This document shows positions 1-64,000 of a stretch of 64,000 bases of DNA, in pieces. The stretch comes from a phage. The notes beneath the pieces were generated by a model. The model had not been told where the DNA came from. It saw only the letters and a list, made by a program, of their open reading frames with translations, and made no database searches. Location of the stretch: sequence record NC_135732.1; one strand, given 5' to 3'. The position numbers and the translations under genes are program-made. Numbering within the stretch: position 1 is the stretch's first letter; each line of letters starts with the position of its first letter.

Positions 1-12
1 CATCAGCAAAAA

Positions 13-113
13 GGTGCTAGGTGATGGAATCGAACCACCTATGTATTCAACGACTACCTCGTCTATTTTCAGGATTAAAAATCCTCGCCCTTGCCAAAGG
101 GCTTACCTAGCTC
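13..113 (-). tRNA. tRNA-like element, atypical (about 99 nt); possible degenerate or insert-containing tRNA
   Basis: Minus-strand read: 7-bp acceptor stem GCTAGGT/ACCTAGC, D-arm GCCC-loop-GGGC, canonical T-arm GGTGG-TTCGATT-CCATC. No clean anticodon arm; best guess loop UUUUUAA (anticodon UUU) followed by a ~30-nt extra region. Confidence 0.35.
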
Positions 114-209
114 AGTATGTTGACCATGTTGCTAGTCGGCGATGACGACTGTAACATTTGATAATCCGGTTCTGCTTCCGGCTTTCGCTTAATTACAAGG
201 TCAACAATA

Positions 210-300
210 TGGCTGAGGGTAATGGAATCGAACCATCATCAAGTCATCCTCAACGGGACGGTTTTCAAGACCGCTTGAGCACCATTGCTCCCTACCCTCA
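210..300 (-). tRNA. tRNA-Ser (anticodon UGA), long variable arm, CCA encoded
   Basis: Hand-folded on minus strand: acceptor TGAGGGT/ACCCTCA, anticodon loop CTTGAAA, T-arm GATGG-TTCGATT-CCATT, 3' CCA at 210-212. Confidence 0.75.
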
Positions 301-414
301 TTTATAAACAATACTGATAATGACACTGATTTTCGAGCAGTTAGTGACTAGTATAAACGACGATAAATATCAATGCCATTATCTGTATGATTTATGCATT
401 TAAAACTATAAATT

Positions 415-501
415 TGGTGGGGAGTGGTGGAGTCGAACCACCCGAGTCGCAATGACAATAGATTTACAGTCTACACCGCTACCCCTACGGGATAACTCCC
501 C
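415..501 (-). tRNA. tRNA-Tyr (anticodon GUA), long variable arm, CCA encoded
   Basis: Acceptor GGGGAGT/ACTCCCC, anticodon stem GTAGA/TCTAT with loop CTGTAAA, T-arm GGTGG-TTCGACT-CCACC. Confidence 0.75.
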
Positions 502-505
502 AATT

Positions 506-580
506 TGGCACCCCGTACTGGACTCGAACCAGTGTCAACGGCTTAGAAGGCCGCTGCTTTATCCACTAAGCTAACAGGGC
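506..580 (-). tRNA. tRNA-Arg (anticodon UCU), CCA encoded
   Basis: Acceptor GCCCTGT/ACGGGGT (with G:U pairs), D-stem GCTT/AAGC, anticodon stem GCGGC/GCCGT with loop CTTCTAA, T-arm ACTGG-TTCGAGT-CCAGT. Confidence 0.75.
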
Positions 581-676
581 ACGGGGTGGCTTTCTTTTAC
601 ACCTTAGCCGCCAGAAAAGGTGGGAGACCATGTTTACAATATTACACTGTTAAGCAAAGTTTGTCAAGAAAATATT

Positions 677-1015
677 TTAGCTATTGCTAACAGGTTGTAT
701 TTCTGTGGTAAATGGCATAAAAGGTGCTGGTTTTTCAGCCTCTTCTACTACCACCTCTTCCTCTTCACCAAACATCTCATCATATTCTTCCTGCATTCGG
801 TCTGCCTTATCAAGAACATACTCTGCAATGCTTTGACGAATATTTTGTTTGGTTTTCGGGTCCAACATCAGCTCTCTTAAAACTTTGTGAGCTTCTGGAA
901 CCATCGCTATAAAAGATTCCTTCATATCAAGGATGTTCTTCTCTAGCTGAATGGCGTTGGACTCCTCTTTCAGAGGTCTGCCTCTACGGCGACGCTTTTT
1001 AGTTGTATCCGCCAT
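677..1015 (-). CDS. hypothetical protein, basic N-terminus and acidic C-terminus
   Basis: ORF track 677..1135 trimmed to ATG at 1015 preceded by GGAGGAAAC RBS; the earlier in-frame part overlaps a spurious plus ORF. Confidence 0.5.
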   Translation of the reverse strand: MADTTKKRRRRGRPLKEESNAIQLEKNILDMKESFIAMVPEAHKVLRELMLDPKTKQNIRQSIAEYVLDKADRMQEEYDEMFGEEEEVVVEEAEKPAPFMPFTTEIQPVSNS

Positions 1016-1359
1016 GTTTCCTCCATTATCACGTGATAGGTGGATTTTATCATAGCAAACACTGATTGTCAAGTTCGCCGCATGGTGGTATTCCATGCGA
1101 CTTGTCCAGCGTCCTGGACCAGCAAGACCCAACAAGTGGGTTACCAGAGCCCATTACCGCACTTTGGCTCGACCTTATTACAGGTTGGCTGGGGTCACAT
1201 CGTCATGTGCTGGCTGCCCCTACCATTTTAAGTGTGGTGCACTATCAAGCCCTCTAAGGGGAACTCAGCCTTCTCCGAACCCTGTTTCAAAGCATCCGGA
1301 GATAAAGCCATCAAATTCATCTTTAAATTGGATATTCATCATGATACACGAAAACAACC

Positions 1360-1602
1360 TCATTGTAAAGCACAAATAAATAAAACATACTTAATTTGTT
1401 TGTTATCAGGCTCAGGGTAGAAGTAGAAGATCTTGCTATCACCGATCTGAACACCACCATCCCAACAGCATAGCCCATAACCCGTATTCATACAAGCTAA
1501 GTCGTTGGCAAAATCTATTGCATCATCCAGTGCACGAAATTCACCTTCATCTTCTAAATAATCCTCATTCATGGAACGAAAAACGAGCTTAACCTTAAAC
1601 AT
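1360..1602 (-). CDS. hypothetical protein
   Basis: 80-aa ORF in co-directional minus-strand block. Confidence 0.45.
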   Translation of the reverse strand: MFKVKLVFRSMNEDYLEDEGEFRALDDAIDFANDLACMNTGYGLCCWDGGVQIGDSKIFYFYPEPDNKQIKYVLFICALQ

Positions 1603-1678
1603 AGCATTACCTGTAGACCTCGTAAGTTAAAATTGCATCACATCATATTGCAGATCTTATCAGGTAACACTATTTTTG

Positions 1679-1888
1679 TCAACAGATTCCGGCCTTATCC
1701 TTCCTGTCTGCGTATTCTTTAATCGCAACCTCATCTGCATTAGTGACCAGGTCTTCAAAGTAACTCTCAAGCTCCTCGTCAATGTCAGGAGACCAGCTCT
1801 TTTTCCTGTCAGTGTGAATTGCAGACTTGTTGAACTTATTACAGTTCTTTGCTACCGGGTTGTTCATTAAGCGCTCCTCAGCGTTCAT
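1679..1888 (-). CDS. hypothetical protein
   Basis: 69-aa ORF, start overlaps stop of upstream gene. Confidence 0.4.
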   Translation of the reverse strand: MNAEERLMNNPVAKNCNKFNKSAIHTDRKKSWSPDIDEELESYFEDLVTNADEVAIKEYADRKDKAGIC

Positions 1889-2456
1889 AGTAAATCTTAT
1901 TTAACATTACCTCATCCTTTGCAGAAAGGATATCAAGATATGCATCACCAAATCTTCCTGCAACAACCTCTGCATGATACATCACTTCGTTAACATCGTC
2001 AAGAGTGATAACCGGATGACCATATCTTTCTGAATATTGTCTCAGGGTGCGATGTAACGAGTCGTCATCATATGCAGACTTTTTAATATCACAAACACGA
2101 CGAATAGCCTTGATGTCGAAAAAACCTGTGCGATACCACCCAAGAAAAAGGTTTCGTGCAGTGTCAACATCTACATTGATACCATCAAGAACCTTATCTA
2201 CAAGATAGCTGTCATCCTTTGGACCAGCGTCCTTAGTGCGAATGTAGTTGCCATCTTTTCCAGGCGACATCTCCTTCTCATCCCCAACCTGCATGCCATC
2301 ATTTGGCGGTGTTAGCCACTTATCCGGATGCTTACGATCACGAGCGTTAGAATGATTACGCTGGAAACCGGGCTTCCACTTGAAAGTTTTCTCCATCTGT
2401 TCTTCATTCTGATAACGTTTTGCAATCTTTTCACGGTCATCTTTGCGTGAACCCAT
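1878..2456 (-). CDS. hypothetical protein
   Basis: 192-aa ORF; GAGGAGG RBS 7 nt upstream of ATG at 2456. Confidence 0.55.
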   Translation of the reverse strand: MGSRKDDREKIAKRYQNEEQMEKTFKWKPGFQRNHSNARDRKHPDKWLTPPNDGMQVGDEKEMSPGKDGNYIRTKDAGPKDDSYLVDKVLDGINVDVDTARNLFLGWYRTGFFDIKAIRRVCDIKKSAYDDDSLHRTLRQYSERYGHPVITLDDVNEVMYHAEVVAGRFGDAYLDILSAKDEVMLNKIYYER

Positions 2457-2959
2457 AGCTGCCTCCTCTTCAAGTTATAGAAAAACTCACTGTATCGCTT
2501 TGTAACGAGCTTTTCTATCAAACTGGTGCGATTGCATTACCTGGTATAGTTTATATAGCTGTGGAGCGATTTAGGGGCCTTCTTGTCAGTTTCCACACAT
2601 AAACTTCATCCAAGCTCGCGCGGGAGACTCTCAACCGACTCCTTACGGCGCTGGCAAGCTTTCGTCGGTGGTCCACATCAGTGCTCGGCCTTTGGCCTGC
2701 GCTATCGCTTCGCTCCCACACATGTTAACAGACCTGTATGTATGAACTTCTGTTATTGTGTGCACCAAAGAGGCCCGGCATCTCGCCCCTCGTAGGCGAG
2801 TGCCAATGAAGGGCCGACACTGCCCATAGTAAGTAATAAATTTAAAACATGGTACTTAGGATCTAGTATATTCTACATAAGTTAAGTATATGTACTTAGT
2901 ACCATAAGTACTAGATCTTTTATTTTTTATTATTTAGTTATTTTAGTTATATTCTTTAT

Positions 2960-3042
2960 GTGTCCGTATCACGGACAGTTAGTGTCCGTATTACGGGCAG
3001 ATGTGTCCGCGTGACGGACAGTAGTGTCCGTATCACGGACAG
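2960..3042. repeat. Four tandem copies of a 19-bp palindrome GTGTCCGTATCACGGACAG (period 21-22 bp)
   Basis: Copies at 2960, 2982, 3003 and 3024; each is an inverted repeat GTCCGT..ACGGAC. Lies in an AT-rich intergenic gap between two minus-strand genes. Confidence 0.8.
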
Positions 3043-3116
3043 TTAATAGTATCCGTTCCATGGCGAACATAAAACATACGAATCCTTATAGTACAGATAT
3101 TTAAGTTTTTACTGGT

Positions 3117-3467
3117 CTAACCAGTTGTTGACATCCGAATAACTTCTTCTGGTGGCAAAACTTTGGAAAATGTGCATCTTTTACCTCTCCCTTGTGTGGA
3201 TGTTTCAACCACTCCTGCACATTCTAAAGTTTTAACGCACGCTGCTGCTTTTGTTTTCTTTATCCCAACATCTGCTGCAATTTTCCTTGTGCTTGGTGTG
3301 AAGCGTGAATTTCCTCCAAGCTTATACCAGTTGTGCAGGTAGCAGTATACGATCTTGTCATACAAGTCAAGAACAACAACCTCCCCAGTTGTGTCATTCA
3401 AAACTTTTGACATAGATAGTATTTCAAGGGGGACTTTAAGATATAGCAGCTTATCCCCATCTTTCAT
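3117..3467 (-). CDS. putative helix-turn-helix DNA-binding protein
   Basis: 116-aa ORF; segment TRKIAADVGIKKTKAAACVKTLECAGVVE resembles an HTH motif. Assignment by eye only. Confidence 0.45.
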   Translation of the reverse strand: MKDGDKLLYLKVPLEILSMSKVLNDTTGEVVVLDLYDKIVYCYLHNWYKLGGNSRFTPSTRKIAADVGIKKTKAAACVKTLECAGVVETSTQGRGKRCTFSKVLPPEEVIRMSTTG

Positions 3468-3514
3468 ATCTCCTGATTCTCCTTGTGTGGCAATTTTCTT
3501 TAAAATAGCAGGGA

Positions 3515-4069
3515 TTACTCCCTGCTGTCAATATCAAAACTCATTGCAATACGGTATGCCTCTTCTAATGGTAAGAGTCTCCCCCACACATCCCAACCGA
3601 CATCAAGCTGCCTGCCAAACAACTGTTGTGTGGTTCCGTGAGCATGACCGAACAGTTGGACTGATCCGTGAGGCTTTCTGTTCCACTTTGCAAACTGGTA
3701 ATGGCTCATACAGATCAAATTCTTGTTGTGGCGAAGCTCGTAATAATCTACAACCTCATGACCGAACTCTTTCATAATTCTGACAGTCGTCCTTGTGTCA
3801 TGGTTGCCACGAACAAGAATAATATGTCCGTTCAACATATTTAGAATATCTGGAAGTAAGTTGTTGATATTCTTATCATTAGTGCACGCAATATCTCCCA
3901 AGTGGAACACAGTGTCTGCAGGTGACACAACAGAGTTCCACTCGGCGATGATTCCCGCATTCATACTGTCAAGATTGTGATCATACTGAGATCTGTGTTT
4001 TTGACATGAATCAAACTCCATGACCCGCTGGTGGAGAAAGTGTGTGTCGCTTGTTACAAAGTATTTCAT
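3515..4069 (-). CDS. calcineurin-like metallophosphoesterase; candidate RNA-end phosphatase (Pnkp-type)
   Basis: Motifs SDTHF, GDIxxxND, GNHD and GHxH. Start set to MKYF at 4069; the track start 4174 overlaps the upstream gene. Confidence 0.7.
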   Translation of the reverse strand: MKYFVTSDTHFLHQRVMEFDSCQKHRSQYDHNLDSMNAGIIAEWNSVVSPADTVFHLGDIACTNDKNINNLLPDILNMLNGHIILVRGNHDTRTTVRIMKEFGHEVVDYYELRHNKNLICMSHYQFAKWNRKPHGSVQLFGHAHGTTQQLFGRQLDVGWDVWGRLLPLEEAYRIAMSFDIDSRE

Positions 4070-4076
4070 ACATTCC

Positions 4077-4487
4077 TCATTTAAGTTTAATGCAGTTTTT
4101 AAGCTGGCGTTCCATACGATCCACAACCTTGTCTGGAACATCATGAATGCTTTTATTACCGTGGCGGTTTTCAACCACGATCACGGTATAACTATACCCA
4201 TGACTGATTGCCATGTCAACATATTCCTGCACATGTTTTTCTTTTGTAAACGTATTACTTACCACGATACGGTCGTATCCCATACGCATCATATCTTCTA
4301 CGTTATCTTTGCACCATTTTGCTGCGAGTGTTACTTTACTTGCATCCCAGTTGTAATTGCCGTCATCGTCATACCAGAACATGTCGTTCTCAAAATGTGG
4401 ATACAGACCCTCTAAAGATAGCGCATTTGCCAGTGTTGATTTGCCAGACCCTGGTAGACCACGCACGATATATAGCATTTTAGACAT
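4077..4487 (-). CDS. P-loop polynucleotide kinase-like protein
   Basis: Walker A YIVRGLPGSGKSTLA resembles the T4 Pnk kinase domain. Start at MSKM (4487) with GGAGGG RBS. Confidence 0.65.
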   Translation of the reverse strand: MSKMLYIVRGLPGSGKSTLANALSLEGLYPHFENDMFWYDDDGNYNWDASKVTLAAKWCKDNVEDMMRMGYDRIVVSNTFTKEKHVQEYVDMAISHGYSYTVIVVENRHGNKSIHDVPDKVVDRMERQLKNCIKLK

Positions 4488-4608
4488 AGTGACCCTCCGT
4501 TTTAATTTCAACGGTAGTATACCTAACTGTTTTGTTAATTTCAAGTGTTGACACTAGGTTATTTGTGTGGCAGGATAGACTGACAAAATGACAAATGAGG
4601 AACGTATA

Positions 4609-5523
4609 ATGAAGTATTTTAATGCAGACGACCTGGTTGACAAAGGTCTTGTAACCAGTAGGTATTACCCAGATCTCGGGTTAAAGATCTATAAATATGC
4701 TAGAAAAGTATTTTACAACAATTTATGGCATTTGTCCCCTCGTTTACTGGAGTGCCGAGGCATTGTTGTAGGTAATGAAGGAAATGTTGTGGCATGGCCC
4801 TTCACAAAAGTGTTTAACTTGGGAGAAAACTCCACCAACCTGCCTGACAATAAGCTTGTGACTGCGGTAGAGAAAAAGAACGGATTCCTTGGTGTGGTAT
4901 CATCTCATAAAGGTGACCTATTGTTCTCAACAACCGGGTCTCTTGATTCTCCATATTGTAACCTTGCAAAGGAAACCATCCAAGAGCAATGTGGTAATTT
5001 AGATCTTATCAAGAAGGTTATGGGCAATGAAAACATGACATTCATGTTTGAAATTTGTCACCCTTCAGATCCGCATATTGTTCAAGAAGACCATGGCGCA
5101 TATTTGATAGGTTGCAGATATAATGATTCTGGAATAATGCTACCAGAAGCAGCTTTAGATGGGATTGCCAAATACCTTGGTGCAAAACGTCCTCACACTG
5201 TGCGTGAAATCCCGTTCAGCTATGCAAAAGAATTAGCCGCAGAAACAAGGGGCGAAGGGTATATGATCCGTAAGCCTTACTACCCTTATGACCTGCAGCT
5301 GAAGATCAAGTCTCCATACTACCTGGCACGGAAGGCCGTAATGAGGGGTAAAGCTTGGAAGATTTGGGATGATGATATCTTTAAACGTGTTGACGAAGAG
5401 TTTTACGGCATGGTAAACTTCATTCGTAACAATTACACAGAAGATGTGTGGAACTGCCTCCTGGAGCAGGAACGCCGTGAGATACTTGATTACTATTTCC
5501 ACAACGAGAACTATATGCAATGA
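4609..5523 (+). CDS. RNA ligase, Rnl1 family (T4 RnlA-like)
   Basis: Recalled similarity to T4 Rnl1: LECRGIVV, KVFNLGEN, and nucleotidyltransferase motif I KKNGF (Lys ~96). Start may be 4588 or 4609 (GAGGAA RBS). Confidence 0.8.
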   Translation: MKYFNADDLVDKGLVTSRYYPDLGLKIYKYARKVFYNNLWHLSPRLLECRGIVVGNEGNVVAWPFTKVFNLGENSTNLPDNKLVTAVEKKNGFLGVVSSHKGDLLFSTTGSLDSPYCNLAKETIQEQCGNLDLIKKVMGNENMTFMFEICHPSDPHIVQEDHGAYLIGCRYNDSGIMLPEAALDGIAKYLGAKRPHTVREIPFSYAKELAAETRGEGYMIRKPYYPYDLQLKIKSPYYLARKAVMRGKAWKIWDDDIFKRVDEEFYGMVNFIRNNYTEDVWNCLLEQERREILDYYFHNENYMQ

Positions 5524-5870
5524 AGAAGTTGATTGTGTGGCTGGATGACTTGAGAGATCCGTCAAATTATGGGCTCCCAGACGCTATTTGGCTAAAGAAT
5601 TCCTCCGAGTTTATAGATTTTATTAACGATAGGGGAAAGCTCTACAGACGCGTTTCTGAGTGGCACATGGACAACGACCTTGGAGAGTTGTTCGAAGGGT
5701 ACGATTGCCTATCTATGTTGGAGGAAAAATTTGTATTTGGTAAGCCCCCTGTAGTTGACAACGTGAAGATTTTCGTGCATACTTCTAACCCATCAGCGGC
5801 TCGTAAATTCATGCTTGCAGCTGACTCGTTTAAAAAGTTTGGAATAGAGATTAAACAAAACATCTACTGA
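5520..5870 (+). CDS. hypothetical protein, 116 aa, co-operonic with RNA ligase and Sir2-like gene
   Basis: ATGA start/stop overlap with the ligase gene. No recognisable family; short N-terminal strand IVWLDD. Confidence 0.5.
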   Translation: MKKLIVWLDDLRDPSNYGLPDAIWLKNSSEFIDFINDRGKLYRRVSEWHMDNDLGELFEGYDCLSMLEEKFVFGKPPVVDNVKIFVHTSNPSAARKFMLAADSFKKFGIEIKQNIY

Positions 5871-5878
5871 GGACACTT

Positions 5879-6640
5879 ATGCGACGACTGATTATTATCT
5901 CCGGTGCTGGTTTGAGCGCTGAATCTGGTATTCCCACTTTCCGATCTGGTAGCACTGCAATGTGGGAGAATTTCAGCATCGATGAGGTGTGCAACATCCA
6001 CACCTTTGCCAAGAACTACTACAAGGTGCATGACTTTTACAATGCACGTCGTGTAGCTCTAGGCGGTGTTGAGCCTAACCTTGCACATCTTCGGATCGCT
6101 GAGTGGTATTCCCGCTGGTCTGGTCGTGTGATCAACCTTACCACCAATGTAGATGATTTGCTGGAGCGTGCTGGTGTAAAACATGAAGATATTTTACATG
6201 TTCACGGGTATTTGCCAGAAATAGTCTATGAGGACGATGAAGGAAGTGACGTCATTAAGGACATTGGATACTCTGAGGTAGATGCAGGAAAGTATACCTG
6301 GGTTAAACCTAATGTGGTGTTCTTCGGAGAAGTAGCTCCGAAGTATACAGACATGTATGACCTGTTGACTTCTCTTACAAGCAATGATATGGTTATCCTT
6401 GTAGGGTGTTCCAACACAGTTATCAATTTTAACTGGGAGCTATTCCCTGCCTGCAATAAGGGCACCAAACTGCTGATCGTTAACAAATACGACTCACAGC
6501 ATCTAGAGGAGAATGGCATTTCACGTAGTGATATTTACCAGTACGAGGATCGCGGCATCCCGGTTTGGTTTAACGGGGCGGTTGACGCTTTCTCTGATAA
6601 AACATTCATTGAGACCGTAGAAAACTTTATGGAACTTTAA
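5879..6640 (+). CDS. Sir2-family (sirtuin-like) NAD-dependent protein lacking the zinc ribbon
   Basis: Sirtuin motifs GAGLSAESGIPTFR, TTNVDDL, HVHG, VVFFGE and VGCS..VINF..LLIVN. No CxxC...CxxC module after HG. Confidence 0.8.
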   Translation: MRRLIIISGAGLSAESGIPTFRSGSTAMWENFSIDEVCNIHTFAKNYYKVHDFYNARRVALGGVEPNLAHLRIAEWYSRWSGRVINLTTNVDDLLERAGVKHEDILHVHGYLPEIVYEDDEGSDVIKDIGYSEVDAGKYTWVKPNVVFFGEVAPKYTDMYDLLTSLTSNDMVILVGCSNTVINFNWELFPACNKGTKLLIVNKYDSQHLEENGISRSDIYQYEDRGIPVWFNGAVDAFSDKTFIETVENFMEL

Positions 6641-6653
6641 AAGGAGACCTTTA

Positions 6654-7367
6654 ATGCTGAATACTAAACTGATCGACAACCTGGAAAAACTGTCTCAGCC
6701 TGAAAACTATCTTTGGTCTGCCAACTGGGTGGAAAACTGGAACCGTGTGGCAGCTAAAGTGAAAAAATCATACACACCATTCGAATTACAGCTTAGCTTC
6801 ATTGAGGAAGAGTTCAATGAGGTTTTGGAAGAGCTGGAGAAAGGTGATGGTGGAGATCACCTGCTAAAAGAGGCCTGCGATCTTCACGTTGTCACAAGTT
6901 ATGCCGCTTATCTTGTTAATGATAATCACGAAAAGTGGTCAAACCTGTTTGATAATCCACGAGGTCTTAAGTTCAAGATCGGTGAGTTCTATGATACACT
7001 GATCGCTGCGAAAAACACATCCAAGCAAAGAGCGTCAGCTTACCGCTTAGCGGAGTTGTCAACAGCTTTGCTGTTCCAGCTTCGCGGCGATGTGTGTGGG
7101 ATGATGCGGAAGGTTCTCAAATCCAATGACAGCAAGTTTGCACGGATCAACCATCTACGATATTCTCACGGTGCCAGTGCAGATATGTCTACTGAATTGC
7201 TCATAGAGTTAGAGATTGAAGATCTTGAGCGTCGTTTTGGTGGTCGCTACGAAGGTTTCGTTGCTAAAGAGGAGTTCTACAACGGTAATAAAGTTATTAT
7301 ATTCCTTGACAGTAAAGGTAAGATTATGAAGCCTTCGAGCTTCAAGGATGTAACAGAGTATATTTAA
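6654..7367 (+). CDS. hypothetical protein; possible MazG-like NTP pyrophosphohydrolase
   Basis: 237-aa ORF; segment FIEEEFNEVLEELEKGDGGDHLLKEACD resembles a MazG/all-alpha NTP-PPase EExxE helix. Weak. Confidence 0.4.
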   Translation: MLNTKLIDNLEKLSQPENYLWSANWVENWNRVAAKVKKSYTPFELQLSFIEEEFNEVLEELEKGDGGDHLLKEACDLHVVTSYAAYLVNDNHEKWSNLFDNPRGLKFKIGEFYDTLIAAKNTSKQRASAYRLAELSTALLFQLRGDVCGMMRKVLKSNDSKFARINHLRYSHGASADMSTELLIELEIEDLERRFGGRYEGFVAKEEFYNGNKVIIFLDSKGKIMKPSSFKDVTEYI

Positions 7368-7372
7368 CAACA

Positions 7373-7398
7373 TAGCCGGGATTACCCGGCTTTACTTA
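7373..7398 (+). terminator. rho-independent terminator
   Basis: Hairpin AGCCGGG-attac-CCGGCT followed by a T-rich run. Confidence 0.6.
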
Positions 7399-7429
7399 TT
7401 ATGGAAAGTATGCAGTGAGGTAGTTAGTT

Positions 7430-7738
7430 ATGTACAAGCATTCCAGAGATCTTGAAAAAGATGCTGTGTTTGGCGACCAGATGAAGGAGCTGATCAAACT
7501 TATAGGTAGAATGGAAGATAAGTTTGACACTAAAATCTACATCGATAGCAAGATCTTCAACCACAAAATATGGACAAATGTGTGTGTTGGGCTACATGGT
7601 GATAAAGATATTGTAAATTTGGTTGTAATAAAGTTCATAGTGTGGCAGAATAGGACTATACGTTATTCCGATCCACACTTACTTGTTTATCCTATAAAAG
7701 ACCTACTACAGAAGGAGGACTGCAATGCCGTTATTTAA
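7430..7738 (+). CDS. hypothetical protein
   Basis: 102-aa ORF. Confidence 0.45.
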   Translation: MYKHSRDLEKDAVFGDQMKELIKLIGRMEDKFDTKIYIDSKIFNHKIWTNVCVGLHGDKDIVNLVVIKFIVWQNRTIRYSDPHLLVYPIKDLLQKEDCNAVI

Positions 7739-7994
7739 TCTTGCTAAACCTGTAGAAGCACACCAGTTTGATGGAAGCTCTTCATCAGTATCTGATCTGC
7801 AACGGTGGATTGATACAGGTGTGTTTACATCGTCACCTGTTCGGACCAGAGATATTCGTCGCATGTGTGAGCTTGTTGAGCCGTTTGGCAACTTGGTTTT
7901 GTACCAGGGAGATTGGTTAGTTGACTTTATGGGAGACTGGTTGGTAATGAGTAAAGAAGAGATGTTTAAAATTTTTAAGGAAGAGGCCGAGTAA
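7725..7994 (+). CDS. hypothetical protein
   Basis: 89-aa ORF, overlapping stop/start with neighbours. Confidence 0.45.
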   Translation: MPLFNLAKPVEAHQFDGSSSSVSDLQRWIDTGVFTSSPVRTRDIRRMCELVEPFGNLVLYQGDWLVDFMGDWLVMSKEEMFKIFKEEAE

Positions 7995-9277
7995 TGCATC
8001 AAATCAAAACAACACTGTACGCACTGAACAAAGATGGCAGCTACCAACAGTGGAAAGTATTCACTGATGGCGAAAAGGTTATCGTAGAGTTTGGCAAGCT
8101 TGACGGTAAATTGCAGTACAAAGAGACGGTATGTACACCTAAAAACGTAGGTCGTGCCAACGAGACTACAGCTGAGCAACAGGCCGAGCTTGAGGCTATC
8201 AGCAAGTGGGAAAAACAAGTCCGTCTGGGGTATGTTGAAAACATGGAAGATTGCGAGCAGGGTGTTGATCTTTTACCTATGCTGGTGCATGACTACCTGA
8301 AGCGTGGCAAGGCACTTAAATTACCTTGCTGGATCTTGCGTAAGTTAGATGGCCTTCGTCTGCTTGTTGTTTTCCAAAATGGTGAGCCTAAATTTATTTC
8401 CCGTGGTAATAAGTCCTACCCTATTCAAGGAAAGCTTTTAGAGCAACTTCGTTCTTTCCATTCTACCACTGGGATTAAACAACTTGATGGGGAACTATAC
8501 ATTCATGGTCTTCCTTTGCAGAAAATAGTGTCTCTTGCTAAACGGTGGCGCACACAGGAAGAGATTCAGGCCGAGATCGATAAAGACTATGAGGCAGATA
8601 AAAAACGCCGTCATGCAGCAATTAAGGCAGGCTTATCAACATACAAAAACTTCAACAAGGTAGATATTCCTGTCGATGTTGAGCCTGTTCGTGATGATTT
8701 GCGTTACGGTGGATACTGTAGCTACGATCTGGAGTATCACATTTTTGATATTCCTAGCGACAAGGTGTGGTGGGATCCAGAAACAGAGTCTGGACGCTGC
8801 AAGGATCTTATGGATGCAGAGGATACCGTTACCACTCTGATGCTTGATCATATCAAGGTTGTTGACGCAGAGCTTGCGTACACAGTTGATCATTGCGAAG
8901 AATCTGTTGGTATATTCATGTCCGAAGGATATGAAGGTACTATCATGCGTAATTTCTGCGGTAAATATGAGTATGGTCAGCGAACATCTGAAGCATTGAA
9001 ATGGAAAAAGTTCAACGACGCAGAGGTGAAAGTTATTGACGTTGAGAAAGATAAGAATGATGAAGGTGTTCTTATCTGTGTTGACAAGGAAGGTGTTGTT
9101 GTTAAAATGAAGATGAAAGGCACGCACGAGGAGCGTAGCTATGACAGAATGCAGGAAATGATCGGCAAGTTTGTCACCTTCAAATATCAAGCAAGGACAG
9201 AAGACAACAACTACCAATTCCCTGTCGGTATCTGCGTCCGAAATGTTAACCCAGACACTTGGGAGGTGCTTGAATGA
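7994..9277 (+). CDS. ATP-dependent DNA ligase
   Basis: Ligase motif I RKLDGLR, motif III DGELYIHG, motif IV EGTIMR, motif V KWKK. Confidence 0.8.
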   Translation: MHQIKTTLYALNKDGSYQQWKVFTDGEKVIVEFGKLDGKLQYKETVCTPKNVGRANETTAEQQAELEAISKWEKQVRLGYVENMEDCEQGVDLLPMLVHDYLKRGKALKLPCWILRKLDGLRLLVVFQNGEPKFISRGNKSYPIQGKLLEQLRSFHSTTGIKQLDGELYIHGLPLQKIVSLAKRWRTQEEIQAEIDKDYEADKKRRHAAIKAGLSTYKNFNKVDIPVDVEPVRDDLRYGGYCSYDLEYHIFDIPSDKVWWDPETESGRCKDLMDAEDTVTTLMLDHIKVVDAELAYTVDHCEESVGIFMSEGYEGTIMRNFCGKYEYGQRTSEALKWKKFNDAEVKVIDVEKDKNDEGVLICVDKEGVVVKMKMKGTHEERSYDRMQEMIGKFVTFKYQARTEDNNYQFPVGICVRNVNPDTWEVLE

Positions 9278-9400
9278 TGTAGGAAGGTTCAGTAGGTAAC
9301 GGTAGCCAATTGAATGATGGTTTTCAATCGGCACCTACATAACCACACTGTGTAGTGTTGTTGATCGTGTTAGTTATGAGTAAACTGGAGAGTATGAAAA

Positions 9401-9871
9401 ATGAAACTTGATAAAAATGTTCAACGAAAAGCTTTCTTGGACATGATCGCATATTCGGAAGGCACAGATAATGGTAGGCAACCCACTAAGGATCGGGGAT
9501 ACGATGTCATAGTTGGTGGCAAGCTGTTTAGCGATTACAGCAAGCATCCAGGTGTGTACGTTAAGCTAAATGCTAAACTTACCTCCTCCGCTGCTGGTCG
9601 TTACCAGGTTTTGGAGAAGTTTGCTAAACACTACATGGAACAGTTAGGATTGCCAGATTTTGGCCCCGCCAGTCAGGACAAGATTGCGTTGCAACTGATC
9701 CGTGAGTGCAAGGCTCTCGCCGACATTGACGAAGGGCGTATCCACGAGGCTATCCATAAATGCCGTTCCCGCTGGGCTTCGTTACCTGGTGCTGGATATG
9801 GTCAGCATGAACAGAAGATCGAGAAGTTGATCGAGGTGTTTAAAAAGGCAGGCGGTGTTGTCCTTGATTGA
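9401..9871 (+). CDS. endolysin, lambda R-type lytic transglycosylase
   Basis: Near-colinear with recalled lambda R: RKAFLDMIAYSEGTDNGRQ, GYDVIVGG, AGRYQ, WASLPGAGYGQ. Confidence 0.9.
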   Translation: MKLDKNVQRKAFLDMIAYSEGTDNGRQPTKDRGYDVIVGGKLFSDYSKHPGVYVKLNAKLTSSAAGRYQVLEKFAKHYMEQLGLPDFGPASQDKIALQLIRECKALADIDEGRIHEAIHKCRSRWASLPGAGYGQHEQKIEKLIEVFKKAGGVVLD

Positions 9872-9934
9872 TCATTGACATAACCACACGGACGTGGTAT
9901 TGTTACCTCATAAAATGTTTAGGAGGGCTTAACC

Positions 9935-10141
9935 ATGAAAGATTTTCTGTTGGCAATTTTGTTCATGGTAGCATGTCTGTCCTGTGGTGTCGTGTTTGCA
10001 GGTGAAACAGCGTATCTTGTCGATGTATATCGGGACAATGGTAAACGTATTTGCCTTTATGAGACAAGTCAAGGTGAGCTCTACGAGCTTGTGAAACAAG
10101 GTGAGGCAGGTTCCTGCCCTCGCACCCATTTCTTTGAATGA
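9935..10141 (+). CDS. small secreted or lipoprotein-like protein
   Basis: 68 aa with N-terminal hydrophobic signal LLAILFMVACLSCGVVFA; immediately downstream of the endolysin. Confidence 0.45.
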   Translation: MKDFLLAILFMVACLSCGVVFAGETAYLVDVYRDNGKRICLYETSQGELYELVKQGEAGSCPRTHFFE

Positions 10142-10169
10142 GGGAGAACACGTGGAAGACGGACGTTTA

Positions 10170-10616
10170 ATGAAGTCTGAACGCAGGCTTATTGTGCAAC
10201 TGATCCCAGAAACAGCTTGGTATAATAACCTCCGAAACGCTGTGAAGAAGAGTGAGTGGGATAAGATACGTAAGAAGTGCTATAGAGAAGCCAACTACAC
10301 TTGTGAGGTGTGCGGCGGTAAAGGCAGCAAACACCCAGTGGAGTGTCATGAACTTTACACTTTCGAAGAGGGAGTGATCCGGCTTGTCGGACTGATAGCA
10401 CTGTGCCCGGATTGTCACACATCGGTGCATCCTGGGTTAGCAAATATCCGTGGAAAGTATGCTCAGGCAGTTAATCAGTTGGCTAAGGTGAATAAGATCA
10501 CCAAGAGTATGGCAGAGGCGTATTACCGAGACTGCTTTGCAGAGTGGCGTGAGCTTAGTAAAGTTCCAGAATGGAAGACTGACTTTTCGTGGATAGAGGG
10601 TTACCTTGATGGCTAA
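10170..10616 (+). CDS. putative HNH-type zinc-finger nuclease
   Basis: Cys/His motifs CEVCG...HPVECHELY...CPDCH. Start moved to ATG 10170; track start is GTG 10101 overlapping the upstream ORF. Confidence 0.45.
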   Translation: MKSERRLIVQLIPETAWYNNLRNAVKKSEWDKIRKKCYREANYTCEVCGGKGSKHPVECHELYTFEEGVIRLVGLIALCPDCHTSVHPGLANIRGKYAQAVNQLAKVNKITKSMAEAYYRDCFAEWRELSKVPEWKTDFSWIEGYLDG

Positions 10617-10899
10617 GAGACCTGTAAAAGAGAAATTCGATAAGACAGCTTTTGTATTCGATACACCTCTGGACGACATCATTAGAGGTATGCAATCATT
10701 GTATCGGAAGGCTGAATCTGAGCAGCTGTCGGAATCAGAACTTTACTGGCTCGGTTGGTGGGAGTTAAACCTGCCTAAAGCTGAAAGTTCTTCTCTGAGA
10801 ACTGTTAAAACGTGCGCCCAAGAAAACGCTGCACTTGGAATCTACCACAAAAGGAAAAGATCAACAAAAAGCTCTCCAAGAAAGACTAAAAAGTCTTGA
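10606..10899 (+). CDS. hypothetical protein
   Basis: 97-aa ORF with basic C-terminus. Confidence 0.4.
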   Translation: MMAKRPVKEKFDKTAFVFDTPLDDIIRGMQSLYRKAESEQLSESELYWLGWWELNLPKAESSSLRTVKTCAQENAALGIYHKRKRSTKSSPRKTKKS

Positions 10900-10925
10900 C
10901 AAAAGTGTTATTAATCTGATATTAT
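10896..10925 (+). promoter_or_regulatory. sigma70-like promoter
   Basis: TTGACA, 18-bp spacer, TG-n-TATTAT extended -10. Confidence 0.55.
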
Positions 10926-10958
10926 CGGTCAGATATCTATAAACTAGGAGAACTAGAT

Positions 10959-11267
10959 ATGCTTAAAATTTTTATTGTTGAAGATAAAGATATTGTCCAG
11001 TTGTATGCAAACGAGAATCATAAAGGTATGATTCTGAAGAAGGCAAGCAACCTTCATGAAAACACAATTCAACCTGGCGATGTAATTAAGATCTGTGGTT
11101 ATATGATACCAGACTCCTTGATGAAAATAACCCACCACTGGGGGTCTAATCCGTTCCTTTTTGAAAAGTATTGGGATGTTGAGTCACTTATTGCAGAGAG
11201 TGATGATGCATTCCATTACAGCATCCAACCATCTTGCAGAATAACTAACAGGAGGGTCTTTGAGTAG
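10959..11267 (+). CDS. hypothetical protein
   Basis: 102-aa ORF downstream of the promoter. Confidence 0.5.
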   Translation: MLKIFIVEDKDIVQLYANENHKGMILKKASNLHENTIQPGDVIKICGYMIPDSLMKITHHWGSNPFLFEKYWDVESLIAESDDAFHYSIQPSCRITNRRVFE

Positions 11268-12399
11268 AGAATATCCACTTATTGAGTCCATAGATTGTCT
11301 GGCTGATCTTCTTGAACCTGACGCTATAGTTTATTATGACTTCGATCAGGTTGCATATCAAGCTGCAGCAAGTTGTGAAAAAAGGACAATTGAGGTAACA
11401 CACAAAGCCTCCGGACGTAAGAAGATGTTTAAAACACGAACAGAGTTCTGGGGGCGGCAGAAGAACACAGTTGGTGGTTGGTTAAAAGCTGAGAATACCA
11501 ACCGTGAAGCTGCATGTAAAAAGGCTGGCAAGGAGTTTATTCCGTGGACACGAGAAGATTTCGATGTCTTGGATATCCAAACCCCTGATCCTGTAGAGAA
11601 CTGCTTGCACACAATTAAGTGTAAAGCGAATGCAGTCCTTAATTATCTCGGTATTCCGGAAGATCGGTGCGTGGGGGTACTTGGAGGCACAGGTAATTTC
11701 AGACTAGATCTTCCCATGCCGGAAAGATATAAAGCCAACCGTAACAATACTCTTCGACCACTGCTGCTTGGAGATGCAAGACAGTATCTCCAAAAGCAGT
11801 ATAATGCTCAAGTGATCAACGGTATCGAGGCTGACGACTGGTTAGCTATCCAGCAATTTGAAGGTTGGAACCACTACCAAAAAACAGGTAAGTTCAACAA
11901 GTTTATTATCTCTATTGATAAGGACCAAAGAACACTGCCGGGGCTTGTGTTCGATCCCATGCGAAACGATAAGGGAGATTTTGTAAGGGAAACCCCTATG
12001 CTGATCGATAACGGTATGGGGAACATCTTCATGAAGCCTAATGGAGAGGTTGGTGGTTACGGAATGCTGTTCTTCGGATACCAAATGCTGTGTGGTGACT
12101 CTGCCGACAATATCAAGCCGTATCAAGGACTTATCGGTAAGGGTAAGTTCGGGGATGCCTCAGCATTCTACCTACTGTCTCAGTGCAGCACTCCAAAGGA
12201 GATGTGGGTGGCTATTATTGATCAGTACAAGAAGTGGTTCCCGAAAGGTGTTGTTAAGTATACTGACTTCAATGGTGTTGATCGTAGAATTTCCGTAGGT
12301 CAATGGATGAGTATAATTTTTGACTGTTTGTATATGAAGCGAACATTCAATGATCAAACAAAACTTGTTAACGTTCTCAGAAATGTTGGAGCAATTTGA
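11260..12399 (+). CDS. 5'-3' exonuclease / flap endonuclease (T4 RNase H-like)
   Basis: Motifs YKANR and GIEADDW, N-terminal acidic YDFDQ; resembles Pol I 5' nuclease and T4 rnh. Confidence 0.7.
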   Translation: MSREYPLIESIDCLADLLEPDAIVYYDFDQVAYQAAASCEKRTIEVTHKASGRKKMFKTRTEFWGRQKNTVGGWLKAENTNREAACKKAGKEFIPWTREDFDVLDIQTPDPVENCLHTIKCKANAVLNYLGIPEDRCVGVLGGTGNFRLDLPMPERYKANRNNTLRPLLLGDARQYLQKQYNAQVINGIEADDWLAIQQFEGWNHYQKTGKFNKFIISIDKDQRTLPGLVFDPMRNDKGDFVRETPMLIDNGMGNIFMKPNGEVGGYGMLFFGYQMLCGDSADNIKPYQGLIGKGKFGDASAFYLLSQCSTPKEMWVAIIDQYKKWFPKGVVKYTDFNGVDRRISVGQWMSIIFDCLYMKRTFNDQTKLVNVLRNVGAI

Positions 12400-12731
12400 T
12401 GACTAAAAATTCTGTAGATAGTGCAATTATGGAAGCTGTTTTTGAGGATGATCATACAACAGGGACACTTAAAACAAAAAATACATTCGTTGTTGCCACA
12501 GGTATGTGGCGGTTGTATGAAGATGACACCATTTCATACATCCTGTACACTGATGATTACGCAGATGACCGTGTATGGTCTGCTGTTTTAAAAGAGGATT
12601 GTGAACTGATTGAGGGCGAGCGGTTATGCATGTTCACCAGTGTGGAAACAGATGTTAAGCTTTGCTCTCTCGTCTTGTTCAAAGATAAGGCTTATGCTCC
12701 TGATGAAGGAGAGGAGGATGAGGAAGTATGA
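12396..12731 (+). CDS. hypothetical protein, acidic C-terminus
   Basis: 111-aa ORF, ATGA overlap with upstream gene. Confidence 0.5.
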   Translation: MMTKNSVDSAIMEAVFEDDHTTGTLKTKNTFVVATGMWRLYEDDTISYILYTDDYADDRVWSAVLKEDCELIEGERLCMFTSVETDVKLCSLVLFKDKAYAPDEGEEDEEV

Positions 12732-13357
12732 GAGAGCGTCTATTATCCATAGACCAGTCGTTGACACACACAGCTTGCGTTGTATGGGACGATGGAAAGC
12801 CTGTTCATAAGGTTGTGTTACGAACTCAAAGCTCATCTGCAAAAGAGAAGAAACCAGGGACGGTTTCTTTTGCAACAGCTGCTGAGCGTATTGACTGGAT
12901 CTGCAAACAGGTCAGATATTATATCCACACGCATGGAGTTGACACCGTGGTTATGGAAGGACTTTCCTTCGGATCTCGCGGGGATGCCACACGTGAACTG
13001 GCTGGGTTGTTTTACGGTCTCGAAGTTATGCTTTGGGATGCTTTAGCTGATTGTGAAAATGACGGCCTGTTTAAGGTTCACACAGTGACACCAACAACTG
13101 CCAAAAAGTTTGCTCGTAGTCATCTTCCTGAAGAACTTGCTTTTGAGGAGAAGAAAAAGCTTGACAAAAAGACAGGTAAAGAGCATACTGTGAAGAAACC
13201 TGTTACGATGGATAAAAAGTTGATGGTTAAGGCCTGCGAAGTATCTGAACCAGGGTTCCTAGATGGGATCAATTTGGTACAAGGTAAGGCCGATCTCGCA
13301 GATGCTTATTGGATAGGCAGGGCGCATCTGGAGGGGTTATCGCAAAGCGTAAAATAA
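12728..13357 (+). CDS. RuvC-like Holliday junction resolvase
   Basis: Catalytic-style acidic motifs LSIDQS, VVMEGLSFGS, DAYWIG in RuvC order. Confidence 0.6.
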   Translation: MRERLLSIDQSLTHTACVVWDDGKPVHKVVLRTQSSSAKEKKPGTVSFATAAERIDWICKQVRYYIHTHGVDTVVMEGLSFGSRGDATRELAGLFYGLEVMLWDALADCENDGLFKVHTVTPTTAKKFARSHLPEELAFEEKKKLDKKTGKEHTVKKPVTMDKKLMVKACEVSEPGFLDGINLVQGKADLADAYWIGRAHLEGLSQSVK

Positions 13358-13914
13358 GAAAGAAAGCTGTCAAAGCCCCCGTTCATAGCGGGTGGCTAAA
13401 AGATTCTAAGGACATAGCCAACTTTCGAAAAGAATTGTCAGAGGAGCAGGATGGTCTTGATCCGATCTTGTGCGAGCCACTTCGTAAGCCTTGTTTAGAT
13501 CATGATCATCTGACTGGTCGTTGCAGGGGTGTTTTGTCTCAGTGCACTAATACCTTTGAGGGGTATGTGCTTAAATACTGGATGAAATACTGTAACGAGT
13601 ATACAGATTGCAGTTTATCAGAGGCGTTGCGCCGGATGGCTGACTATCTGGAGAAAGACTACAGCGACTTCCCGCTCCACAAAAACTACAGAGATGATAT
13701 GACAAAGTTCTTGAGGAGATGCTCTAAAGCTACGATTATTGCACGAGCAGAATCAGATCTCAATCTTGTCATTAATCCAGAGTGCACCAAGCATGAGGCT
13801 ATTGAGTCCTACATGCAGGAGTTTATAAAGAAAACTGAGGAGAGAGATTTCTATGGGGATGAAAAAGGTATTCAATCCTTGCGACTCAGTCCTGATCAGG
13901 ATGAAATACCGTAA
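13309..13914 (+). CDS. endonuclease VII (T4 gp49-like)
   Basis: CLDHDHLTGRCRGVLSQCTNTFEG matches the T4 EndoVII signature. Start uncertain; 49-nt overlap with upstream gene. Confidence 0.75.
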   Translation: MDRQGASGGVIAKRKIRKKAVKAPVHSGWLKDSKDIANFRKELSEEQDGLDPILCEPLRKPCLDHDHLTGRCRGVLSQCTNTFEGYVLKYWMKYCNEYTDCSLSEALRRMADYLEKDYSDFPLHKNYRDDMTKFLRRCSKATIIARAESDLNLVINPECTKHEAIESYMQEFIKKTEERDFYGDEKGIQSLRLSPDQDEIP

Positions 13915-14074
13915 CTGGAAAGGTGCTGTTGCAGATCGCTGCGTTACTGAGCCTAATTTATGGTTTGGCTCTACAGAGTATCATAAAGAAGAGCAGTGGT
14001 TGATGCATGCCTTTGATGTAGACAAGGGCGAATATCGTGACTTCGCTTTAAAAGACATTCTTCAGTTTTACTAA
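13901..14074 (+). CDS. hypothetical small protein
   Basis: Track ORF 13853..14074 trimmed to ATG 13901; weak RBS. Confidence 0.3.
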   Translation: MKYRNWKGAVADRCVTEPNLWFGSTEYHKEEQWLMHAFDVDKGEYRDFALKDILQFY

Positions 14075-14080
14075 GGAATT

Positions 14081-15070
14081 TTGACGATGATGACAAAGTT
14101 AACTCTTGAGCAAATTTTAACACTAAAGCAGCAGGGATACACTAATAGACAAATTGCTCGTGAATTTTTAGGCCGTGAGTCACGTGAGAGTTGGATCCGA
14201 CTACAGCTTAAACGTGCACAAGAGAATATGTCAGAGATTGTAGGAGAAGCAACGGAGCGCTTCCTTGAAGAACACAAAGGAGCTAAAGTTTGGGTGTATG
14301 ATACAGAAACATCACCAACAAACGGCTGGTTCTTTGGGCACTATAAGACCAACATTCAAACCTGCGGTATTGAAATTATGCCCTATATGCTAACTTTCGC
14401 AGGTAAGTGGTTAGACAGTCCTAGTGTGGTTGACTGCGCTCTTCCCGATTACAAAATGTGGGATGATGATATTCACAATGACCTCGAATTGATTCAGGAC
14501 TTGTGGTATTATCTTGATAAATGTGATGTCGCAGTAGCCCACAATTCAGGTTTTGACTGTGGGTGGGCAAACCAACGATTTGCATTTCACGGGTTGCCTC
14601 CAACAAGCCCATACAAAGAGGTTGACACCCTTAAAATGATCAAGAAGGCATTCCGTTTGAATGCAAACACTTTGGAGTATGCATGCAAATACTTCCAACT
14701 TGCCCGACAGAAACTGATTGACCACACATTTGAAATGTGGATCAAGTGTGTTCATGGTGATCTTGAGGCGTTTAAACAGATGCGGGAGTACAATGTTGGT
14801 GATATCCTATCTCTGGAAGGCCTGTATTTGCTGGCACGCCCGTTTGCTAAGCAGCACCCCAACATGTCATTGTACTACCAGGATGAGGAGCCAAAAGTTC
14901 GTTGCCCACGCTGCGGTGGAGAACACCTTCACGAGGAAGAAGCTTTGGCGTATACTCAACTGAGTGCATTTAAAACATATCGCTGCGAAGGTTGTGGATC
15001 TGTTGTTCGTGACCGTAACAACATCCGTACCAGAGAAGAAATGAAAAACACCCTGATTCAGATAATCTAA
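14081..15070 (+). CDS. DEDD-family 3'-5' exonuclease with N-terminal HTH and C-terminal zinc ribbon
   Basis: HTH LTLKQQGYTNRQIAREF; exo motifs VYDTETS, AHNSGFD, YNVGD; CPRCG...CEGCG. Confidence 0.65.
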   Translation: MTMMTKLTLEQILTLKQQGYTNRQIAREFLGRESRESWIRLQLKRAQENMSEIVGEATERFLEEHKGAKVWVYDTETSPTNGWFFGHYKTNIQTCGIEIMPYMLTFAGKWLDSPSVVDCALPDYKMWDDDIHNDLELIQDLWYYLDKCDVAVAHNSGFDCGWANQRFAFHGLPPTSPYKEVDTLKMIKKAFRLNANTLEYACKYFQLARQKLIDHTFEMWIKCVHGDLEAFKQMREYNVGDILSLEGLYLLARPFAKQHPNMSLYYQDEEPKVRCPRCGGEHLHEEEALAYTQLSAFKTYRCEGCGSVVRDRNNIRTREEMKNTLIQII

Positions 15071-15078
15071 TCAAGTAT

Positions 15079-15106
15079 AGGGAGGCTTGCGCCTCCCTTT
15101 TCCTTT
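15079..15106 (+). terminator. rho-independent terminator
   Basis: Perfect hairpin GGAGGC-ttgc-GCCTCC followed by CTTTTCCTTTT. Confidence 0.65.
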
Positions 15107-15116
15107 TGGAGGCACT

Positions 15117-15935
15117 TTGAGCAAGAAAGAGTCCAACGACAAATATTACACAAACCCTGAGTATGCAGAATATCTTGTTGGTAAAGTAAAAGATAAGTAT
15201 GGAAATTGTGCATACGTTGAGCCTTCTGCTGGAAGGGGTTCTTTTTCAAAACTATTTTCAGAGATACTGTCTTACGATCTAGTACCAGATCCTGAATTTG
15301 AAGGACCAACACCGTGCATTCAGGCAAACTTCTTGGAGGTGCATCCCAAGGCAGATGTCTTCATAGGTAACCCACCATTTGGCAAGAATTCATCTTTAGC
15401 TTGCAAATTCTTTAACCATTGTGCATCATTGCTAGAGCTTGGAGGGGCTATAGCCTTCATCTTGCCACGGACATTTGAAAAAATATTTTTTGCAAACAAA
15501 CTGGACATGTCGATGCACCTTGTCTACAGTGAAAGGTGCCCTAAGAACTCGTTTCTACTTAATGGCAAACCTTATGACGTGCCGTGTGTTTTCCAAATTT
15601 GGGAGAAAAAGGCGTGCAACAGGGATCCTGTAGAGATTGGGGAGAATAAGTTATTTTCTTTTAGCACTCCAGATGACTACGACTTCTGTGTAAGACGTGT
15701 TGGGTATAATGCTGGAAAAGTATTGGGGGAGGATGACCCAAAATCTGAAGAATCAACATATTTCATAAAATCTTTAGTTGACGGTGTTGACAGAGTGTTT
15801 GCTGAATGCTATTCTTCTTTTCAAGAAGAAGCAGGTAAGACTGCCGGAATGAAGAGTATAGGTAAGAAAGAACTACAATACATTTTGGAGACTAGGTATG
15901 ATCAAAAGCATAGACTTGACCAAAGAACTTACTGA
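15117..15935 (+). CDS. DNA N6-adenine methyltransferase
   Basis: Motifs VEPSAGRGSF (AdoMet binding) and NPPFG (motif IV). Track start TTG 15087 lies inside the terminator hairpin, so the in-frame TTG at 15117 after GGAGG is preferred; uncertain. Confidence 0.65.
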   Translation: MSKKESNDKYYTNPEYAEYLVGKVKDKYGNCAYVEPSAGRGSFSKLFSEILSYDLVPDPEFEGPTPCIQANFLEVHPKADVFIGNPPFGKNSSLACKFFNHCASLLELGGAIAFILPRTFEKIFFANKLDMSMHLVYSERCPKNSFLLNGKPYDVPCVFQIWEKKACNRDPVEIGENKLFSFSTPDDYDFCVRRVGYNAGKVLGEDDPKSEESTYFIKSLVDGVDRVFAECYSSFQEEAGKTAGMKSIGKKELQYILETRYDQKHRLDQRTY

Positions 15936-16356
15936 TGCAAAAGCTTTTGGTGAGACAGCGGTACAAAGGGGGCAGGCGATGGGACTGGCACTACCTTTCG
16001 TATTAAAAGAGCACTTTACAGATTTTCAACTTATCAAGGGTGATAAGGGAATGCTTATCCTGGAGCATAAGTTGAGTAAGAAACGCTATAAAGTTGTTTT
16101 TAATTCTAAAGCTCCAACAAAACTGGGATTCAGAACTTACAATCTTAACCCATCCTACACTAAGGGTGTTGGAAGGGTAGAACAACAGCATTTCAGTGCC
16201 AGAGCTTCTTTAGCCCCTTTGATGCTAAATTTCTCAGGGGTGGCTTTAGGATACCTTGATAAGAAAAGAGTTCTTCATGTCCGTTTCACAGACTTTGTAA
16301 CGCTTCTAGCCAACAACGAGGTTGATGAAAAGGGACGTGTAAAAACAAACTTCTAA
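15898..16356 (+). CDS. hypothetical protein
   Basis: 152-aa ORF. Confidence 0.45.
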   Translation: MIKSIDLTKELTDAKAFGETAVQRGQAMGLALPFVLKEHFTDFQLIKGDKGMLILEHKLSKKRYKVVFNSKAPTKLGFRTYNLNPSYTKGVGRVEQQHFSARASLAPLMLNFSGVALGYLDKKRVLHVRFTDFVTLLANNEVDEKGRVKTNF

Positions 16357-16383
16357 TAACGCATAGTATGATTGGAGAACGCA

Positions 16384-16575
16384 ATGACACTAAAGTTAAC
16401 AATTCCAGACAGCTTTTCAGAAGACTTTATCCCAGAAATGATGGGTAAGATGCGATCATTGCTTGATCAGATCGAGGAAGCTGTTTGGGAAGACGATGCT
16501 GTAGTGGCTAACGAGCTGGTAGATAAGTGTAAAAGTATTATTGATGCAGTTGAAGAATACCACGGAGGTTTTTGA
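16384..16575 (+). CDS. hypothetical acidic protein
   Basis: Start at ATG 16384 after GGAGAA RBS. Confidence 0.4.
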   Translation: MTLKLTIPDSFSEDFIPEMMGKMRSLLDQIEEAVWEDDAVVANELVDKCKSIIDAVEEYHGGF

Positions 16576-17189
16576 TGGATATTATTGTTCTTAACGCCCC
16601 ACCCAGCAGTGGTAAGGATCACATTGCAGATCTCTTGTTGGAAGCTATTCCTAACTCACACCACCGTGAGGTTAAGGAGATGCTCTTCAGTGTGGCAATT
16701 AAGGCAGCTGGTGTAACTCCTCAACTCTGGAATGCACTTTATGACCGCCACTACAAAGAAGAGCCTTGCCCTTTCTTAATGATAGACGGCAAGCATGTTT
16801 CTCCGCGAGAATGGATGATCCATTGTAGTGAAAATCTGATTAAACCTATCTTTGGTGAAGATGCTTTCGGTAAAGCCGCAGTCGCATCTTTGAAGAAAGA
16901 TTTCCCTAAAGGTAAAGGGGTTGTTGTTTACTCTGATGGTGGATTCAAAGAGGAGCTGGCATGCCTTAGCGAGTACGCGTACAGCACAGGTGGAGATCTG
17001 TTGTTGTTCCGTATTCACCGTGTCGGATATGACTGGGGAAATGATTCCAGAACCTATCTAAGTCTGGAAAAGAACGGAATAAAAGGAATTGAGTTCGATG
17101 TTGTAAACCCTGAAGGTGCACCTTGGGAATGTGCATCGGAGATTGTGTGCAAGTATATTGATGCTAAAGAGGCCCAAGAAGAATGTTAA
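16572..17189 (+). CDS. deoxynucleoside monophosphate kinase
   Basis: N-terminal P-loop variant IIVLNAPPSSGKDH typical of phage dNMP kinases (T4 gp1-like). Confidence 0.6.
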   Translation: MMDIIVLNAPPSSGKDHIADLLLEAIPNSHHREVKEMLFSVAIKAAGVTPQLWNALYDRHYKEEPCPFLMIDGKHVSPREWMIHCSENLIKPIFGEDAFGKAAVASLKKDFPKGKGVVVYSDGGFKEELACLSEYAYSTGGDLLLFRIHRVGYDWGNDSRTYLSLEKNGIKGIEFDVVNPEGAPWECASEIVCKYIDAKEAQEEC

Positions 17190-17776
17190 TCGGTATTGAT
17201 GTAGATTTGACACTGGTAGATTCAGGAACAGCATGGTGGGAGTGGTTGGAGCGTTTATATGGTCCAGCCAGTAAGACAGTCACTAAACCTTCTAATGGGT
17301 TAATGTATTACGATCTGTCAAAGTATTGGCCTGATCGCCCCAAAGAAAACATCATAGGGCCTTTTGATTTCTGGAGTGACCCGTTCCTCTACGACTTTCT
17401 TAAGCCTGAAGAGGGGGCTATTGAGGTTATGAAAGATTTGGTGGCTCGTGGTCACAAGCTTGCATTTATCTCGGTATGCAAGAAAGGTCACCTTGCATCT
17501 AAATCAAGGTTCTTAAAGCGTTGGACTAGTGATTTTATGGATCTGGACGATCACACCCAGGGTCACGGCTTCTACGCCACGCATTTCAAGGGAAATGTGG
17601 CTGTAGATGTTATAATTGACGACAGGCATGAATACCTGAACCAATTCGCTTCACGCCCTGAAGTTATTAAAATCCTAAAAGATACGCCTTATGAGCAATT
17701 TGAGGAGTTAAAGGTCAGTGTTGACTATACCGCTAATAGCTGGTATAAAATAGGAAAGTTTTTAGAAGGTATTTGA
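17183..17776 (+). CDS. HAD-family 5'(3')-deoxyribonucleotidase
   Basis: HAD motif I IGIDVDLTL and motif IV VIIDD. Confidence 0.65.
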   Translation: MLIGIDVDLTLVDSGTAWWEWLERLYGPASKTVTKPSNGLMYYDLSKYWPDRPKENIIGPFDFWSDPFLYDFLKPEEGAIEVMKDLVARGHKLAFISVCKKGHLASKSRFLKRWTSDFMDLDDHTQGHGFYATHFKGNVAVDVIIDDRHEYLNQFASRPEVIKILKDTPYEQFEELKVSVDYTANSWYKIGKFLEGI

Positions 17777-17777
17777 A

Positions 17778-17978
17778 ATGGGCAGATGTTCTAAAGGTGG
17801 CGATCCTGTAGTCAGATACGGTGACTGGCTAGAGGTGTATGATCTGGGAGGTAAGCTGGTGTATGCCTCCAGGATCACCCAAGACATGTGCTCCGATATG
17901 TTCAACAGATACCTTGCATTTAAGGCCAACATAAACCCAGACGAAATTTCCAAAATTAAAACAAGGAGAGCTAAATAA
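17778..17978 (+). CDS. hypothetical protein
   Basis: 66-aa ORF. Confidence 0.4.
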   Translation: MGRCSKGGDPVVRYGDWLEVYDLGGKLVYASRITQDMCSDMFNRYLAFKANINPDEISKIKTRRAK

Positions 17979-18961
17979 TGCTAAAACTGTGCACTGCAAA
18001 GATCATTGCTGACAGCATTTCCGAGAAAGGTAAGCGCATCACAACTTTTGAGCTAGAGTATCCTCGAATTATTCACTCAGAGCTTATGACGCACCGAGTG
18101 TTCAGCCGAAACGCCATGTCTTCCCGTGCAGTGCCTGTCGGAAAGATGCTGCAACAGATTGTGGAGAATCCGGCAATGCCAGTTCGCTTCGGTGTAAATA
18201 AGCGAGGAATGGAAGATGGTGGGGAACACGATCAAAAGATCCGTGTAGAGTACACTGATATGGAGCTAACTCCGGAAGAGTTTTGGAAAGAAGCTGCAAA
18301 AAACGCCGCTTGGCATGCAGAGAAGTTTGCCCTTGCTGGTTACCATAAGCAAGTATGTAACCGCTTAGTGGAGCCTTTTCAGCGCATGAAAACAGTTGTA
18401 ACAAGCACCGAGTGGAATAATTTTTTCCACCTCCGTTGCTGGCACGATGCGGATCCTACGATTCAGATGTTAGCTAATTGTATGTGGGAGGCTCTTGTGA
18501 ATAGCACTCCTGAAATCCTTAAACCGGGTCAATGGCACACTCCATATGTAGAGCACGTTTATTTGGACGGGGAGTTTAACTACGCTGTACGTGACACAGA
18601 AGGAAAGCTCTGCATTCTCGATACTAAAGAAGCTCTGTCTATCAGTGCTAGTTGCTGTGCACAAGTATCTTATCGAAATATTGACAGCACGTTTGAAAAG
18701 GCAGACAGTGTGGCTAAAAAATTGATTGGTGGGGATCGTATTCATGCAAGCCCTTACGAGCACCAGGCAACACCTATGGATCACGATAACGCAATGGAAC
18801 GTTTAAACTACTACCTGTCTTCATGTGAAATCACACAAGACATCAGTACTTGGCAGGAAGGTGTAACCCATCAAGACCGTGATGGTAAATTCTGGTCTGC
18901 CAACTTTTGTGGGTGGGTTCAGCACAGACAACTGCTTAATAACCACTTCGTGAAAGGTTAA
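17978..18961 (+). CDS. thyX: flavin-dependent thymidylate synthase ThyX
   Basis: ThyX signature HSELMTHRVFSRNAMSSRA (RHR...S..SxR). Confidence 0.85.
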   Translation: MLKLCTAKIIADSISEKGKRITTFELEYPRIIHSELMTHRVFSRNAMSSRAVPVGKMLQQIVENPAMPVRFGVNKRGMEDGGEHDQKIRVEYTDMELTPEEFWKEAAKNAAWHAEKFALAGYHKQVCNRLVEPFQRMKTVVTSTEWNNFFHLRCWHDADPTIQMLANCMWEALVNSTPEILKPGQWHTPYVEHVYLDGEFNYAVRDTEGKLCILDTKEALSISASCCAQVSYRNIDSTFEKADSVAKKLIGGDRIHASPYEHQATPMDHDNAMERLNYYLSSCEITQDISTWQEGVTHQDRDGKFWSANFCGWVQHRQLLNNHFVKG

Positions 18962-18962
18962 T

Positions 18963-18988
18963 CCTATCACAGCGATAGGTAACTTTTG
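18963..18988 (+). terminator. putative terminator hairpin
   Basis: CCTATC-acagc-GATAGG then T-rich run. Confidence 0.45.
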
Positions 18989-18990
18989 TG

Positions 18991-19019
18991 TTGACTAATA
19001 GTATTAGATAATCTATAAT
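18991..19019 (+). promoter_or_regulatory. strong sigma70-like promoter
   Basis: TTGACT, 17-bp spacer, TATAAT. Confidence 0.7.
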
Positions 19020-19059
19020 AATGGCTCACTTTGTTGGTGAGCCAGAAATGGAGACAGAT

Positions 19060-19521
19060 ATGAGTAATGTTATGATTCCTAAAAAGACATTTATTTCAGT
19101 TACTTTGGATTTCCTATCTACCGTTCCCGGGTTTAACGTTCGCACACGAAACGGTCTCCGAGCTGCACTCTTTGCCGTAGGGTTTGATTTAAAAAGTATT
19201 GATGTTCTTCGTGGAAAAAACGTTCGATGCAAAAATAAGCCAACACATTATCGAAAGGCAGATGTATTTGCTGGTGTCATGCGTGCAGACTTTAGATACC
19301 CGCAAATGTATAACGGTGTAGATATTTTAGATGTGGATAAAGCACCTGGTGAGGCAATGCTTGTTCAAGATCTTCCGTATGATATTCCTGTAGAGGATCG
19401 TGTTAATGTAAGAAAGTATACAAAACAATCTGAAAAGGCTGAAGATATTCATATTGTTGATGAACCTTTCAATTTTGAAGATCTGCATCGCCTGGAAAAA
19501 TTATTCGGTATTGAAAGCTAA
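19060..19521 (+). CDS. hypothetical protein
   Basis: Track start 19021 lies inside the promoter -10; ATG 19060 with GGAGA RBS preferred. Confidence 0.5.
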   Translation: MSNVMIPKKTFISVTLDFLSTVPGFNVRTRNGLRAALFAVGFDLKSIDVLRGKNVRCKNKPTHYRKADVFAGVMRADFRYPQMYNGVDILDVDKAPGEAMLVQDLPYDIPVEDRVNVRKYTKQSEKAEDIHIVDEPFNFEDLHRLEKLFGIES

Positions 19522-19531
19522 GGTGGTGAAG

Positions 19532-19762
19532 ATGAGTCATAACTCCAAGTGGAAGGATCTTGGTTTTGCAAGTCGGTCAGAGTATGTTGGTTGGCTTTGG
19601 TTCAACGGCCTGACAAACGATATTAAAATGTATGATGATGTTTATTATGACGAGTATACAGGCAAAATTATAAATATCTCTGTAGAAGAGGATACCTTTA
19701 TCCAGCAAGATACTGATACCTGCCTTGATAAATACGTTGATGAAGTGGAGGAAGCAAATTGA
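19532..19762 (+). CDS. hypothetical protein
   Basis: Start ATG 19532 after AAGGTGGTG RBS. Confidence 0.4.
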   Translation: MSHNSKWKDLGFASRSEYVGWLWFNGLTNDIKMYDDVYYDEYTGKIINISVEEDTFIQQDTDTCLDKYVDEVEEAN

Positions 19763-22074
19763 TCACCAAGGTAATTAAAAGCAACGGATGTGAAGTGGCA
19801 TTCGATCCAGAACGTTTAAATAAGGCAGCTATTTTCGGTGACGACGGTAACGGCAATTGGTCACATATTGCACTGGATGCATACAAACGACTGTATGATG
19901 GATGTACAACCAAAGAAGTTAACCAAGCTATCATAGACTCCTGTGTTAGCCGTAAAGACGAAGCACATTCCCGTATGGCTGGTCGTGTTCTTATTGGTCA
20001 GATTTATAAAGAGGCTTTTGGAGGGTTTACAAAGATCCCTTCCTTACCATCATTTTACAACGACATGGTTGAGAAAGGGTATTGGGAGGATATGGGATAT
20101 AGCTTTACCGAGCTAAACACTTTAGACGCTGTTATTGACCACAGTAAAGATCTCGGTTATGGCTATGCAGTCCTTAAACAGTTTCGCGACAAATACGGGA
20201 TCAAGGATACTCTTAAAGACACCTTGTTTGAATCTCCCCAGATGATGTTTATGGGGATAGCAATGGCTGTCATGAAGAATATGCCGAAAGAACGTCGTAT
20301 CAACGATGTTGTAAAATTATACACTTATCTGTCCGACTTAAAGATCAATGCCCCGACACCGTACTTAAACGGGCTGCGCACAGGTAAGACAGGGTATGCA
20401 TCTTGTTGTGTAATAAAAGCTGACGATACAGCAAAATCTATTGGTGTGGCACGTGAAGTTGCGTACACAATGACGGTTAACCAAGCAGGTATCGGCTACT
20501 ATTTATCATCAAGATCTGCAGGTGATGGTGTTCGCGGTAACACTATTAAACACATGGGTAAGATTCCATATTATCGAGGTATTGATGCTGGTGTTAAGGA
20601 GAACAGACAACAATCACGTGGCGGTTCTGCAACAGTATCATTCCTTGCACTGGACCCGCAGATTGATGAGCTAATCCGTTTGAGAAACCCTATGACTGTT
20701 GCTTCAAAAAGAATCAACACCATGGACTACTCCATCGGTATTAATAGGTCGTTTATCAACCGTGTGGCTAAGAATTTAGATTGGATGCTTGTTTCTTATA
20801 AGCACGCTCCTCAACTGCATGAGGGTATCTTCACCATGTCTATGGAGGAGTTTGATGCAGAGGTTGATCGTATTGCTAAAGATGACAGTATCCCTAAAAC
20901 ATGGATCCGAGCCAGAGATCTTGCTGTTGAACTGATCACGCAGCGTACTGAGGTGGGAAGGCTGTATGTATACTGGACAGATGAGATGAATAGACATACA
21001 CCTTTTAAAGATGTGATCTATTCAAGTAACCTGTGTGCAGAAATAGCCCTCCCTACAAAAGGCTATTCAGATATGCGTAATATCTTCAAGTACGATGCTG
21101 ATGATGGAGAGGTTGCATTGTGCTTCCTGTCATCTCTTGTAGCTGGAAGGGTTACTCCAGAGGAGTATGAGGATGTTGCATACTACACGGTGCTTATGAT
21201 TGACAATGTTATGGAAATCATGACATATCCGTATGAAAATATGGAAAGCACAGTTAAAAAACGCAGATCCATCGGGGTTGGCCTTACCAATGTTGCACAT
21301 TTTATTGCCAGCCACAAGGTTACTTACGGATCTCCTGAAAGTAAACAGCTTGTTCACGATCTTGCAGAACTTCACAGCTACAGCTTGCATAAGGCAAGTT
21401 TACGGTTGGCAAAAGAGCGTGGTGTCTGCGAGTGGATGCATAAAACAAAATATCCAGAAGGTTGGTTACCAATCGACACCTATAACAAAGAGGTCGATAG
21501 CGTGGTGAAAGATCCTTCTCTTAAACAGGATTGGGAAGGGTTACGTAAAGAAATTATTGAAAATGGTGGGCTACGTAATAGCGTTCTTGAAGCATATATG
21601 CCTAATGAAAGCTCTTCGCTGGCAACAGACACCACTAACGGGGTTTATCCTGTCCGTGAGCACATTATCTTTAAAAAGTCGCCACAAGGGCAGGTGCTGT
21701 TTATCGTTCCTGACTATGATGAGTTGAAAGAGTATTACACCTCGGCTTGGGACGTTGATACTAACGACATGATCGATATGTATGCTGTGATTCAAAAATT
21801 TACAGGTCAGGCAATCAGCGCGGATTTATACATAGACTACACCAAGTTGAAAGATGGTAAAATTTCAATGAAGGAGCAGCTAGGGTACCTTATCCGTGCC
21901 ACTAAATTCGGGATGAAGACATGGTATTATTTAAACTCCAGGGTTGGTGCTGGTGACTCATTGGCAGAGGAACTTCATGCCAAGAAACAGGCTGAAGATG
22001 AAACCAGAAAGAACTACCCTTTGATTGCAGATAGTTCGGTTGAAGATCCGTATTGCGAAAGTTGTGCACTATAA
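19759..22074 (+). CDS. nrdA: ribonucleotide reductase class Ia large subunit
   Basis: 771 aa; N-terminal ATP-cone-like start MITKVIKSNGCEVAFDPERL; TTG start after GGAGGAAG RBS; followed by nrdB. Confidence 0.9.
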   Translation: MITKVIKSNGCEVAFDPERLNKAAIFGDDGNGNWSHIALDAYKRLYDGCTTKEVNQAIIDSCVSRKDEAHSRMAGRVLIGQIYKEAFGGFTKIPSLPSFYNDMVEKGYWEDMGYSFTELNTLDAVIDHSKDLGYGYAVLKQFRDKYGIKDTLKDTLFESPQMMFMGIAMAVMKNMPKERRINDVVKLYTYLSDLKINAPTPYLNGLRTGKTGYASCCVIKADDTAKSIGVAREVAYTMTVNQAGIGYYLSSRSAGDGVRGNTIKHMGKIPYYRGIDAGVKENRQQSRGGSATVSFLALDPQIDELIRLRNPMTVASKRINTMDYSIGINRSFINRVAKNLDWMLVSYKHAPQLHEGIFTMSMEEFDAEVDRIAKDDSIPKTWIRARDLAVELITQRTEVGRLYVYWTDEMNRHTPFKDVIYSSNLCAEIALPTKGYSDMRNIFKYDADDGEVALCFLSSLVAGRVTPEEYEDVAYYTVLMIDNVMEIMTYPYENMESTVKKRRSIGVGLTNVAHFIASHKVTYGSPESKQLVHDLAELHSYSLHKASLRLAKERGVCEWMHKTKYPEGWLPIDTYNKEVDSVVKDPSLKQDWEGLRKEIIENGGLRNSVLEAYMPNESSSLATDTTNGVYPVREHIIFKKSPQGQVLFIVPDYDELKEYYTSAWDVDTNDMIDMYAVIQKFTGQAISADLYIDYTKLKDGKISMKEQLGYLIRATKFGMKTWYYLNSRVGAGDSLAEELHAKKQAEDETRKNYPLIADSSVEDPYCESCAL

Positions 22075-22079
22075 TTTTA

Positions 22080-22100
22080 AAGGGGCTTCGGCCCCATTTT
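22080..22100 (+). terminator. rho-independent terminator
   Basis: GGGGC-ttcg-GCCCC followed by ATTTT. Confidence 0.6.
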
Positions 22101-22113
22101 AGAGGTTAGAATA

Positions 22114-23202
22114 ATGGCTGTATTTAATGCTGAGAACACCGCTCATAAAACTGGTGACTATCCGCTGTTTCTAGGACAGCAAATGGGTATGTATGACTCT
22201 ATCAACAAAAAATATCCACAACTGTTTGAACTATACAAAAAACAAAAAGAGCAAGATTGGGCAGAGGATGAAGTGGATTTGTCGCAATCTATTTCAGATT
22301 TTGTAACATGCTCCAAGTCAACTTATGACGTGATGGTGCAGACCTTGATGTGGCAATGGGAGGCTGATAGCGTTGCGGCAAGATCGATCATCTGCCTCTT
22401 TTCACCATTCATCACTAATAGTGAGCTTTTCACTCTATTGATGAAACAGTCAGAGATTGAAGTTCTTCACGCACTAACTTACTCAGAGATTGTTAGACAA
22501 TGCCTCCCCAATGCCCGTGAGATTATAGAAGAGATTCAGGAAAACCAAAACGTTCTGAGCAGATCTGGCGTTATTGTCAAATACATGCAAGAGCTTGAGG
22601 TTATTGGTGCAAAATACCGACTGGATCCTTCTAGTGTTGAAGAAGATATTGTGCGGAAATGCATTCTTAGAGCGCTTTTTGCACTTTTAGCCCTGGAAAG
22701 TATTGAGTTTATTGCAAGTTTTGCATGCACTTTCGCAGTAGCTGAACAGGGTATTTTTGTTCAGGTGGCGCAGCTTGTTCAAAAAATCATGCTTGACGAA
22801 ATGCTACACTCGAAAGGTGATTTTGCCATCATTGATATCCTGCTTAATGATCCCACATGGGAGAAAAGCTTCCTTGAGATAAAGGGGGAGTTAAAAGAGA
22901 TTCTTGATGAAGTACGAACCAAAGAGTACGGTTGGAGTGACTATATTTTCAGCGAAGGAAGGGCGATTATAGGTCTTAACTCACCGTTGCTTAAAGAATG
23001 GGTTGACTATAACTGCTCACCGATTTATGATTACTACGACATCGACAAAGACTTTGTGCCGCCAACAAAGGACCCGCTACCGTTTATGCAGGTGTGGATG
23101 AAACCTTCATTGCAACAGACGGCGAACCAAGAAATGTCGAACACTGACTACCGCGTCAACACAACTGTTAACGACGCTGAAGAAGAAATTTGGGAGTTTT
23201 AA
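22114..23202 (+). CDS. nrdB: ribonucleotide reductase class Ia small subunit
   Basis: 362 aa directly after nrdA; diiron ligand-type glutamate/histidine spacing (EDEV..., EIEVLH...). Confidence 0.85.
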   Translation: MAVFNAENTAHKTGDYPLFLGQQMGMYDSINKKYPQLFELYKKQKEQDWAEDEVDLSQSISDFVTCSKSTYDVMVQTLMWQWEADSVAARSIICLFSPFITNSELFTLLMKQSEIEVLHALTYSEIVRQCLPNAREIIEEIQENQNVLSRSGVIVKYMQELEVIGAKYRLDPSSVEEDIVRKCILRALFALLALESIEFIASFACTFAVAEQGIFVQVAQLVQKIMLDEMLHSKGDFAIIDILLNDPTWEKSFLEIKGELKEILDEVRTKEYGWSDYIFSEGRAIIGLNSPLLKEWVDYNCSPIYDYYDIDKDFVPPTKDPLPFMQVWMKPSLQQTANQEMSNTDYRVNTTVNDAEEEIWEF

Positions 23203-23205
23203 TAT

Positions 23206-23484
23206 ATGAGCTGCGAAAAATCTTTTTTCATCATCATTTACGGTAAGGATAACTGCCCACATTGTGTCAGAGCAAAAGAATTTGCAATCAGCAAAGGTCT
23301 GCCTTTTGTATATAAGACACTTGGCGAGGGCTACACAAAAGAAGAGCTTATTGAGAAGTGTAGTCCAATCGTCCCCCGAACGTTGCCGCAGATCTTCTTA
23401 GAAAGCGATCTTGACAGTATCCATATAGGCGGTGCCGACGATTTCATCTCTTTTGTTAAGAATGGTTTTGGAGAGAAAAAGTGA
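23206..23484 (+). CDS. glutaredoxin-like protein
   Basis: Active-site CPHC in IIYGKDNCPHCVRAKEF; located between nrdB and nrdD. Confidence 0.8.
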   Translation: MSCEKSFFIIIYGKDNCPHCVRAKEFAISKGLPFVYKTLGEGYTKEELIEKCSPIVPRTLPQIFLESDLDSIHIGGADDFISFVKNGFGEKK

Positions 23485-24334
23485 AAGTTGTAAAACGGGA
23501 CGGTAGAGAAGAGTTCTATAACGGAATTAAGGTGATCAAGGCGGCAGAGTCCGCCTTACTTGAGTCTGGACATACTGAAGAAGAAGCTTACCGGATCGCC
23601 TGCGCGGTTAATGAAGTTGTTGCTAACAATCTACCAACCGACCAGTGCACAATCTCTGTAAAAAATATCCATATCCTTGTTGAAGATGCTCTTATGGATA
23701 TGGGTTTAAAATGTGCAGCCAGAGAATACATCCAGTATAGACAGACAAGAGATAATAACAGAGAGGCAGGTGGAAAACTGCTTGCAGATATTAGTGGCTT
23801 CTTGGATCGAACTTGTGATGAATTTACAAAAGAAAACGCAAATAAGCCTACTAATCATGTACACACTCATCGCGACCTGCTTGCAGGTATTCTTAGCAAA
23901 CACCTTGCATCAACACAGATCCTGCCAGACCGTGTCTCCGAAGAGCACAATAAAGGCTTCATCCATGTGCATGATCTTGACTACTTGATCAGTCCGTTAA
24001 CAAACTGTTGTTTGGTAAATTATCCAGATATGTTGGAAAACGGATTCAACATTGGTAACGCCCATGTCAGTAAGCCGAAGTCAATAGGGGTTGCAACAAC
24101 AATCCTTAGCCAAATCTCTAGTGCGGTAGCTAGTGCTCAATATGGGGGTCAGACTATGAGCCATATTGATCATTATCTGGCACAGTATGCTGAAGCGACC
24201 TATGAGAAGAACCTTAAATTTTGCCAGGAACATTGGTTGCCAGATGCTGAGACTGTTGCAATGCAAATGACAGATAAAGACGTATTTGACAGCATGCAGA
24301 CTTTGCTCTATCAAATCAATACATTAACTTCTGT
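23481..24334 (+). CDS. nrdD: anaerobic ribonucleotide reductase NrdD, exon 1 (3' boundary approximate)
   Basis: Exon ends in the conserved block YQINTLTS; ORF then hits a stop at 24342 inside the putative intron. Confidence 0.8.
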
Positions 24335-25128
24335 CAACGGTTAACAAACTGGCCGTTGTAAAACTCTCCTAACCTCATAAGAGGGGTCGGTAAATCCGGC
24401 TAACGGGGAACGCTAAGGCGAAAGCTATGCCAATCCCGTGACTAGTTCTTACAGGAGTTGGAACGGTTGTAACGACTAACGAAAGGCAGAAATGCTTGAC
24501 AAACATTTCTGAACCAAGTAGTGTAGGGGTTAGTTGAAATACTAACTTCGAAATGGAGAGGCTCTATGAAAAAGATCATTCTTAATGGTGAAGAATCAAA
24601 CTATGTGATTGATGAGGTTGGAAACGTATACGGAAAACGTGGAATGCTACACCCAATATTGTGGGGAGGTTATGGAAAAGGTAACAAGCATGTTAAACGC
24701 CGTTATATGTACTCTTTCGACCACAAAGGTAAAAAGATTCGAATCCAAACCTCAAGGATTGTTGCCTTGTATTGTTTGCCGGATGTCCCAGAAGACCCTG
24801 AAAACTGGGAAGTGAATCATAAAGATGGCAATACATTGAATGATCATCCGTCTAACCTAGAGTGGGTTTTGCCGGAAGATAATAAGAGACATGCTTTCCG
24901 AACAGGACTTTGTCCAGGTAAGTGCTATAGGAAAGTGCAGGCATACAAAGGGAAAACCTTGGTGGGTGAATATCCTTCACTCTATGCCTGTGCAAAAGCC
25001 TTAAATTTGAACGTAGGTAACGTTCATAGGGCTATTGAAGGAAATGCCGAAGGTAAGCATCTCACAATAAAGGGTTATTATCTTATTGAAGTAGAGTAAG
25101 AGATAGTCTGGCCCTGTGGAAACACAGG
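24335..25128 (+). mobile_element. putative group I intron in nrdD carrying an HNH homing-endonuclease ORF (boundaries +/- 3 nt)
   Basis: Conserved NrdD sequence resumes in frame at QQTPFITLSLGLDTS...ITPVFPKVLFFLEEGVN; exon 1 ends with U and the intervening sequence ends with G. Confidence 0.6.
24566..25099 (+). CDS. HNH homing endonuclease (intron-encoded)
   Basis: HNH core WEVNHKDGNTLNDHPSNLEWVLPEDN; RBS GGAGAGG before the ATG. Confidence 0.8.
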   Translation: MKKIILNGEESNYVIDEVGNVYGKRGMLHPILWGGYGKGNKHVKRRYMYSFDHKGKKIRIQTSRIVALYCLPDVPEDPENWEVNHKDGNTLNDHPSNLEWVLPEDNKRHAFRTGLCPGKCYRKVQAYKGKTLVGEYPSLYACAKALNLNVGNVHRAIEGNAEGKHLTIKGYYLIEVE

Positions 25129-26401
25129 GAGGAGACAGCAGACTCCATTCATCACATTAAGTTTAGGACTGGATACCTCGGTCTTTGGTAGAATGATTAC
25201 CAAAAATTACTTGAAAGTCCACAAAATGGGTCTTGGTGAAGAACGGATCACACCTGTGTTCCCTAAAGTGCTGTTCTTCCTAGAAGAGGGTGTCAACATG
25301 AACCCTGGAGATCCTAACTATGATTTGAAACGATTAGCTCTGGAATGCTGTGCAGAACGTATCTATCCTGACTTCGTATCTGTACCACTAAATAGGAAAG
25401 TGACAGGCTCGACAGATGGCAAAGTAACGAGCATGGGTTGCCGGAGTTTTCTTAGCAAATACAATGACTTGGAAACAGGCGAGGAGAAATACCTTGGCAG
25501 ATTTAACTTAGGCGTTGTTAGCCTTAACCTGCCAATGATTGCGGCAAAAGCTAAGACGGAAGGTGTTGATTTCTTTGCAGTTCTTGACGAATACTTGGAT
25601 CTTGCATACGAGGCTCACCTTGTAAGGGTTAACCGTCTAAAAGGAACAAAGGCAGGGCAGAACCCCATCATGTGGTGTGAAGGCGCTCTTGCTCGCCTGG
25701 ATCCTGAAGAAAGTATTGATAAACTCTTCTATGATGGGTACGCTTCCATCAGCATTGGGTATATTGGTGTGTATGAAACCTGTCAGATTTTGGGCAGAGA
25801 AGGTGACAAGGCTTTAGCTCTTGGAATCCTTCAGCACATGAGAGATGCTTGTGAGCGGTACAAGAAGGAAAGTAGACTAGCATTTAGCTTGTACGGCACT
25901 CCTTCTGAGAGTCTATGCTATAAAGCTGCAACCTGTCTGGATCGTGAATATCCTGAAGTGTTGAAGCACGAGCATGAATATCTCACCAACAGTTTCCATC
26001 AGCCAGTATGGATAAATAGCTCTCCTTTTGATAAGTGGGAGTATGAGGAAGGTTTTGCTATGATCTCCTCTGGTGGCAACATCGGATACGTAGAAACACC
26101 TAACCTGAAAAACAACCTGGATGCTTTAGAGGCTCTTGTTGACTTCGGGTATAAACACATTATGTATTTTGGTATTAACCAACCTGTGGATAAATGTCTC
26201 AAGTGTGGTTTCTCTGGTGAGTTCAGTGCAACAGCTAAAGGCTTTGTATGCCCAGAGTGTGGAAACCATGAAGAGGGAACGATCAGTGTAATTCGACGTG
26301 TGTCTGGATACCTTTCCAGTCCTAACTCCCGTCCTTACAATAAAGGTAAGCAAGCGGAAGTTATCGAGCGAGTTAAGCACTACGGAAGTTGTGGTTGCTG
26401 A
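25129..26401 (+). CDS. nrdD: anaerobic ribonucleotide reductase NrdD, exon 2
   Basis: DPNYDLKRLALECC block, C-terminal zinc ribbon CLKCG...CPECG and glycyl-radical motif RRVSGYL. Confidence 0.8.
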
Positions 26402-26464
26402 TTCTTGACAAAAGCCACAAGGATGTGGCATATTATTGACACACAGTGAGCTAGGAGGTGTAGT

Positions 26465-26581
26465 ATGTCATCAGGTATTTATAAAATTTGCAAGTGCGGC
26501 TGTAGTTGTAATCTTCGTTGGTGCAAGGCACTAGACGATTTTATTTGGCATTGCCCTAAATGTGATGCGGAGTATCTATGA
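26465..26581 (+). CDS. small Cys-rich (zinc-ribbon-like) protein, 38 aa
   Basis: Not in ORF track (<60 aa). GGAGGTG RBS; CxC..C...HCPKC pattern; ATGA overlap with nrdG start. Confidence 0.45.
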   Translation: MSSGIYKICKCGCSCNLRWCKALDDFIWHCPKCDAEYL

Positions 26582-27051
26582 ACATTGCTGGATACACAGA
26601 AATATCTTACACCGAAGGACCAGGTATTAGAACTGCCTTGTGGGTATCTGGGTGCCCACACGCTTGCCCTGGTTGCTTTAATCAGGCATTTTGGTCAAAA
26701 GATAAGGGGAGGGAGTTCACTGAAGAAGACTTGCAAAAAATCTTGTCAGATTTAGATAACCCGTCTGTGTGCGGTATCTCTCTACTGGGTGGAGAACCCT
26801 TAGCATACTATAATGAGCCAGATATTATTAGCCTGATGGAGAAAATTAAGGAAAAATTTGGTGACAAGAAAACTATTCTTGTATATACTGGGTTCACATT
26901 TGACCATATCTCTAGTGATGTTCTTAAACTGGCTGATATCATCATTGACGGTAAGTATGTAAAAGATTTACCAACCAAGAAACCGTTCCGAGGCAGTGAT
27001 AACCAAAGAATGTTTAAAAAAGTATCAGGCGGTTGGGTTCAGGTAGACTAG
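26578..27051 (+). CDS. nrdG: anaerobic ribonucleotide reductase activating protein (radical SAM)
   Basis: Radical-SAM cluster motif CPHACPGCFN; immediately downstream of nrdD. Confidence 0.85.
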   Translation: MNIAGYTEISYTEGPGIRTALWVSGCPHACPGCFNQAFWSKDKGREFTEEDLQKILSDLDNPSVCGISLLGGEPLAYYNEPDIISLMEKIKEKFGDKKTILVYTGFTFDHISSDVLKLADIIIDGKYVKDLPTKKPFRGSDNQRMFKKVSGGWVQVD

Positions 27052-27054
27052 TTG

Positions 27055-27084
27055 TTGACAAAGCTTTGTTGAGTTGGTTATAAT
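27055..27084 (+). promoter_or_regulatory. sigma70-like promoter
   Basis: TTGACA, 18-bp spacer, TATAAT. Confidence 0.65.
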
Positions 27085-27113
27085 TGCCGTAATGAAAGCA
27101 GAGGAGGTGCCAA

Positions 27114-27227
27114 ATGGCTAAAAAAGCCTTGAAGAAGGCGTACAAGAAAGAGATTGCGCTTGAGCTTAAGAAAAAACACAAGCGTGAAAAGAAACATCAT
27201 GAAGATGAAGAGGGGGTGCAACAGTGA
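27114..27227 (+). CDS. small lysine-rich basic protein, 37 aa
   Basis: Not in ORF track. Strong RBS AGAGGAGG; overlaps the GTG start of the next gene. Confidence 0.4.
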   Translation: MAKKALKKAYKKEIALELKKKHKREKKHHEDEEGVQQ

Positions 27228-27574
27228 CACAAGAACGTATCGATTTGGCTAATAAGTTTGTAGACCTCATTTTGCCACGGTTAGTTACTCAACATGCAGA
27301 TGCTATTTCTACTAATCTTGATGGCTTACGCCTAATGCTGAATCGCACAGATGACCCTCGTATTCGGGCTGATTTAGAAGCCTCTGCCAACAAACTGGAA
27401 AAGTTCTTGCAAGTAGACACGCAAGAAGCCTTGCACAAGATTATGGTGGAAGGTTTCTCTAAAGAATTTACCATTAAAGAGCTTAAGGAGCTGATCCACC
27501 AAGAAGAGATGAATATCCGAGTTCAGGCTGTTGCAAGCAGCATGGAAGCGGCTATTGAAAAACTGTTGCAGTAA
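27224..27574 (+). CDS. hypothetical protein
   Basis: 116-aa ORF with GTG start. Confidence 0.45.
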   Translation: MTQERIDLANKFVDLILPRLVTQHADAISTNLDGLRLMLNRTDDPRIRADLEASANKLEKFLQVDTQEALHKIMVEGFSKEFTIKELKELIHQEEMNIRVQAVASSMEAAIEKLLQ

Positions 27575-27612
27575 AAGTACTTGGCACATCTCAATCTGAA
27601 AGGAGTCCCAAC

Positions 27613-28401
27613 ATGGGTCGAGCTAAAGAAACAAAACGCATGCGTGATGAAGCTAGAGAGGCTCGCAAATCTGATCGCCTGCGTAAGGCTGCTGAGAAAT
27701 TTGCTGACGAAAGAGAGCACACCGCTCCAGCTCTCCGACCAATGAATAAGAAGCAGCAAAAGTATCTTGATTATCTAGGGTCACGTAAGATTATTATTGT
27801 AAACGGTGTGTTTGGATCCGGTAAGACATTCATGGCATCTGCATATGCAGGTGATCTTCTGCGTAAGAACGAGATTGATAAGATTATTGTTGCACGTCCT
27901 TACGTTCAGACAGGAAAGACTTCAGGATTTAAACCTGGAAATGCAATGCAGAAACTGTGGCCCTATCTTCGAAGCATGATGGACACGATTTGTCGTCGTG
28001 TTGGCAAAGGTGCTTTTGCCGCAATGCTGGGAGACGGTCAGAACAGCCGTATCGAGATTTGTGAAGTTGAAAGCATTCGTGGTCGTAGTTTCGATGAGCG
28101 ATGCTTTGTCCTGATTGACGAGGCACAGCAAACTAACCCTGAAGAAATGTTGTCAATTATCACAAGGATCTCTGATCAAGCCACCCTTGTAATTATGGGT
28201 GATAATAGCCAACGTGACATCCCTGGTAAATCTGGCCTTGCATGGGTGACGGATTTCTTTACTCGTCATCCAGATCCTGAGGTTGGAATGATCAGCTTTG
28301 ATAGTCCAGACGATGTCGTTCGTTCTGGGTTGGGCCGTCAGATCGCACTCAATCTTATTGAGGATCGTGCAAATCATATTTGGACCCCTGTTTCCGAGTA
28401 A
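27613..28401 (+). CDS. phoH: PhoH-like ATPase
   Basis: Walker A GVFGSGKTF and Walker B CFVLIDEAQ; RBS AAAGGAG. Confidence 0.85.
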   Translation: MGRAKETKRMRDEAREARKSDRLRKAAEKFADEREHTAPALRPMNKKQQKYLDYLGSRKIIIVNGVFGSGKTFMASAYAGDLLRKNEIDKIIVARPYVQTGKTSGFKPGNAMQKLWPYLRSMMDTICRRVGKGAFAAMLGDGQNSRIEICEVESIRGRSFDERCFVLIDEAQQTNPEEMLSIITRISDQATLVIMGDNSQRDIPGKSGLAWVTDFFTRHPDPEVGMISFDSPDDVVRSGLGRQIALNLIEDRANHIWTPVSE

Positions 28402-28445
28402 TACAGAAGGGTGGTTATTCCACCCTTAAATATCTAAAACAGTTG

Positions 28446-28474
28446 TTGACAAATAGGTAAGCTTTAGATATTAT
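28446..28474 (+). promoter_or_regulatory. sigma70-like promoter
   Basis: TTGACA, 17-bp spacer, TATTAT. Confidence 0.65.
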
Positions 28475-28502
28475 TATCGGACAAAACAGAGAGAAGGACA
28501 GT

Positions 28503-28814
28503 ATGGCTACAATACAAGAGAAACTGAATAAAATATACTGCCTGTTTGTCTATAACGGCGAGACAATTTTGGCAAATAAAGGATCCAAGAATGTGTGGAT
28601 CAAGGACAGCGGTGGTAACATAATCAACTTAGCGTTGCTACGTGAGCGCCGACACAGATTCTTTATCGAGTCTCGAATTATTGAAAGCAGCATCTGCTAC
28701 AGAACAGGCGATAAAGTAATTGTTGACAATGATACGTGGTATGTGGTAGACTGGCAATCATTGAGTTGTGATGCTTCTGACAATCGTAAGTATTCCATAG
28801 TAATTGCTAAATAA
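28503..28814 (+). CDS. hypothetical protein
   Basis: 103-aa ORF after promoter. Confidence 0.5.
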   Translation: MATIQEKLNKIYCLFVYNGETILANKGSKNVWIKDSGGNIINLALLRERRHRFFIESRIIESSICYRTGDKVIVDNDTWYVVDWQSLSCDASDNRKYSIVIAK

Positions 28815-28874
28815 AGGTAAATGTGAATCAGGTTTAAATAAATAGCTTTCAACTTCCAATATTAAGGATTTCTC

Positions 28875-29924
28875 ATGAATTTAACACCTCGCAGCACCAT
28901 GGTACACGGCATGAAAGAAAAACAGAACGGTTTCGAACCTATGAGTAATAAAATGTTTGGTATGCCGGGTGGTATTATGGAAACATACAGCTACCCAACA
29001 CCTGTTGTTGACCACGTTCTTTATATCGACGATTTGGAGGACCTGCAGGATCATATGTCTCGTCTGCAGACGATCCGTATGGCTCAGCCGGAAGAAAGCA
29101 TTCGTGTGATCATCAATAGCCCTGGGGGTTGCGTGCACATTGCAATGGCTTATCTACAGGCATTCCGCGAGTCTCAGGCAAGCGTTGTTGCACATGCTGA
29201 AGGGATGTGCTGCTCTGCTGGAACAATCCTATGGCTGGGTTGCAAAGAACGCACTGTGGCTCCGGACACAGAGTTTATGTTCCACTACTATCAAGGCGGC
29301 ACTTATGGCAATGGTGTGAACATGAATACTCAGGTCAGCTACTGGAAAAAACGTTTCGAACGCCTGATCGAAAAATACTACGGTTGGGTGCTGACAGAAG
29401 ATGAGATCGCATCCATCACAGCGGGTGGCGAAGTGTGGTTGGACGGAGAGGAGCTGGCAGCTCGAACTGGAGCTATCATTCTGGATGAAGGCAACATACA
29501 ACGCATCCAGAACGGACAAAAACCTAAAAAGCTTTTGGCAAAAGGTGATGAAGAAGGTGTGCTAGGTGAAGCAGGTCTTCCGGAGATTCACCAGTGCACC
29601 TCTTTAGATGAGCTAGTTCATGCTGTTGAATCTGCAAAAGCGGGTGGTTCGAAAGGTGATGTTCACACTGTGTTCCTGAACCTGCAGATGGAAAGTGGTG
29701 AGACCGTTAAGATTGCCTTAGGCGAGATTACCTCAGAAGATCTGCAGCGATTCTCTGTCGTTGAACTTCAAGACATTCTGTCCCAATTGAAGACAACCCT
29801 GAACGGCGGTGAAGAGGTTAAGGTAAAAGATAAGACTCGCAAGCGTCTGGTGGACAATATTATTAAAACAGCAAAAGAGCTCAATGAAAAAATCCTGGGT
29901 GCAGGAATTGTCGAAGAAGCTTAA
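28875..29924 (+). CDS. ClpP-like serine protease with ~170-aa C-terminal extension
   Basis: ClpP core INSPGG...GMCCSAGT (Ser)...FMFHYYQ (His). Confidence 0.7.
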   Translation: MNLTPRSTMVHGMKEKQNGFEPMSNKMFGMPGGIMETYSYPTPVVDHVLYIDDLEDLQDHMSRLQTIRMAQPEESIRVIINSPGGCVHIAMAYLQAFRESQASVVAHAEGMCCSAGTILWLGCKERTVAPDTEFMFHYYQGGTYGNGVNMNTQVSYWKKRFERLIEKYYGWVLTEDEIASITAGGEVWLDGEELAARTGAIILDEGNIQRIQNGQKPKKLLAKGDEEGVLGEAGLPEIHQCTSLDELVHAVESAKAGGSKGDVHTVFLNLQMESGETVKIALGEITSEDLQRFSVVELQDILSQLKTTLNGGEEVKVKDKTRKRLVDNIIKTAKELNEKILGAGIVEEA

Positions 29925-29936
29925 ACATTAATTCTA

Positions 29937-29960
29937 AAGCCCTCTTCGGAGGGCTTTTAT
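29937..29960 (+). terminator. rho-independent terminator
   Basis: AGCCCTC-ttcg-GAGGGCT followed by TTTT. Confidence 0.65.
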
Positions 29961-29975
29961 GATCTGGAGATTTGC

Positions 29976-30509
29976 ATGACTTGTGCTCGAAAACCTGATG
30001 AACAACGTAACGCCTACGATGAGTATGTGACACCGGAGTGGTGTGCAGAAGGGCTGTATGACCTTATTCCGTTCCCAGAAGACTGGACCTACTTAGAGCC
30101 TTGCAGGAATAGTGCCTCAGGTGTGTTCTACTCCCGTATGCCGTTAGGATCTGCATGGGGAGAAATCCAAGAAGGTGTTGACTATCTGAATACAGAATAC
30201 AACCATGTTGACTGTATTATCACCAACCCACCATACAGTTTGGCTCGTGAGTTTGTAGACAAGGCGTTGAAAGATGCTGACGTAGTTATTATGCTTTTGC
30301 GTCTTAATTTTCTGGAAAGCAAAGCCAGATTTGAATGGTGGCTTGATAATGCACCTACCACTGTGATCACAATATCTAAGCGTCCATCTTTTCAATCAAA
30401 TGGCAGAACTGACGGGCAAGCATATGCATATTTTGTGTGGGATAAGAAAAACCGTTTAGGCTTGCCGCCATTTATGTGGTTGGCACCACCAGAGGTAGAC
30501 CTGAAATGA
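29976..30509 (+). CDS. small phage-type DNA N6-adenine methyltransferase (Dam-like)
   Basis: Motifs YVTPEW and ITNPPYS in a ~177-aa protein. Confidence 0.65.
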   Translation: MTCARKPDEQRNAYDEYVTPEWCAEGLYDLIPFPEDWTYLEPCRNSASGVFYSRMPLGSAWGEIQEGVDYLNTEYNHVDCIITNPPYSLAREFVDKALKDADVVIMLLRLNFLESKARFEWWLDNAPTTVITISKRPSFQSNGRTDGQAYAYFVWDKKNRLGLPPFMWLAPPEVDLK

Positions 30510-30790
30510 AAATGAGTGCTAAGGACAAATTACACCAGTTAGCGCTAAAACGTCCTGTAACGCTCCCTGACGAGCTTAACTCCATTTATGATGCGATTGT
30601 AGGGGAGATACAAAATAAAGCGTTAGCAGGCTTTCTGGGGTGCGGATTTTCGATAAATCTACCCTCGCATCTCTCAGATTACTTCCCGCACATTGTTGGA
30701 GATTTAAGGGCAGGAGGTCTGCAGGTAGATGTTGTTGGCATCTCCCCAGAGAAAAATAATACGGTTGCCTACTTGACAGTAACCTGGTAG
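30506..30790 (+). CDS. hypothetical protein
   Basis: ATGA overlap with the MTase stop. Confidence 0.45.
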   Translation: MKMSAKDKLHQLALKRPVTLPDELNSIYDAIVGEIQNKALAGFLGCGFSINLPSHLSDYFPHIVGDLRAGGLQVDVVGISPEKNNTVAYLTVTW

Positions 30791-30826
30791 TTGTGTATTG
30801 TTGTTTTCAACAAGAGGGGGTCATTT

Positions 30827-31066
30827 ATGTACAAGTCATTTTCAATCTACTCAAGACAGGCGAAACACTACACAGAGATCCTGATCACTCAGAAAAAATC
30901 TGTGGAAGGTGAGTGGGAATATCACCATAAAATGTTGCGTCCAGACTGGGTTTTTGATAGACTTATTGCTATGATCCCTCTCGGAGAAGTATACCCTCTG
31001 ACAGCCCATCGCGATGCTTGGGATTTAATTGATTACATAGATTCATTTAAGGAGCCTAGATTATGA
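30827..31066 (+). CDS. hypothetical protein
   Basis: Start ATG 30827 after AGAGGGGG RBS. Confidence 0.45.
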   Translation: MYKSFSIYSRQAKHYTEILITQKKSVEGEWEYHHKMLRPDWVFDRLIAMIPLGEVYPLTAHRDAWDLIDYIDSFKEPRL

Positions 31067-31461
31067 AGATTGAGATTACTAAAGAAGGTAAGAAAGTGTC
31101 CGGCAACTATGCAACAGTAATTCGGGATTTAATGTTTGAAGCCACCAAGATCGGTACATCTAAAGTTGGTCAAACTGTTAGTGTGAAAAGTAATATCGCC
31201 ACAGGAGAGAAGGTATTCATTGTGGTCAAAGGGCAGGATCCCGTGGAAGGAACAGTGGGCCGAGGTGGCTACCTGTGCATTTCTGAAGAGCCGCGTATGT
31301 TAGTGGCTGACGCTACTATGGGTGGGAAACGTGTGTGCGAGGCGGATGAGGTAATGATTATCCAACCTGTTGATCCAGATGACCCAGCAACTTGGGTGGT
31401 AGGAAATGAAATCTTCTCTTTAGAAGAGTTATCCTTCCCAGCACCGCGCTCTGTTCAGTAA
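31063..31461 (+). CDS. hypothetical protein (starts MKIEIT)
   Basis: 132-aa ORF. Confidence 0.5.
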   Translation: MKIEITKEGKKVSGNYATVIRDLMFEATKIGTSKVGQTVSVKSNIATGEKVFIVVKGQDPVEGTVGRGGYLCISEEPRMLVADATMGGKRVCEADEVMIIQPVDPDDPATWVVGNEIFSLEELSFPAPRSVQ

Positions 31462-31498
31462 TAATTTATCTTACCAGGGACGGTAGGTAGGAGGTAGC

Positions 31499-31732
31499 AT
31501 GAAAGTTAAATTTCTTACAGATTTAGGGTACCCTTCCTTGGTTGACTGTGTTGGTAAAATTGTGGAAGCAAAACGGCTATCTGCAAACGAGAATGTTGTC
31601 CTGGTTAAAGGGAAGGATTTACTAGCTGCAGGTGCAGAGTCTGGCAGGATCTCTCCTGATTATATGTATTACCTATCTTTAAGTAATCTGCCAGAGCGAG
31701 GCGGTAAAGGCCTTGAAGTTGTGGAGGAGTGA
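31499..31732 (+). CDS. small acidic protein, MKVK-paralog family
   Basis: MKVKFLTDLGYPSLV...KGKDLLAAGA...LEVVEE; paralog of 35155 and 35372 genes. Confidence 0.5.
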   Translation: MKVKFLTDLGYPSLVDCVGKIVEAKRLSANENVVLVKGKDLLAAGAESGRISPDYMYYLSLSNLPERGGKGLEVVEE

Positions 31733-32262
31733 CAGGTATGCTTCTGATTAACTGGGAAGACCTCTATGGGGACAAAGACCCTGTTGCGTTTGTTGATCGT
31801 AGGTGGAGATACACTGAAGAACAACTGGCGGCAAAAAATTTAACTGCAAAACGCAGAAAGATCATCCAGTGCAAGTACAAATACGCACAGTTTGCTGCAA
31901 AAGTGTCTCCACAAATCGAGAGCTTTGTGCTTAAATTGTATGACGAGTACCTCAAATTCAAATTGGATTTTGTGCAGGTGTACCGTGCACAGGTACGACC
32001 AGATACCAACATATGTAGATGGGAGGTTGTTTGTGAAGGTAAAGATTTGCCGCTCAGCTTGACAATTGAGTGGCGTTATGGGTATCATGAGTGTGGTCTG
32101 TATGATATTTGGGATGTCATTGTAGATCCTGCTAAGCATCTGAACACAGAGGAGCTGGAATATATCAATAAGGTTATTCTCGATATGTTTTTCAGCTACA
32201 CACATGAAAACTCTGAGAAAGAACGGGATAATTTTCTTGACACCCTCAGCGACCATTTGTAG
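31729..32262 (+). CDS. hypothetical protein
   Basis: 177-aa ORF. Confidence 0.5.
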   Translation: MTGMLLINWEDLYGDKDPVAFVDRRWRYTEEQLAAKNLTAKRRKIIQCKYKYAQFAAKVSPQIESFVLKLYDEYLKFKLDFVQVYRAQVRPDTNICRWEVVCEGKDLPLSLTIEWRYGYHECGLYDIWDVIVDPAKHLNTEELEYINKVILDMFFSYTHENSEKERDNFLDTLSDHL

Positions 32263-32292
32263 TATACAATTTAACCTACAAAGGGAGGACCA

Positions 32293-32520
32293 ATGAGTAT
32301 AAATGTTGTGCTAATAGGTTACCTGGTAATGTCCGTTATAACAGCGGTATTCTTGACAGGTGTATGCATCGTGTCCAGACGAAGGGTGAAGTTTGATGAT
32401 TTTATCACCATCATCACTGCTGCACCTTTTTGGCCTGTTGTTATCTTCATCGTAATAATGTGCCTAGTTGATTACTACAAGAATATCAGGAAGGAGAGTA
32501 GGGATGGAGACCGCACCTAA
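32293..32520 (+). CDS. small membrane protein (two predicted TM helices)
   Basis: Hydrophobic stretches VLIGYLVMSVITAVFLTGVCIV and ITAAPFWPVVIFIVIMCLV. Confidence 0.45.
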   Translation: MSINVVLIGYLVMSVITAVFLTGVCIVSRRRVKFDDFITIITAAPFWPVVIFIVIMCLVDYYKNIRKESRDGDRT

Positions 32521-32739
32521 AACTATCTATACTGTTCTTAAAGAGATTGCGTTCTACGCAGATCTTAGCCAGGCACCTTTATGGGAAAAGAGCATGTATT
32601 TAAAATGGTGCGTTAATTTAGGGAGACCTTCCAGTGTTTCAAGCCATGTTTATTGAGATGCTATCTGGGATATTGTTACTGGTAGCCATCTTAGGTGGTG
32701 CAGTTCTGATGTATAACTATCTTGAAAAAGGAGACAGCA

Positions 32740-32925
32740 ATGGTAAAAAATAAATCTTTAGAGCAGGCTGAAAACCTTCTCCACGAGCTGGTAAAGGAGT
32801 GGAAAGTTGAATACTCAGATTTTAATGCACGAGAGGGTGAAGATTATTGGCCTACGGAGCGCTCAGAGGGCGAATGGTATCAAGATTTTATAGAGTGGTT
32901 ATATCAGACGTGCGATGAGGGGTGA
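32740..32925 (+). CDS. hypothetical protein
   Basis: Start ATG 32740 after AAAGGAGA RBS. Confidence 0.4.
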   Translation: MVKNKSLEQAENLLHELVKEWKVEYSDFNAREGEDYWPTERSEGEWYQDFIEWLYQTCDEG

Positions 32926-33392
32926 CGATGTTTGTTAAATATGTAAAAACGTGCCTCAACAGTCTTGGCAGAGAGCATTGGTACACCTTGCTTGAAAAAG
33001 GGGAAATTTTAACAAAATCTGGAAAGATAACTTTGATACCTCTTGATAGTAAAGGTAAAGACCCGTCACGACTTGTTATAGATGATTACGTTACAGGTGT
33101 GACGTTCGAGGTCTCTGTGGAGAGGTTAATACGCAGAGCTGGCGGCCCTTATGACCGAAGAGAGTATGTTTTCGATTCCGTTACAGAGATGGGGGAGCAT
33201 CCGTCTTTAATGTTCAGGATGGTAATCAGAGATATGAGGTCATCTATAGATAGGATCGTAAAGGACATTAAGGAACCTTTTAGAGTAAAAGTTAAGAAGT
33301 TTTTCGATTCTAAGATTAACATACTCGCCGTTGCACTAGGTGTAGTTCAACTTCTGTTAATTTTGCACTATTTTGAACTACTATTTAAGTAG
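32922..33392 (+). CDS. hypothetical protein, C-terminal TM helix
   Basis: 156-aa ORF. Confidence 0.5.
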   Translation: MTMFVKYVKTCLNSLGREHWYTLLEKGEILTKSGKITLIPLDSKGKDPSRLVIDDYVTGVTFEVSVERLIRRAGGPYDRREYVFDSVTEMGEHPSLMFRMVIRDMRSSIDRIVKDIKEPFRVKVKKFFDSKINILAVALGVVQLLLILHYFELLFK

Positions 33393-33454
33393 TAGTTGAG
33401 ATATGGCACAAAGGATGTGCCATAGTGAAATAAACTAAGAAAGAGGTAGAGAGA

Positions 33455-33802
33455 ATGCCAAAGATTAAAACGTTATTACTGTGGGTAGCTGTTTTAGCTT
33501 TTATAGGGTACTGGACTTGGGAAACTGAATTAAAAGATATCGGATATACCAGTCTTGAGAGCAAGGCGTGCATTGGCATAACCGATGCGTTCAGGCAAAA
33601 TGCTCTGGATCACGAATGTGTTGATGCAGATATAGATGAGAAACTGTCTAAGGACAAAGATTTTTACCATGGGCATGCTTTACTTGATAGTGGTGACACT
33701 GTAGAGTTCTGGTCGTGGTTTCGTGAAGATGGAACAATAAAAACAGCAGTAAAGATCTCTAACAAAGAGTTAATGCTGTTGCAGCAAAAGGAGGCTCAAT
33801 GA
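33455..33802 (+). CDS. hypothetical protein with N-terminal signal/TM segment
   Basis: 115-aa ORF. Confidence 0.5.
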   Translation: MPKIKTLLLWVAVLAFIGYWTWETELKDIGYTSLESKACIGITDAFRQNALDHECVDADIDEKLSKDKDFYHGHALLDSGDTVEFWSWFREDGTIKTAVKISNKELMLLQQKEAQ

Positions 33803-34086
33803 TCTGGATATCCTATGCTGATGGCACCATGCTGTATACTGCAGGTACCAGATATGAAGTTCAGGAGAACGATAAAAAATTTATCGTAAAAACATTTGAC
33901 AAGGACGACAACCTTTTGCTAGAATTGACTTACAAAGTTGGAGAGGTATCCAATATCCAGTTGGATTGTGGTCATAAAGATAATCCACTCAAAAAACCTG
34001 GAGTAGGTAAGGCTTCAGAAGAACGTCTGTCTCGTATTGCAGAAAGCGTTTCTCCCCAAAAATCTAAGAAGAGGACTAGAAAATGA
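33799..34086 (+). CDS. hypothetical protein
   Basis: 95-aa ORF. Confidence 0.5.
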   Translation: MIWISYADGTMLYTAGTRYEVQENDKKFIVKTFDKDDNLLLELTYKVGEVSNIQLDCGHKDNPLKKPGVGKASEERLSRIAESVSPQKSKKRTRK

Positions 34087-34277
34087 AAAACTTACGTTTT
34101 AACACTTATTACTACAACACATTGAATGATTTGTATTATATTGTTCGAAGTAAAAGTCCTGAAACAGTCCTATTCTGCCGCGAACCTTTCAAAGGGGAGG
34201 AAGTAGAGTCTGAGATGAATGTTAGCCAGATCACCTCTTTGTTGCTCTCAGGCGCAATGGAAGAAGCAATATTCTAA
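34083..34277 (+). CDS. hypothetical protein
   Basis: 64-aa ORF. Confidence 0.4.
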   Translation: MKNLRFNTYYYNTLNDLYYIVRSKSPETVLFCREPFKGEEVESEMNVSQITSLLLSGAMEEAIF

Positions 34278-34296
34278 ACCGGGCGGGAGGGTTTTT

Positions 34297-34482
34297 ATGA
34301 AGCACTATTGTCTGTCTGGTAGAATGGGTGCAGATTGTGATTGGGTTTTCTTAAAACTTGTCAGTATTCGAGAGTTCATCCCAGAGGAAGAGCAAGAAAG
34401 TGAGCTGATGTCATGGATCAACCATTACGGTAACACTTTTCGGCATGTTAAGGTAGAAGAGTTGCCAGGCGAGGCTGATTGA
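34297..34482 (+). CDS. hypothetical protein
   Basis: Track ORF trimmed to ATG 34297 after GGGAGGG. Confidence 0.4.
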   Translation: MKHYCLSGRMGADCDWVFLKLVSIREFIPEEEQESELMSWINHYGNTFRHVKVEELPGEAD

Positions 34483-34577
34483 CTATGATTGCATCAATAT
34501 TAACGTTTATGGGTGGCGTGTCATTCGGATTCATTGTTTGCCTATTTATAGTGATTATGTCTATGCGGGGCTGAATT

Positions 34578-34874
34578 ATGAAACTTTTTGAGTGGTTTAA
34601 AAAGTTTAAATATAAAGCTGTAGCCATCGTGCCGTGGTCAATTCAGTGGGTTGATGAAGGTGGTCTACCGATACCTGGTGACAAAGATACTGGGTACTGG
34701 ATTATGATGGAGAACGGGTTTGGAAAGCGAAAGTATACGTGCACAAACTCTACTCGATCTGCACTTAATAGAGTGCCTGGTTATAAACTTATGGTTGTGT
34801 GGAAAATGTCAGGCGTGCCTCCAGCCAATGCTCAATTTCTTACTGACAATCCGACCACGGTAGAGGGAGATTGA
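34578..34874 (+). CDS. hypothetical protein
   Basis: 98-aa ORF. Confidence 0.5.
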   Translation: MKLFEWFKKFKYKAVAIVPWSIQWVDEGGLPIPGDKDTGYWIMMENGFGKRKYTCTNSTRSALNRVPGYKLMVVWKMSGVPPANAQFLTDNPTTVEGD

Positions 34875-35158
34875 TAATGAAAAAGATTAACAGTAGTGAA
34901 GTAGAGTTTAAACTTGTCGGAAAAGGCACTTACTGGGAAGTTCGTCAAAAGGTATATTTGTTCGGTCTTATTCCCTACTGGTCTAAATTCTACTGGGGAG
35001 CTAACGAGTGGGGAAGATACGCCACCAAATCAATGGCACTTGTTGGTATAGCAGAGTACATTGCAGCCCGAGATAGGGTTGGAACCACTTATTACTACAC
35101 TGCTGACGATATTCGTAACAGTGTTTACGTCCCACAACCGCCTGAGGGAGACCGTTGA
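34871..35158 (+). CDS. hypothetical protein
   Basis: 95-aa ORF. Confidence 0.5.
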   Translation: MIMKKINSSEVEFKLVGKGTYWEVRQKVYLFGLIPYWSKFYWGANEWGRYATKSMALVGIAEYIAARDRVGTTYYYTADDIRNSVYVPQPPEGDR

Positions 35159-35382
35159 TGAAAGTTAAAGTTTTAGATTCAAGCTTCTATATTGGTCAGG
35201 AGCCCTTAGTGGGGAAAGTGTTTACCGCTATCCCTAACGAAGATTATCCTGACCTTTTAAAAATAAAAGGTGCAGATCTTATTGCCGCTGGTGCATCTCA
35301 GGACTGCTTTGACAGCCAGTGGACCTACAACTTTGCCCTTGGTGAGGATGTAGAGATAGTGGAGGACGAGAATGAAGGTTAA
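35155..35382 (+). CDS. small acidic protein, MKVK-paralog family
   Basis: MKVKVLDSSFYIGQEPLVGKV...KGADLIAAGA...DVEIVEDENEG. Confidence 0.5.
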   Translation: MMKVKVLDSSFYIGQEPLVGKVFTAIPNEDYPDLLKIKGADLIAAGASQDCFDSQWTYNFALGEDVEIVEDENEG

Positions 35383-35626
35383 AATTCTTGATTCTAACGT
35401 CTACTTGGGACAATCCTTCCTGAAGGGAAAGGTTGTACCTGCGGTGTACTTTGAATGGTTGCCTGACAACGATCCTGTGCGTCAGAAGCATTCCACTGTA
35501 TCACACGGTGTGGTATTTATTCGCGGGTTAGATCTGATCAAAGCGGGTGTCCCCAAGTATTACTTTGGGGAAGAACATTACTATGCCTTCGGTGTAGGAA
35601 CAGACGTAGAGATTGTAGAGCGGTAG
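35372..35626 (+). CDS. small protein, MKVK-paralog family
   Basis: MKVKILDSNVYLGQSFLKGKV...RGLDLIKAGV...DVEIVER. Confidence 0.5.
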   Translation: MKVKILDSNVYLGQSFLKGKVVPAVYFEWLPDNDPVRQKHSTVSHGVVFIRGLDLIKAGVPKYYFGEEHYYAFGVGTDVEIVER

Positions 35627-35627
35627 T

Positions 35628-36026
35628 ATGAAGAACAAGCTTTTCAAAGTAACAATGAAAATTCGCGGAGCTTGGAGCGTAAAGCAAGGGCGTATTCCGG
35701 AATTTGAGAAAGACTTCTACGTAGTCTCCACCTCGGAGGAGGCTGCATGCTGGCAGGCTGGCTATGCCTATGCAAGAACCTGGTACGAAGGATACCAGAC
35801 TGGGGGCTATGACGGAGAAATTATCAGCAAGGGTGTAGAAGAAATTAATGTGTTGACAAGTGAAAAAGTTTTTGTTATAGTGCATCCAGATTCCAGAGTG
35901 AAGCATTACTGGAATGCCAGAACAAAAACTTGGACACCGTTTGCAGATTCTGCTACGCCACTTTTAAACCAGAAAGCTCTTGACTCTGCCCCAAGTTATG
36001 GGGTTGTTGAAGAAAAGCTAAACTGA
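35628..36026 (+). CDS. hypothetical protein
   Basis: 132-aa ORF. Confidence 0.5.
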   Translation: MKNKLFKVTMKIRGAWSVKQGRIPEFEKDFYVVSTSEEAACWQAGYAYARTWYEGYQTGGYDGEIISKGVEEINVLTSEKVFVIVHPDSRVKHYWNARTKTWTPFADSATPLLNQKALDSAPSYGVVEEKLN

Positions 36027-36043
36027 AACAGTGAGGTGTCACC

Positions 36044-36334
36044 ATGATGGATTTAATTCTAAATATTGATAACGCAGAAGAGTTTAAAGACGATGGTGTA
36101 ACAAGCATGGACAAACCCTGCTCTGCTAAGGTTGACTCAAAATGGACCTACAAGTTTGACGGAGAGATCTTCGCAAATGATGAGAAGGTTGTAGATGCTG
36201 CAGCCATTTTAAACGCTCTAGGGTACGACCCTGTGAATTCTTTGATCAAGGATCCTGTTGAGTTTGCAGAGTATGTTCGAAAAATGGCAGATCTTGCTGT
36301 GGATATTTTAAAAACTATCGACAACAAGCTGTAA
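36044..36334 (+). CDS. hypothetical acidic protein
   Basis: 96-aa ORF. Confidence 0.5.
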   Translation: MMDLILNIDNAEEFKDDGVTSMDKPCSAKVDSKWTYKFDGEIFANDEKVVDAAAILNALGYDPVNSLIKDPVEFAEYVRKMADLAVDILKTIDNKL

Positions 36335-36340
36335 AAACTG

Positions 36341-36369
36341 TTGACACAACGCTTCAGATTTAGTATCAT
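36341..36369 (+). promoter_or_regulatory. sigma70-like promoter upstream of the HPF homolog
   Basis: TTGACA, 17-bp spacer, TATCAT. Confidence 0.6.
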
Positions 36370-36418
36370 TGTTTTCAAAGAGAGATAGTTATTCCCTCTT
36401 CCTTAAAAGGAACACGTT

Positions 36419-36739
36419 ATGCAAATTGAAATCACTGGCAACAATGTAGAAATCACAGAAGGTATGGTATCTTTTATTTCCCGCAAAATGTCCAAGCTGG
36501 AGCGTTTACATCCCTCTGTTAACTATGCACGTGTGAGTGTAAAAGTTGAAAATGATCACCAGGAAGTTATGGCGTTCATTTTTGACAATTCTGGAAAAGA
36601 AGTTATTGCCAAGGCTAAAGGCAGTGATGCTTACGAGGCAACTGACCGTATGGTAGATGTTGCAGCACGTCAGCTGGCTAAATGCGGTGGAAAGAAAGGT
36701 AAGGGGAAAGGCAAAGTAAAGATTGACTTTGGAGAATGA
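36419..36739 (+). CDS. hpf: ribosome hibernation promoting factor / RaiA-family protein
   Basis: N-terminus MQIEITGNNVEITEGM almost identical to recalled E. coli HPF (MQLNITGNNVEITEAL); further KLE, VKVE and AARQLAK blocks in register. Confidence 0.8.
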   Translation: MQIEITGNNVEITEGMVSFISRKMSKLERLHPSVNYARVSVKVENDHQEVMAFIFDNSGKEVIAKAKGSDAYEATDRMVDVAARQLAKCGGKKGKGKGKVKIDFGE

Positions 36740-36876
36740 GGTGCTACAATGGGTGTGATTAAGAAATTAGTCCCAAATGTAGAGATTGCATGCTTTGAAA
36801 TTATGTTTGCAATCGCAGTTGTAGTTAATGTGTTAGGTTACGGCTATTAATATCAAATAATTGAGGAGACCTCTAA

Positions 36877-37146
36877 ATGAAAATTAAATTATTCAAAACT
36901 GAGCTGGCAGACAAAAATTGTGGTCTGGTTGAAGGCATGATTGTTGAAGCACAACCAGTGGACTATATGAAGGTGGTTCGTGATGCCCTGGGTGAAGGTT
37001 TTGATCTGATGGAGCCAGCTCTGCGAGAAGATGTTATCGAGATGGCTAAAAAGCACACACCTGAGGGTTTGGTGGTGTTTGTTGCACCTGGTAATGGAGA
37101 AGAGTTGATTGTAACTCCTGATGTGTATGAGATTGTAGAGGAATAA
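36877..37146 (+). CDS. small acidic protein, paralog family (ends YEIVEE)
   Basis: 89-aa ORF starting MKIKLF. Confidence 0.5.
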   Translation: MKIKLFKTELADKNCGLVEGMIVEAQPVDYMKVVRDALGEGFDLMEPALREDVIEMAKKHTPEGLVVFVAPGNGEELIVTPDVYEIVEE

Positions 37147-37237
37147 TCCTGCTTGGATTAGCATACTTCCTCGCTAAGGAAGATTTGTAATTATTTGTGG
37201 GAAAGGAATCCCAATATCTTACCAGAGGTGATATTAT

Positions 37238-37501
37238 ATGATTGTTTATTTTAAAACTTCAGGTGGATACCCTGATTCTCAAAGCTTGATCGGAAAAACG
37301 TGCACAGCATACTCACCTCTTGATGAGGAGGTAAGTGATATTCTACGAAATATGTATCGGATTGACCCCCAAGAAGCTTTTGATCAAAACCTTGTATTTG
37401 TCAAGGGCTCAGACATGAAGTCTTTGGGAGCATTCCCTGAAGCAGATGATGATGCCGTTTATTCGTTCATGACTCCTTTTGAAGCTATGGTTGTTGGGTG
37501 A
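37238..37501 (+). CDS. small acidic protein, paralog family
   Basis: 87-aa ORF. Confidence 0.45.
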   Translation: MIVYFKTSGGYPDSQSLIGKTCTAYSPLDEEVSDILRNMYRIDPQEAFDQNLVFVKGSDMKSLGAFPEADDDAVYSFMTPFEAMVVG

Positions 37502-37505
37502 TAAT

Positions 37506-37838
37506 ATGAAAGTACGCTTTATTGGTGAAACAATTCCTGTGCATCTCCGGTCTCCTGAGGATTCTGCAGATCTTGCATCTCAAAAGGCGAGAGGTTATGA
37601 TAAGAAAGTAACCTCAACCGATGTAGTGCTTGAGGCTACTAGTCTACCTGACCCTGCTGCATTCTTTAATCATTATGGGTACTATTTCAGCAATCTGATG
37701 AATATCGGTGAGCTTGTGTTTATTAGTGGTGGAGAAATTGTTAGCAAGCTTGGCGGAGATCCGGATGTCTTTCATGAAACCTGTCCTTTTGCATTTGTGG
37801 TGGGTTCAGATGTGGAAGTTATTGAGGAGGTGCGGTAA
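37506..37838 (+). CDS. small acidic protein, paralog family (ends DVEVIEEVR)
   Basis: Start ATG 37506 (MKVRFIG). Confidence 0.5.
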   Translation: MKVRFIGETIPVHLRSPEDSADLASQKARGYDKKVTSTDVVLEATSLPDPAAFFNHYGYYFSNLMNIGELVFISGGEIVSKLGGDPDVFHETCPFAFVVGSDVEVIEEVR

Positions 37839-38233
37839 TGGTAAGCCTATACCGTGTTGAGTATAGCTCAGATACTGTATACAACGTAAGAAGCAAAGAT
37901 CGCAGCGACAGAGTGCAAGAAATGTACGTTCTTGCCGACAGTCCGTTATCTGCAGCGTTCAAGGCAGGGGCTCTTGCATCTCGTTGGAAATTTGAAGGTG
38001 GATCTTTCTATGAAGAAACCCTTGAAGATTCTGTTGTTATTTCTTCTGTAGAGGTTTCAGATGACTACGAAGGGAAAAAGTTCGTAATGCGGCACCCACA
38101 CAGCAATATTGCGTACTACTGGGATGTTCTGAACAACGAGTGGACCCCAGATCTTCAGAAGGCTACTGTGCTAACACCGTTTTTGGCAGATAAGTTCCCA
38201 CCAGAAGGTAATTTATCTGCACTGTTTCAGTAA
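37838..38233 (+). CDS. hypothetical protein
   Basis: 131-aa ORF. Confidence 0.5.
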   Translation: MVSLYRVEYSSDTVYNVRSKDRSDRVQEMYVLADSPLSAAFKAGALASRWKFEGGSFYEETLEDSVVISSVEVSDDYEGKKFVMRHPHSNIAYYWDVLNNEWTPDLQKATVLTPFLADKFPPEGNLSALFQ

Positions 38234-38309
38234 TTTTCTTGCACACAGGTGTTGACAACGCCAACCCTGTGTGAAATAATACCTTCATCTTAACAAGACA
38301 GGAGACCGA

Positions 38310-38570
38310 TTGATGAAGATTAAATTGAAAAACCTTGAAACGGCAGAGATTCAGGACGGTGTTGATTTCCGTTCTAAAGATGGTGACATCTTAGAGGTAA
38401 ATATTCCAACCTACGAGCTGATCAAAGGTTTTGGCAACGTCCCCGAGGAAGGTATCGCAGACGTTCTTCTAATGTTAATCGTTAGTGGGACAGTGTTCTT
38501 GGGTGAAGGTGAGAACGCTATTGCAATCCCAAGCCATTTTTATGAAGTAGTTGACGAAGAGGTGCTGTAA
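38310..38570 (+). CDS. small acidic protein, paralog family (ends YEVVDEEVL)
   Basis: Promoter-like TTGACA-17-AATAAT at 38252-38280 upstream. Confidence 0.5.
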   Translation: MMKIKLKNLETAEIQDGVDFRSKDGDILEVNIPTYELIKGFGNVPEEGIADVLLMLIVSGTVFLGEGENAIAIPSHFYEVVDEEVL

Positions 38571-38921
38571 ATGAAAGTAGAAATTACTGGTTTTGATGTG
38601 AATGTGGTTCCGGAAGATATTTTAGCTAAACTCCCGGAAGGTTTTGGTAACGGTGTTGTGGTGGATGCTGTTCCTCCTACCAAAGACATTCTGCTGCAGT
38701 ATGGTGTAGCAGAGGAAGATGTCGATAAAGTTCTTACAATGATGGCAATCGATCGTGTTGTCGTTGTTAAAGGTCTCGATAATTTTGAGAGTGATCCCCT
38801 GATTATTCGTGGAGATGACTATAAAATCATCGATAATGAAGGCCAAGAGTTCTATGAGCCTTGTGCAGAAGATATTCTTAGCTTATTACTGGAAGCAGGT
38901 ACCGAAGAGGAGGACGAATAA
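38571..38921 (+). CDS. small acidic protein (starts MKVEITGFDV)
   Basis: 116-aa ORF. Confidence 0.5.
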   Translation: MKVEITGFDVNVVPEDILAKLPEGFGNGVVVDAVPPTKDILLQYGVAEEDVDKVLTMMAIDRVVVVKGLDNFESDPLIIRGDDYKIIDNEGQEFYEPCAEDILSLLLEAGTEEEDE

Positions 38922-39250
38922 TGAAGATTGACCCGTTACTGAAGGCTCGTGCAGAAAAAGCGTACACCATTAAGCTGACCAACCTGGTTCCTACTTGTCA
39001 TCCAGATGTAGGTTGGCCTGAAGGTCTGGTAGAGGGGACTGTAACAGCTGCATACCTCCCTAACATCAAATACCTTATGGAAATCTTGGAGCTGGATGAG
39101 GAAACGGCAGAAGAGTTCCAGTTGGACATGAAACAAAGTGGGACTCTGGTTATTCACGGGTGGTATAATACTAAAGACGCAGAAGACCCTCTTGTAACTT
39201 CTAATCTGGCATATGAAATCTTAGGACCTTTGAACCTGGGGGAAGACTAA
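38921..39250 (+). CDS. small acidic protein
   Basis: 109-aa ORF. Confidence 0.5.
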   Translation: MKIDPLLKARAEKAYTIKLTNLVPTCHPDVGWPEGLVEGTVTAAYLPNIKYLMEILELDEETAEEFQLDMKQSGTLVIHGWYNTKDAEDPLVTSNLAYEILGPLNLGED

Positions 39251-39537
39251 TGAAAGATCTGGTTAAGATTAAGATTAAAGATACCAACGGCGAACTCAGC
39301 CATTTTGGAATTAATGATGGTGACGAGCTGATCGCACACCTGCCTACCAAGGAAGTTGTAAGCAAAGCAGTTGCCGGAGAAGAAGATGCAATGCAGGCTG
39401 CAGGTGTGGATGAAAACTATGTAGCCATGTGCATGTGCCGAGACCAGGTTGTTCTGTATAAAGCGTATCGACCAAACGGAGCCACGGAGTGGCTTGTATT
39501 CCGACCCGAAGGATATGAAATCTTAGAGGCACTATGA
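39250..39537 (+). CDS. small acidic protein
   Basis: 95-aa ORF. Confidence 0.5.
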   Translation: MKDLVKIKIKDTNGELSHFGINDGDELIAHLPTKEVVSKAVAGEEDAMQAAGVDENYVAMCMCRDQVVLYKAYRPNGATEWLVFRPEGYEILEAL

Positions 39538-39626
39538 TAAATCTTGCCAAGGTTGCAACGGTACTGTTAATTATTTGCTGGTCAGTAACCTTAACACTGT
39601 GTCTTGTATTTCAGTAAGGTGCTTAT

Positions 39627-39890
39627 ATGAACATCCTGATGTGGGTTGTAGCAGTGGCGTTTGTTGCATGTTTTTGCTGCTGGGTTGCGGTGAGGATTTC
39701 TGTAGCTACCCTTCGGAAGTTGGGGTTCTCAGAGTGGGATATTAATATCCTTTCTTTTCGCAATGAAACAATCTCAGCCGCCCTGCTCTGTAAGAAATTC
39801 AAGTGGGAACCTTGCGAGGTCATGAACTATCTAAGAACGGGAGATATCCCTGAAAGATTTAAAAAAGTTCTTGACGACAAGGATAAATGA
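39627..39890 (+). CDS. small membrane protein
   Basis: N-terminal TM helix WVVAVAFVACFCCWVAV. Confidence 0.45.
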   Translation: MNILMWVVAVAFVACFCCWVAVRISVATLRKLGFSEWDINILSFRNETISAALLCKKFKWEPCEVMNYLRTGDIPERFKKVLDDKDK

Positions 39891-40045
39891 TAGTATAGTG
39901 ACTAACAAGAGGTGAGGAATGACTGATTTTACTGAAGCTTTAATGATGGCCTTGTCTGTTTTAGCGCTATCGGTGTGTTTTGGGGCGTTATTCACATCTC
40001 TGGTTAAAGTTTTACATACAGTATTATTACCCAAGGAGCGCAGTA

Positions 40046-40297
40046 ATGACGAAGATTGACTTGAATGCTGGCGATCATGTTGTTGTCAAATGCATTGGAG
40101 ATTATCTTGGATTCACAATCGGCAATACTTACGAGGCGGTAGTGGCGAAGGTTTACTATGATAAAGTCCTCAGTCTTGTATTTGACTGCGATGATGATGG
40201 GGATGACCGATACGTCTGTGAGGTGCTGGCACGAGACGATAGTGAAGACCAGAAATTCCTGGTTATTGAACTGAACGGTATTTTTGTAGAACGTTAA
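40046..40297 (+). CDS. hypothetical acidic protein
   Basis: Start ATG 40046 after AAGGAG RBS. Confidence 0.45.
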   Translation: MTKIDLNAGDHVVVKCIGDYLGFTIGNTYEAVVAKVYYDKVLSLVFDCDDDGDDRYVCEVLARDDSEDQKFLVIELNGIFVER

Positions 40298-40325
40298 TTT
40301 AAAACAACATAAGGAGACTCTTACT

Positions 40326-40631
40326 ATGGCTAAATCTAAAGTTGAACTGTTCACCTCTCTTCCTTCTGACACTGCAGAGCGTGATCGCCTTCGCAAAACA
40401 ATCGAAGAACTGGTAGAACTCCAACTTCAGATTAAAGATCTGAAAGATGCCATTAAGGATATCATTCTCGTTGAGAAGCAGGATCACCTGTATTCTCCTA
40501 AATTCATCAAATCTCTGGTGGCTACCGAGTTCGATATTCGCTATGAGGCTGAAAAACGTCGCGCTAAAATCGAAGAAGAGGTTGAGCACATGTCTGAGGC
40601 AGACATTCTGTTCAAACGCTCTGTAGAATAA
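40326..40631 (+). CDS. hypothetical coiled-coil protein
   Basis: 101-aa ORF followed by a strong terminator. Confidence 0.5.
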   Translation: MAKSKVELFTSLPSDTAERDRLRKTIEELVELQLQIKDLKDAIKDIILVEKQDHLYSPKFIKSLVATEFDIRYEAEKRRAKIEEEVEHMSEADILFKRSVE

Positions 40632-40635
40632 TGAC

Positions 40636-40663
40636 AAAGAGGGGGGCTTGGGCCCCTCTTTTT
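40636..40663 (+). terminator. rho-independent terminator
   Basis: AGAGGGGGGC-ttg-GGCCCCTCT followed by TTTTTT. Confidence 0.7.
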
Positions 40664-40686
40664 TCTATCTATGAAGGAGATTTGAG

Positions 40687-41013
40687 ATGGGTATACCGAT
40701 TACTGTAAAAGAGCTAAATGAACGTGATGCAGGTGGTCTATGGCCTGCACGAAAAATCCGCTGCGTCTATATGAAAGAGAATCTTGAACATCTTGATCAA
40801 CAGATAAAGGTCGGCGATATTTTCGAGGTCTTCTATTCCAATCGTCGCAACTGGGAAACCATTCAACCTTCCGGTTTTGTTCTTGCTAAGCTCGACACTG
40901 GAGAAGTGATTATCCCAGGGTTGGATATTGTCTTCGAAATTATCCAGGAGTGGGATCCGGATAAGATTAGATACGAAGAGTTATTCGGTAAAGGTATTAT
41001 CAAACCTGTGTGA
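40687..41013 (+). CDS. hypothetical protein
   Basis: 108-aa ORF with GGAGA RBS. Confidence 0.5.
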   Translation: MGIPITVKELNERDAGGLWPARKIRCVYMKENLEHLDQQIKVGDIFEVFYSNRRNWETIQPSGFVLAKLDTGEVIIPGLDIVFEIIQEWDPDKIRYEELFGKGIIKPV

Positions 41014-41321
41014 GGTGGATTATGTCTACAAAGGCGGCTAAATACTCTTACATGCCATCAACCTCTGCAGAGGTAGACTTTAGTTTCGATGTGTTTCCAC
41101 TGTTTGAGGTGGTTCTGGCATACCCAACAATACTATCTACTCCTGAATCACTTGTGCCTGTTAAATTGCAGAACGCTATGCATTCTATGCACTACAACAA
41201 TAAATGTAGGCACAGATGGTGTCAGGACGAGGAAAAAGATTTAGATAGTTTGAGAGATTTTGACAGTCACCTTTTGACACCTTTCAGCTACTCCAACCTT
41301 GATAAGCCCTCATGGGTATAG
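41010..41321 (+). CDS. hypothetical protein
   Basis: 103-aa ORF. Confidence 0.45.
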   Translation: MRWIMSTKAAKYSYMPSTSAEVDFSFDVFPLFEVVLAYPTILSTPESLVPVKLQNAMHSMHYNNKCRHRWCQDEEKDLDSLRDFDSHLLTPFSYSNLDKPSWV

Positions 41322-41345
41322 CAAAATATCAAATTTAAGACACCT

Positions 41346-41372
41346 AGGACGCTCTGTGGCGTCCTTTTCTTT
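41346..41372 (+). terminator. rho-independent terminator
   Basis: AGGACGC-tctgt-GGCGTCCT followed by TTTCTTT. Confidence 0.6.
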
Positions 41373-41534
41373 ATCTGGTGCACGATTGCATACCTTGGAC
41401 AGATAATCTCATTACAGAGCGTTTAAGAGCTTCCTACAAACAAATCTCTCTTTCGAGCGTAGCGAGAACGCACGTCCGTTTTGACCCAAATCACCATACG
41501 CTCGGATTTTAACCAAACCCTCGCGGCGTTTCTG

Positions 41535-41563
41535 TTGACACATTACCGCTCTCGTGATAGTAT
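41535..41563 (+). promoter_or_regulatory. sigma70-like promoter
   Basis: TTGACA, 17-bp spacer, TAGTAT. Confidence 0.55.
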
Positions 41564-41583
41564 CCACACATCGTTTGGAGAAT

Positions 41584-41685
41584 ATGGAATACACAATGAG
41601 AACATTGTCTGAAGTTTTAGTGGTGATCCTGATGATCATTACATCCATAGCGGCTGTTGCCGGAATACTCACAGGTGGAACATGA
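41584..41685 (+). CDS. small hydrophobic protein, 33 aa
   Basis: Not in ORF track. GGAGAA RBS; ATGA overlap with the next ORF. Confidence 0.35.
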   Translation: MEYTMRTLSEVLVVILMIITSIAAVAGILTGGT

Positions 41686-41897
41686 TCAACACACATGCAT
41701 CTGAAGAGACATCCGAAGGAGTGACGACCATATGTAACCTGGCTGAGCCAGTGAAAGAGGAAAACTTCGATTCTGAAGATTCTCCATCTTCGCTCCAGGT
41801 AGACCCTGAGGCTGATGACCTGACGTGGGAGGACATCGTAGACATCTGGTTCTCTATTATGCCTGAGCACGAAGAGTTCAGAGGTGGTAGACTATGA
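41682..41897 (+). CDS. hypothetical acidic protein
   Basis: 71-aa ORF. Confidence 0.4.
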   Translation: MINTHASEETSEGVTTICNLAEPVKEENFDSEDSPSSLQVDPEADDLTWEDIVDIWFSIMPEHEEFRGGRL

Positions 41898-42017
41898 AGC
41901 ACCGAGCCCACACAGGTTCCTCATGCTAAAGCATGACCTGAAGAGGCAAACGTGCATAATTCCTGTGCATTGAAACGTATAAACCCTGTTCACACTCTCA
42001 TTCACAGAGGAGATTTC

Positions 42018-42233
42018 ATGAAGATAGAAATATTTGGTGGGGCTGACAACACTCGTGGCCTGATTTACCTTGAATTCGATGAATCATACCTGCCAGAGGT
42101 GTTAAATATAGACTCTGTTGCTGAGGCTTTGGGAGTAAACCCTAAAGAACTCCACTCTTGTGCTGAGATCGATGGTTGGGAAGAGACCATGAACATTGAT
42201 TTCAGTGAAGTAGAGGATGAACCGCTGGACTGA
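42018..42233 (+). CDS. small acidic protein (starts MKIEIFGG)
   Basis: Start ATG 42018 after GAGGAGA RBS. Confidence 0.45.
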   Translation: MKIEIFGGADNTRGLIYLEFDESYLPEVLNIDSVAEALGVNPKELHSCAEIDGWEETMNIDFSEVEDEPLD

Positions 42234-43699
42234 CACACAATTAGCTGCCCGGCTAAAGTGCTGGAAGCGCACCTATAACACATATTTCAACTAAATTTCC
42301 CACCACCACAATCACTTACCTACCACACGTGACTGTTTGCTTGTTTAGTGAGCAGTCATGCCTTGACATTCTTGCCTATCCTGATAAAATTAAGTTCTTC
42401 TCTTTTCTTTTACCGAGTAATTCGGGTTTTCTGTTCTCTTCGGTTTGAAGGGGTATGGAGATACACCTGAGTGAACAGGGTGAACAACCGAACCATTAGC
42501 TATGGCATTAGCATGGCGAAGCGGACGGGTGACGAAAGAGGGGCCGGAGGACACCAGTCACTGCCATATGATATATGGGTGATAACCTGAAGAGTCTGAA
42601 TAAGTGTTTAAGTACCAGTCAGAGGAAAAGGTGAATGGTAGCCGAAGGGGGAGGGGGGGTTTCTTGTATCTTTAATTTGTATATTATGTATACACTTGTA
42701 AACCAATTTCATATGAATCTGTTTACCACACAAAGTGGATTGAGACAAATATTACCTATTAAACTTGAATTATTTATAGAAAATACCACAACACACCTTA
42801 AGTCTTTGATTTTACACATAAATCTTACAGATATTCAACCTCCATATTTAACATACTTGTAACATATCCTATACCACACCTGCCTGATCAATTCCCCCAA
42901 CTACATCCTCTATATTTTCCCTGTCTGTACTACCCCATCCCCGCCGGGAGTCCCGTCATATCTGGCTTTCCAGCAAATATCACACCCACAAATATCATTG
43001 CCTGAAGAGGGTTTCATCCTCTAATACCTGCCTTACCTGAAGAGCGCTTCATACACCACGTAAATTTTTTAATTGACCTGCAATTTTCCCGTCATGACCC
43101 CCTGCCCCGCCGGAGAGGTTGGCTTTTCCCACACAGACCTGAAGAGTCAGCCAGAAATATCTGAACAGGCCCAATTCTACCACGATTTTGACCTGACCTA
43201 CAGGAGTGCTGCCAGGCGGACGAAATGGGAATACTTCTCATTCTTATAATAATTCTCAAATATCGAGGCAGTGAAGCAAATTAATAGGTGAGGCCGTTCA
43301 CATAGTGGCACAACATTTGCAATCTATTTTGTGTGGGGGAATGAGAATACCTATCATTGTGAGAACTGTTATCATTACGGGCAATTTAACATAATACCCA
43401 TTATGCGCACCACTGGCGATACATACAGGGATTGATAACATGAGTTACTGTTTACGCATATAACAATTATATTTATTACTATTTGTGTGGGATATAGTTA
43501 GCAGCCGATAGATTAGATATTGACCTGCGGACTTCTGACCGTCTAGACGTCTAAACGCCCACACAGCAAGAGTTATACATACATCGCTGAATGTAAACAG
43601 GGCCGCAAAAATGCTACCATACCAGTTTGTAAATTTTTCATGCAGCACTTGACAAAGAGGAGAAAAACTTGTCTGACATAATGTGACCTAACTGACACA

Positions 43700-43800
43700 A
43701 CATGACACTTTTACACACCTATTAGTTTACACACTGGATTGTTTACATTCCTGATTGTTCACATGCTAACCATTTACATGATTGACTGTTTACACACCGA
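43700..43800. repeat. Cluster of short direct repeats (iteron-like): TGTTTACA(C) and CATGACA
   Basis: Six or more copies of GTTTACA/TTTACAC within ~100 bp; further copies at ~44216 and ~44259. Confidence 0.7.
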
Positions 43801-43807
43801 TAATCAG

Positions 43808-44060
43808 CCATGCCATTCGTTTGCATGACAATAATTATACATGACAATAATCGCACTGATTATAATTAGCATGACATAATATAAAAGCAGGGCAACTATT
43901 AGCAGATCTATAGTTGCCTTGCTTGTTATGTCATGATTAACTAAATACAAGGCAACTATGATCTGATTAATAGTTTGCAGACAAACTATCACGGGGGTGA
44001 TGGTTACTGCTTTTATATTATGTCGCGACTCCGTCGCGCCATGCCATTCGTTTGCATAGT
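43808..44060. repeat. Composite element: 20-bp direct repeats flanking a 16-bp perfect inverted repeat and nested palindromes
   Basis: GCCATGCCATTCGTTTGCAT at 43808 and 44040; CATAATATAAAAGCAG (43875-43890) with its exact reverse complement at 44007-44022; palindrome GGCAACTAT...ATAGTTGCC at ~43891-43919. Confidence 0.75.
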
Positions 44061-44659
44061 TGCCTTATTGTTACAGATAAAATAATTGTATTGTTAATTA
44101 TTTCTTATCTTTCTATTAGTCATCTAATGATTTCAGTTAATATAGTAACGTACAGTAAACATTAGACGACTAAAGATTTCTCTGCTTATGGTAACCTAAC
44201 GTGACAATTCCAGACTGTTTACGAAAAATGTTGACACCTGGGCCGATTTATGTTATGCAGTTTACACGAATAATTATTTTATGCAGGTATTGACTATTCC
44301 GTTATTCTACGGTTGGAATAAATGCTTAGCAGGCTATAGAATGGCGAGCGTACGTAAATTCTGAGATCTGGCGGCTATAGTTATACTCGATTTTTCACGT
44401 AGAAAACGCTTTTGTAGTTATGTAAGTGTATGACTTATAAGAATTTTTAGTTGTTGACAAGCTATTGAAGATATGCATCAGGTTAAATTTTGTGCAAATG
44501 CTGCATTACGTGCAATTTTGGAAGGAAAAACGTGTAAAAATGGCCCTGCTACCACACAATGAAAAATTATGCAATAGTTATTTTATATGTATGTTTGTAC
44601 AGTGGGGTTAATTGCTGGCTTGTTGATTATTCCATTTGCCAGGCGGGGCCATTTGTGGT

Positions 44660-44700
44660 AGGAAAAGAGGAGACAAAAAGAAAGGGGCTTTAAGCCCCTG
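44660..44700 (-). terminator. terminator for the minus-strand block
   Basis: AGGGGCT-ttaa-AGCCCCT with a T-rich run on the minus strand. Confidence 0.55.
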
Positions 44701-44718
44701 ACCGTGCACCTTGTTGTA

Positions 44719-44931
44719 TTATTTGTTGCTCATCCAGTTTTCCCAAGCTGCCTGATAATCTGCCTCACTACGGCGGATCTCTTCTTGCTCTTCAAGGCGG
44801 ATCTCTTCTTCCAGGTACCCCAAGATGTCAGCCTTTTTGGTCTGGCGTAACATCCAATCATCTTTTTTTACGAGTGAAGATCTTATAAGCTTTCTCGCAA
44901 ACCTCTTTTTTGCTACCTTTCTGGACTTCAA
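44719..44931 (-). CDS. hypothetical protein
   Basis: 70-aa ORF. Confidence 0.4.
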   Translation of the reverse strand: MKSRKVAKKRFARKLIRSSLVKKDDWMLRQTKKADILGYLEEEIRLEEQEEIRRSEADYQAAWENWMSNK

Positions 44932-45060
44932 GAATTCTGTAGGCCATGTACTGAACTAATTTAAGCTGATCCAGACGTTTCATGATGTTTCCTCTTTATG
45001 TGGTTCGTTTTGATTAGTTGATAATACAGCAGTTCGCAGATCAGTCTTTAGCAATTCATG

Positions 45061-45279
45061 CTATTTACTCACAACGGTGTCGAAAACAAATTTTTCTTTA
45101 TTGTCTAAACTCACGTATCCGATTCGACCACGCAAGCCGCAAGTAGTGCCGTACTCGTAACCATTAAGGCCTTTAACCTTCCAATCCGTACCCATTAAAA
45201 CCGCATTATATTCCTGACCAACTACAAAAGCGCCCCCAGTCGATTCAATGCAAACAACTTTAATTTTACGGGTTGTCAT
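45061..45279 (-). CDS. hypothetical protein
   Basis: 72-aa ORF. Confidence 0.45.
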   Translation of the reverse strand: MTTRKIKVVCIESTGGAFVVGQEYNAVLMGTDWKVKGLNGYEYGTTCGLRGRIGYVSLDNKEKFVFDTVVSK

Positions 45280-45339
45280 TTTCTTTCTCTCTTTGTGTGG
45301 TTCTGATTAGTGGGCCTTTTGGCCCGTGTCATTATCTTA

Positions 45340-45612
45340 TTACTTACGGCGGCAGAATTCAAGCGTTTTTAATTGATAATCTTCCTCAGCCTGGAGTACA
45401 ACCGCCTCGATCATTTCGTTGGCATTGTTGAAGCCATACCCTTTAGCGAACTCATCCGCACCACCTTCGTGATCATGTTCTGCGTTCATCGCTTCCACGA
45501 AATGGAATTCAAGATTATTGAGATAAGGGCTTGATGTTCCGTCCTCTTTTTCGATGAGATCCCAAATAGCATTAAAACGTGATTCGACTTCTTGATTAAT
45601 CCAGCTTGACAT
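45340..45612 (-). CDS. hypothetical protein
   Basis: 90-aa ORF. Confidence 0.45.
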   Translation of the reverse strand: MSSWINQEVESRFNAIWDLIEKEDGTSSPYLNNLEFHFVEAMNAEHDHEGGADEFAKGYGFNNANEMIEAVVLQAEEDYQLKTLEFCRRK

Positions 45613-45865
45613 AATGTTTTCCTCTCTTCTGGTTGTTGTGTGGGCACTTTTGCCCCTTCAAGATAAATGTTACCCCACCCCATGGCAGATGTCAACGGTT
45701 TTTATAGTTCTTATATGACAGGCAGGCCCGGTGATTTGCGATCATAGTGATTCCTCCAGATCTTCCCGAACCTTTTCGGTTTATTCAGTTTATTGTTACG
45801 CTGGCGGCGTTCTGGCAGCTCTTCGGAATCGTGGGGGCGCTTTACAATTTTTTCGAAATTAATTT

Positions 45866-46213
45866 TCATAAATTTCCCCCTTTACTAATTTCAATATTTG
45901 CCTGAATCGCCCGGATACGACGTTTTATGACCTCCTGATCCTTGCAATCATATCCCCAAAAGTCTACGATCTTTGCGCCTCCGGCCTTTAGGCGGTATAG
46001 TGTTTCCTGCATCTTGTAAGCTGGGATCGGTCGCGGTGTTACCTGGTCGCCTCTCTCATCTTTGTACTTGATTATGTAGTCTTCGTTGTCGTTGAATACC
46101 CAAAATGGGTATTCTGTGAGCGCGTTGCTATCTTTTTCGTTTTTAGATTGGATCTTGTTTACAATTAAAGCCGTAGCAATAGCGCCAATAATAAAACTTG
46201 CCCCGCTGATCAT
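45866..46213 (-). CDS. hypothetical membrane-anchored protein
   Basis: N-terminal TM helix ISGASFIIGAIATALIV. Confidence 0.45.
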   Translation of the reverse strand: MISGASFIIGAIATALIVNKIQSKNEKDSNALTEYPFWVFNDNEDYIIKYKDERGDQVTPRPIPAYKMQETLYRLKAGGAKIVDFWGYDCKDQEVIKRRIRAIQANIEISKGGNL

Positions 46214-46287
46214 GTACTTTCTCCTTTCATGGTGTTAATAAATTATCTTTATAGATGGCCCTGCAACCAGGACCACCGAAAAAATAA

Positions 46288-46533
46288 CTATTTCACAATG
46301 CCTACAAAACAGATCCCGCCTTCACCTATATAAGCAATATCGGTCACTTTATAACTTGTCAAGATCTGCTTATTTAGTTCATTAATAAAATCGGTCATTG
46401 CGTTGGTGTAGTTGTCTTCCGTGTCTAAGGCATAATCCCAAGTGTACACCTTTTTACGTCCGAAGCCTTTTACCATGATACGGGCGCTTTTGGTGTTGGT
46501 AGGGGCATAATATTTGGTGATTAGTGCTGCCAT
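46288..46533 (-). CDS. hypothetical protein
   Basis: 81-aa ORF. Confidence 0.45.
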   Translation of the reverse strand: MAALITKYYAPTNTKSARIMVKGFGRKKVYTWDYALDTEDNYTNAMTDFINELNKQILTSYKVTDIAYIGEGGICFVGIVK

Positions 46534-46622
46534 GGTTTTAACTCCTATGCATTAGTTCAGTGTTAACAGTATAAAGTTTACTTTATTGATGGCCCTGGTG
46601 TCAAGGCCATCTAAAAATAAGC

Positions 46623-46964
46623 TTACTCGTTTTCTTCCAGCTCCGCAAGCTCTTCTTTTGCTTCTTCTAACTCTGTCTGTAATTCCTGGTATTCTTCATC
46701 GTCCTCAATATCCAGGCTGTCGATGTAGTCGCTAAATCCGCAGCGGTAAGCGATAGGATCTAGCTCCTTGAGGATACGCGACGGAAGAAAAGAAATGTTT
46801 CCGATCATAATTTCGCCGTAGATCTCGTCTAACCATTCATCATAGTTTTCGTCGTACTTGTCCTCGTCGATTTCAAAGTTATCGATCTTATTCTCAAGGT
46901 CTGCGATCTGTTTTTTCAGTTCAGCGATCTGCATAGCTTTTTCTGAGGCGGTCATAGTAGTCAT
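46623..46964 (-). CDS. hypothetical acidic coiled-coil protein
   Basis: 113-aa ORF. Confidence 0.5.
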   Translation of the reverse strand: MTTMTASEKAMQIAELKKQIADLENKIDNFEIDEDKYDENYDEWLDEIYGEIMIGNISFLPSRILKELDPIAYRCGFSDYIDSLDIEDDEEYQELQTELEEAKEELAELEENE

Positions 46965-47043
46965 GGTGTTTTTCTCCTTTTGTGTGTTCTGGGAAGTTTT
47001 CCCGTTTATGTGCTTATTATATCGATTTAAGTTAGCTTGTCAA

Positions 47044-47226
47044 TTAAAAGTTTAAGAAAAATTTTGCGACACCGTTGGCGCTACCCATCAACATTTGCGC
47101 CAGGATGTACCCAATGATGCAAACGATGATGGTTACCTTTGTGTGCTGGCGGGAAACATTCCCGCCTTTTGTGTCTAGTTTACTTAAATTTTGCAGCGTG
47201 TCAATGATTTTTATTCGTGGGCGCAT
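47044..47226 (-). CDS. small membrane protein
   Basis: 60-aa ORF with a hydrophobic helix. Confidence 0.35.
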   Translation of the reverse strand: MRPRIKIIDTLQNLSKLDTKGGNVSRQHTKVTIIVCIIGYILAQMLMGSANGVAKFFLNF

Positions 47227-47609
47227 GTTACAATGTGCTTTTTATAGCCCAGGTGGTCAGCAAGTGCCGACAAAAACTCTTCTTCGTAGATCCAGCCGTC
47301 GGCAGTGATCCCCATAGCATTTAATGCGCTCTCAAGTGCTGCGTTAGCTTTATCATAACCGTGACCGCTCGCCTTGCCGCCAGTATAGCCGTACTTATTG
47401 TTCTTGTTGTCGTGAATCCAAAACACGCAGTAGTGAGTGTTCCCGCTGGCGGCGGCATAATACCGGATCTCAGCTACTTCGTGCAAATTATTGTCATCGT
47501 CCAGGCCCACCAGATTATAAGCCTTGTAAAATCCACGATCACGGCGGCAGTTCTTGACATCAGAAAAAGAAAAGTCCGCATTATCAAAATTAAAGGTAGT
47601 GGTTTTCAT
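47211..47609 (-). CDS. hypothetical protein
   Basis: 132-aa ORF; no recognisable family. Confidence 0.5.
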   Translation of the reverse strand: MKTTTFNFDNADFSFSDVKNCRRDRGFYKAYNLVGLDDDNNLHEVAEIRYYAAASGNTHYCVFWIHDNKNNKYGYTGGKASGHGYDKANAALESALNAMGITADGWIYEEEFLSALADHLGYKKHIVTCAHE

Positions 47610-47673
47610 GATTTTATCCTCTTAGTGTCTTTTGTGCTTTTAGTGTATTTGGTGTCGGACTATATGTCAATAC

Positions 47674-47871
47674 TTATTTTTTATTAAACCAGTGGTTGAT
47701 CTGTCCTTTTGTCAGGGCGCAACGATTAAGCTGTTGCCGGGTATAGCTCTGACCGCGACGGAATTTATAAAGGCCTTGCCCGTTGTTGATGGTTACGTCC
47801 ACCTGGCAAACCATTTGATCGGTGACCACCTGGCGAGTGTTGCGACGTACTTTGATCCCGTATGCGTTCAT
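47674..47871 (-). CDS. hypothetical basic protein
   Basis: Track ORF trimmed to ATG 47871 after AAGAGGA RBS. Confidence 0.4.
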   Translation of the reverse strand: MNAYGIKVRRNTRQVVTDQMVCQVDVTINNGQGLYKFRRGQSYTRQQLNRCALTKGQINHWFNKK

Positions 47872-48289
47872 AAATTTATCCTCTTTACTGGTTAGTGCGG
47901 TGTTGTTCACCTTGTAGGGTAATAATACCATGATTAACCTTGTTGTCAACGATTATTTTAAATTATTTTTATGATAGAATCCACCTGCCGCCCCCGCCAG
48001 GTTAACCACCATTTTTCGTACTCTTCTTTATGTTCCCGCGCTTCTGTATCATTAATCACTACATTTCCCAGGTGAGTAGCATTACCTTTCATTTTTGTAC
48101 CTCCTCTTCAATTGTTTACCCTACAGCATGGGCCTACCAGGTTTGCAAGATTTCACCCTCTCCCACCTGGTCAGTTAGGTCCTGCCAGGCTGGCCCCGCC
48201 AGGTTGCAACGGTTAGCGCATCAGGTTAGAAAAATTTTTTGAAAAGGTGTTGACAGCGGCCCCGCCAGGGGGCACAATATACCTATCGA

Positions 48290-48520
48290 AAGGACGGCAG
48301 GCACCGGTGACGGGGGAGACAACCACCGGGGATGGGCGCTGCATAAAATGAGAACGGTTATCATTATCATTTAAAAATTTATGCAAAAAATCCTTGCCTT
48401 CTTTGTCCTGTGTGATACTATAATAACAAGCCGGGGCAACAGGGGCCGGGAGACAATCACCGGGCCTGCCCGTTATTCTGCAAACGAGAATGATTATCAT
48501 TCAAAATTCTAAATGAGAAC
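48290..48520 (+). repeat. Two ~90-bp imperfect direct repeats, each with a GC-rich hairpin and a shared GAGAAxGxTTATCATT box
   Basis: Unit 1 ~48291-48380, unit 2 ~48423-48520; shared core GGGAGACAA(C/T)CACCGGG. A TTGACA promoter-like site lies at 48250. Confidence 0.55.
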
Positions 48521-48628
48521 TCCTCGCATTTAATAAATTTAATTAGCATGCTAATTACCCTCCGTAACAATTTCCTATAAAACAGTATCCCATAAAATAT
48601 TCCCATATAGAAATTTTAAAAATCCATT

Positions 48629-48801
48629 TCTGAAAACGAAAAATCGATTTCGTCCCCAAAAATTTCAGGTCGAGAGCTGGAACGATTTCCAGAAAATCCG
48701 ATTCAGAAAACGAAAAACAGATCGAGTACTTGGAAATTTATCGAGAAAAATTTTCAGAAAATTCAATCTTTGAAACGAAAAACAGATCGAGTACTTGGAA
48801 A
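48629..48801 (+). repeat. Tandem direct repeats, three copies with period ~66-74 bp
   Basis: GAAA(A)CGAAAAACAGATCGAGTACTTGGAAA at ~48706 and ~48772 (about 30 nt nearly identical), plus a degenerate copy at ~48632. Confidence 0.7.
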
Positions 48802-49106
48802 GCTGTACCGCAACTTCAAGATAGTGGTTAGATTATTACCATAAAAGGTCAAGGGTAAGTGGAGGAAGTTCTAGTAGAAGGATGTGAGCATGTGCGGGAA
48901 ATCTGTAATGGTGGTCTGGAATATGGTGCAAACGATAGGATGAGCGATTCAGCTTGTCGCGCCTACTCTGAAAAATCCATTTTAGTTTTCGATCCATTTT
49001 CTGATTTTCTAAGAATTTTAAAATATCTGGTCCGGTTAAATATCAAAAGGAGGAAATCCATTTTAGAAATCCTCCTGATCTCTAGCAACCTGATAACTTA
49101 AAAATA

Positions 49107-49439
49107 TCAGGTGCCCAGTTTGTTCTTTCCTTTATACAACCGTAAGGGTATAGTTTTTGTAACAGTCCATCTCCCCAGCCCTTCCCAGTTCCAGTTGTAG
49201 GCATGGTACCCGGTTACGCATGCACTGCTAGAGTGGTCATAGGCATAAGAGAACGCTATACGCACCAAATGGAACCAGTCTTTCCACGGTTGTGGTCCGT
49301 AAGCTTTTCTCCAACACCGACACAAACTAAATGTCTCAAGAATAGGCAGGATAACAAATCCATACACCGCCACCAGAATAGCCAACGCAATGATTGTCAG
49401 GAATACATACCCTGCAGTTGAAACGATGATCTCTGTCAT
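49107..49439 (-). CDS. hypothetical membrane protein
   Basis: N-terminal TM segment VFLTIIALAILVAVYGFVILPIL. Confidence 0.45.
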   Translation of the reverse strand: MTEIIVSTAGYVFLTIIALAILVAVYGFVILPILETFSLCRCWRKAYGPQPWKDWFHLVRIAFSYAYDHSSSACVTGYHAYNWNWEGLGRWTVTKTIPLRLYKGKNKLGT

Positions 49440-49639
49440 TTGTCGTCCCCTTTCTTACGGATATAGATGTGAGAGCCTGCCTGTATATAAATTTCTCGAC
49501 CATCTTCTGCAAAGATATGAAATACACGATCACCTTCATACTCGATACGTGATATCTTCATAATGGTCTTTCCACCTGGGATGCGGATCTCGTCCCCCAC
49601 AGCGATGTTCCATGCAGATTTAAGCTTAAACATCTGCAC
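49436..49639 (-). CDS. hypothetical protein
   Basis: 67-aa ORF. Confidence 0.45.
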   Translation of the reverse strand: MQMFKLKSAWNIAVGDEIRIPGGKTIMKISRIEYEGDRVFHIFAEDGREIYIQAGSHIYIRKKGDDK

Positions 49640-49871
49640 CCTCCTTTGGGAGCTCTAACTCTGGCATAGCCATATACGCCACAACAGGGTTGTAATCAAA
49701 GTAGAAATGGCCGTTAATTATCCCAGTTTTGTGAGCATAGTCACCAGATCCTGCAAGAACAACCTCGCAAACTCCGAAATCCACCTTGCCATTCTCATCT
49801 GCCATGGCTACAATATACTTTCCTAGAGGCATGTTTTCAACGCCGTCTACAAATGTCCACCCTTTGTTCAT
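49626..49871 (-). CDS. hypothetical protein
   Basis: 81-aa ORF. Confidence 0.45.
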   Translation of the reverse strand: MNKGWTFVDGVENMPLGKYIVAMADENGKVDFGVCEVVLAGSGDYAHKTGIINGHFYFDYNPVVAYMAMPELELPKEGADV

Positions 49872-49891
49872 ACTTTATCTCCTGCATTCTC

Positions 49892-50224
49892 TTAAGGTAA
49901 CCAGTAAACAATCTCGCCTTTCAGCTTCATGTCGTTTCCAACATAAATTTGCCAGCCATCCATCTTAGCAGCTGCAGGCCCAAAGTCATCCGCACCCCTT
50001 ACCTCTTTCCAGGCCCAGTAGTCAGGCTGCCAGATGTAAAATCCACCTTCTTTGTCCCATGCTCCATACACTACGTTTAACAAGTTTCCCATTGCAACAA
50101 TAGTGGGCCGTGGGAACAATGCATCTACAGATGCGCCACAATTTCTGGTATCTTTTAAGTTGCAATCCCAAAAGATGTCTGCCAGTGTGGCGGCGATAGC
50201 TTTACGTCTTTCCAATGTTACCAT
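49892..50224 (-). CDS. hypothetical protein
   Basis: 110-aa ORF. Confidence 0.45.
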   Translation of the reverse strand: MVTLERRKAIAATLADIFWDCNLKDTRNCGASVDALFPRPTIVAMGNLLNVVYGAWDKEGGFYIWQPDYWAWKEVRGADDFGPAAAKMDGWQIYVGNDMKLKGEIVYWLP

Positions 50225-50231
50225 ATCATAC

Positions 50232-50423
50232 TCACTTGTTGTTAATAAGTTCTAAAACTTTCTGTCTTACTTTGTCAAGGTCTGTGGATTCAAAAACTGT
50301 ACGGTATCCCCAACTTTGCCCATAGGAGTGACTGCAATCCCCGTAGCACCATTGCTCAATTTGATAGTATTCAAGGAACGGGTGCTGTCTAACTATGATA
50401 CTATCCCGGTTAAAAATTACCAT
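50232..50423 (-). CDS. hypothetical protein
   Basis: 63-aa ORF. Confidence 0.4.
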   Translation of the reverse strand: MVIFNRDSIIVRQHPFLEYYQIEQWCYGDCSHSYGQSWGYRTVFESTDLDKVRQKVLELINNK

Positions 50424-50486
50424 AATACATCGCTCTCTGTTAGTTTATGCGTATATTATACACTGCAGTTTTCAGATGTCAACCTC

Positions 50487-50681
50487 TTACAGATTGCTCC
50501 AGTACAATCGGCATTTACATTTTGGGCAATGAGGTTCTTTTATGTAATAACCATCAGTCTTTGGAACACTTTTTGGTGCAGTTTTAAGATTGTACCTGGT
50601 AAAACATCGGAAGCAGGTTACCTCTCCCACCTGTTGATCGTTGATCCACTCACCAGAGTAAAGCTCTTTCTTGTTTCTCAT
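50487..50681 (-). CDS. small zinc-ribbon protein
   Basis: CFRC...CPKC; start ATG 50681 after GGGAGAG RBS. Confidence 0.4.
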   Translation of the reverse strand: MRNKKELYSGEWINDQQVGEVTCFRCFTRYNLKTAPKSVPKTDGYYIKEPHCPKCKCRLYWSNL

Positions 50682-50932
50682 AATTCTCTCCCAAATCATC
50701 TGCAATCTTATACCAAAATCTCCAGCCAGAAAGCACACGGGAACACTTTGAGGATTGAATCTTTACTTGGCTCGGAAGTTCTTTTTCCGTATGGTAGGTA
50801 GAAATACCCTCCTGCAGATTCGAATATAGCTCCTTCGGTTGTATCTACCACAGCAAGAATTAAGATTTTAGTCTCCACAGTGCTCTCCTCTCTTAGTTGT
50901 TGTGGAAACTATATCACCTCAGAAGATGGTCG

Positions 50933-51391
50933 TCAACACTTTTTGTACTCCACCACGATAATATCCATATCAAAAGTGGCAAGGTTAATAACGTCCTCTA
51001 CGTGCTCCCACTTCAAACCGCCTATGCCGCACCCGATCTTAGGGATGTAGAATGGTAAAGTCGATCCACCGAATACCTCGTTGACTAGCTCAAAGCCTTT
51101 CAGGATTGAGAAATATTCAGCATTAGGTCCTGGGTAGAACTGAGTATACAGATTGATTCCGTAGACAATACCTCTCGGAGATAAGTGCTCCCATCGGGAG
51201 AATGCACCCAGTTTACTTAGGCAACCGTGTCTAGTCTCTTTGTCGGCTGACAATGCTTGAGGGAACTCACGGGCAATATCTTTCGCTATGCCTGCACCCA
51301 TTGTGTGAAAGCAGTTACAACCGTGGATCATGTGTCCTGCCCCTTTCTTGAAAAGGGAGATTAGATCTCCTTCTACAGTATCAATAATCAC
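50933..51391 (-). CDS. macro-domain protein (ADP-ribose binding/processing)
   Basis: Segment GDLISLF...HMIHGCNCFHTMGAGIAKDI aligns by eye with the macro-domain GDIT...VNAAN..GGGV block; C-terminal GCGIGG. Start uncertain (GTG 51391, or ATG 51472/51490 with long overlap). Confidence 0.65.
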   Translation of the reverse strand: MIIDTVEGDLISLFKKGAGHMIHGCNCFHTMGAGIAKDIAREFPQALSADKETRHGCLSKLGAFSRWEHLSPRGIVYGINLYTQFYPGPNAEYFSILKGFELVNEVFGGSTLPFYIPKIGCGIGGLKWEHVEDVINLATFDMDIIVVEYKKC

Positions 51392-51806
51392 GGTATGCCA
51401 GCTCCTCTTCCGCAATTTCAAAAAACTCAGTCCAGCACTGTGGCATATTGGAGTTACCGAAGTGGCTTTCATAGTAAAGGTTCTCACCACTCGGGAGATA
51501 GAAATCTGTTACCTCATAGAATCCACAATCGTCGCACTCACCTTCTTCAAACTTGGCCTCGACCTTAATACCGAGGAAGGTGAAAAGTTTATGGATATCT
51601 TCAGTTTCGAACTCCCAGTGAATGTTGTTTTCCGCATCGGTGTAGAACTGGATCAGCAGACCATTGTCCAGTTTACCAAAATACTCTGTGAAGTAACTTC
51701 CTTCCCAGAAATCTTTATGACAAATAATATCCATGCGTTTGCCCATAATAATGGTGTGAGCGTTTTGGGCATCATCACGAATCAGTTTTGGCATTTCATA
51801 GATCAT
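51381..51806 (-). CDS. hypothetical protein
   Basis: 141-aa ORF. Confidence 0.45.
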   Translation of the reverse strand: MIYEMPKLIRDDAQNAHTIIMGKRMDIICHKDFWEGSYFTEYFGKLDNGLLIQFYTDAENNIHWEFETEDIHKLFTFLGIKVEAKFEEGECDDCGFYEVTDFYLPSGENLYYESHFGNSNMPQCWTEFFEIAEEELAYRDY

Positions 51807-51874
51807 CTTAGTTCTCCGGGTTCAACAGGTGGTGGTGCTACAGGAAGATCATAAAACATGGCTATCACAGTCTC

Positions 51875-52072
51875 TTACACAGGAATTGCTTCAAATAGAC
51901 CGTTATCTATACCGTCCTTCAGATAGAGATTATATTCTATATCGGTATCTGTATAAAGGGCAGCATCCAGCATTCTATCTGTGAGTCCATCCATCGGGTG
52001 GAGAAACCACCACCCACGCCAGTCAAAGTAACAGCCTGGTGCATCTTCTCTTACACGGATTCTATAAATCAT
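51875..52072 (-). CDS. hypothetical protein
   Basis: 65-aa ORF. Confidence 0.4.
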   Translation of the reverse strand: MIYRIRVREDAPGCYFDWRGWWFLHPMDGLTDRMLDAALYTDTDIEYNLYLKDGIDNGLFEAIPV

Positions 52073-52168
52073 GGGCAGTGGCCTCCTGTTAGTTATACAT
52101 CCCAGTTTTCTTCGTTCATCACGTCCTCCCGTTCTATGAAGTTATAATTACACACCTTTCAACTTGTG

Positions 52169-52585
52169 TCAACAGAAAACTTCAACAAATTCTTCCACAG
52201 TTTTAATGTCGTGTGAAAAAGGTTTACGGCTATAACGGGCAATAGCACTATCAACCACCGCCCGGTACTCCAAATCTTCAGAATATTTCATGAAGCATTG
52301 CAGCGTCTCTGGGCAGATAGCTAAATAGCTCCACCACCCCTCTTCAGATTGGTAGTCGAATCCCATACTCTCCAACCATGAAGCATATACGCCTGCACCC
52401 TCAAGCCAGTGAGTATTTTCATCCAGAAACTTGTTAATAGACATGTGAGCTTCTAAGCATTTATCCAGCTCTTTTCCGTTAACCAGCCACGCACTGACCG
52501 TGGCGCATCCAAAGTCTACAGATTGAGTTGACAGGTTGTATTGGTCATAGTTCTCAGGTTTAACAATGATATCTTCTAATGTCAT
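52169..52585 (-). CDS. hypothetical protein
   Basis: 138-aa ORF. Confidence 0.45.
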   Translation of the reverse strand: MTLEDIIVKPENYDQYNLSTQSVDFGCATVSAWLVNGKELDKCLEAHMSINKFLDENTHWLEGAGVYASWLESMGFDYQSEEGWWSYLAICPETLQCFMKYSEDLEYRAVVDSAIARYSRKPFSHDIKTVEEFVEVFC

Positions 52586-52599
52586 TTTTCAGATCTCCT

Positions 52600-52632
52600 T
52601 ATACAAAAATGCCCCACCCTTTCGGGCAGGGC
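52600..52632 (-). terminator. terminator; same 22-bp sequence as at 63599-63620
   Basis: GCCCCACCCTTTCGGGCAGGGC forms a GAAA-looped hairpin on the minus strand, followed by a T-run. Confidence 0.55.
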
Positions 52633-52647
52633 TATGTTAACTAGATG

Positions 52648-53874
52648 TTAGAATGGGATGTCATCATCAAAGGCGTACTGTGCTGGATTCTGATCCATCG
52701 GGTCATCTTCCTCGTCATTTACAGGAGGAGCGTCTACAGTATTTTGCTGTGAAGCAGCTTCCTGTTTGGCAGCTTGAGGTTCTTGATGGTCAGTGGACCC
52801 AGCACCGTTCTTGATCCAATCGTACAACGGCTCAGCCAGATTAGTCAAGACATCTTTTGCTTCTGCAGTAATTGCCGCTGCAAAATCATCAACTTTCGTT
52901 TTCTTGTCAATACGGCGACAAGCGTTCAACACCGCATTACCGACACTGGCACCTACTTCATCTTCAGTTCGGTTGGTGGCTTGAGCATACTCTTTCTTAA
53001 GCTCAATAGTGACTACGTGCAGTGTTTTAGCCACACCTAGTGGGTCGTCTACCTTAAACCCGCGATCCAGGATGATTTGCAACGCATTGATGCTATGTCC
53101 CGTCTCCACACCAATAGGGTCGTAAGAGGATTTACGCTTGCCACCAGAGCCTTGAGTGCCGTTCTCTGCCTTAGGTGGATAGGCTTTGAAACCACTGATA
53201 ATGTTTCCGGTGTCTTTGTCAACAATGGCTGCAACACGACCACCTACCACCAGGTCTTTAAGCTGCTCATCAGTAACAACCATGGCACCTTCGCCAATCT
53301 TGTGGTCATTAACAGTAACCACGTTGCCAACAATCTGAGTCACATCGCCATAGATGCGTAAAACGTCCTGATTGGCATTCTGCTGAGGTTTCTGCTTCTG
53401 GCCTTGTGATTGTGCACCTTGTTGCTGTTTTTGCTGCTGAGTCGCTGCTGGAGCCTCTCCTGCACCCAGCTTGACCATCTTAGCCAGTGAGCCTTTGTAA
53501 TAGGTCTTACCGTTATGCTCGTTTGCCTTCAAAGGGATATTTACGATCCATCCCGGCGTTACGGTTTCCCACTTGTCATCAATCTTAACAGAGACAGAGT
53601 CTTGATGACCAGGTTTAAGCAGCTTATCACCCATACTGATCCAAACTTCTTCACCACCTTGAAGCAGGTTATCAGAGGAATCCAGTTCAGAAATCAGTAA
53701 AGAGATGGTGTGGCTGGATTCAATTTTCTTACCTTGCCACACAGTGGTTTTAATACCTGTTGTAGGATCAGCACCTTTGATAGGTTTGATGCTGACACGT
53801 TTAATCATGCCGTGAGCCAGTAAAACAGTTTCACGCGGATTCATCGGGTTAGCGAATTGTTGAATAACGCTCAT
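52648..53874 (-). CDS. putative single-stranded DNA-binding protein with SSB-type acidic C-terminal tail
   Basis: Ends ...NPAQYAFDDDIPF (E. coli SSB ends DDDIPF); Gln-rich linker. No OB-fold alignment done. Confidence 0.5.
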   Translation of the reverse strand: MSVIQQFANPMNPRETVLLAHGMIKRVSIKPIKGADPTTGIKTTVWQGKKIESSHTISLLISELDSSDNLLQGGEEVWISMGDKLLKPGHQDSVSVKIDDKWETVTPGWIVNIPLKANEHNGKTYYKGSLAKMVKLGAGEAPAATQQQKQQQGAQSQGQKQKPQQNANQDVLRIYGDVTQIVGNVVTVNDHKIGEGAMVVTDEQLKDLVVGGRVAAIVDKDTGNIISGFKAYPPKAENGTQGSGGKRKSSYDPIGVETGHSINALQIILDRGFKVDDPLGVAKTLHVVTIELKKEYAQATNRTEDEVGASVGNAVLNACRRIDKKTKVDDFAAAITAEAKDVLTNLAEPLYDWIKNGAGSTDHQEPQAAKQEAASQQNTVDAPPVNDEEDDPMDQNPAQYAFDDDIPF

Positions 53875-54239
53875 TATTTGTCTCCTTGTTCTTCGTTAGT
53901 GTTTGCCGTGTGTGCAAACCCTGCTTGAATTAATTTGTCCTGAACTTGAGCCAACAGGCCCATTGCAAAACTTGTGGTCCCAGAGAGGGCCATCAACATA
54001 TCTCGTTGTTGAGCTACCCAACCTAAGGCATAGTCCAAACGACGATATTTTTCTTCTTCACGCAGAGCCTGAAATAATTGTTCAGCCTCCGGTTGTTGTG
54101 TGAGCTCCTGAAGTCTTCCCATGAAAGAAGAAAGCACTAGCAAAAGAGACACTTGATCTTTACTTAACCCTAAGAAAAATTCTTGAGGTTGTTCTTGCTC
54201 GTTCATCGCAACCGACGCTTGATCGTTCATTTGTTCCAT
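53874..54239 (-). CDS. hypothetical protein
   Basis: 121-aa ORF. Confidence 0.45.
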   Translation of the reverse strand: MEQMNDQASVAMNEQEQPQEFFLGLSKDQVSLLLVLSSFMGRLQELTQQPEAEQLFQALREEEKYRRLDYALGWVAQQRDMLMALSGTTSFAMGLLAQVQDKLIQAGFAHTANTNEEQGDK

Positions 54240-54322
54240 TATGGAATCTCCGATTTTATTTGAACAACATAGAAGGAGACACTATTTTAGCATCCCCTTC
54301 TGTAAATTACAATAGATATTTG

Positions 54323-54568
54323 TTAGCCAATCACTTCAAAAGTTCCCCAATTCCCGTCCAGCAGGCAGGTGATCGGATCCCCATCGTCGTCAAAGATTTC
54401 AAAGTTTTCAGCATCCAGGATGTGGCCCTCGAACACAATACTTTCGTCGCCACCACCAGAAATAACAGCGTATTCCTTACCTTGAGTCAAGTTTTGACAC
54501 CCTTTGCCACCAAAACCTACTTCAACACAACGTACTTTCTGTCCTGCGCGAGCAACTACTCCAGTCAT
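54323..54568 (-). CDS. hypothetical protein
   Basis: 81-aa ORF. Confidence 0.4.
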   Translation of the reverse strand: MTGVVARAGQKVRCVEVGFGGKGCQNLTQGKEYAVISGGGDESIVFEGHILDAENFEIFDDDGDPITCLLDGNWGTFEVIG

Positions 54569-54585
54569 CTTAAGGTCTCCTGATA

Positions 54586-54906
54586 TTAATCGTCAAGTTC
54601 AAAATAGATTTTAACAGCTTCATCAAAGATTGGAATCCCGATGTTGTTGATAAGCTGCCAAACTACCATATCTTTACCTGGGTCTGGGAGAATGTCAACC
54701 TTTCTCCATGCGCTGTATATCCAGTTCGGACCACCTTCTGCACTAACTGGCAGATTTTCACCAGCCTCCTGCAGATACTTATACAGCAAAAGATATTCTG
54801 GATACTCTAGAACACTGTCCTCTGTAGTATATAGCAGTTCACGGTATACTTTTAAGAACCCTGCGGGGGTGATGTTTTCAGTCTTCATTTGCTGCTTCTC
54901 CTGCAT
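54586..54906 (-). CDS. hypothetical protein
   Basis: 106-aa ORF. Confidence 0.45.
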   Translation of the reverse strand: MQEKQQMKTENITPAGFLKVYRELLYTTEDSVLEYPEYLLLYKYLQEAGENLPVSAEGGPNWIYSAWRKVDILPDPGKDMVVWQLINNIGIPIFDEAVKIYFELDD

Positions 54907-55267
54907 TCATCAGATCTGCCATAGCGTCACCCACGAAGAGAACAACCACATCGTTGATCGCGTCAGCATCATCTTTGTTGACGTTGCTGAATTTAGGACA
55001 CACAGCAATGATCATATAGACACCGTTACCAACCTGGACTGTCCGTGTGGTGCACATCATGGCGGTATTTGTGCCTTCTTTGAAGGCGAAGCCTTGAAGA
55101 CGCTCCTCTAAAGTGTTACCGGTAGATTTCAGAAGCGCCAGCTCGTCCAAGGCATAGATGATATCTCCGGAAGTTAGTGTTGCCTTGCCATCAGACACCA
55201 TAATCACTCCATCAGCACCGTCAAGCTTAGAGGCTTCAAAGATATCAATATCCCAAATATTTTTCAT
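54878..55267 (-). CDS. hypothetical protein
   Basis: 129-aa ORF. Confidence 0.45.
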   Translation of the reverse strand: MKNIWDIDIFEASKLDGADGVIMVSDGKATLTSGDIIYALDELALLKSTGNTLEERLQGFAFKEGTNTAMMCTTRTVQVGNGVYMIIAVCPKFSNVNKDDADAINDVVVLFVGDAMADLMNAGEAANED

Positions 55268-55599
55268 TACGCTTCCTCGTCGTCTAAGTAATCATCAAGA
55301 GAGGTGAAGATTTCACCGAAGTATTCTAAGATTGCTAGCTCACGTGTGGTGCAGCAAACATAATCGCCTTGGTCGTCCTTAATAGTGGCCTCTTTACCCA
55401 GAACATGCACTTCAAATTCATCGTTCAGCAGGACGGCCCCTGTGTAAACTTTGTCAGCTGTGCAGTCCCGAAAAGCAGAGTCCTTTTCCAGATAGTCTGG
55501 CTTAACCTTGGCTTTAATTCGTTGATATTGTTTGGTCATTGCTGTGGTCCCCTTTCGTTTTGATAGGGCCATTATATTAGGCCCTATCACTGTTGTCAA
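55267..55599 (-). CDS. hypothetical protein, paralog of 55603..55857
   Basis: Shared blocks AFRDCTADKVY/AFKDCTIGVVY and KDDQGDYVCCTTRE/KDDEGDSVWCTVNE. Confidence 0.45.
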   Translation of the reverse strand: MTTVIGPNIMALSKRKGTTAMTKQYQRIKAKVKPDYLEKDSAFRDCTADKVYTGAVLLNDEFEVHVLGKEATIKDDQGDYVCCTTRELAILEYFGEIFTSLDDYLDDEEA

Positions 55600-55602
55600 G
55601 TA

Positions 55603-55857
55603 TTAATGTTCAGGTTTTACAAAAACTACTTCATTAACAGTGCACCAGACAGAGTCTCCTTCGTCATCTTTAAAGGTAAGGCACTGTGCTGAGTTTTCCA
55701 GCTCATCAATCTCTTCTTGTGATAAAGGAGCCCCTTCTTCCAGAAGGGCTTTTACCAAAGGGTTCTCACAAAACTCTGCTTCATAAACTACACCGATTGT
55801 GCAATCTTTAAAAGCTCGGTCATTTTCAACGCATTCTGGCTTCAGAGTAATTTTCAT
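55603..55857 (-). CDS. hypothetical protein, paralog of 55267..55599
   Basis: See paired gene. Confidence 0.45.
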   Translation of the reverse strand: MKITLKPECVENDRAFKDCTIGVVYEAEFCENPLVKALLEEGAPLSQEEIDELENSAQCLTFKDDEGDSVWCTVNEVVFVKPEH

Positions 55858-55933
55858 CTTGGCAGTCTCCTTAATTATTTAAAAATCAACTCTTTGTTTG
55901 TGTGAAACATCTTATACCTAATCTTACTTCTTG

Positions 55934-56332
55934 TCAACGACTATTTTCAATCATCCACCAAGGATCAAGGTAGGTTTGTTGACTTTTTGCCCACTGGCAA
56001 ACATCTTCGTACATCTGAACTTCGTTTTCAGTCAGTTCGCGAATAGGCTCATCTATACCCTCATTTTTGTGGTAATCCCAGCTGGCATCGATTTCCCATA
56101 GCCACGGTTTGTTATTTCCACGTTTACGTACACAGAAGTCACCGGGACGGCCTGCCAATGCATTTAAGAACTCGTTCTCCGCTCGCTCCTGAAGAATACT
56201 AAGGAGCAAAACGTTGGAGCATGACCGTAAAATATGCTTCAGCTCACAATCATCAATCTCAACTTCAATACGTTGTTTGACTGTGTGGGTACCTTTTACT
56301 AACATCCTACCTCCTCTAAACGAACTCTGCAA
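55934..56332 (-). CDS. hypothetical protein
   Basis: 132-aa ORF. Confidence 0.45.
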   Translation of the reverse strand: MQSSFRGGRMLVKGTHTVKQRIEVEIDDCELKHILRSCSNVLLLSILQERAENEFLNALAGRPGDFCVRKRGNNKPWLWEIDASWDYHKNEGIDEPIRELTENEVQMYEDVCQWAKSQQTYLDPWWMIENSR

Positions 56333-56510
56333 GGGTTGTGTTGTTCACTGCACCGCAGTAAATGGAGTATCCCAGCCCATTAGAGTGCAGAAACCACGGC
56401 GTGCCGAAATTATCTTTCACGTAGACATCGCCGTTGCTTGTAAAGGGCCAATATTCTTCACCAAGGGTGAAATACCTACTCATACCCTCAGCCAGATACT
56501 TTACTTTCAT
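56316..56510 (-). CDS. hypothetical protein, three-member paralog family
   Basis: Motif DNFGTPWFLHSNGLGYSIYCG. Confidence 0.4.
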   Translation of the reverse strand: MKVKYLAEGMSRYFTLGEEYWPFTSNGDVYVKDNFGTPWFLHSNGLGYSIYCGAVNNTTLAEFV

Positions 56511-56734
56511 AGGTCCTCTTCAACAGCTACAAACTTGGCAAGCAGGGTGGTTCCGTAGATATGATACTCACCGTTTGCCAGATGGGAGATAAACCAGGCA
56601 ATCCCTTCCTCGTCTTTAATCATCTTGTTTGCACGATTTTTATCGTAATAAACCTCGTAGGTCTTTCCTTCTTTAAAGAAGGACAGGTCTGTCATCTTTT
56701 CTTCTACAAAAGTAGCTTTAACCAAAGTTGTCAT
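56507..56734 (-). CDS. hypothetical protein, three-member paralog family
   Basis: Motif DEEGIAWFISHLANGEYHIYG. Confidence 0.4.
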   Translation of the reverse strand: MTTLVKATFVEEKMTDLSFFKEGKTYEVYYDKNRANKMIKDEEGIAWFISHLANGEYHIYGTTLLAKFVAVEEDL

Positions 56735-57048
56735 TGATCGGTCTCCTTCTTGTTAAGTCTGAATACTGCAATAATAGCATTCCCAAGGTGCAGTGTCAAA
56801 TCATTTCCAAGATACCACAGCATCCCACGGTCATCTTTAATGAAAGGGTGACAATCTGGTGCCTTCCAGACATTGTACACTTTCCCAACCTGAAAGAAAT
56901 CAGGCCCTGTCGGGATTTTGGTGCCTGGCCACACTTGAGATACCTGAACACACTCCACCTGCATAATAACAGGGATAGTCATGGATGTAAATGTTTTTGT
57001 TGGCTCTACTACCATAAAAGTCTCCTCTTTGCTCAACAACACTTCCAT
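56731..57048 (-). CDS. hypothetical protein, three-member paralog family (start uncertain)
   Basis: Motif DDRGMLWYLGNDLTLHLGN; track start 57105 overlaps the polymerase exon 2. Confidence 0.35.
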   Translation of the reverse strand: MEVLLSKEETFMVVEPTKTFTSMTIPVIMQVECVQVSQVWPGTKIPTGPDFFQVGKVYNVWKAPDCHPFIKDDRGMLWYLGNDLTLHLGNAIIAVFRLNKKETDQ

Positions 57049-57064
57049 GTGTTGATAGTTTACA

Positions 57065-57418
57065 TTAGTGACAATCACCCCAATTACGACCACACAAGTA
57101 TTCACCTGTGATCTGGAACGGGACTCCCATCATTTTAGAAGCTTGCCAGAAGCAATGCACCACCATTTCACCCACCGGGCTCCAGATAAGTTCAAGCTTC
57201 CCGTCATCGTTCAGGATAGGATCGTACACCGTGTTTCCGTCTCTGTCAACCACTTCGTTTCCGTTCTCATCCTTGCGTGCCTTTTTGTACTTATGACCGT
57301 CAAACACATGAAGTTTGGCTTCCTGCTCTGCCTTAAATGCTTCCAATTCTTCAATTGTGTCGAAGGTGTACACAGTCTTATACTTAGGCGTGTCAGGGAC
57401 CTGAAGTTGGTACTCATC
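57065..57418 (-). CDS. DNA polymerase (family A), exon 2 (C-terminal part)
   Basis: Begins DEYQLQV, completing motif C (...IIYYH|DE) when joined to exon 1; ends LCGRNWGDCH like Pol I (GENWDQAH) and T7 (GPNWAICH). Confidence 0.6.
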   Translation of the reverse strand, partial: DEYQLQVPDTPKYKTVYTFDTIEELEAFKAEQEAKLHVFDGHKYKKARKDENGNEVVDRDGNTVYDPILNDDGKLELIWSPVGEMVVHCFWQASKMMGVPFQITGEYLCGRNWGDCH

Positions 57419-58260
57419 CAATAGTTCAGGTAGGTCGTTAAGCTACCCCGCACCATTACGTGCACAGCCATACGGTTTCCTGTATGGATCGGACTATCTC
57501 ACTACCTTGTTACCAAGGCACCTCTCATTTCGACCGCACTTGCTGGCCTACTCTACTCGCTTCTTCACACCAAACTATGTTGGAGCTATGCTTTCGATAG
57601 TCTCTGAACGTTACTACCAGGTGTAGTTTTTAGAGATATGTTTCCACTGTCTTCTTTGCTTTATGGCTCTGACCGTCTCATAAGGATACCCAAGATCCCT
57701 AATCTCGCATTGTCGTAGACCACTCTGCAACAGTTCGCAAATCTCCGTTACCTCATCCTCGGTCAGCACAGCGTTGGCATTATACTCACCGACTGGCCTT
57801 ACTCTGAGTTCATTATCGTAGGCGTGTTTGATATTTCCACCAGGGGTAGTCCATTCCAGGTTCCAGTGTGCATTGTTGTACTTATTTCCATCCTTATGGT
57901 TCACCCATGTGAGCTTTTCAGGATCAGGGTTCGGTACAAAGCATTCAGCAACCAAGTGGTGGACACCTTTTGTGCACTGCTTCCCCTCGATGAGCATGGT
58001 TACGCAAAGGTAACCTCTACCATTATCAAAACAAAACATTGTTGTATGATCACGTTTCGATAAAGGTATTGTTCCATCATCAAACACGGTATACCCGTGA
58101 TAATCAGCTGATCTAGCCATTTTAACTACACCCCTTTAGTCTTCGCTGCGGATTAGCATATTAAGCTTTTACCATGTTCAGGTGTAAAAGTCAACTTAGC
58201 CTTCCCGTCAATTAAAGAGGTTTTCGACGTGCATCACTGCACGAAGCCACAATGTTATTT
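57419..58260 (-). mobile_element. putative group I intron interrupting the DNA polymerase at motif C, carrying an HNH ORF
   Basis: Exon 1 ends ...TAC CAT (last nt U); the 842-nt intervening sequence ends with G; splicing restores YYHDEY. Confidence 0.55.
57614..58120 (-). CDS. HNH homing endonuclease
   Basis: HNH core LTWVNHKDGNKYNNAHWNLEWTT; same subfamily as the nrdD intron ORF. Confidence 0.8.
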   Translation of the reverse strand: MARSADYHGYTVFDDGTIPLSKRDHTTMFCFDNGRGYLCVTMLIEGKQCTKGVHHLVAECFVPNPDPEKLTWVNHKDGNKYNNAHWNLEWTTPGGNIKHAYDNELRVRPVGEYNANAVLTEDEVTEICELLQSGLRQCEIRDLGYPYETVRAIKQRRQWKHISKNYTW

Positions 58261-60684
58261 ATGGTAATAAATAATACGACGAACACCTTCATCGTACCAC
58301 CCGCGCTTCACCATTTGGTGGTGCATGAGTATCCCAACTAAGTCACACAACGATGCACCACCATTCTGTTGGTATGCATTAAGTAAAGAGTGTTTAGATC
58401 GGGTCCAGATAGCATGACCATCAAAAGAGTAGATAAACTTCTTACCCGTTGCTTCCCAGAATTTCTCCAGATCTTCTTTACGCCCCTTAAGACCGGGGTT
58501 GGCATCCCAAAGTGCATCGATTACCCTTTGTCCCAACTCTGGGGAGATATCCAGCATGTCTGCAACTTTGTCTTTTTGTGCCCCATACATAACCCCATAC
58601 GTGATAGGTTTACCGTCGTTACGAGACACCTCTCTGCCTGCTACTTTTGTATATGCCTCAGCATTGTTTTGGTGTGCGTCCCCGTTACTTACAACATCAT
58701 AATACAAGCCGTTGTCGAACTCAAAGGCACCCCAAGCCCCGATAAGCTGCTCTAAGTTGGACCCGTCAATACCGATCTCAAAGTATCCCGGAGGAACACC
58801 CCACAGACTACGCATCTCTTTACCCATAACAACTTTAGGAGATGGTTTAGGCATGTTTGCACAAATACTGTGTTTCTGTCTGGAAGTGTTTGTTAATCCA
58901 GAGCTTTTAGCAGGAAGCTTATGGTCAATCTTCAAACGTGGGTGATTAAGAAGACCAGTGTCAACCTTATCCTCCTTGATTGGATCAAGTACCGATCTGC
59001 GGTTTCGCAATGATAACCACAAGACGATATCTTTAGCCATCTCTCCGTTCAATTTTTCAAGATTCGGGCACAGGTGTCCAAACGTATCTTTCAGTTGCGG
59101 AGAAGTAATAAGTGCCCTAGCTTTTCTACGTATTTTCCCGAATACTTCCTTTTTAATCCTTTCGGAGTTAGGAAAGCTTCGGAACTTGTGCACGGTTGTC
59201 TGGAACTTAGCATCAGTTTTGTTCCAGAAGTTGATAATTAGATCACAATACTCTGACTCTAAAAGCTCGTCCATATATGCATATACTCGTGCATCAACAT
59301 CTGCATCAGGTAGAGCTTTCTTCTTGCTGTCTTTAGTTACATCCTTAGTTCTCCACATTGTCGGAAGCCAACCAGCACTGATCAGATACCGCTTAATGTC
59401 GTCCTGATTGCTGATTTTCATAGGTATCTTGCAGTCCGGCATTCGCTTCTGCTGTAGATCACTTATTGCCTGATCCATTAGCTCTTTAGGTAAAGGTTGT
59501 GGTGTGGAGGTGCCCTTAATATAGCCTCTCAAGAAATCAGCCATCTTATCTGGGTCTTTGCAGCCCATCTCTTCACACCATTTTATCCCCATCTTACTGA
59601 CATCTCCTGTGGAGGTAAATGCTCGCTTAGGCGGGGCTTTGAACTCTAAAGCACTCATGTCTACAGGATAGCCAAGCTTATCTTTTAACCATTTCCAACC
59701 ATTATTGGAAATTGTCCCATCTTGGTTAAATGGCTTTTCAGGGAACTTGGGCCGCTGAGACATTGACAGCTCTTTTAAAGGTAGTTGTGGTTCAACACGA
59801 TCAGCGATTTCTTTCATCCACGCATCGCAACGGTCACGTAAAGCAATAGCTCCATCTATGTCAAAATACACACCCTGACGGGCCTGCAGCTCCATCAGGA
59901 AGTGCTGCAGCATGCCTCGGCGCAATGCGTTCTTCCAGGTGATTTTCTTGAACCCTTTCGGCTTCTCTTTGGCTGGATCGTACATAAAGTTCTGCATGTC
60001 AGATTTGCCGTAGAATACACCTTTTGATTCCGCTACCAGCTCTTTCCAGAGCAGCTCCTGGATGATAACGTCCTCGAATACACGATCCACATACTTCCAC
60101 AACGGAAGATCGCGCCAGTCATCAATTTGAACTTTCTGGTTACCAAGGGCGTAGCCCCATGCCATAAGGCCGTGAGGACCAACAGGCTGCATTTTCTTAG
60201 TAACCGGGTTGAATACAGAGTCCGGACAACCTTTTGGTAAAGGGCGATCAGGCCACAAGATTCTGCTCATCGCCAACGTATCAAACAGGTTAACCTGGTG
60301 GTCGTTGATAGTCCCCATGCATTTAGGATCACGGAACATATCAAAATGAATACCGGATAATCTTTCCATCAGCATAAAGTCATAACTGTAGCAGTTATGG
60401 CAGTTCAAAGCTGTTGGTGACCAGTCGGAATTGCCTGTAAGCCAACCTTCCAACTCCGAAAAATCTGCTATGCGAACTTCAAAATCTTTATGAAGAGTTT
60501 TCTTTGCCAGAATAAAGTTCTTAGCCTTCTCTATATCCTCTTCGGAGTAGTGTGTGCGGTCATTTAGAGGAAGGAACAGCATAAAACGGTTCTTATTCAG
60601 CTCTTTAAACAGGCCGCAGTGATAATAAAGATCTGGATCTTCCAGCAAACCGGATGACTCAAAGTCGAACGACCACATGCTCAT
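58261..60684 (-). CDS. DNA polymerase (family A, T7-like), exon 1
   Basis: 3'-5' exo motif FDFESSG; motif A IGIDGSNLE; motif B RNDGKPITYGVMYG; track ORF reads through into the intron (H-K-stop). Confidence 0.8.
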
Positions 60685-60742
60685 ATACAGTTCTCCTTAA
60701 AGGGGAGGCGGTTGTACTACCCCTCCCACTCTTTGTTAAACA

Positions 60743-62821
60743 TTAAAAAGGTGTTTCATCATCCTCAAAACCAGGGACCGGATCAGAGGATGGATCATCG
60801 TATTGGAGGTCTTCCTGCGTGTCAATAGGCTTGACAGTGGGTGTTACAACCTTATCAGCCACAACCTTGCCCATAGGTGTTTCTACAACTGCATGCTCCT
60901 GATCCTCAAACATAGCCTGAGGTCTCCAAACAACCTCCCCACCTTCTCCGTCTGTAAACATCTGCATTTCTTTGTCCCAGTACCAATTACTGGCATCATG
61001 GAACTTACCTGTATGCGGATCCATAACTAAAGTGTCAGCAATACCTAAAGTTTTTGCTGGACGGTTTTTAAGACCTACCAGACGGACACGTCCACGAGAA
61101 CGATCCACCATTTCTTCGGCCTCGACACCTATGACTACCCAACTCAACTGTTCAAGCCCAGCCGATCCTCGCAAATTCTCTTTTCGCACAGGATACCAGA
61201 AAGGTAATGGGTTACCATCCTTGTCCTTAGGGGGCACAATCTCTGTACGTTTGAGGTGAGCGATCACCAAGATAAACACGTTAAACTGCTTACAAAACGC
61301 AGCCAGTTGGGTCATAGCCATGTCCAGTTCTTTTCGCTCATCCTTAACATTAAGCCCTGAAATTACCATGGACAGGTGATCCAGCACAATATAACGACAA
61401 TGGTACAGGCAAACCATTTGCTTAAGCTTGGTAATCAACTCGTCCACTGGAATAGACCCGAAATGTTTGAACACTTTGATTTTTCCAGCTTTTGCCCATG
61501 ATTGGTGAATCTCTGCGTGTTCTTGATCAGTTAAAAACTGGCTAGGATCTTCAACAAACTCTTTAACATCAAACCCTAACTGGTTTGCATACAAGGAGTT
61601 AATTGCTTCCTCTGGGTCCTCCTCAAGATGGATCATACATAGACGATCATCCTCTTCATAGTCATCAGCCTTCGGGCATGTTGGGTCCATTAGGTATCTT
61701 GCAATACAATGTTCCAGTTTTTTAGCTACGGTTGTTTTACCGCCACCTGATGGGCCTGTAAGCATTACAAGTGTCCCCTTGTGCAAGCCTTTTAACATTT
61801 TTTGCAGTTTTGGGAACTCTGCACTGATATCTACCCCGTTGGAAGTCTTTTTCCGCAAAGACTCGATAGAGAAGTCTTCTAAGTCCGACACAGCATCAGG
61901 CACATATTTAACAGGATGCCGGAACATGTTGACAATATCTTCCAGCTTTTTAGCCTTCAGCATGTCACGGATATCTTTTACCCCGTCAGGGTCATTTACT
62001 TCACCAGGGTATTCTACGTGGTAAACGTTATCAGCCATCAAAAATGCTGCGATATTGTGCGTGGCCTCAACACCTTTAATGACGTGTTTTTGCTTCTCTA
62101 CCTCGTTGGCTGCATCGTTATCCATTGCCAGCACAACTGTTCCATAGCTACGGATAAACTTCTCATTGTTTGCAAAAGTATCTACTGCGTTTGCACATCC
62201 ACAGTTAATTCCAACAAAAGGTAGGCAGGGTTTTCCTGCCAGATCACCACCGTTGATAACTGCATCGATCCCGTCCTGGACCTCTTTAGCCCACTGTTTC
62301 ACCTTTGCCGGGGCTTTAGCATTGGTGAGAATCCCTTTTACTTGTATCTGATATGCAGCCTGCCATGCTGCAATAACATCGCCTTCCCCCTCACAAACGT
62401 TAATCTGCTTACGGTTGTTAGAAGATGCACACAGCTTTTGCCCAAACATTTGGGAGTTAGCCTTTACGATCCCAACCGTCGTAAAGTGCCCACGTTGCTC
62501 TTTGGGGATCGTCCAGTCACGCTTTTTGAAACCGGACAGATTCCCGTAGCGGTCGTAATATGGGAAATATGTTGCAGTAACTGTCACACCGTCTTCTTGG
62601 GACAATGCTGATCGCACACCAAAATATTGTGCAGCCATCAGACCGATATTTTGTTGTGGGACAGGGACAATTTTAGTATTTTCTAAAACAGTCTCTACAG
62701 TTTCAACTTCTTTTTCATCACGATAGTCTCGTTTCACACTTCCCCCACTTTTATACTTAGTTGCTTTCGGGTTTGGCTCACCGAAACGGTTGTATGCAGA
62801 TGCCATAAATTTACTTCCCAT
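60743..62821 (-). CDS. primase-helicase (T7 gp4-like: TOPRIM plus DnaB-type helicase)
   Basis: TOPRIM CEGEGD and LAMDNDAAN; Walker A LTGPSGGGKTT; acidic C-terminal tail ...FEDDETPF. Confidence 0.8.
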   Translation of the reverse strand: MGSKFMASAYNRFGEPNPKATKYKSGGSVKRDYRDEKEVETVETVLENTKIVPVPQQNIGLMAAQYFGVRSALSQEDGVTVTATYFPYYDRYGNLSGFKKRDWTIPKEQRGHFTTVGIVKANSQMFGQKLCASSNNRKQINVCEGEGDVIAAWQAAYQIQVKGILTNAKAPAKVKQWAKEVQDGIDAVINGGDLAGKPCLPFVGINCGCANAVDTFANNEKFIRSYGTVVLAMDNDAANEVEKQKHVIKGVEATHNIAAFLMADNVYHVEYPGEVNDPDGVKDIRDMLKAKKLEDIVNMFRHPVKYVPDAVSDLEDFSIESLRKKTSNGVDISAEFPKLQKMLKGLHKGTLVMLTGPSGGGKTTVAKKLEHCIARYLMDPTCPKADDYEEDDRLCMIHLEEDPEEAINSLYANQLGFDVKEFVEDPSQFLTDQEHAEIHQSWAKAGKIKVFKHFGSIPVDELITKLKQMVCLYHCRYIVLDHLSMVISGLNVKDERKELDMAMTQLAAFCKQFNVFILVIAHLKRTEIVPPKDKDGNPLPFWYPVRKENLRGSAGLEQLSWVVIGVEAEEMVDRSRGRVRLVGLKNRPAKTLGIADTLVMDPHTGKFHDASNWYWDKEMQMFTDGEGGEVVWRPQAMFEDQEHAVVETPMGKVVADKVVTPTVKPIDTQEDLQYDDPSSDPVPGFEDDETPF

Positions 62822-63605
62822 TAATTCTGCTCCTTACTACAGGCTCGTTTGCTAAGAATACGGCTTTTGCCCAGCCACGTGGTGTGAGGCTTCGGATCAT
62901 CTTCGTTCTTGCACTCTTCCCACCCAGCTTGGCGTGTTGCATGGAATACCCGCTAACCGCGTCAACTATTTGCGGGACAGGTTTTGTGGCCGGGATTATA
63001 AATCCATTACCTATCCAGCCGCAAGTTATTTTTGGATAGGCATCACGTGGAGCTATAAATTCAGGAAACCAGGGGTTTACATCATCCTCCGGTAAATACC
63101 CGCCATAGTCAGAAGGATGAAAACGGTAATCAGGTTTGCGCCACAGTGTGGACATAACACCAACAGGATTCTCTACATGCCACGGGCAATCGTAAATCTC
63201 TCCCAGCTCTTCCGCAACCCGAGCATCCTTTACAGCATTAATTTGGATCAAAGGATCCTTAGCCAGCTTTTTCTTAAAATGTGCAGCACCTGATACCGCT
63301 AAATGCGTGCACGGAGGAAATGCAAGAATAAAGTCTGGAGCTGGATACATGCAAAAAGTTTCCTGAGGGAACCATGGGTCAATCCAATAATCCACATAGT
63401 GAATGTTAGGATGATCGGTTATCACCTCTGCATAACTGCCGTGGTCAGCACCTTCTGCATTAAAGCACAGGCACAGGTACCCAGCTTTTGCCCAGTCAAT
63501 AACTGCACCACCAGACCCGTCAAATAGACTCCACACAACACCTTTGTGGTAGTGTTCTTTGTAGATGAATTTCAATTTGCTGTCTCCTAATGCAAAAAGC
63601 CCCAC
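62811..63605 (-). CDS. DNA cytosine-5 methyltransferase-like protein
   Basis: Motif I LFDGSGG, PC-type motif IV FPPCTHL, ENV-type motif HVENPVG; short (264 aa) for a C5-MTase. Confidence 0.5.
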   Translation of the reverse strand: MGLFALGDSKLKFIYKEHYHKGVVWSLFDGSGGAVIDWAKAGYLCLCFNAEGADHGSYAEVITDHPNIHYVDYWIDPWFPQETFCMYPAPDFILAFPPCTHLAVSGAAHFKKKLAKDPLIQINAVKDARVAEELGEIYDCPWHVENPVGVMSTLWRKPDYRFHPSDYGGYLPEDDVNPWFPEFIAPRDAYPKITCGWIGNGFIIPATKPVPQIVDAVSGYSMQHAKLGGKSARTKMIRSLTPRGWAKAVFLANEPVVRSRINGK

Positions 63606-63620
63606 CCTTTCGGGCAGGGC
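63599..63620 (-). terminator. terminator; same sequence as at 52611-52632
   Basis: GCCCCACCCTTTCGGGCAGGGC with an adjacent A/T run. Confidence 0.5.
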
Positions 63621-63626
63621 CTAGTG

Positions 63627-63998
63627 TTAAACCCGGATACCTATTGTATACTCGGTGGATACCAATGTCAAATCTAAATTTAAAATTTCTTGCATCTCAT
63701 AATATGCGTCCAGGGTTAGATACATTTCCCCATCCTTTTCTACATACTTGTCCAAGTGCTTGAGGCATTTCGGATAACTATCAAGTGCAGCTTTCAGGCA
63801 CTCAAACTCTGTGCTGTTGATGAATCCTTCCATCTTGGCTACCCGTTCTGGGGTAATGATAGCACTGTAGTGAGATTTAGCTTCCTGAATGCAATGGGTC
63901 CAAGCATCAACCTTCTCTTCGAAAAGTCCAAAGAACTTCTTTTTGGTGAGCTTCAGATTCTTTAAGTGCTTAAGCACTCGGTTGCCGATTACAGCCAC
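63627..63998 (-). CDS. hypothetical protein (start at window edge)
   Basis: 123-aa ORF whose ATG is the last codon of the window. Confidence 0.4.
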   Translation of the reverse strand: MAVIGNRVLKHLKNLKLTKKKFFGLFEEKVDAWTHCIQEAKSHYSAIITPERVAKMEGFINSTEFECLKAALDSYPKCLKHLDKYVEKDGEMYLTLDAYYEMQEILNLDLTLVSTEYTIGIRV

Positions 63999-64000
63999 AT

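Follow-up and report, generated by a model that had tools for sequence, protein, structure and literature searches.

A vequintavirus orthologue of T4 Tk.4: a stand-alone macrodomain protein with a probable role against DarTG2

A stand-alone macrodomain protein is encoded on the minus strand at positions 50933-51391 of the phage DNA analysed here (NC_135732.1, 64,000 nucleotides; hereafter the window). Sequence comparison identifies it as the vequintavirus orthologue of T4 Tk.4, also named AdfM, and we consider it probable that the protein acts against DarT2 as an orphan DNA ADP-ribosylglycohydrolase. The gene, its start codon, its fold and structural class, its orthology and its active-site signature are established by the comparisons given below. 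The gene at this locus is typical of its family, and the analysis as a whole makes it most likely a new member of a widespread phage counter-defence family that was recognised recently. Vequintaviruses (rV5-like) are broad-host-range E. coli phages held in therapy and biocontrol collections, and a probable anti-DarTG2 enzyme in these phages helps to predict which hosts can be overcome and to explain host-range data. The point of wider interest is that an invariant Gln replaces the Lys of DarG across the T4/rV5 clade, together with conserved residues that are the clade's own.

Gene Structure and Start Codon

The gene and the features around its start are as follows.

50933..51391, minus strand: macrodomain CDS, 152 aa, single domain, with a GTG start and a TGA stop; orthologue of T4 Tk.4/AdfM
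51389..51391, minus strand: GTG start codon, found in six vequintavirus sequences and replaced by ATG in the Krischvirus and T4 orthologues
51402..51407, minus strand: Shine-Dalgarno-like GAGGAG, 10 nt 5' of the GTG and within the 3' end of the upstream ORF
51381..51806, minus strand: upstream ORF, 141 aa, 426 nt, with no Pfam match; its TGA overlaps the macro gene start by 11 nt

The ORF runs from the GTG at 51391 to the TGA at 50933 (152 codons, 459 nt), and the ORF list and sequence agree exactly with the coordinates proposed in the earlier note. The surrounding 2.6-kb stretch shares 96-97% identity with Escherichia phages rV5_ev168, I29, and many others, and the genome that carries the gene is a Vequintavirus (rV5-like E. 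coli myovirus). Comparisons with five vequintavirus orthologues gave dN/dS values of 0.11-0.14, which indicates a real coding gene under constraint. The macrodomain annotation is already present in sister genomes: identical 459-nt CDSs are labelled "macro domain protein" in the I29 record and "T4-like protein with Macro domain, Poa1p_like family" in rV5_ev168, and the PMBT16 record has a longer CDS (498 nt) with the latter label. We regard three plus-strand ORFs across the locus (50880-51050, 50897-51058, and 51330-51854) as spurious, given that the genes on the minus strand are conserved, carry annotations, and evolve under purifying selection.

The start codon, previously regarded as ambiguous, is resolved by the homologues. 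GTG was found at this position in all six vequintavirus sequences examined (window, I29, rV5_ev168, PMBT16, Bas50, and Bas54), and the GTG at 51391 aligns with the ATG starts of Krischvirus Brandy (68% identical orthologue), RB6, and T4. In addition, the N-termini of 60 homologues begin within a few residues of this position, and the GAGGAG is kept in all four vequintavirus sequences compared (window, I29, rV5_ev168, and PMBT16). We rejected a 185-aa frame from the GTG at 51490, which would run 110 nt into the conserved upstream ORF; its extension occurs in no homologue, and the orthologues that start with ATG begin at the codon aligned with 51391. The 498-nt version annotated in PMBT16 is likewise an over-extension.

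The GTG of the macro gene overlaps the TGA of the 141-aa upstream ORF (GTGATTATTGA). In I29, rV5_ev168, Bas48, Bas50, and Bas54, the annotation likewise gives a 426-nt and a 459-nt gene that overlap by 11 nt. Such an overlap makes translational coupling of the two genes likely, and they are probably on one transcript.

Orthology to T4 Tk.4 and Distribution

A BLASTP comparison with T4 Tk.4 gave 40% identity along the full length (alignment over 152/155 residues, E 1e-40), and Tk.4 matches the window at one place only (51391-50942). Homologues were found by tblastn in 2,792 of 50,697 phage records, including Tequatrovirus. The T4-like records among the matches listed have one match each, and the match in RB6 is tk.4, which adjoins vs. 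By these sequence comparisons, the macro gene is the vequintavirus orthologue of T4 Tk.4.

DarT2 stops replication by attaching ADP-ribose to thymidines of single-stranded phage DNA (PMC11825919). In T4, transposon sequencing found tk.4 to be the sole significant gene under DarTG2, and a clean tk.4 knockout makes the phage DarTG2-sensitive (bioRxiv 10.1101/2025.11.20.689424, November 2025 preprint). The gene was named adfM (anti-DarT factor macrodomain) in that study, where its enzymatic activity was inferred. The vequintavirus Bas54 was mutagenised in the same work, and we found that its bas54_0092 is an 84%-identical orthologue of the macro gene. On E. coli K-12, insertions were recovered at 31/31 TA sites of bas54_0092 and at 45/46 of T4 tk.4 (bioRxiv 10.1101/2025.11.20.689424). 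Thus, bas54_0092 is dispensable when DarTG2 is absent, as expected of a conditional counter-defence gene.

The two orthologues are both single-domain proteins of about 152-155 aa that share the residues HGCNCFHTMG, ADK, KLG, NLYTQ, PGPN, and PxIGxGIG. Both genes are non-essential on E. coli K-12 (for the vequintavirus side, as seen with the Bas54 orthologue) and lie among prereplicative small genes. They differ in lineage (Vequintavirinae versus Straboviridae), in start codon (GTG versus ATG), and in gene neighbours, which are vs/regB/tk in T4 and small ORFs downstream of replication genes in the vequintavirus. Genetic evidence for the anti-DarTG2 function comes from T4 only.

Fold and Structural Class

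The macro-domain call of the earlier note holds, since profile searches, structure prediction, and fold searches were all positive and a macro fold was found. The protein matches Pfam Macro (PF01661) with 25.6 bits against a gathering cutoff of 22 (E 1.2e-5) and PHROG 335 with E 1.8e-58. An AlphaFold2 model built from a 60-sequence alignment (pLDDT 96.2, pTM 0.90) has the three-layer alpha/beta/alpha macro fold. The conserved Asn after strand 2 and the two glycine-rich loops are present, and the residues concerned (N26, G32-x-G34, and G120-x-G122) show little or no variation.

The nearest structural and profile neighbours belong to the ALC1-like class (TARG1, DarG, SCO6735, and Poa1p) and are well separated from the MacroD, viral, and PARG types. 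The family profile matches SCO6735, BT1257, TARG1, DarG, and Poa1p with E values of 3e-14 to 4e-9, and scores for the coronavirus, alphavirus, and MacroD types do not exceed 13.9. Foldseek results are consistent with this assignment (E about 1e-9 against the TARG1/Poa1p class, with TM-scores up to 0.78-0.85 for TARG1, PDB 4J5R). Within the class, the family is about equally close to SCO6735, TARG1, DarG, and Poa1p (46.8-56.4 bits).

The class assignment bears on whether the substrate could be a small molecule. Iyer et al. predicted that phage macrodomains target mainly soluble ADP-ribose derivatives (PMC9503650). The protein would then degrade or sequester soluble ADP-ribose immune signals or toxins, such as the cyclic ADP-ribose isomers of Thoeris or His-ADPR, and blunt NAD-based defences. 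We regard this as the least probable of the readings weighed here. The phenotype of the T4 orthologue is specific to DarTG2 (bioRxiv 10.1101/2025.11.20.689424). The nearest structural and profile neighbours are glycohydrolases that act on macromolecular ADP-ribose, not ThsA-type sensors. The anti-Thoeris proteins known so far are unrelated sponges.

Active Site and Family Signature

Three conserved segments, placed by the family alignment and by comparison with solved structures, make up the putative active site.

51311..51325, minus strand: H23-G-C-N26-C27, substrate-binding loop with the conserved macrodomain Asn
51140..51154, minus strand: codons of N80-L-Y82-T83-Q84, with Q84 in the catalytic-Lys column of DarG K80 and TARG1 K84
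51017..51043, minus strand: P117-K-I-G-C-G-I-G-G125, glycine-rich diphosphate-binding loop

An exhaustive family search (E <= 1e-30) gave 1,289 clusters at 50% identity, and conservation was scored in an alignment of 258 family members that includes 150 diverse representatives of that search. N26 and C27 (256/256 each), N80 (256/256), Y82 (255/255), Q84 (255/256), D50 (256/257), and H23 (251/256) are all nearly or fully conserved, and P117, G120, and G122 are invariant. The resulting signature, H-G-[CA]-N-C...D50...K-L-G...N-x-Y-T-Q...P-x-I-G-x-G, is found in both the window protein and T4 Tk.4, and its positions are kept in 251-256 of about 256 family members. Because Tk.4 also carries NLYTQ, a Gln in this position does not preclude anti-DarTG2 function in vivo. 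The residues C27, D50, and Y82 are private to the T4/rV5-type family as invariant positions.

In alignments to solved structures, Q84 corresponds to SCO6735 Gln85 and N26 to SCO6735 Asn27 (numbering corrected for the 20-residue His-tag offset of chain 5E3B_A). The H23-G-C-N26-C27 segment aligns with H-V25-C-N27 of SCO6735 and with H23-S-C-N26-C of Poa1p, and the P117-G125 loop aligns with PRIGCGLAGG of SCO6735 and BT1257 and with PPLGVGNGG of DarG.

Among the 10 longest family members, a domain scan found fusions to NADAR in three and to DUF4326 in two. The NADAR domain, which is found in DarG1 and in the phage factor AdfN, strips guanine-linked ADP-ribose from DNA (PMC11825919). An enzyme acting against both DarT2 and DarT1 would be expected to have the make-up of such a macro-NADAR fusion. 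In the window, which covers less than half of the genome, no NADAR or other ADP-ribose domain was found in the 30 mid-size ORFs scanned.

Comparison with Other Macrodomains

DarG, TARG1, SCO6735, and PhiKZ gp104 all strip thymidine-linked ADP-ribose from DNA (PMC9411070; PMC13309987). DarG of DarTG2, known from T. aquaticus and M. tuberculosis (PDB 5M31, 5M3E, 5M3I, and 7OMU), provides the sole PADLOC and NCBIfam matches of the window protein (E 6.8e-11 and 1.5e-10), and both are to its macrodomain part (profile positions 3-141/338 and 4-142/329). Unlike DarG, the protein is without the C-terminal DarT-binding domain, and its score therefore falls far below the equivalog cutoff (40.9 versus 250 bits, NF048014). 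Its Gln84 stands where DarG has the catalytic Lys (K80 of the T. aquaticus protein), and no adjacent darT was found among the neighbouring ORFs scanned. We rejected filing the gene as DarG on these four features (whole-protein score, C-terminal domain, catalytic Lys, and adjacent darT). Matches to the DarG macrodomain only, with no C-terminal domain, identify a stand-alone ALC1-like member. DarT was also absent near two distant homologues, one in a phage-like contig of 195 kb, where a DNA polymerase III alpha gene lies nearby, and the other in a bacterial chromosome, where the neighbour is an Exo_endo_phos gene.

Another stand-alone phage macrodomain of similar size and the same structural class is PhiKZ gp104, the AdfM of chimalliviruses, which removes DarT2 marks from DNA in vitro and rescues DarT2 toxicity (PMC13309987). 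However, it is only 21% identical to the window protein (E 2e-5) and keeps the DarG-type FPTK lysine and TVN motif; import into the phage nucleus is a further PhiKZ feature. Filing the gene with PhiKZ AdfM was therefore rejected, as the identity is low and the catalytic residue differs. The two AdfMs thus belong to different subfamilies, and their sequences suggest that these were probably recruited separately.

The closest catalytic parallel is SCO6735 of Streptomyces coelicolor, which efficiently removes thymidine-linked ADP-ribose from DNA and rescues DarT toxicity (PMC9411070). This enzyme has Gln85 in the catalytic-Lys column; Q85A is inactive and N27S nearly so, and Asn27 holds the Gln (PMC9411070). 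The window protein resembles SCO6735 and BT1257 (PDB 5E3B and 2FG1/2AFC) in having Gln for the catalytic Lys and the conserved Asn. It differs from them in sequence (23-24% identity only), in motifs (HGCNC/NxYTQ in the phage family versus HVCND/NMIGQ), and in origin, since those are bacterial chromosomal genes (BT1257 is from Bacteroides thetaiotaomicron). A longer mobile loop proposed for DNA binding defines the SCO6735 subclass (PMC9411070). The phage protein has a short mobile loop like those of DarG and TARG1, whereas that of SCO6735 is five residues longer (TQFY-----PG versus GQHGMKTGSKG).

Two eukaryotic housekeeping enzymes, yeast Poa1p (PDB 6LFQ-6LFU) and human TARG1/OARD1, complete the comparison. 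TARG1 has Lys84 and Asp125 where the phage family has Gln84 and Gly. The N-terminal HGCNC is closest to Poa1p, with which the phage protein shares the H23-x-C-N26-C27 motif. Of the residues altered in deposited Poa1p mutants (H23, S30, and F152), the phage protein keeps H23 and has T30 at the position of S30.

As an alternative, the protein could be a Poa1p-like ADP-ribose-1''-phosphate phosphatase, or an O-acetyl-ADP-ribose deacetylase, that serves the phage Sir2 or RNA-repair functions. Two genes in the window are relevant to this possibility.

5879-6640, opposite strand to the macro gene: Sir2 gene, ~45 kb away
4588-5523, opposite strand to the macro gene: Rnl1-like ligase gene, ~45 kb away

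We consider this reading very unlikely. Poa1p has Ser in the column of the near-invariant Gln84 of the family, and it carries an insertion of ~25 residues before the last glycine loop that is absent from the phage proteins. The "phosphatase" labels in databases go back to the former domain name A1pp rather than to assays. The Sir2 and ligase genes are far from the macro gene and on the other strand, and the phage distributions are unlinked in the sampled lists: T4-like phages with the macro gene are absent among the 1,020 Sir2-positive records, and T5-like phages with Sir2 are absent among the macro matches listed. ADP-ribose-1''-phosphate arises through the Tpt1/KptA 2'-phosphotransferase route, not through Pnkp/Rnl1 repair, and the window ORFs that were scanned include no Tpt1. 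The suggestion in the earlier note that the protein processes products of Sir2-like or RNA-repair reactions is thus not borne out, and functional coupling to the Sir2 and Rnl1-like ligase genes was rejected on both position and phage distribution in the sampled lists.

Proposed Function and Mechanism

From homology, we infer the substrate, chemistry, and biological role as follows. In an infection of DarTG2-carrying E. coli, DarT2 would mark thymidines in single-stranded DNA and block replication. The macro protein, made from a minus-strand block that also holds replication genes, would bind the ADP-ribose through its glycine loops and hydrolyse the N-glycosidic bond between ribose and thymine, such that ADP-ribose is released and the template is restored. 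Catalysis would probably follow SCO6735, with its Gln, and not DarG and TARG1, with their Lys; Gln84, held by Asn26, would position the distal ribose, and a water molecule would carry out the reaction, as proposed for SCO6735. Because the C-terminal DarT-binding domain of DarG is absent, the protein should act mainly by reversing the modification enzymatically. The macrodomain may also inhibit DarT directly, which has been reported for SCO6735.

Orthology to T4 Tk.4/AdfM makes thymidine-ADP-ribosylated phage DNA, not protein, the likeliest substrate. The earlier note had proposed removal of host ADP-ribosylation; this fits insofar as a mark inflicted by the host would be removed, but the likeliest target is DNA. 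At 40% identity to Tk.4 the substrate specificity could differ, and the anti-DarTG2 support from T4 is genetic and comes from a preprint.

Action on ADP-ribosylated protein or RNA, with the marks made by host defence or by phage transferases, would be another way to use such an enzyme, and we judge it unlikely. Macrodomains overall act on many 1''-linked substrates (PMC9503650), TARG1 and SCO6735 also cleave Glu/Asp-linked protein ADP-ribose (PMC9411070), and the window protein (predicted pI 6.0) has no feature that proves DNA binding. However, SCO6735 strongly favours DNA (PMC9411070), and in the defence screens described, the T4 orthologue had a phenotype only under DarTG2, which modifies DNA. 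Also, the NADAR fusion partners are DNA-base de-ADP-ribosylases, and the ORFs scanned around the macro gene include no ADP-ribosyltransferase.

Several points count against the preferred reading as a DNA ADP-ribosylglycohydrolase countering DarT2: the short mobile loop, in place of the longer one proposed for DNA binding in SCO6735; the about equal family scores for SCO6735, TARG1, DarG, and Poa1p; the Poa1p-like HGCNC; the private C27, D50, and Y82; and the prediction of Iyer et al. on soluble substrates. A more speculative proposal, which we hold only tentatively and think rather doubtful, is that the T4/rV5-type AdfM proteins are more than captured DarG macrodomains and form a large phage-dominated subclass defined by the Poa1p-like HGCNC, the invariant Gln, the short mobile loop, and the private residues. 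This subclass would catalyse in a way of its own, unlike DarG with its Lys and SCO6735 with its Gln plus long loop, would have been recruited independently of the Lys-type PhiKZ AdfM, and would maybe have wider substrates. If so, these might include, e.g., other ADP-ribosylated bases, RNA, or ADP-ribose-1''-phosphate, and phages would carry a broad-spectrum eraser of nucleic-acid ADP-ribosylation. The near-invariant Gln-for-Lys active site makes the family a good system for studying lysine-free catalysis of DNA de-ADP-ribosylation.

Genomic Neighbourhood and Expression

Upstream of the macro gene, and sharing its strand, are the genes for primase-helicase and DNA polymerase and a 408-aa ORF, the Bas54 orthologue of which is essential. 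The ORFs flanking the macro gene have no Pfam match except for a phage zinc-binding domain in one, and none is a DarT. A consensus scan of this stretch found 24 sigma-70-like promoter matches, against 10.9 +/- 3.5 expected. This excess is compatible with prereplicative expression of the macro region but is no proof of it. The placement of the gene in an early-gene block by the earlier note is thus plausible, given the small minus-strand ORFs and the promoter excess.

Two candidates from the consensus scan lie close to the gene.

52144..52172, minus strand: sigma-70-like promoter candidate, TTGACA-17-AATTAT, with extended TG
50908..50936, minus strand: sigma-70-like promoter candidate, TTGACG-17-TATAGT, with TG

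The former is located upstream of the run formed by a 65-aa ORF, the 141-aa ORF, and the macro gene. The latter overlaps the stop codon of the macro gene and reads into the small downstream ORFs.

Divergence and Possible Lateral Exchange of the Macrodomain Gene

The minus-strand gene for the macrodomain protein (window 50933-51391) is 91.9-92.2% identical at the nucleotide level to its counterparts in the two closest genomes, I29 and rV5_ev168, and nearly all of the flanking genes have 95-100% nucleotide identity in the same comparisons. Despite this high divergence, the dN/dS of the macro gene is only 0.11-0.14. At least two macro allele groups are present in vequintaviruses, with amino acid identities of ~93-95% for Bas50 and FFH2 and ~83-84% for Bas54 and PMBT16. 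From these sequence comparisons, recombination that replaced one allele with another seems to account for the divergence of this gene better than a relaxation of constraint does. Few genes in its neighborhood are as diverged between the window and these two genomes as the macro gene itself.

A macro copy was also found in Enterobacteria phage Brandy, a T4-like Krischvirus (1501-1956 of its locus), where it lies downstream of regB in a position syntenic with T4 tk.4. The Brandy protein is 68% identical to the vequintavirus protein, whereas T4 Tk.4 is only 40% identical. Because the Brandy copy is far closer than that of T4, these identities suggest that the macro gene has been exchanged laterally between unrelated myovirus lineages.

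Members of the Gln-type macro family, to which the T4- and rV5-type macrodomains belong, also occur outside phages and in fused forms. Among the metagenomic members, NADAR is fused to P0155, P0210, and P0214, and DUF4326 is fused to P0155 and P0149; P0155 combines macro, NADAR, and DUF4326 in a single protein of 472 aa. A bacterial chromosomal member with the NAYTQ motif, P0095, was found in the MAG contig JBCAZO010000030.1 (locus at 5528-7223). An Exo_endo_phos gene (AP-endonuclease superfamily) is located directly downstream, and no DarT was found in the neighborhood of P0095 on this contig. This arrangement hints at a housekeeping DNA-repair role for the non-phage members, as proposed for SCO6735 of Streptomyces coelicolor.

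Putative Mobile Endonucleases and Apparent Gene Disruption

The following features are relevant to the minus-strand block that contains the macro gene:

50455-50482, minus strand: perfect sigma-70 consensus promoter candidate (TTGACA-16-TATAAT), a sequence match
52611-52632: strong terminator-like hairpin, after the 408-aa ORF
52648-53874, minus strand: 408-aa ORF with a Q-rich low-complexity center and an acidic C-terminus
56731-57421, minus strand: ORFs of ~118-124 aa, after the 168-aa ORF
57614-58120, minus strand: 168-aa ORF that matches HNH_3 weakly, after the polymerase ORF
58255-60684, minus strand: 809-aa DNA polymerase ORF

A gene of ~0.62 kb for an endonuclease VII-like protein or putative homing endonuclease, which separates a 138-aa ORF from the large Q-rich ORF in the genomes of I29 (compared interval, L001 8586-10515), rV5_ev168 (compared interval, L002 5586-7514), and Bas54 (77014-77637), is absent from the window at 52585-53874. 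This interval is ~640 nt shorter than in the genomes with the gene, and the Q-rich ORF has 408 aa in the window rather than 423 aa. The difference amounts to a presence/absence polymorphism of a putatively mobile endonuclease. The 408-aa ORF has no Pfam match. Its Bas54 orthologue, bas54_0087, was classified as essential by transposon sequencing (insertions at 8 of the 57 TA sites). The 408-aa ORF may encode an accessory protein of replication or one that binds ssDNA.

The polymerase of rV5_ev168 is encoded by one CDS of 925 aa, whereas the window has several ORFs at 56731-60684. The DNA polymerase gene seems to be split, probably because an HNH homing endonuclease or an intron has inserted into it.

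The promoter candidate is just upstream of a 63-aa ORF (50232-50423), and the block carries several other near-consensus sigma-70 promoter candidates on its minus strand.

Sir2 Gene Cluster and Host Labels of Matching Records

Three plus-strand genes are grouped within window 4588-7367:

4588-5523, plus strand: Rnl1-like RNA ligase
5879-6640, plus strand: Sir2-family protein
6654-7367, plus strand: 237-aa ORF with no Pfam match

Homologues of the Sir2 protein were found in 1,020 phage records, particularly those of T5-like, phi92-like, and jumbo phages. The matches include 25 records labeled "Campylobacter phage" and a "Listeria phage" fragment with 58% protein identity. The region around the macro gene of this E. 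coli vequintavirus has matches with ≥80% nucleotide identity in 16 "Campylobacter phage" records, all but one of which (15/16) give C. jejuni as the host. These Campylobacter and Listeria host labels look doubtful, as contaminant or mis-assigned records.

Follow-up and report, generated by a model that had tools for sequence, protein, structure and literature searches.

An SSB-like protein with a host-type C-terminal tip, encoded together with a T7-type primase-helicase and polymerase in an rV5-like E. coli phage

The window analyzed here, a DNA stretch of 64,000 nt, is a Vequintavirus (rV5-like) genome of an E. coli phage. Its minus strand encodes a 408 amino acid protein (52648..53874), an orthologue of Bas52_0087, which is probably the phage's own ssDNA-binding protein, serving a T7-type replisome of a gp4-like primase-helicase and a gp5-like polymerase. 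This SSB-like reading is based on an OB domain, a disordered linker and an acidic tail ending in FDDDIPF, which is the arrangement of bacterial SSB, and on an effect of SbcB dosage that a preprint describes for Bas52_0087 (bioRxiv 10.64898/2026.04.29.721553). A sequence-only reading of this DNA had claimed that an SSB-like protein carries a host-type tail on a T7-like replisome, and at the sequence level this claim is supported. The preprint (April 2026) had come to the same description for a protein 99% identical to this one, so the finding stands without being new. Beyond the preprint, the present analysis contributes how large and how conserved the family is, the optional nature of the second barrel, the signature of the four-helix domain, the T7-type genes of the partner proteins with their tails, and the tail-extension alleles.

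The SSB-like gene shares its strand with the gp4-like and gp5-like genes and is positioned downstream of both. The primase-helicase (692 amino acids; 60743..62821, minus strand) matches phrog_239 (E 7e-160) and contains DnaB_C and AAA_25 domains. Its TOPRIM-like CEGEGD and DNDAAN motifs were read directly from the translation, and the N-terminal Cys4 zinc-binding domain is absent. In a sequence search against solved structures T7 gp4 was its nearest relative (E 1.6e-16) and Twinkle a weak second, with no other relatives; this gp4-like hexameric helicase fused to a TOPRIM primase is what characterizes a T7-type replisome, as is the gp5-like family A DNA polymerase encoded next to it. The polymerase appears as an 809 amino acid ORF (58255-60684, minus strand) that matches phrog_17 (E 1e-90), and its sole matches in the PDB are T7 gp5 entries (E 7.7e-15); its PF00476 score falls short of the cut-off. 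The T7-like replisome proposed from the letters alone is therefore borne out by the gp4 and gp5 matches.

The polymerase is split at a YHDE stretch by a group I intron (57419..58260, minus strand; Rfam RF00028) that contains an HNH homing endonuclease ORF (57614-58120), recognized from the ORF list and family matches. The full-length RF00028 model matches 57469-58270 with an E of 2.7e-6, under the gathering score. Exon 1 (58261..60684, minus strand) ends in RRIIYYH and exon 2 (57065..57418, minus strand), located from its ORF and by comparison with the ICP1 polymerase, starts with DEYQLQVP; the junction was worked out from the polymerase of ICP1, which has no intron and reads ...IIYYHDEYQLQVP. 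In phage HeinrichReichert the polymerase is annotated as joined.

The gene arrangement of phi92-type phages matches the rV5-like one, and some records there label the homologue "SSB"; the replication module contains the SSB-like gene in each of two phage subfamilies. Upstream of it in the window is a 121 amino acid ORF (53874..54239, minus strand; phrog_7310, function unknown), and the junction of the two is ATGA, where they share one base, the final one of the ORF and the initial one of the SSB-like start codon. This ORF was rejected as a conserved partner of the SSB-like protein because the phi92-type homologue has no upstream counterpart. Directly past the SSB-like stop codon the sequence reads as a candidate intrinsic terminator, a GC-rich hairpin followed by a T-run (52605..52632, minus strand). 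In the relatives I29 and HeinrichReichert a homing endonuclease gene sits between this stop codon and the hairpin.

The domain layout of the 408 amino acid protein was taken from an AlphaFold2 model, and all of its segments lie on the minus strand. Residues 1-140 (53455..53874) are predicted to form a first OB fold of the nucleic-acid-binding type, the presumed ssDNA-binding domain, which has a net charge of just +2 and few conserved aromatic or basic positions (W102, 90%; K123, 66%). A disordered linker follows (residues 141-169, 53368..53454; pLDDT <50 over 141-168) in which 13 of the 29 residues are Gln, and both the Gln-rich linker and the length of the ORF agree with what had been noted earlier. 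Residues 170-235 (53170..53367) are modeled as a second small beta-barrel with an OB-type strand order (strand-strand-strand-helix-strand-strand). It occurs in part of the family only, being missing from homologues of 275-308 amino acids, with a mean occupancy of 35% among 155 members. The best-conserved region of the family is a four-helix domain (residues 253-356, 52807..53118), a proposed oligomerisation domain with helices at 253-270, 278-299, 304-321 and 328-355 and a pLDDT of about 90. Its signature residues are D252, G255, G259, H260, N263, G308 and G312, of which D252 is kept in 86% of the family (155-sequence alignment); a structure search of the PDB with this domain gave no specific match. 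The remaining residues 357-408 (52651..52806) form a tail that is acidic by composition (net charge -12) and disordered (pLDDT <50 over 359-408), and it ends in the FDDDIPF tip (residues 402-408, 52651..52671).

The whole protein, residues 1-408, is spanned by a match to phrog_4477 (E 4.5e-173), a PHROGs family of unknown function, and its OB domain, four-helix signature and acidic tail ending in x-P-F place it in the phrog_4477/Bas52_0087 family. Pfam and NCBIfam scans gave zero matches, the tail alone matched any solved chain in a PDB profile search, and Foldseek against BFVD returned significant E-values solely for uncharacterised proteins. T7 gp2.5 shows neither sequence nor fold similarity to it. 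The OB fold on which the earlier reading depended is found in the AlphaFold2 model (residues 1-140) but not by profile, as hhalign of the OB-domain profile against three canonical SSBs gave a probability of 0.4%. No second SSB is annotated in HeinrichReichert, a complete and carefully annotated relative, and tblastn with E. coli SSB, T7 gp2.5 and T4 gp32 matched only the tail of the SSB-like gene in the window and in the full genome of a relative. Since no other SSB was detected, the SSB-like protein may be regarded as the phage's own.

The C-terminus of the 408 amino acid ORF reads ...NPAQYAFDDDIPF, with AFDDDIPF as the final residues. The DDDIPF ending reported earlier is exact and is even one residue longer, as the alignment to PDB 1eqq and 7f2n shows: E. 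coli SSB in the PDB entries 1eqq/4mz9 ends with the same seven residues, FDDDIPF, and several relatives match the host tip over 11 residues (PPMDFDDDIPF). The tip is conserved across ~200 family sequences, reaching <30% identity to the window protein; 147/203 end in [IVL]PF, 15 more have the tip and then ~15 residues, and P407 and F408 are each 95% conserved (155-sequence alignment). Together with the disordered linker, the acidic D-D-D-I-P-F tip is a bacterial SSB feature, and the acidic C-terminal tail with its terminal Phe is also of the gp2.5 type. The primase-helicase has the C-terminus ...VPGFEDDETPF, and its last seven residues (EDDETPF; 60746..60766, minus strand), seen in the ORF translation, are acidic with a terminal Phe, as had been claimed. 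Its homologues are Phe-terminated in 115/120 cases, mostly as D-x-P-F, and their last 20 residues carry a net charge that averages -5.5 (n=120). Judging by these sequences, the tails of the SSB-like and primase-helicase families are not due to chance.

A mechanism that fits these observations is that the N-terminal OB fold would bind ssDNA, helped in this lineage by the second small OB-like barrel, while the conserved four-helix domain would give oligomerisation or cooperative binding. The long acidic disordered tail, with its host-identical tip, would dock on proteins that have SSB-tail pockets. It would likely engage host enzymes, for instance exonuclease I, and probably also the polymerase or helicase of the phage, and the same activity may make the protein what the DRT10 defence system depends on to fire in infection. 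Against this reading count the missing sequence relation to any SSB family, the low net charge of the first OB domain with its few conserved aromatic or basic positions, the alleles extended past the tip, and the finding that Bas52_0087 expressed alone is harmless and does not trigger DRT10 (see below for these last two).

One explanation that has to be weighed, and to which we give a little less than an even chance, is that the tail acts chiefly within the replisome of the phage. In T7 the acidic Phe-ended tails of gp2.5 and gp4 interplay with the gp5 polymerase, and basic patches on the polymerase of this phage might similarly be where the DDDIPF and EDDETPF tips compete, the host likeness being ancestry or borrowed sequence and no means of recruiting host enzymes. 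The T7-type helicase and polymerase speak for this, as does the primase-helicase family, which keeps its own acidic x-P-F end in 115/120 members. However, the 7 residues that match the tip of host SSB here, 11 in several relatives, exceed the needs of an acidic Phe-ended tail, the helicase tips (D-T/S-P-F, D-E-P-F) are without the Ile/Leu of the SSB tip, and the effect of SbcB dosage suggests a partner on the host side. Binding of phage SSB tails to phage proteins is known, as between HK620 SSB and Sak4 (PMC5928155), and host recruitment and a role within the phage replisome can both be true.

Many natural alleles carry a 15-residue add-on past the x-P-F tip that buries the terminal Phe, among them P0001, the representative of a 533-member cluster. 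The pattern is A-P-[IV]-G-L-Q-Y-x4-[IL]-[HY]-x-[ILF], and APVGLQYGKSRIHAL is an extension of this kind; canonical phage SSBs and gp4-like primase-helicases have the add-on as well, and a literature search for its sequence found nothing. SSB-tail pockets dock the terminal carboxylate, and added residues would block docking. As alleles that bury the tip are common, it cannot be assumed that the carboxylate of the terminal Phe strictly has to be free. The add-on as a plain by-product of homing endonuclease insertion was rejected as a general explanation, since four loci have it without a downstream endonuclease. Rather speculatively, it could be a portable module that masks the terminal Phe and might switch tails between a host-partner-binding state and a hidden or re-targeted one, for example avoiding host ExoI or SSB-tip-dependent defences; in rV5-like phages it may travel with the homing endonuclease inserted at the tail-coding DNA.

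The window protein is identical at 405/408 positions to Bas52_0087 (QXV84166.1, Escherichia phage RudolfGeigy) and has the same length. Bas52_0087 was described as the SSB-like trigger of DRT10 (DRT10/UG17, a reverse transcriptase defence system), its role as trigger shown by experiment and its SSB-like nature predicted from AF2/Phold, with two OB folds, a disordered C-terminal region and an FDDDIPF tip likened to E. coli SSB (bioRxiv 10.64898/2026.04.29.721553). When expressed alone it left cells unharmed and did not trigger DRT10, and the escapers recovered were missense only, with the substitutions D252V and Y351C (bioRxiv 10.64898/2026.04.29.721553). In the model D252V just precedes the first helix of the four-helix domain and Y351C is in its last helix. 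That the escapers were missense only fits an essential gene, and by our own inference this gene may be essential. It was also found that extra SbcB (ExoI) weakens DRT10 restriction, a dosage effect for which competition with SbcB was proposed (bioRxiv 10.64898/2026.04.29.721553). This links the protein genetically to a host enzyme that is itself a partner of SSB tails.

That proposal, with the tip being an exact copy of the host tip, would also suit a protein that is chiefly a decoy, which shows the host SSB tip on ssDNA and displaces or soaks up exonuclease I and others, shielding phage DNA ends or intermediates, while replication relies on host SSB. We regard this as unlikely, since no other phage SSB was found, the gene is part of the replication module in both phage subfamilies, neither two OB folds nor a conserved oligomerisation domain would be required of a decoy, and tip-masking alleles are common. 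Less probable still is an OB-plus-helical adaptor, such as a recombination mediator or a helicase loader like RecO in layout, with the SSB-like tip only a handle, as the matches to RecO are limited to 72-78 residues of the OB part, there was no sign of a zinc motif or another mediator motif, and RecO binds SSB tails but carries none.

The rV5-like and phi92-like E. coli phages are a large group annotated without an SSB, and assigning this family to the role of phage SSB would fill that gap. It would be a second SSB body, unrelated in sequence to bacterial SSB, that bears the bacterial SSB tip, and the tip is a possible route by which a lytic phage could draw on, or block, the network of host SSB partners. 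Since the key reading has already appeared in the preprint, it is the biochemistry and the unexplained tail variants that are still of value.

Compared with known systems, the protein is like bacterial SSB (E. coli SSB, PF00436) in its predicted OB fold, its disordered Gln/Gly/Pro-rich linker and its acidic tip, of which the last 7 residues are the same. It differs from the bacterial homotetrameric SSB in that the OB domain has no sequence or profile similarity and that a second barrel and a four-helix domain are added. The likeness to T7 gp2.5/gp4/gp5 is in the gp4-like and gp5-like gene set and in tails that are acidic and Phe-ended on SSB-like protein and helicase alike. In Vibrio phage ICP1, ORF68 (388 amino acids) ends in DLDDSIPF and is encoded downstream of close homologues of the primase-helicase (48% identity) and polymerase. 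The family HMM does not match ORF68, which has no detectable homology to the rV5 protein; it was therefore rejected as a family member and appears to be a non-orthologous replacement in which a tip of this kind has been retained. The closest system is that of Bas52_0087, in which the neighbouring genes, D252 and Y351, and the FDDDIPF tip are all the same as in the window, and the two proteins differ only by K369T, S375P, and A401S, three substitutions that all fall in the tail.

Based on the ORF table, the protein encoded at 52648-53874 has 408 amino acids and ends in ...AFDDDIPF, and the primase-helicase (60743-62821) has 692 amino acids and ends in ...EDDETPF; both genes are on the minus strand, and the sequence-only reading had the span (52648-62821), the 408 amino acid length and both tails (DDDIPF and EDDETPF) right. 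It had interpreted the former as an SSB-like protein with a host-type tip (its C-terminal x-P-F end, FDDDIPF). This interpretation is supported and matches the reading, in a preprint posted on bioRxiv on 30 April 2026, of the orthologue Bas52_0087 of phage Bas52 (RudolfGeigy, MZ501102). There, each of two mutants escaping the reverse-transcriptase defence system DRT10/UG17 carried one substitution in Bas52_0087, D252V or Y351C, which the authors assigned to a putative oligomerisation interface, and DRT10 restriction was weaker with extra SbcB (exonuclease I) (10.64898/2026.04.29.721553). The window protein is identical to Bas52_0087 at 405 of 408 positions, with D252 and Y351 both in place, so the reading as an SSB-like protein with a host-type tip is correct and already in the literature. 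The moderate interest that it holds lies chiefly in the remaining biochemistry of the protein and in an unexplained tail extension.

No Pfam or NCBIfam model matched the 408 amino acid protein, and its sole family match was the unnamed phrog_4477. When 22 homologues were combined into a profile and compared with solved chains, E. coli-type SSB was the sole match, confined to the last ~28 residues. The AlphaFold2 model places a beta domain at residues 1-140, followed by a disordered linker (141-168) that is the Gln-rich one already claimed, a small barrel with the OB-type order of three strands, a short helix and two strands (170-235), a four-helix bundle (253-355) and a disordered tail (359-408). 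Modelled by itself, the first domain reached a pLDDT of 89 and a pTM of 0.82, and it was likened also to PriB, RPA, Stn1 and MCM. When profiles were compared with those of the OB domains of canonical SSBs, the probability was 0.4% and not significant. Together, the profile and AlphaFold2 results indicate a protein that is SSB-like in predicted fold and layout, yet has no detectable membership in the bacterial SSB or gp2.5 families.

An exhaustive profile search for the family gave 258 cluster representatives. A typical member has 270-300 amino acids, with an OB domain, a four-helix domain and a tail but without the second barrel, which is occupied in 35% of a 155-sequence alignment (helical domain, 93%). 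Conservation is highest at G22, G108, D252, G255, G259, H260, N263, G308, G312, P407 and F408, and the W102 position is aromatic in 90% of members. The C-terminus is [IVL]PF in 147 of 203 collected sequences, and the last 11 residues, PPMDFDDDIPF, are common to several relatives and E. coli SSB. No SSB is annotated anywhere in the complete genome of HeinrichReichert, a relative from the BASEL collection, and tblastn with E. coli SSB, T7 gp2.5 and T4 gp32 matched only the tail of the SSB-like gene. In phi92-type phages a few genes separate the polymerase gene from the homologue downstream of it, which some records already call SSB.

The mechanism that we propose is that the protein most likely coats ssDNA via its predicted OB fold(s) and probably self-associates via the four-helix domain, while the acidic tip would act as a docking peptide. 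Candidate partners are host proteins that have pockets for SSB tails, of which ExoI is the best supported, via the SbcB genetics; the analogy with T7 suggests the polymerase or helicase of the phage, and the tip may bind both kinds. A role as a mediator or adaptor is less likely, as is one purely as a decoy.

In many SSB-like alleles, one of which represents a cluster of 533 members, the tip is followed by ~15 added residues (...DFCDDIPF-APVGLQYGKSRIHAL) with the pattern A-P-[IV]-[GT]-L-[QP]-[YF]-x4-[IL]-[HY]-x-[ILF], which would mask the terminal Phe. Besides SSB-like proteins of rV5 and phi92 type, its carriers include canonical phage SSBs of E. coli type (Vibrio BT-1011, mEp235) and gp4-like primase-helicases (for example that of Klebsiella phage P8734), with sites in loci of other phages at L003:2501-2572, L009:1501-1572, L002:4463-4510, L011:1537-1584, L012:1537-1584 and L013:1534-1581. 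A tip-plus-extension query was at least 80% covered in 162 phage records, and no paper mentioning the extension was found. The window allele lacks it, the stop codon being at 52648-52650.

Two rV5-like phages, I29 and HeinrichReichert, have a gene for an EndoVII/HNH-like homing endonuclease between the SSB-like stop codon and the terminator, and MaxBurger has an endonuclease gene at the corresponding position (relatives' sites L003:2544-3167, L005:26962-27540 and L009:1544-2167); the window site is empty (52633-52647). The adjoining tail codons are recoded, to EFDDSIPF in HeinrichReichert and to DFCDDIPF plus extension in I29, as expected if the homing site is tail-coding DNA.

Over the surrounding 14 kb, identity is 98% with Escherichia phage ime and 96-97% with many further Vequintavirus (rV5-like) phages of ~137 kb each. 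The 408 amino acid protein is 'hypothetical' in every phage record inspected for annotation. The gene is also present in about 20 MG0656xx 'Campylobacter phage' records, where it shares 98-99% identity with rV5-like phages of E. coli; the stated host, C. jejuni, looks doubtful. Three genes downstream of the window's SSB-like gene, a macro-domain protein is encoded (50933-51490, minus strand; PF01661; phrog_335 'phosphatase'). A DNA cytosine methyltransferase-like gene (62811-63605, minus strand; phrog_757) shares 11 bases with the start of the primase-helicase gene, whereas the two are separated in HeinrichReichert by a further homing endonuclease gene.

The suggestion of a T7-like replisome is valid for helicase and polymerase, whose solved relatives are T7 gp4 and T7 gp5. 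The 692 amino acid protein belongs to phrog_239 (DNA primase/helicase; E 7e-160), also matches DnaB_C and AAA_25 domains, and has by sequence two kinds of solved relative, T7 gp4 (E 1.6e-16) and, at weak strength, Twinkle; its translation contains the TOPRIM-like motifs CEGEGD and DNDAAN. A C-terminal Phe, mostly in D-x-P-F, ends 115 of 120 family members. Many homologues of 975-1025 amino acids align as two pieces (P0209-P0211, P0250-P0298; H59 of phage TH18), as if ~300 residues, perhaps those of an intein, had been inserted; no such interruption is present in the window copy. For the polymerase, a family A ORF of 809 amino acids (58255-60684, minus strand), T7 gp5 entries were the only solved relatives (E 7.7e-15). 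A group I intron (57419-58260, minus strand; matched by Rfam RF00028 with an E of 2.7e-6, though short of the gathering score) with an HNH ORF at 57614-58120 splits it inside a YHDE stretch (...IIYYH / DEYQLQVP...), and exon 2 follows at 57065-57418.

T7 gp4 has an N-terminal zinc-binding domain, whereas the ORF table shows no cysteine cluster in the corresponding ~130 N-terminal residues of the window primase-helicase. Vibrio phage ICP1 has close homologues of both primase-helicase and polymerase, and downstream of them ORF68 (L007:19882-21048), of 388 amino acids, ends in DLDDSIPF. The rV5 family HMM did not match ORF68, which looks like a different SSB-like body bearing the same type of tip.

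Follow-up and report, generated by a model that had tools for sequence, protein, structure and literature searches.

An 842-nt mobile group I intron (subgroup IA2) interrupts, as we conclude with high confidence, the DNA polymerase gene of an rV5-like coliphage at the boundary between the His and Asp codons of motif C. The window (the whole stretch of 64,000 nucleotides that was analysed, NC_135732.1) is 98.5% identical to Escherichia phage I29 and other Vequintavirus genomes, a resemblance by which its source is assigned to the Vequintavirus (rV5-like) coliphages. Catalytic splicing in this phage is probable, judging from the structure of the element and from a homologue that splices in another genus. 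The features of the interrupted gene are collected in Table 1.

Table 1. Features of the polymerase gene and its intron (positions in the window).
Feature	Position	Strand	Basis
Exon 1, family A DNA polymerase, codons 1-808 (Met to His)	58261..60684	-	ORF list, Pfam, T7 gp5 alignment
Group I intron, subgroup IA2, 842 nt, A58260 to terminal G57419	57419..58260	-	Rfam RF00028, allele alignments, covariation
P1 hairpin: exon CCAU + intron AA (58264..58259) / UUGUGG (58252..58247)	58247..58264	-	cmscan alignment, pair counts
P2 hairpin CGUGCA-GUGA-UGCACG	58228..58243	-	6/6 pairs compensatory among relatives
P3 5' strand CCUCUU, partner 57526..57521	58215..58220	-	3/6 pairs compensatory, 100% paired
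P4-P5-P5a arm: UG(A)CGGG ... P5a CUUUUAC/GUAAAAG ... GCU AA UCCGCA	58147..58210	-	P4/P5 pair counts; P5a by inspection only
P6a + homing-endonuclease module	57613..58141	-	alignment of window, JLBYU08 and JEP1; stem by inspection
HNH homing endonuclease gene (putative), 168 aa	57614..58120	-	ORF list, PHROG, PDB, Pfam
P7 5' strand GACUAUC, inside conserved GUUCAGAGACUA element, partner 57498..57492	57596..57602	-	cmscan alignment, pair counts
P7.1 (GCU CCAAC AUAG UUUGG ... AGC) + P7.2 (GGCC AGCAAGUGC GGUC)	57532..57586	-	P7.2 pair counts; P7.1 by inspection
P3 3' strand GAGAGG	57521..57526	-	pair counts
P8 hairpin GCCUUG-GUAA-CAAGGU	57504..57519	-	5/6 pairs compensatory
P7 3' strand GAUAGUC, inside conserved GAGAUAGUCCGAU element	57492..57498	-	cmscan alignment, pair counts
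P9 (CCAUACAG GAAA CCGUAUGG), P9.1 (GCAC/GUGC) and P9.2 (GGUAG/CUACC) hairpins	57429..57487	-	compensatory changes in every helix
Terminal (omega) G, 3' splice site next	57419..57419	-	invariant in 13/13 aligned introns; intron-less homology resumes at next base
Exon 2, 117 codons DEYQL...NWGDCH + stop	57065..57418	-	ORF list; PHROG 8888 DNA polymerase, E 5.8e-58

The polymerase gene and its junction

The upstream ORF (60684..58255, minus strand) encodes 809 aa and ends in ...VRRIIYYHK before its stop, and the downstream ORF (57421..57065, minus strand) opens with TTG followed by DEYQLQV and has the C-terminus LCGRNWGDCH. A preliminary description of this DNA had reported both, with an HNH ORF between them, and had placed the end of the upstream ORF within motif C; the ORF list agrees, and a phmmer comparison with the PDB supplies the alignment to T7 gp5 that it had suggested as a check. 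In this comparison (residues 633-813 against 468-658, E 7e-16), the last aligned residues of the joined polymerase, HDE, match H653-D654-E655 of T7 gp5, so the break parts the motif C His from the catalytic Asp. The His codon CAU (58263..58261) is followed by AAA UAA, and an unspliced reading of exon 1 adds one Lys (AAA) before the stop UAA (58257..58255). At the other end, G57419 is directly 5' of GAU GAG UAC, and the TTG of the downstream ORF overlaps this terminal G of the intron; neither an ATG of its own nor a Shine-Dalgarno sequence was found for exon 2. Joining U58261 to the base after G57419 takes out 842 nt and yields an in-frame protein of 925 aa, ...IIYYH/DEYQL... (the slash marks the junction; predicted junction peptide IIYYHDEYQLQVPDTPK), which carries palm motifs A, B and C of a T7 gp5-like family A polymerase with the catalytic Asp in HDE. 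Exon 1 alone scores 27.9 bits with Pfam DNA_pol_A, below the 34.3 cut-off. This is the sole replicative polymerase gene seen beside the primase-helicase.

The junction is fixed exactly by intron-less alleles. In rV5_ev156, O157 typing phage 4, V18 and others, the 178 residues around the junction are contiguous at 99-100% identity (...YYHDEY...), and the polymerase CDS of rV5_ev156 (2778 nt) equals the predicted 925 codons plus the stop. Their junction DNA reads ATTATTTATTACCAT/GATGAGTACCAA (e.g. Murica, rV5_ev156), and, when intron-plus alleles are compared with intron-less ones, the DNA homology is lost at query position 120/121, which is the predicted junction; the splice sites that had been proposed after U58261 and after G57419 are thus correct to the nucleotide. 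Precise excision therefore restores a conserved reading frame that exists uninterrupted in nature. The question whether homologues would have the two ORFs as natively separate subunits is answered by the same alleles, which have instead one contiguous 925-codon gene in many near-identical phages.

An intein or another in-frame insertion acting at the protein level is refuted by these sequences: AAA UAA closes the frame after a single codon of the element, which is not a stop-free insertion with Cys, Ser or Thr at both junctions, the HNH ORF has a start of its own, and the RNA structure described below accounts for the whole element. What could recall such an insertion is found elsewhere in the same polymerase gene, where JEP1 and Mangalyan have an intein-like in-frame insertion of 323 aa; in the JEP1 insertion, Pfam detected no intein domain, even though the termini resemble those of inteins.

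The additional residues in exon 2 that had been noticed earlier are also present, with 116 residues after the motif C Asp against 50 in T7 gp5 (chain length 704). They correspond to a lineage-specific insertion common to other Vequintavirinae polymerases and missing in those of Vibrio K470 and Aeromonas TS9. The second FDGH block, likewise present as described, reads FDGH in Av-05 and SSE121, LDGH in CR9 and MEGR in phiTE, and is a four-residue recurrence without evidence of significance.

Structure and covariation of the ribozyme

A default Rfam scan of the window, run at the gathering threshold, reported only tRNAs and no intron. With an E-value threshold, RF00028 matched 58270..57469 (minus strand) from end to end of the model with 33.2 bits (E 2.9e-6, search space 1.7 kb); in this match, the U.G pair of P1 falls exactly on the predicted 5' splice site, and 510 nt are inserted in P6. 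The gathering score of this model is 50 bits, an operational threshold rather than a biological criterion, and the window copy falls below it because the 510-nt HNH ORF is inserted in P6a. Alleles that lack the ORF, and related ones, exceed it: JEP1 (73.7 bits), JLBYU08 (72.5), EPFV3 (64.7), Avunavirus 19-1-2 (91.2), Vibrio K470 (77.3) and CR9 (56.7). Outside the ORF, the JEP1 allele and the window intron are 97.3% identical. Group I introns with an ORF in a loop thus escape the default Rfam threshold, and the ORF-less allele exposes the match to the model.

The HNH-bearing group I intron put forward in the preliminary description, for which a foldable core had been the proposed check, is borne out by the complete structure: the core folds, P3/P7 pseudoknot included, and covariation extends over P1-P9.2, this pseudoknot and P10. 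In the set of 13 distinct introns, the paired fraction is 97.0% of 808 pair cells, and sliding the partners lowers it to 35-41%. The paired percentage is inflated, as the tested structure was drawn partly from the same sequences, a bias that the RNAalifold prediction and the compensatory counts mitigate. Compensatory changes on both sides occur in 27 of the 63 pairs. In none of 500 shuffles did the percentage paired, the covariation score or either both-sides count come up to the observed value; the number of further pair types did not stand out (141/500 shuffles). RNAalifold recovered independently P1, P2, P3, P4, P5, P7.2, P8, P9, P9.1 and P9.2, with 27 compensatory pairs. These results come from a core-only alignment, the whole ORF-deleted MAFFT alignment having been dropped since it misaligned P4-P6 where arm lengths differ, and P5a, P6, P6a and P7.1 were consequently assigned by inspection.

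The window sequence keeps every core helix intact. P1, with the wobble pair U58261.G58250 at the 5' splice site, is 100% paired in the 13 introns, its four exon pairs being all invariant. The guide sequence CAUUGUGG (58254..58247) can pair with both exon ends, forming P1 and also P10, in which GAUG of exon 2 (57418..57415) faces CAUU of the guide in 4 bp continuous with P1 (98% paired in the 13 introns). P7 is supported as a pseudoknot by a U-A to C-G compensatory change; its inner five pairs are fully paired, its two outermost pairs are not conserved among relatives, and 86.8% of its cells are paired overall. Subgroup IA2 is defined by additional P7.1 and P7.2 elements between P7 and the 3' strand of P3, linked by G-U-A (PMC3428280). 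The window intron has this arrangement, with P7.1 at 57586..57559 and GUA plus P7.2 at 57551..57532; P7.2 is 100% paired with 2 of its 4 pairs compensatory, and GUAG is invariant.

The endonuclease gene and the alleles of the intron

A long-range P6a stem, ACUA..GGUGUAG (58140..58126) with CUACACC..UAGU (57626..57613), surrounds the HNH gene, whose last codons and UAG stop fall inside the 3' strand of P6a; P6a may mask the translation start of the gene. The 528-nt segment stands where ORF-less alleles have a 14-nt hairpin, CAUCCGAGAGGAUG, and the ORF in this peripheral loop is present or absent independently of the ribozyme. The predicted protein matches PHROG 59 HNH endonuclease (E 8e-38), its motif VHHLVAECF...VNHKDGNKYNNAHWNLEW aligns with I-HmuI (PDB 1U3E, E 2.8e-5), and Pfam HNH_3 gives 19.8 bits, below the 24.8 cut-off. 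By these similarities, the P6a loop gene is classified as a separate selfish gene encoding an I-HmuI-like HNH endonuclease, with a predicted endonuclease activity and target. The HNH protein of APECc02 is 100% identical, and phiTE and TS9 have another HNH ORF inside the homologous intron. IA2 introns with nicking HNH endonucleases are known from the family A polymerase genes of SPO1, SP82 and Bastille (I-HmuI, I-HmuII, I-BasI) and of Pf-WMP3 (I-PfoP3I). The window protein shares with the SPO1-type endonucleases only about 30% protein similarity, confined to the HNH core, and the SPO1-type polymerase introns are inserted in the fingers region rather than in motif C (PMC3428280).

In the sampled rows of 114 records, approximately half are intron-less, about a quarter have an ORF-less intron of 276 or 328 nt, and about a quarter have the intron with the HNH gene. 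The extended P5a is missing from the 276-nt allele, which is the form in the record of type phage V5 (DQ832317). The rV5 genome paper reportedly describes a polymerase of 775 aa and mentions introns in the terminase gene only. Such presence/absence polymorphism among phages more than 90% identical is consistent, at the level of their sequences, with intron mobility.

These alleles bear on two other explanations. The gene might have been cut in two by a free-standing HNH gene, without splicing, the 809-aa and 117-aa fragments being made by separate translation and assembling into an active enzyme, for which NrdA of Aeromonas phage Aeh1, split by mobE, is a precedent. Most GenBank records present the polymerase as two CDSs, with a further one for the HNH protein; TTG is formally available as a start for the downstream ORF, and one HNH-associated insertion in another gene of phage CB7 does not splice (PMC7344957). 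We nevertheless judge this very improbable: a split of the Aeh1 type would have no ribozyme around the endonuclease gene and a downstream fragment with its own start, whereas here the ORF lies within a group I core that is complete and covaries, the TTG coincides with the end of the intron without a Shine-Dalgarno sequence before exon 2, the ORF-less alleles retain at the same site a 276-329-nt ribozyme for which a free-standing endonuclease gene would have no use, and the split would put the His of a single catalytic motif in one fragment and its Asp and Glu in the other.

Decay of the element, which would once have spliced and would now be inactive in this isolate, leaving a polymerase that is non-functional or otherwise rescued, is scarcely credible. 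An A.C mismatch at one P9 pair of the window copy and the low Rfam score could be read in this way, but every core helix is intact, viable isolates such as APECc02 share 99% identity with the window in the intron core, the intron-plus-HNH form occurs in about 30 plaque-forming phages that were isolated independently, and no other replicative polymerase gene is seen beside the primase-helicase.

Relatives, proposed mechanism and significance

The intron is not new. HeinrichReichert (Bas58, MZ501073), APECc02, FV3, FFH2 and I29 share 92-99% DNA identity with the window over the whole 3.7 kb, with the same splice site and HNH gene and no substantive difference. The BASEL record of Bas58 (MZ501073) already joins the polymerase CDS from two pieces, with a homing endonuclease inside, and comparative genomics was used to set intron boundaries in the BASEL paper (PMC8594841). 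Because the same element is thus annotated in near-identical phages, we regard it as real but ordinary. Other Vequintavirus records mostly have two polymerase CDSs, none among those examined calls the RNA a group I (IA2) intron, and our literature searches found no description of a Vequintavirus polymerase intron.

Homologous introns occupy the H/DE site in CR9, PBES02, A73, phiTE, SSE121, Av-05, Vibrio K470 and Aeromonas TS9. A weak DNA match to the 43-kb phage ECO104 4-5-2 (L009) was set aside, as its related intron lies at a different polymerase site (...SASNP/..QQLP). The polymerase introns of Pectobacterium phage CB7 (phiTE-like, Certrevirus) were found to splice by RT-PCR and cDNA sequencing (PMC7344957), a junction compared here through its relative phiTE. 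The downstream phiTE intron has the identical ...IIYYH/DEYQL... site, 71% identity to the window intron core and 48.7 bits with Rfam. It differs by its P7.1, a short hairpin, and by its HNH ORF, which is another gene in another place (from the P5 extension through P4' and P6 to P7); in phiTE and CB7, unlike in the window, a second intron lies further upstream in the polymerase gene. A comparable intron reportedly was described by Bonocora and Shub in 2004 in the T7-like phages PhiI and W31, with the endonuclease I-TslI. According to another report, PhiI and W31 carry an IA2 intron at the motif C His (position 881 of E. coli Pol I), which is the site of the window intron, with an HNH ORF in P6a and self-splicing in vitro and in vivo (PMC3428280). 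These phages belong to another family and polymerase lineage, and the likeness is drawn from this description.

In the mechanism that we propose, the polymerase gene would be transcribed as one pre-mRNA and the intron would fold into a P1-P9.2 ribozyme whose guide holds the exon 1 end CCAU in P1, with the U.G wobble. An external guanosine would attack after U58261, the exon 2 start GAUG would then take the guide as P10, the terminal G57419 would dock in P7, and ligation of the exons would give the mRNA for the 925-aa polymerase (...YYHDEY...). Unspliced RNA would yield the 809-aa product, devoid of the motif C carboxylates. During mixed infection, the HNH enzyme would presumably nick or cut intron-less polymerase alleles near the insertion site, and repair would copy the intron into them (homing).

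The intron stands a single base ahead of the catalytic Asp codon, and the unspliced frame stops after one codon. On an unlikely reading, the intron would be no mere passenger: splicing efficiency would fix the proportion of full polymerase to an 809-aa form that retains the N-terminal part but is dead for synthesis, which, if true, would place a splicing-dependent control on replication of the phage. As a separate part of this unlikely reading, the HNH enzyme would, as I-HmuI does, nick intron-plus alleles besides intron-less ones and thereby exclude the polymerase region of co-infecting relatives.

That mobile introns insert at the most highly conserved codons of replication genes in phages is a known rule, of which the intron described here is one more example. 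Its H/D site is common to rV5-like, Vibrio and Aeromonas phages and, according to PMC3428280, to T7-like phages. The practical value lies mainly in the annotation of Vequintavirus polymerase fragments, roughly 55 Vequintavirus records having the intron and most of these listing two 'DNA polymerase' fragments or 'hypothetical proteins'. The four allelic states found in one phage species (no intron, 276 nt, 328 nt and intron with HNH gene) would, if this reading is true, make a tractable natural system for the homing cycle.

An intervening sequence in the DNA polymerase gene

The 3.7-kb polymerase region shares 98.5% identity with that of Escherichia phage I29 and 92-98% with those of dozens of other Vequintavirus (rV5-like) myoviruses. 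The upstream neighbour of the polymerase on the minus strand encodes a T7 gp4-like primase-helicase, in agreement with the annotation of relatives. The reading frames are as the preliminary description had given them, every statement being borne out by the ORF list and the sequence (Table). Indeed, the YYH/DEY join that it proposed is obtained by excising 58260..57419 (842 nt): CAU is then followed in frame by GAU, and the joined gene encodes 925 aa. Residues 633-813 of this 925-aa product align with T7 gp5 468-658 (phmmer against PDB) and the restored HDE falls on T7 H653-D654-E655; the break, which had been placed at motif C, therefore directly precedes the catalytic Asp of this motif. The reading frame meets a stop after a single codon of the element, which rules out an intein.

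Table: Coordinates of the features discussed, in window positions
Feature	Position	Strand	Details and source
Polymerase ORF, exon 1 part	60684..58255	-	809 aa, C-terminus VRRIIYYHK-stop (ORF list, sequence)
HNH ORF	58120..57614	-	168 aa (ORF list)
Third ORF	57421..57065	-	Formal start TTG, then DEYQLQV; end LCGRNWGDCH
Post-motif-C insertion	Exon 2 57068..57418, residues about 10-75	-	Alignment of relatives
Split nrdD (anaerobic ribonucleotide reductase)	23481..26401; intervening sequence about 24342..25190	+	Pfam, ORFs
nrdD N-terminal part	23481..24344	+	Pfam NRDD positions 1-154
HNH ORF inside nrdD	24566..25099	+	ORF
nrdD C-terminal part	25193..26401	+	NRDD 180-562 and glycyl-radical domain
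tRNA gene cluster	15..580	-	Rfam

A tblastn search with the 178 residues around the junction recovers them as one continuous stretch (99-100% identity) from rV5_ev156, O157 typing phage 4, V18 and others, and the polymerase CDS of rV5_ev156 measures 2778 nt, that is, the predicted 925 codons plus a stop. In DNA alignments, the intron-less allele reads ATTATTTATTACCAT followed directly by GATGAGTACCA, the same as the exon ends of the window. This intron-less junction, used as query, matched 114 Vequintavirus-type records; in the long-intron records, homology ends at query 120/121, the predicted junction. Among 60 rows taken at even spacing along the ranking of matches, 30 have no intron, 14 have one that lacks the ORF (276 nt in 12, 328 nt in two) and 16 have an intron with an HNH ORF. 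A mobile element leaves just such a presence/absence pattern among genomes more than 90% identical. The Escherichia phage V5 record (DQ832317, 126665..127180) has the 276-nt ORF-less intron in a region labelled DNA polymerase plus hypothetical proteins. About 16 unannotated GenBank records (MG0656xx), named "Campylobacter phage" with Campylobacter jejuni as host, share 87-97% identity with these Vequintavirus genomes of E. coli phages; their host labels look doubtful.

The extra length noted in exon 2 is present (116 residues past the Asp versus 50 in T7). It corresponds to a lineage-specific insertion of 48-66 aa right after motif C, including FDGH (alignment of relatives), common to Vequintavirinae polymerases and absent from those of T7 (gp5), Vibrio K470 and Aeromonas TS9. 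The second FDGH block does exist, but its conservation among relatives is only partial, and we see no reason to rank it above a four-residue coincidence.

Ribozyme core and covariation

The Rfam scan at gathering threshold gave no match at the polymerase intron. With an E-value threshold, the Intron_gpI model matched end to end (58270..57469, minus strand, 33.2 bits, E 2.9e-6), as the group I proposal had anticipated, and the U.G pair of P1 falls exactly on the proposed 5' splice site. The score is low because of a 510-nt insertion within P6: ORF-less copies of the same intron reach 72.5 bits (JLBYU08, 329 nt) and 73.7 bits (JEP1, 328 nt; outside the ORF, it shares 97.3% identity with the window intron), and the shorter 276-nt form of EPFV3 reaches 64.7 bits. 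The conserved R and S elements, which contain the P7 strands, are GUUCAGAGACUA and GAGAUAGUCC in the window intron. P7.1 and P7.2 are linked by GUA, which assigns the intron to subgroup IA2 (PMC3428280). Exon 1 CCAU and exon 2 GAUG form a continuous pairing with the guide sequence CAUUGUGG (58254..58247); P1 and P10 thus specify exactly the junction proposed beforehand.

Covariation was scored on same-site polymerase introns of 13 distinct phages, whose cores were aligned after ORFs and variable arms had been cut out: five Vequintavirus (window, APECc02, Mangalyan, JEP1, EPFV3), Avunavirus Av-05 and 19-1-2, Seunavirus SSE121, Certrevirus CR9 and phiTE, A73 (unplaced Vequintavirinae), Vibrio phage K470 and Aeromonas phage TS9. 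Over P1, P10, P2, P3, P4, P5, P7 (pseudoknot), P7.2, P8, P9, P9.1 and P9.2, 97.0% of the 808 pair cells hold a base pair, versus 35-41% with partners slid by 1-3 columns. Both sides change in 27 of 63 pairs (108 cells), and compensatory pairs make up 6/6 of P2, 5/6 of P8 and 3/6 of P3. In all of 500 shuffles, the percentage paired, the covariation score and both counts of both-sides changes stayed below the observed values; the number of further pair types was unexceptional (141/500). Since the scored structure was drawn from these same 13 sequences, RNAalifold was run as an independent test and recovered the same nested helices, with 27 compensatory pairs.

Three observations contradict a split gene expressed without splicing (as in Aeh1 nrdA/mobE): this covarying ribozyme, the occurrence of ORF-less introns at this very site, and the lack of both an ATG and a Shine-Dalgarno sequence for exon 2. 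A dead intron in the window phage is unlikely, as its core is 99% identical to those of other plaque-forming isolates and all core helices are intact. We have high confidence in the group I intron interpretation; splicing itself is inferred for the window phage.

The HNH gene and other elements

The HNH ORF matches PHROG 59 (HNH endonuclease, E 8e-38) and, over VHxLVA...HKDGNKxNN...NLxW, also I-HmuI (PDB 1U3E, E 2.8e-5), the HNH nickase encoded in the polymerase intron of SPO1. Compared with ORF-less alleles, a 528-nt module (58140..57613) stands in place of a 14-nt P6a hairpin; its ends are complementary (ACUA..GGUGUAG and CUACACC..UAGU), which puts the ORF within an extended P6a. The HNH stop codon lies within the 3' strand of P6a and a purine-rich stretch 5' of the ATG within the 5' strand, an arrangement that might have a regulatory effect. 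At the same H/DE site, phiTE (L015 1950..2636) and Aeromonas TS9 (L013 960..1698) carry a homologous ribozyme with a different HNH ORF, whose translation begins in a P5 extension (GGAGGAAGAAAUGGGUAAUCAGCAG) and continues across P4' and P6 as far as P7. Different HNH ORFs in one intron family suggest independent invasions by endonuclease genes.

The window polymerase gene has the motif C intron only. Avunavirus, Seunavirus and Certrevirus have an extra group I intron about 350 nt upstream (Rfam 36-52 bits), in some cases with an HNH ORF (records L010 2414..2617, L011 14..217, L012 69..217 and, in phiTE, L015 895..1565). JEP1 (L002 2530..3498) and, at the same place, Mangalyan (L003) show a 323-aa in-frame insertion in exon 1 after ...VVSNGDAH, starting CYSGDTQILT and ending ...VAVCGN before Cys. 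From these termini it appears intein-like; Pfam found no intein domain in it. The window has no such insertion at the equivalent point (after codon 671, about 58672).

Within the terminase large-subunit genes of these rV5-like phages lie 73-nt matches to the P4-P6 core of the polymerase intron, at 84% identity (e.g. LR694610 59916..59993, MZ501093 1215..1292), which assigns the terminase introns described for rV5 to a related family. Elsewhere in the window, nrdD is probably interrupted by another group I intron with an HNH ORF, reminiscent of T4 nrdD/sunY: past 24341 the sequence resembles such an intron (AACGGU/UAA pairs with GCCGUU; P4-P5-like CUAACGGGGAACGCUAAGG...CCAAUCCCGU), with a weak Rfam match (24842..25129, 27.7 bits). 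In the tRNA cluster, 509..580 and 15..111 pass the Rfam threshold; two more tRNA-like hits, 215..299 and 419..501, stay under the threshold of the tRNA-Sec model and are probably tRNAs with a long variable arm.

Relation to known introns

In the BASEL record of phage HeinrichReichert (97.6% identity here), the polymerase CDS is given as a join of two pieces that enclose a putative homing endonuclease gene; the authors derived the intron boundaries from comparative genomics (PMC8594841). In CB7 (Certrevirus, a sister genus), two HNH-bearing polymerase introns both splice, by RT-PCR and cDNA sequencing (PMC7344957); the downstream intron of its relative phiTE occupies the identical IIYYH/DEYQL site. 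Self-splicing introns of subgroup IA2 that carry an HNH ORF in P6a also occur in the T7-like phages PhiI and W31, where they interrupt the polymerase at Pol I position 881, the His that is concerned here too, according to a passage of PMC3428280 that cites Bonocora and Shub 2004. In the rV5 genome paper (PMC3606486), the polymerase is 775 aa long and the terminase gene is the only one for which introns are mentioned; we found no description of the Vequintavirus polymerase copy as a group I intron in the open-access literature. The window element is of a known kind, and the very same element is already annotated in public records. The main use of the finding is annotation correction, with a reminder for Rfam users that introns with an ORF score under threshold.
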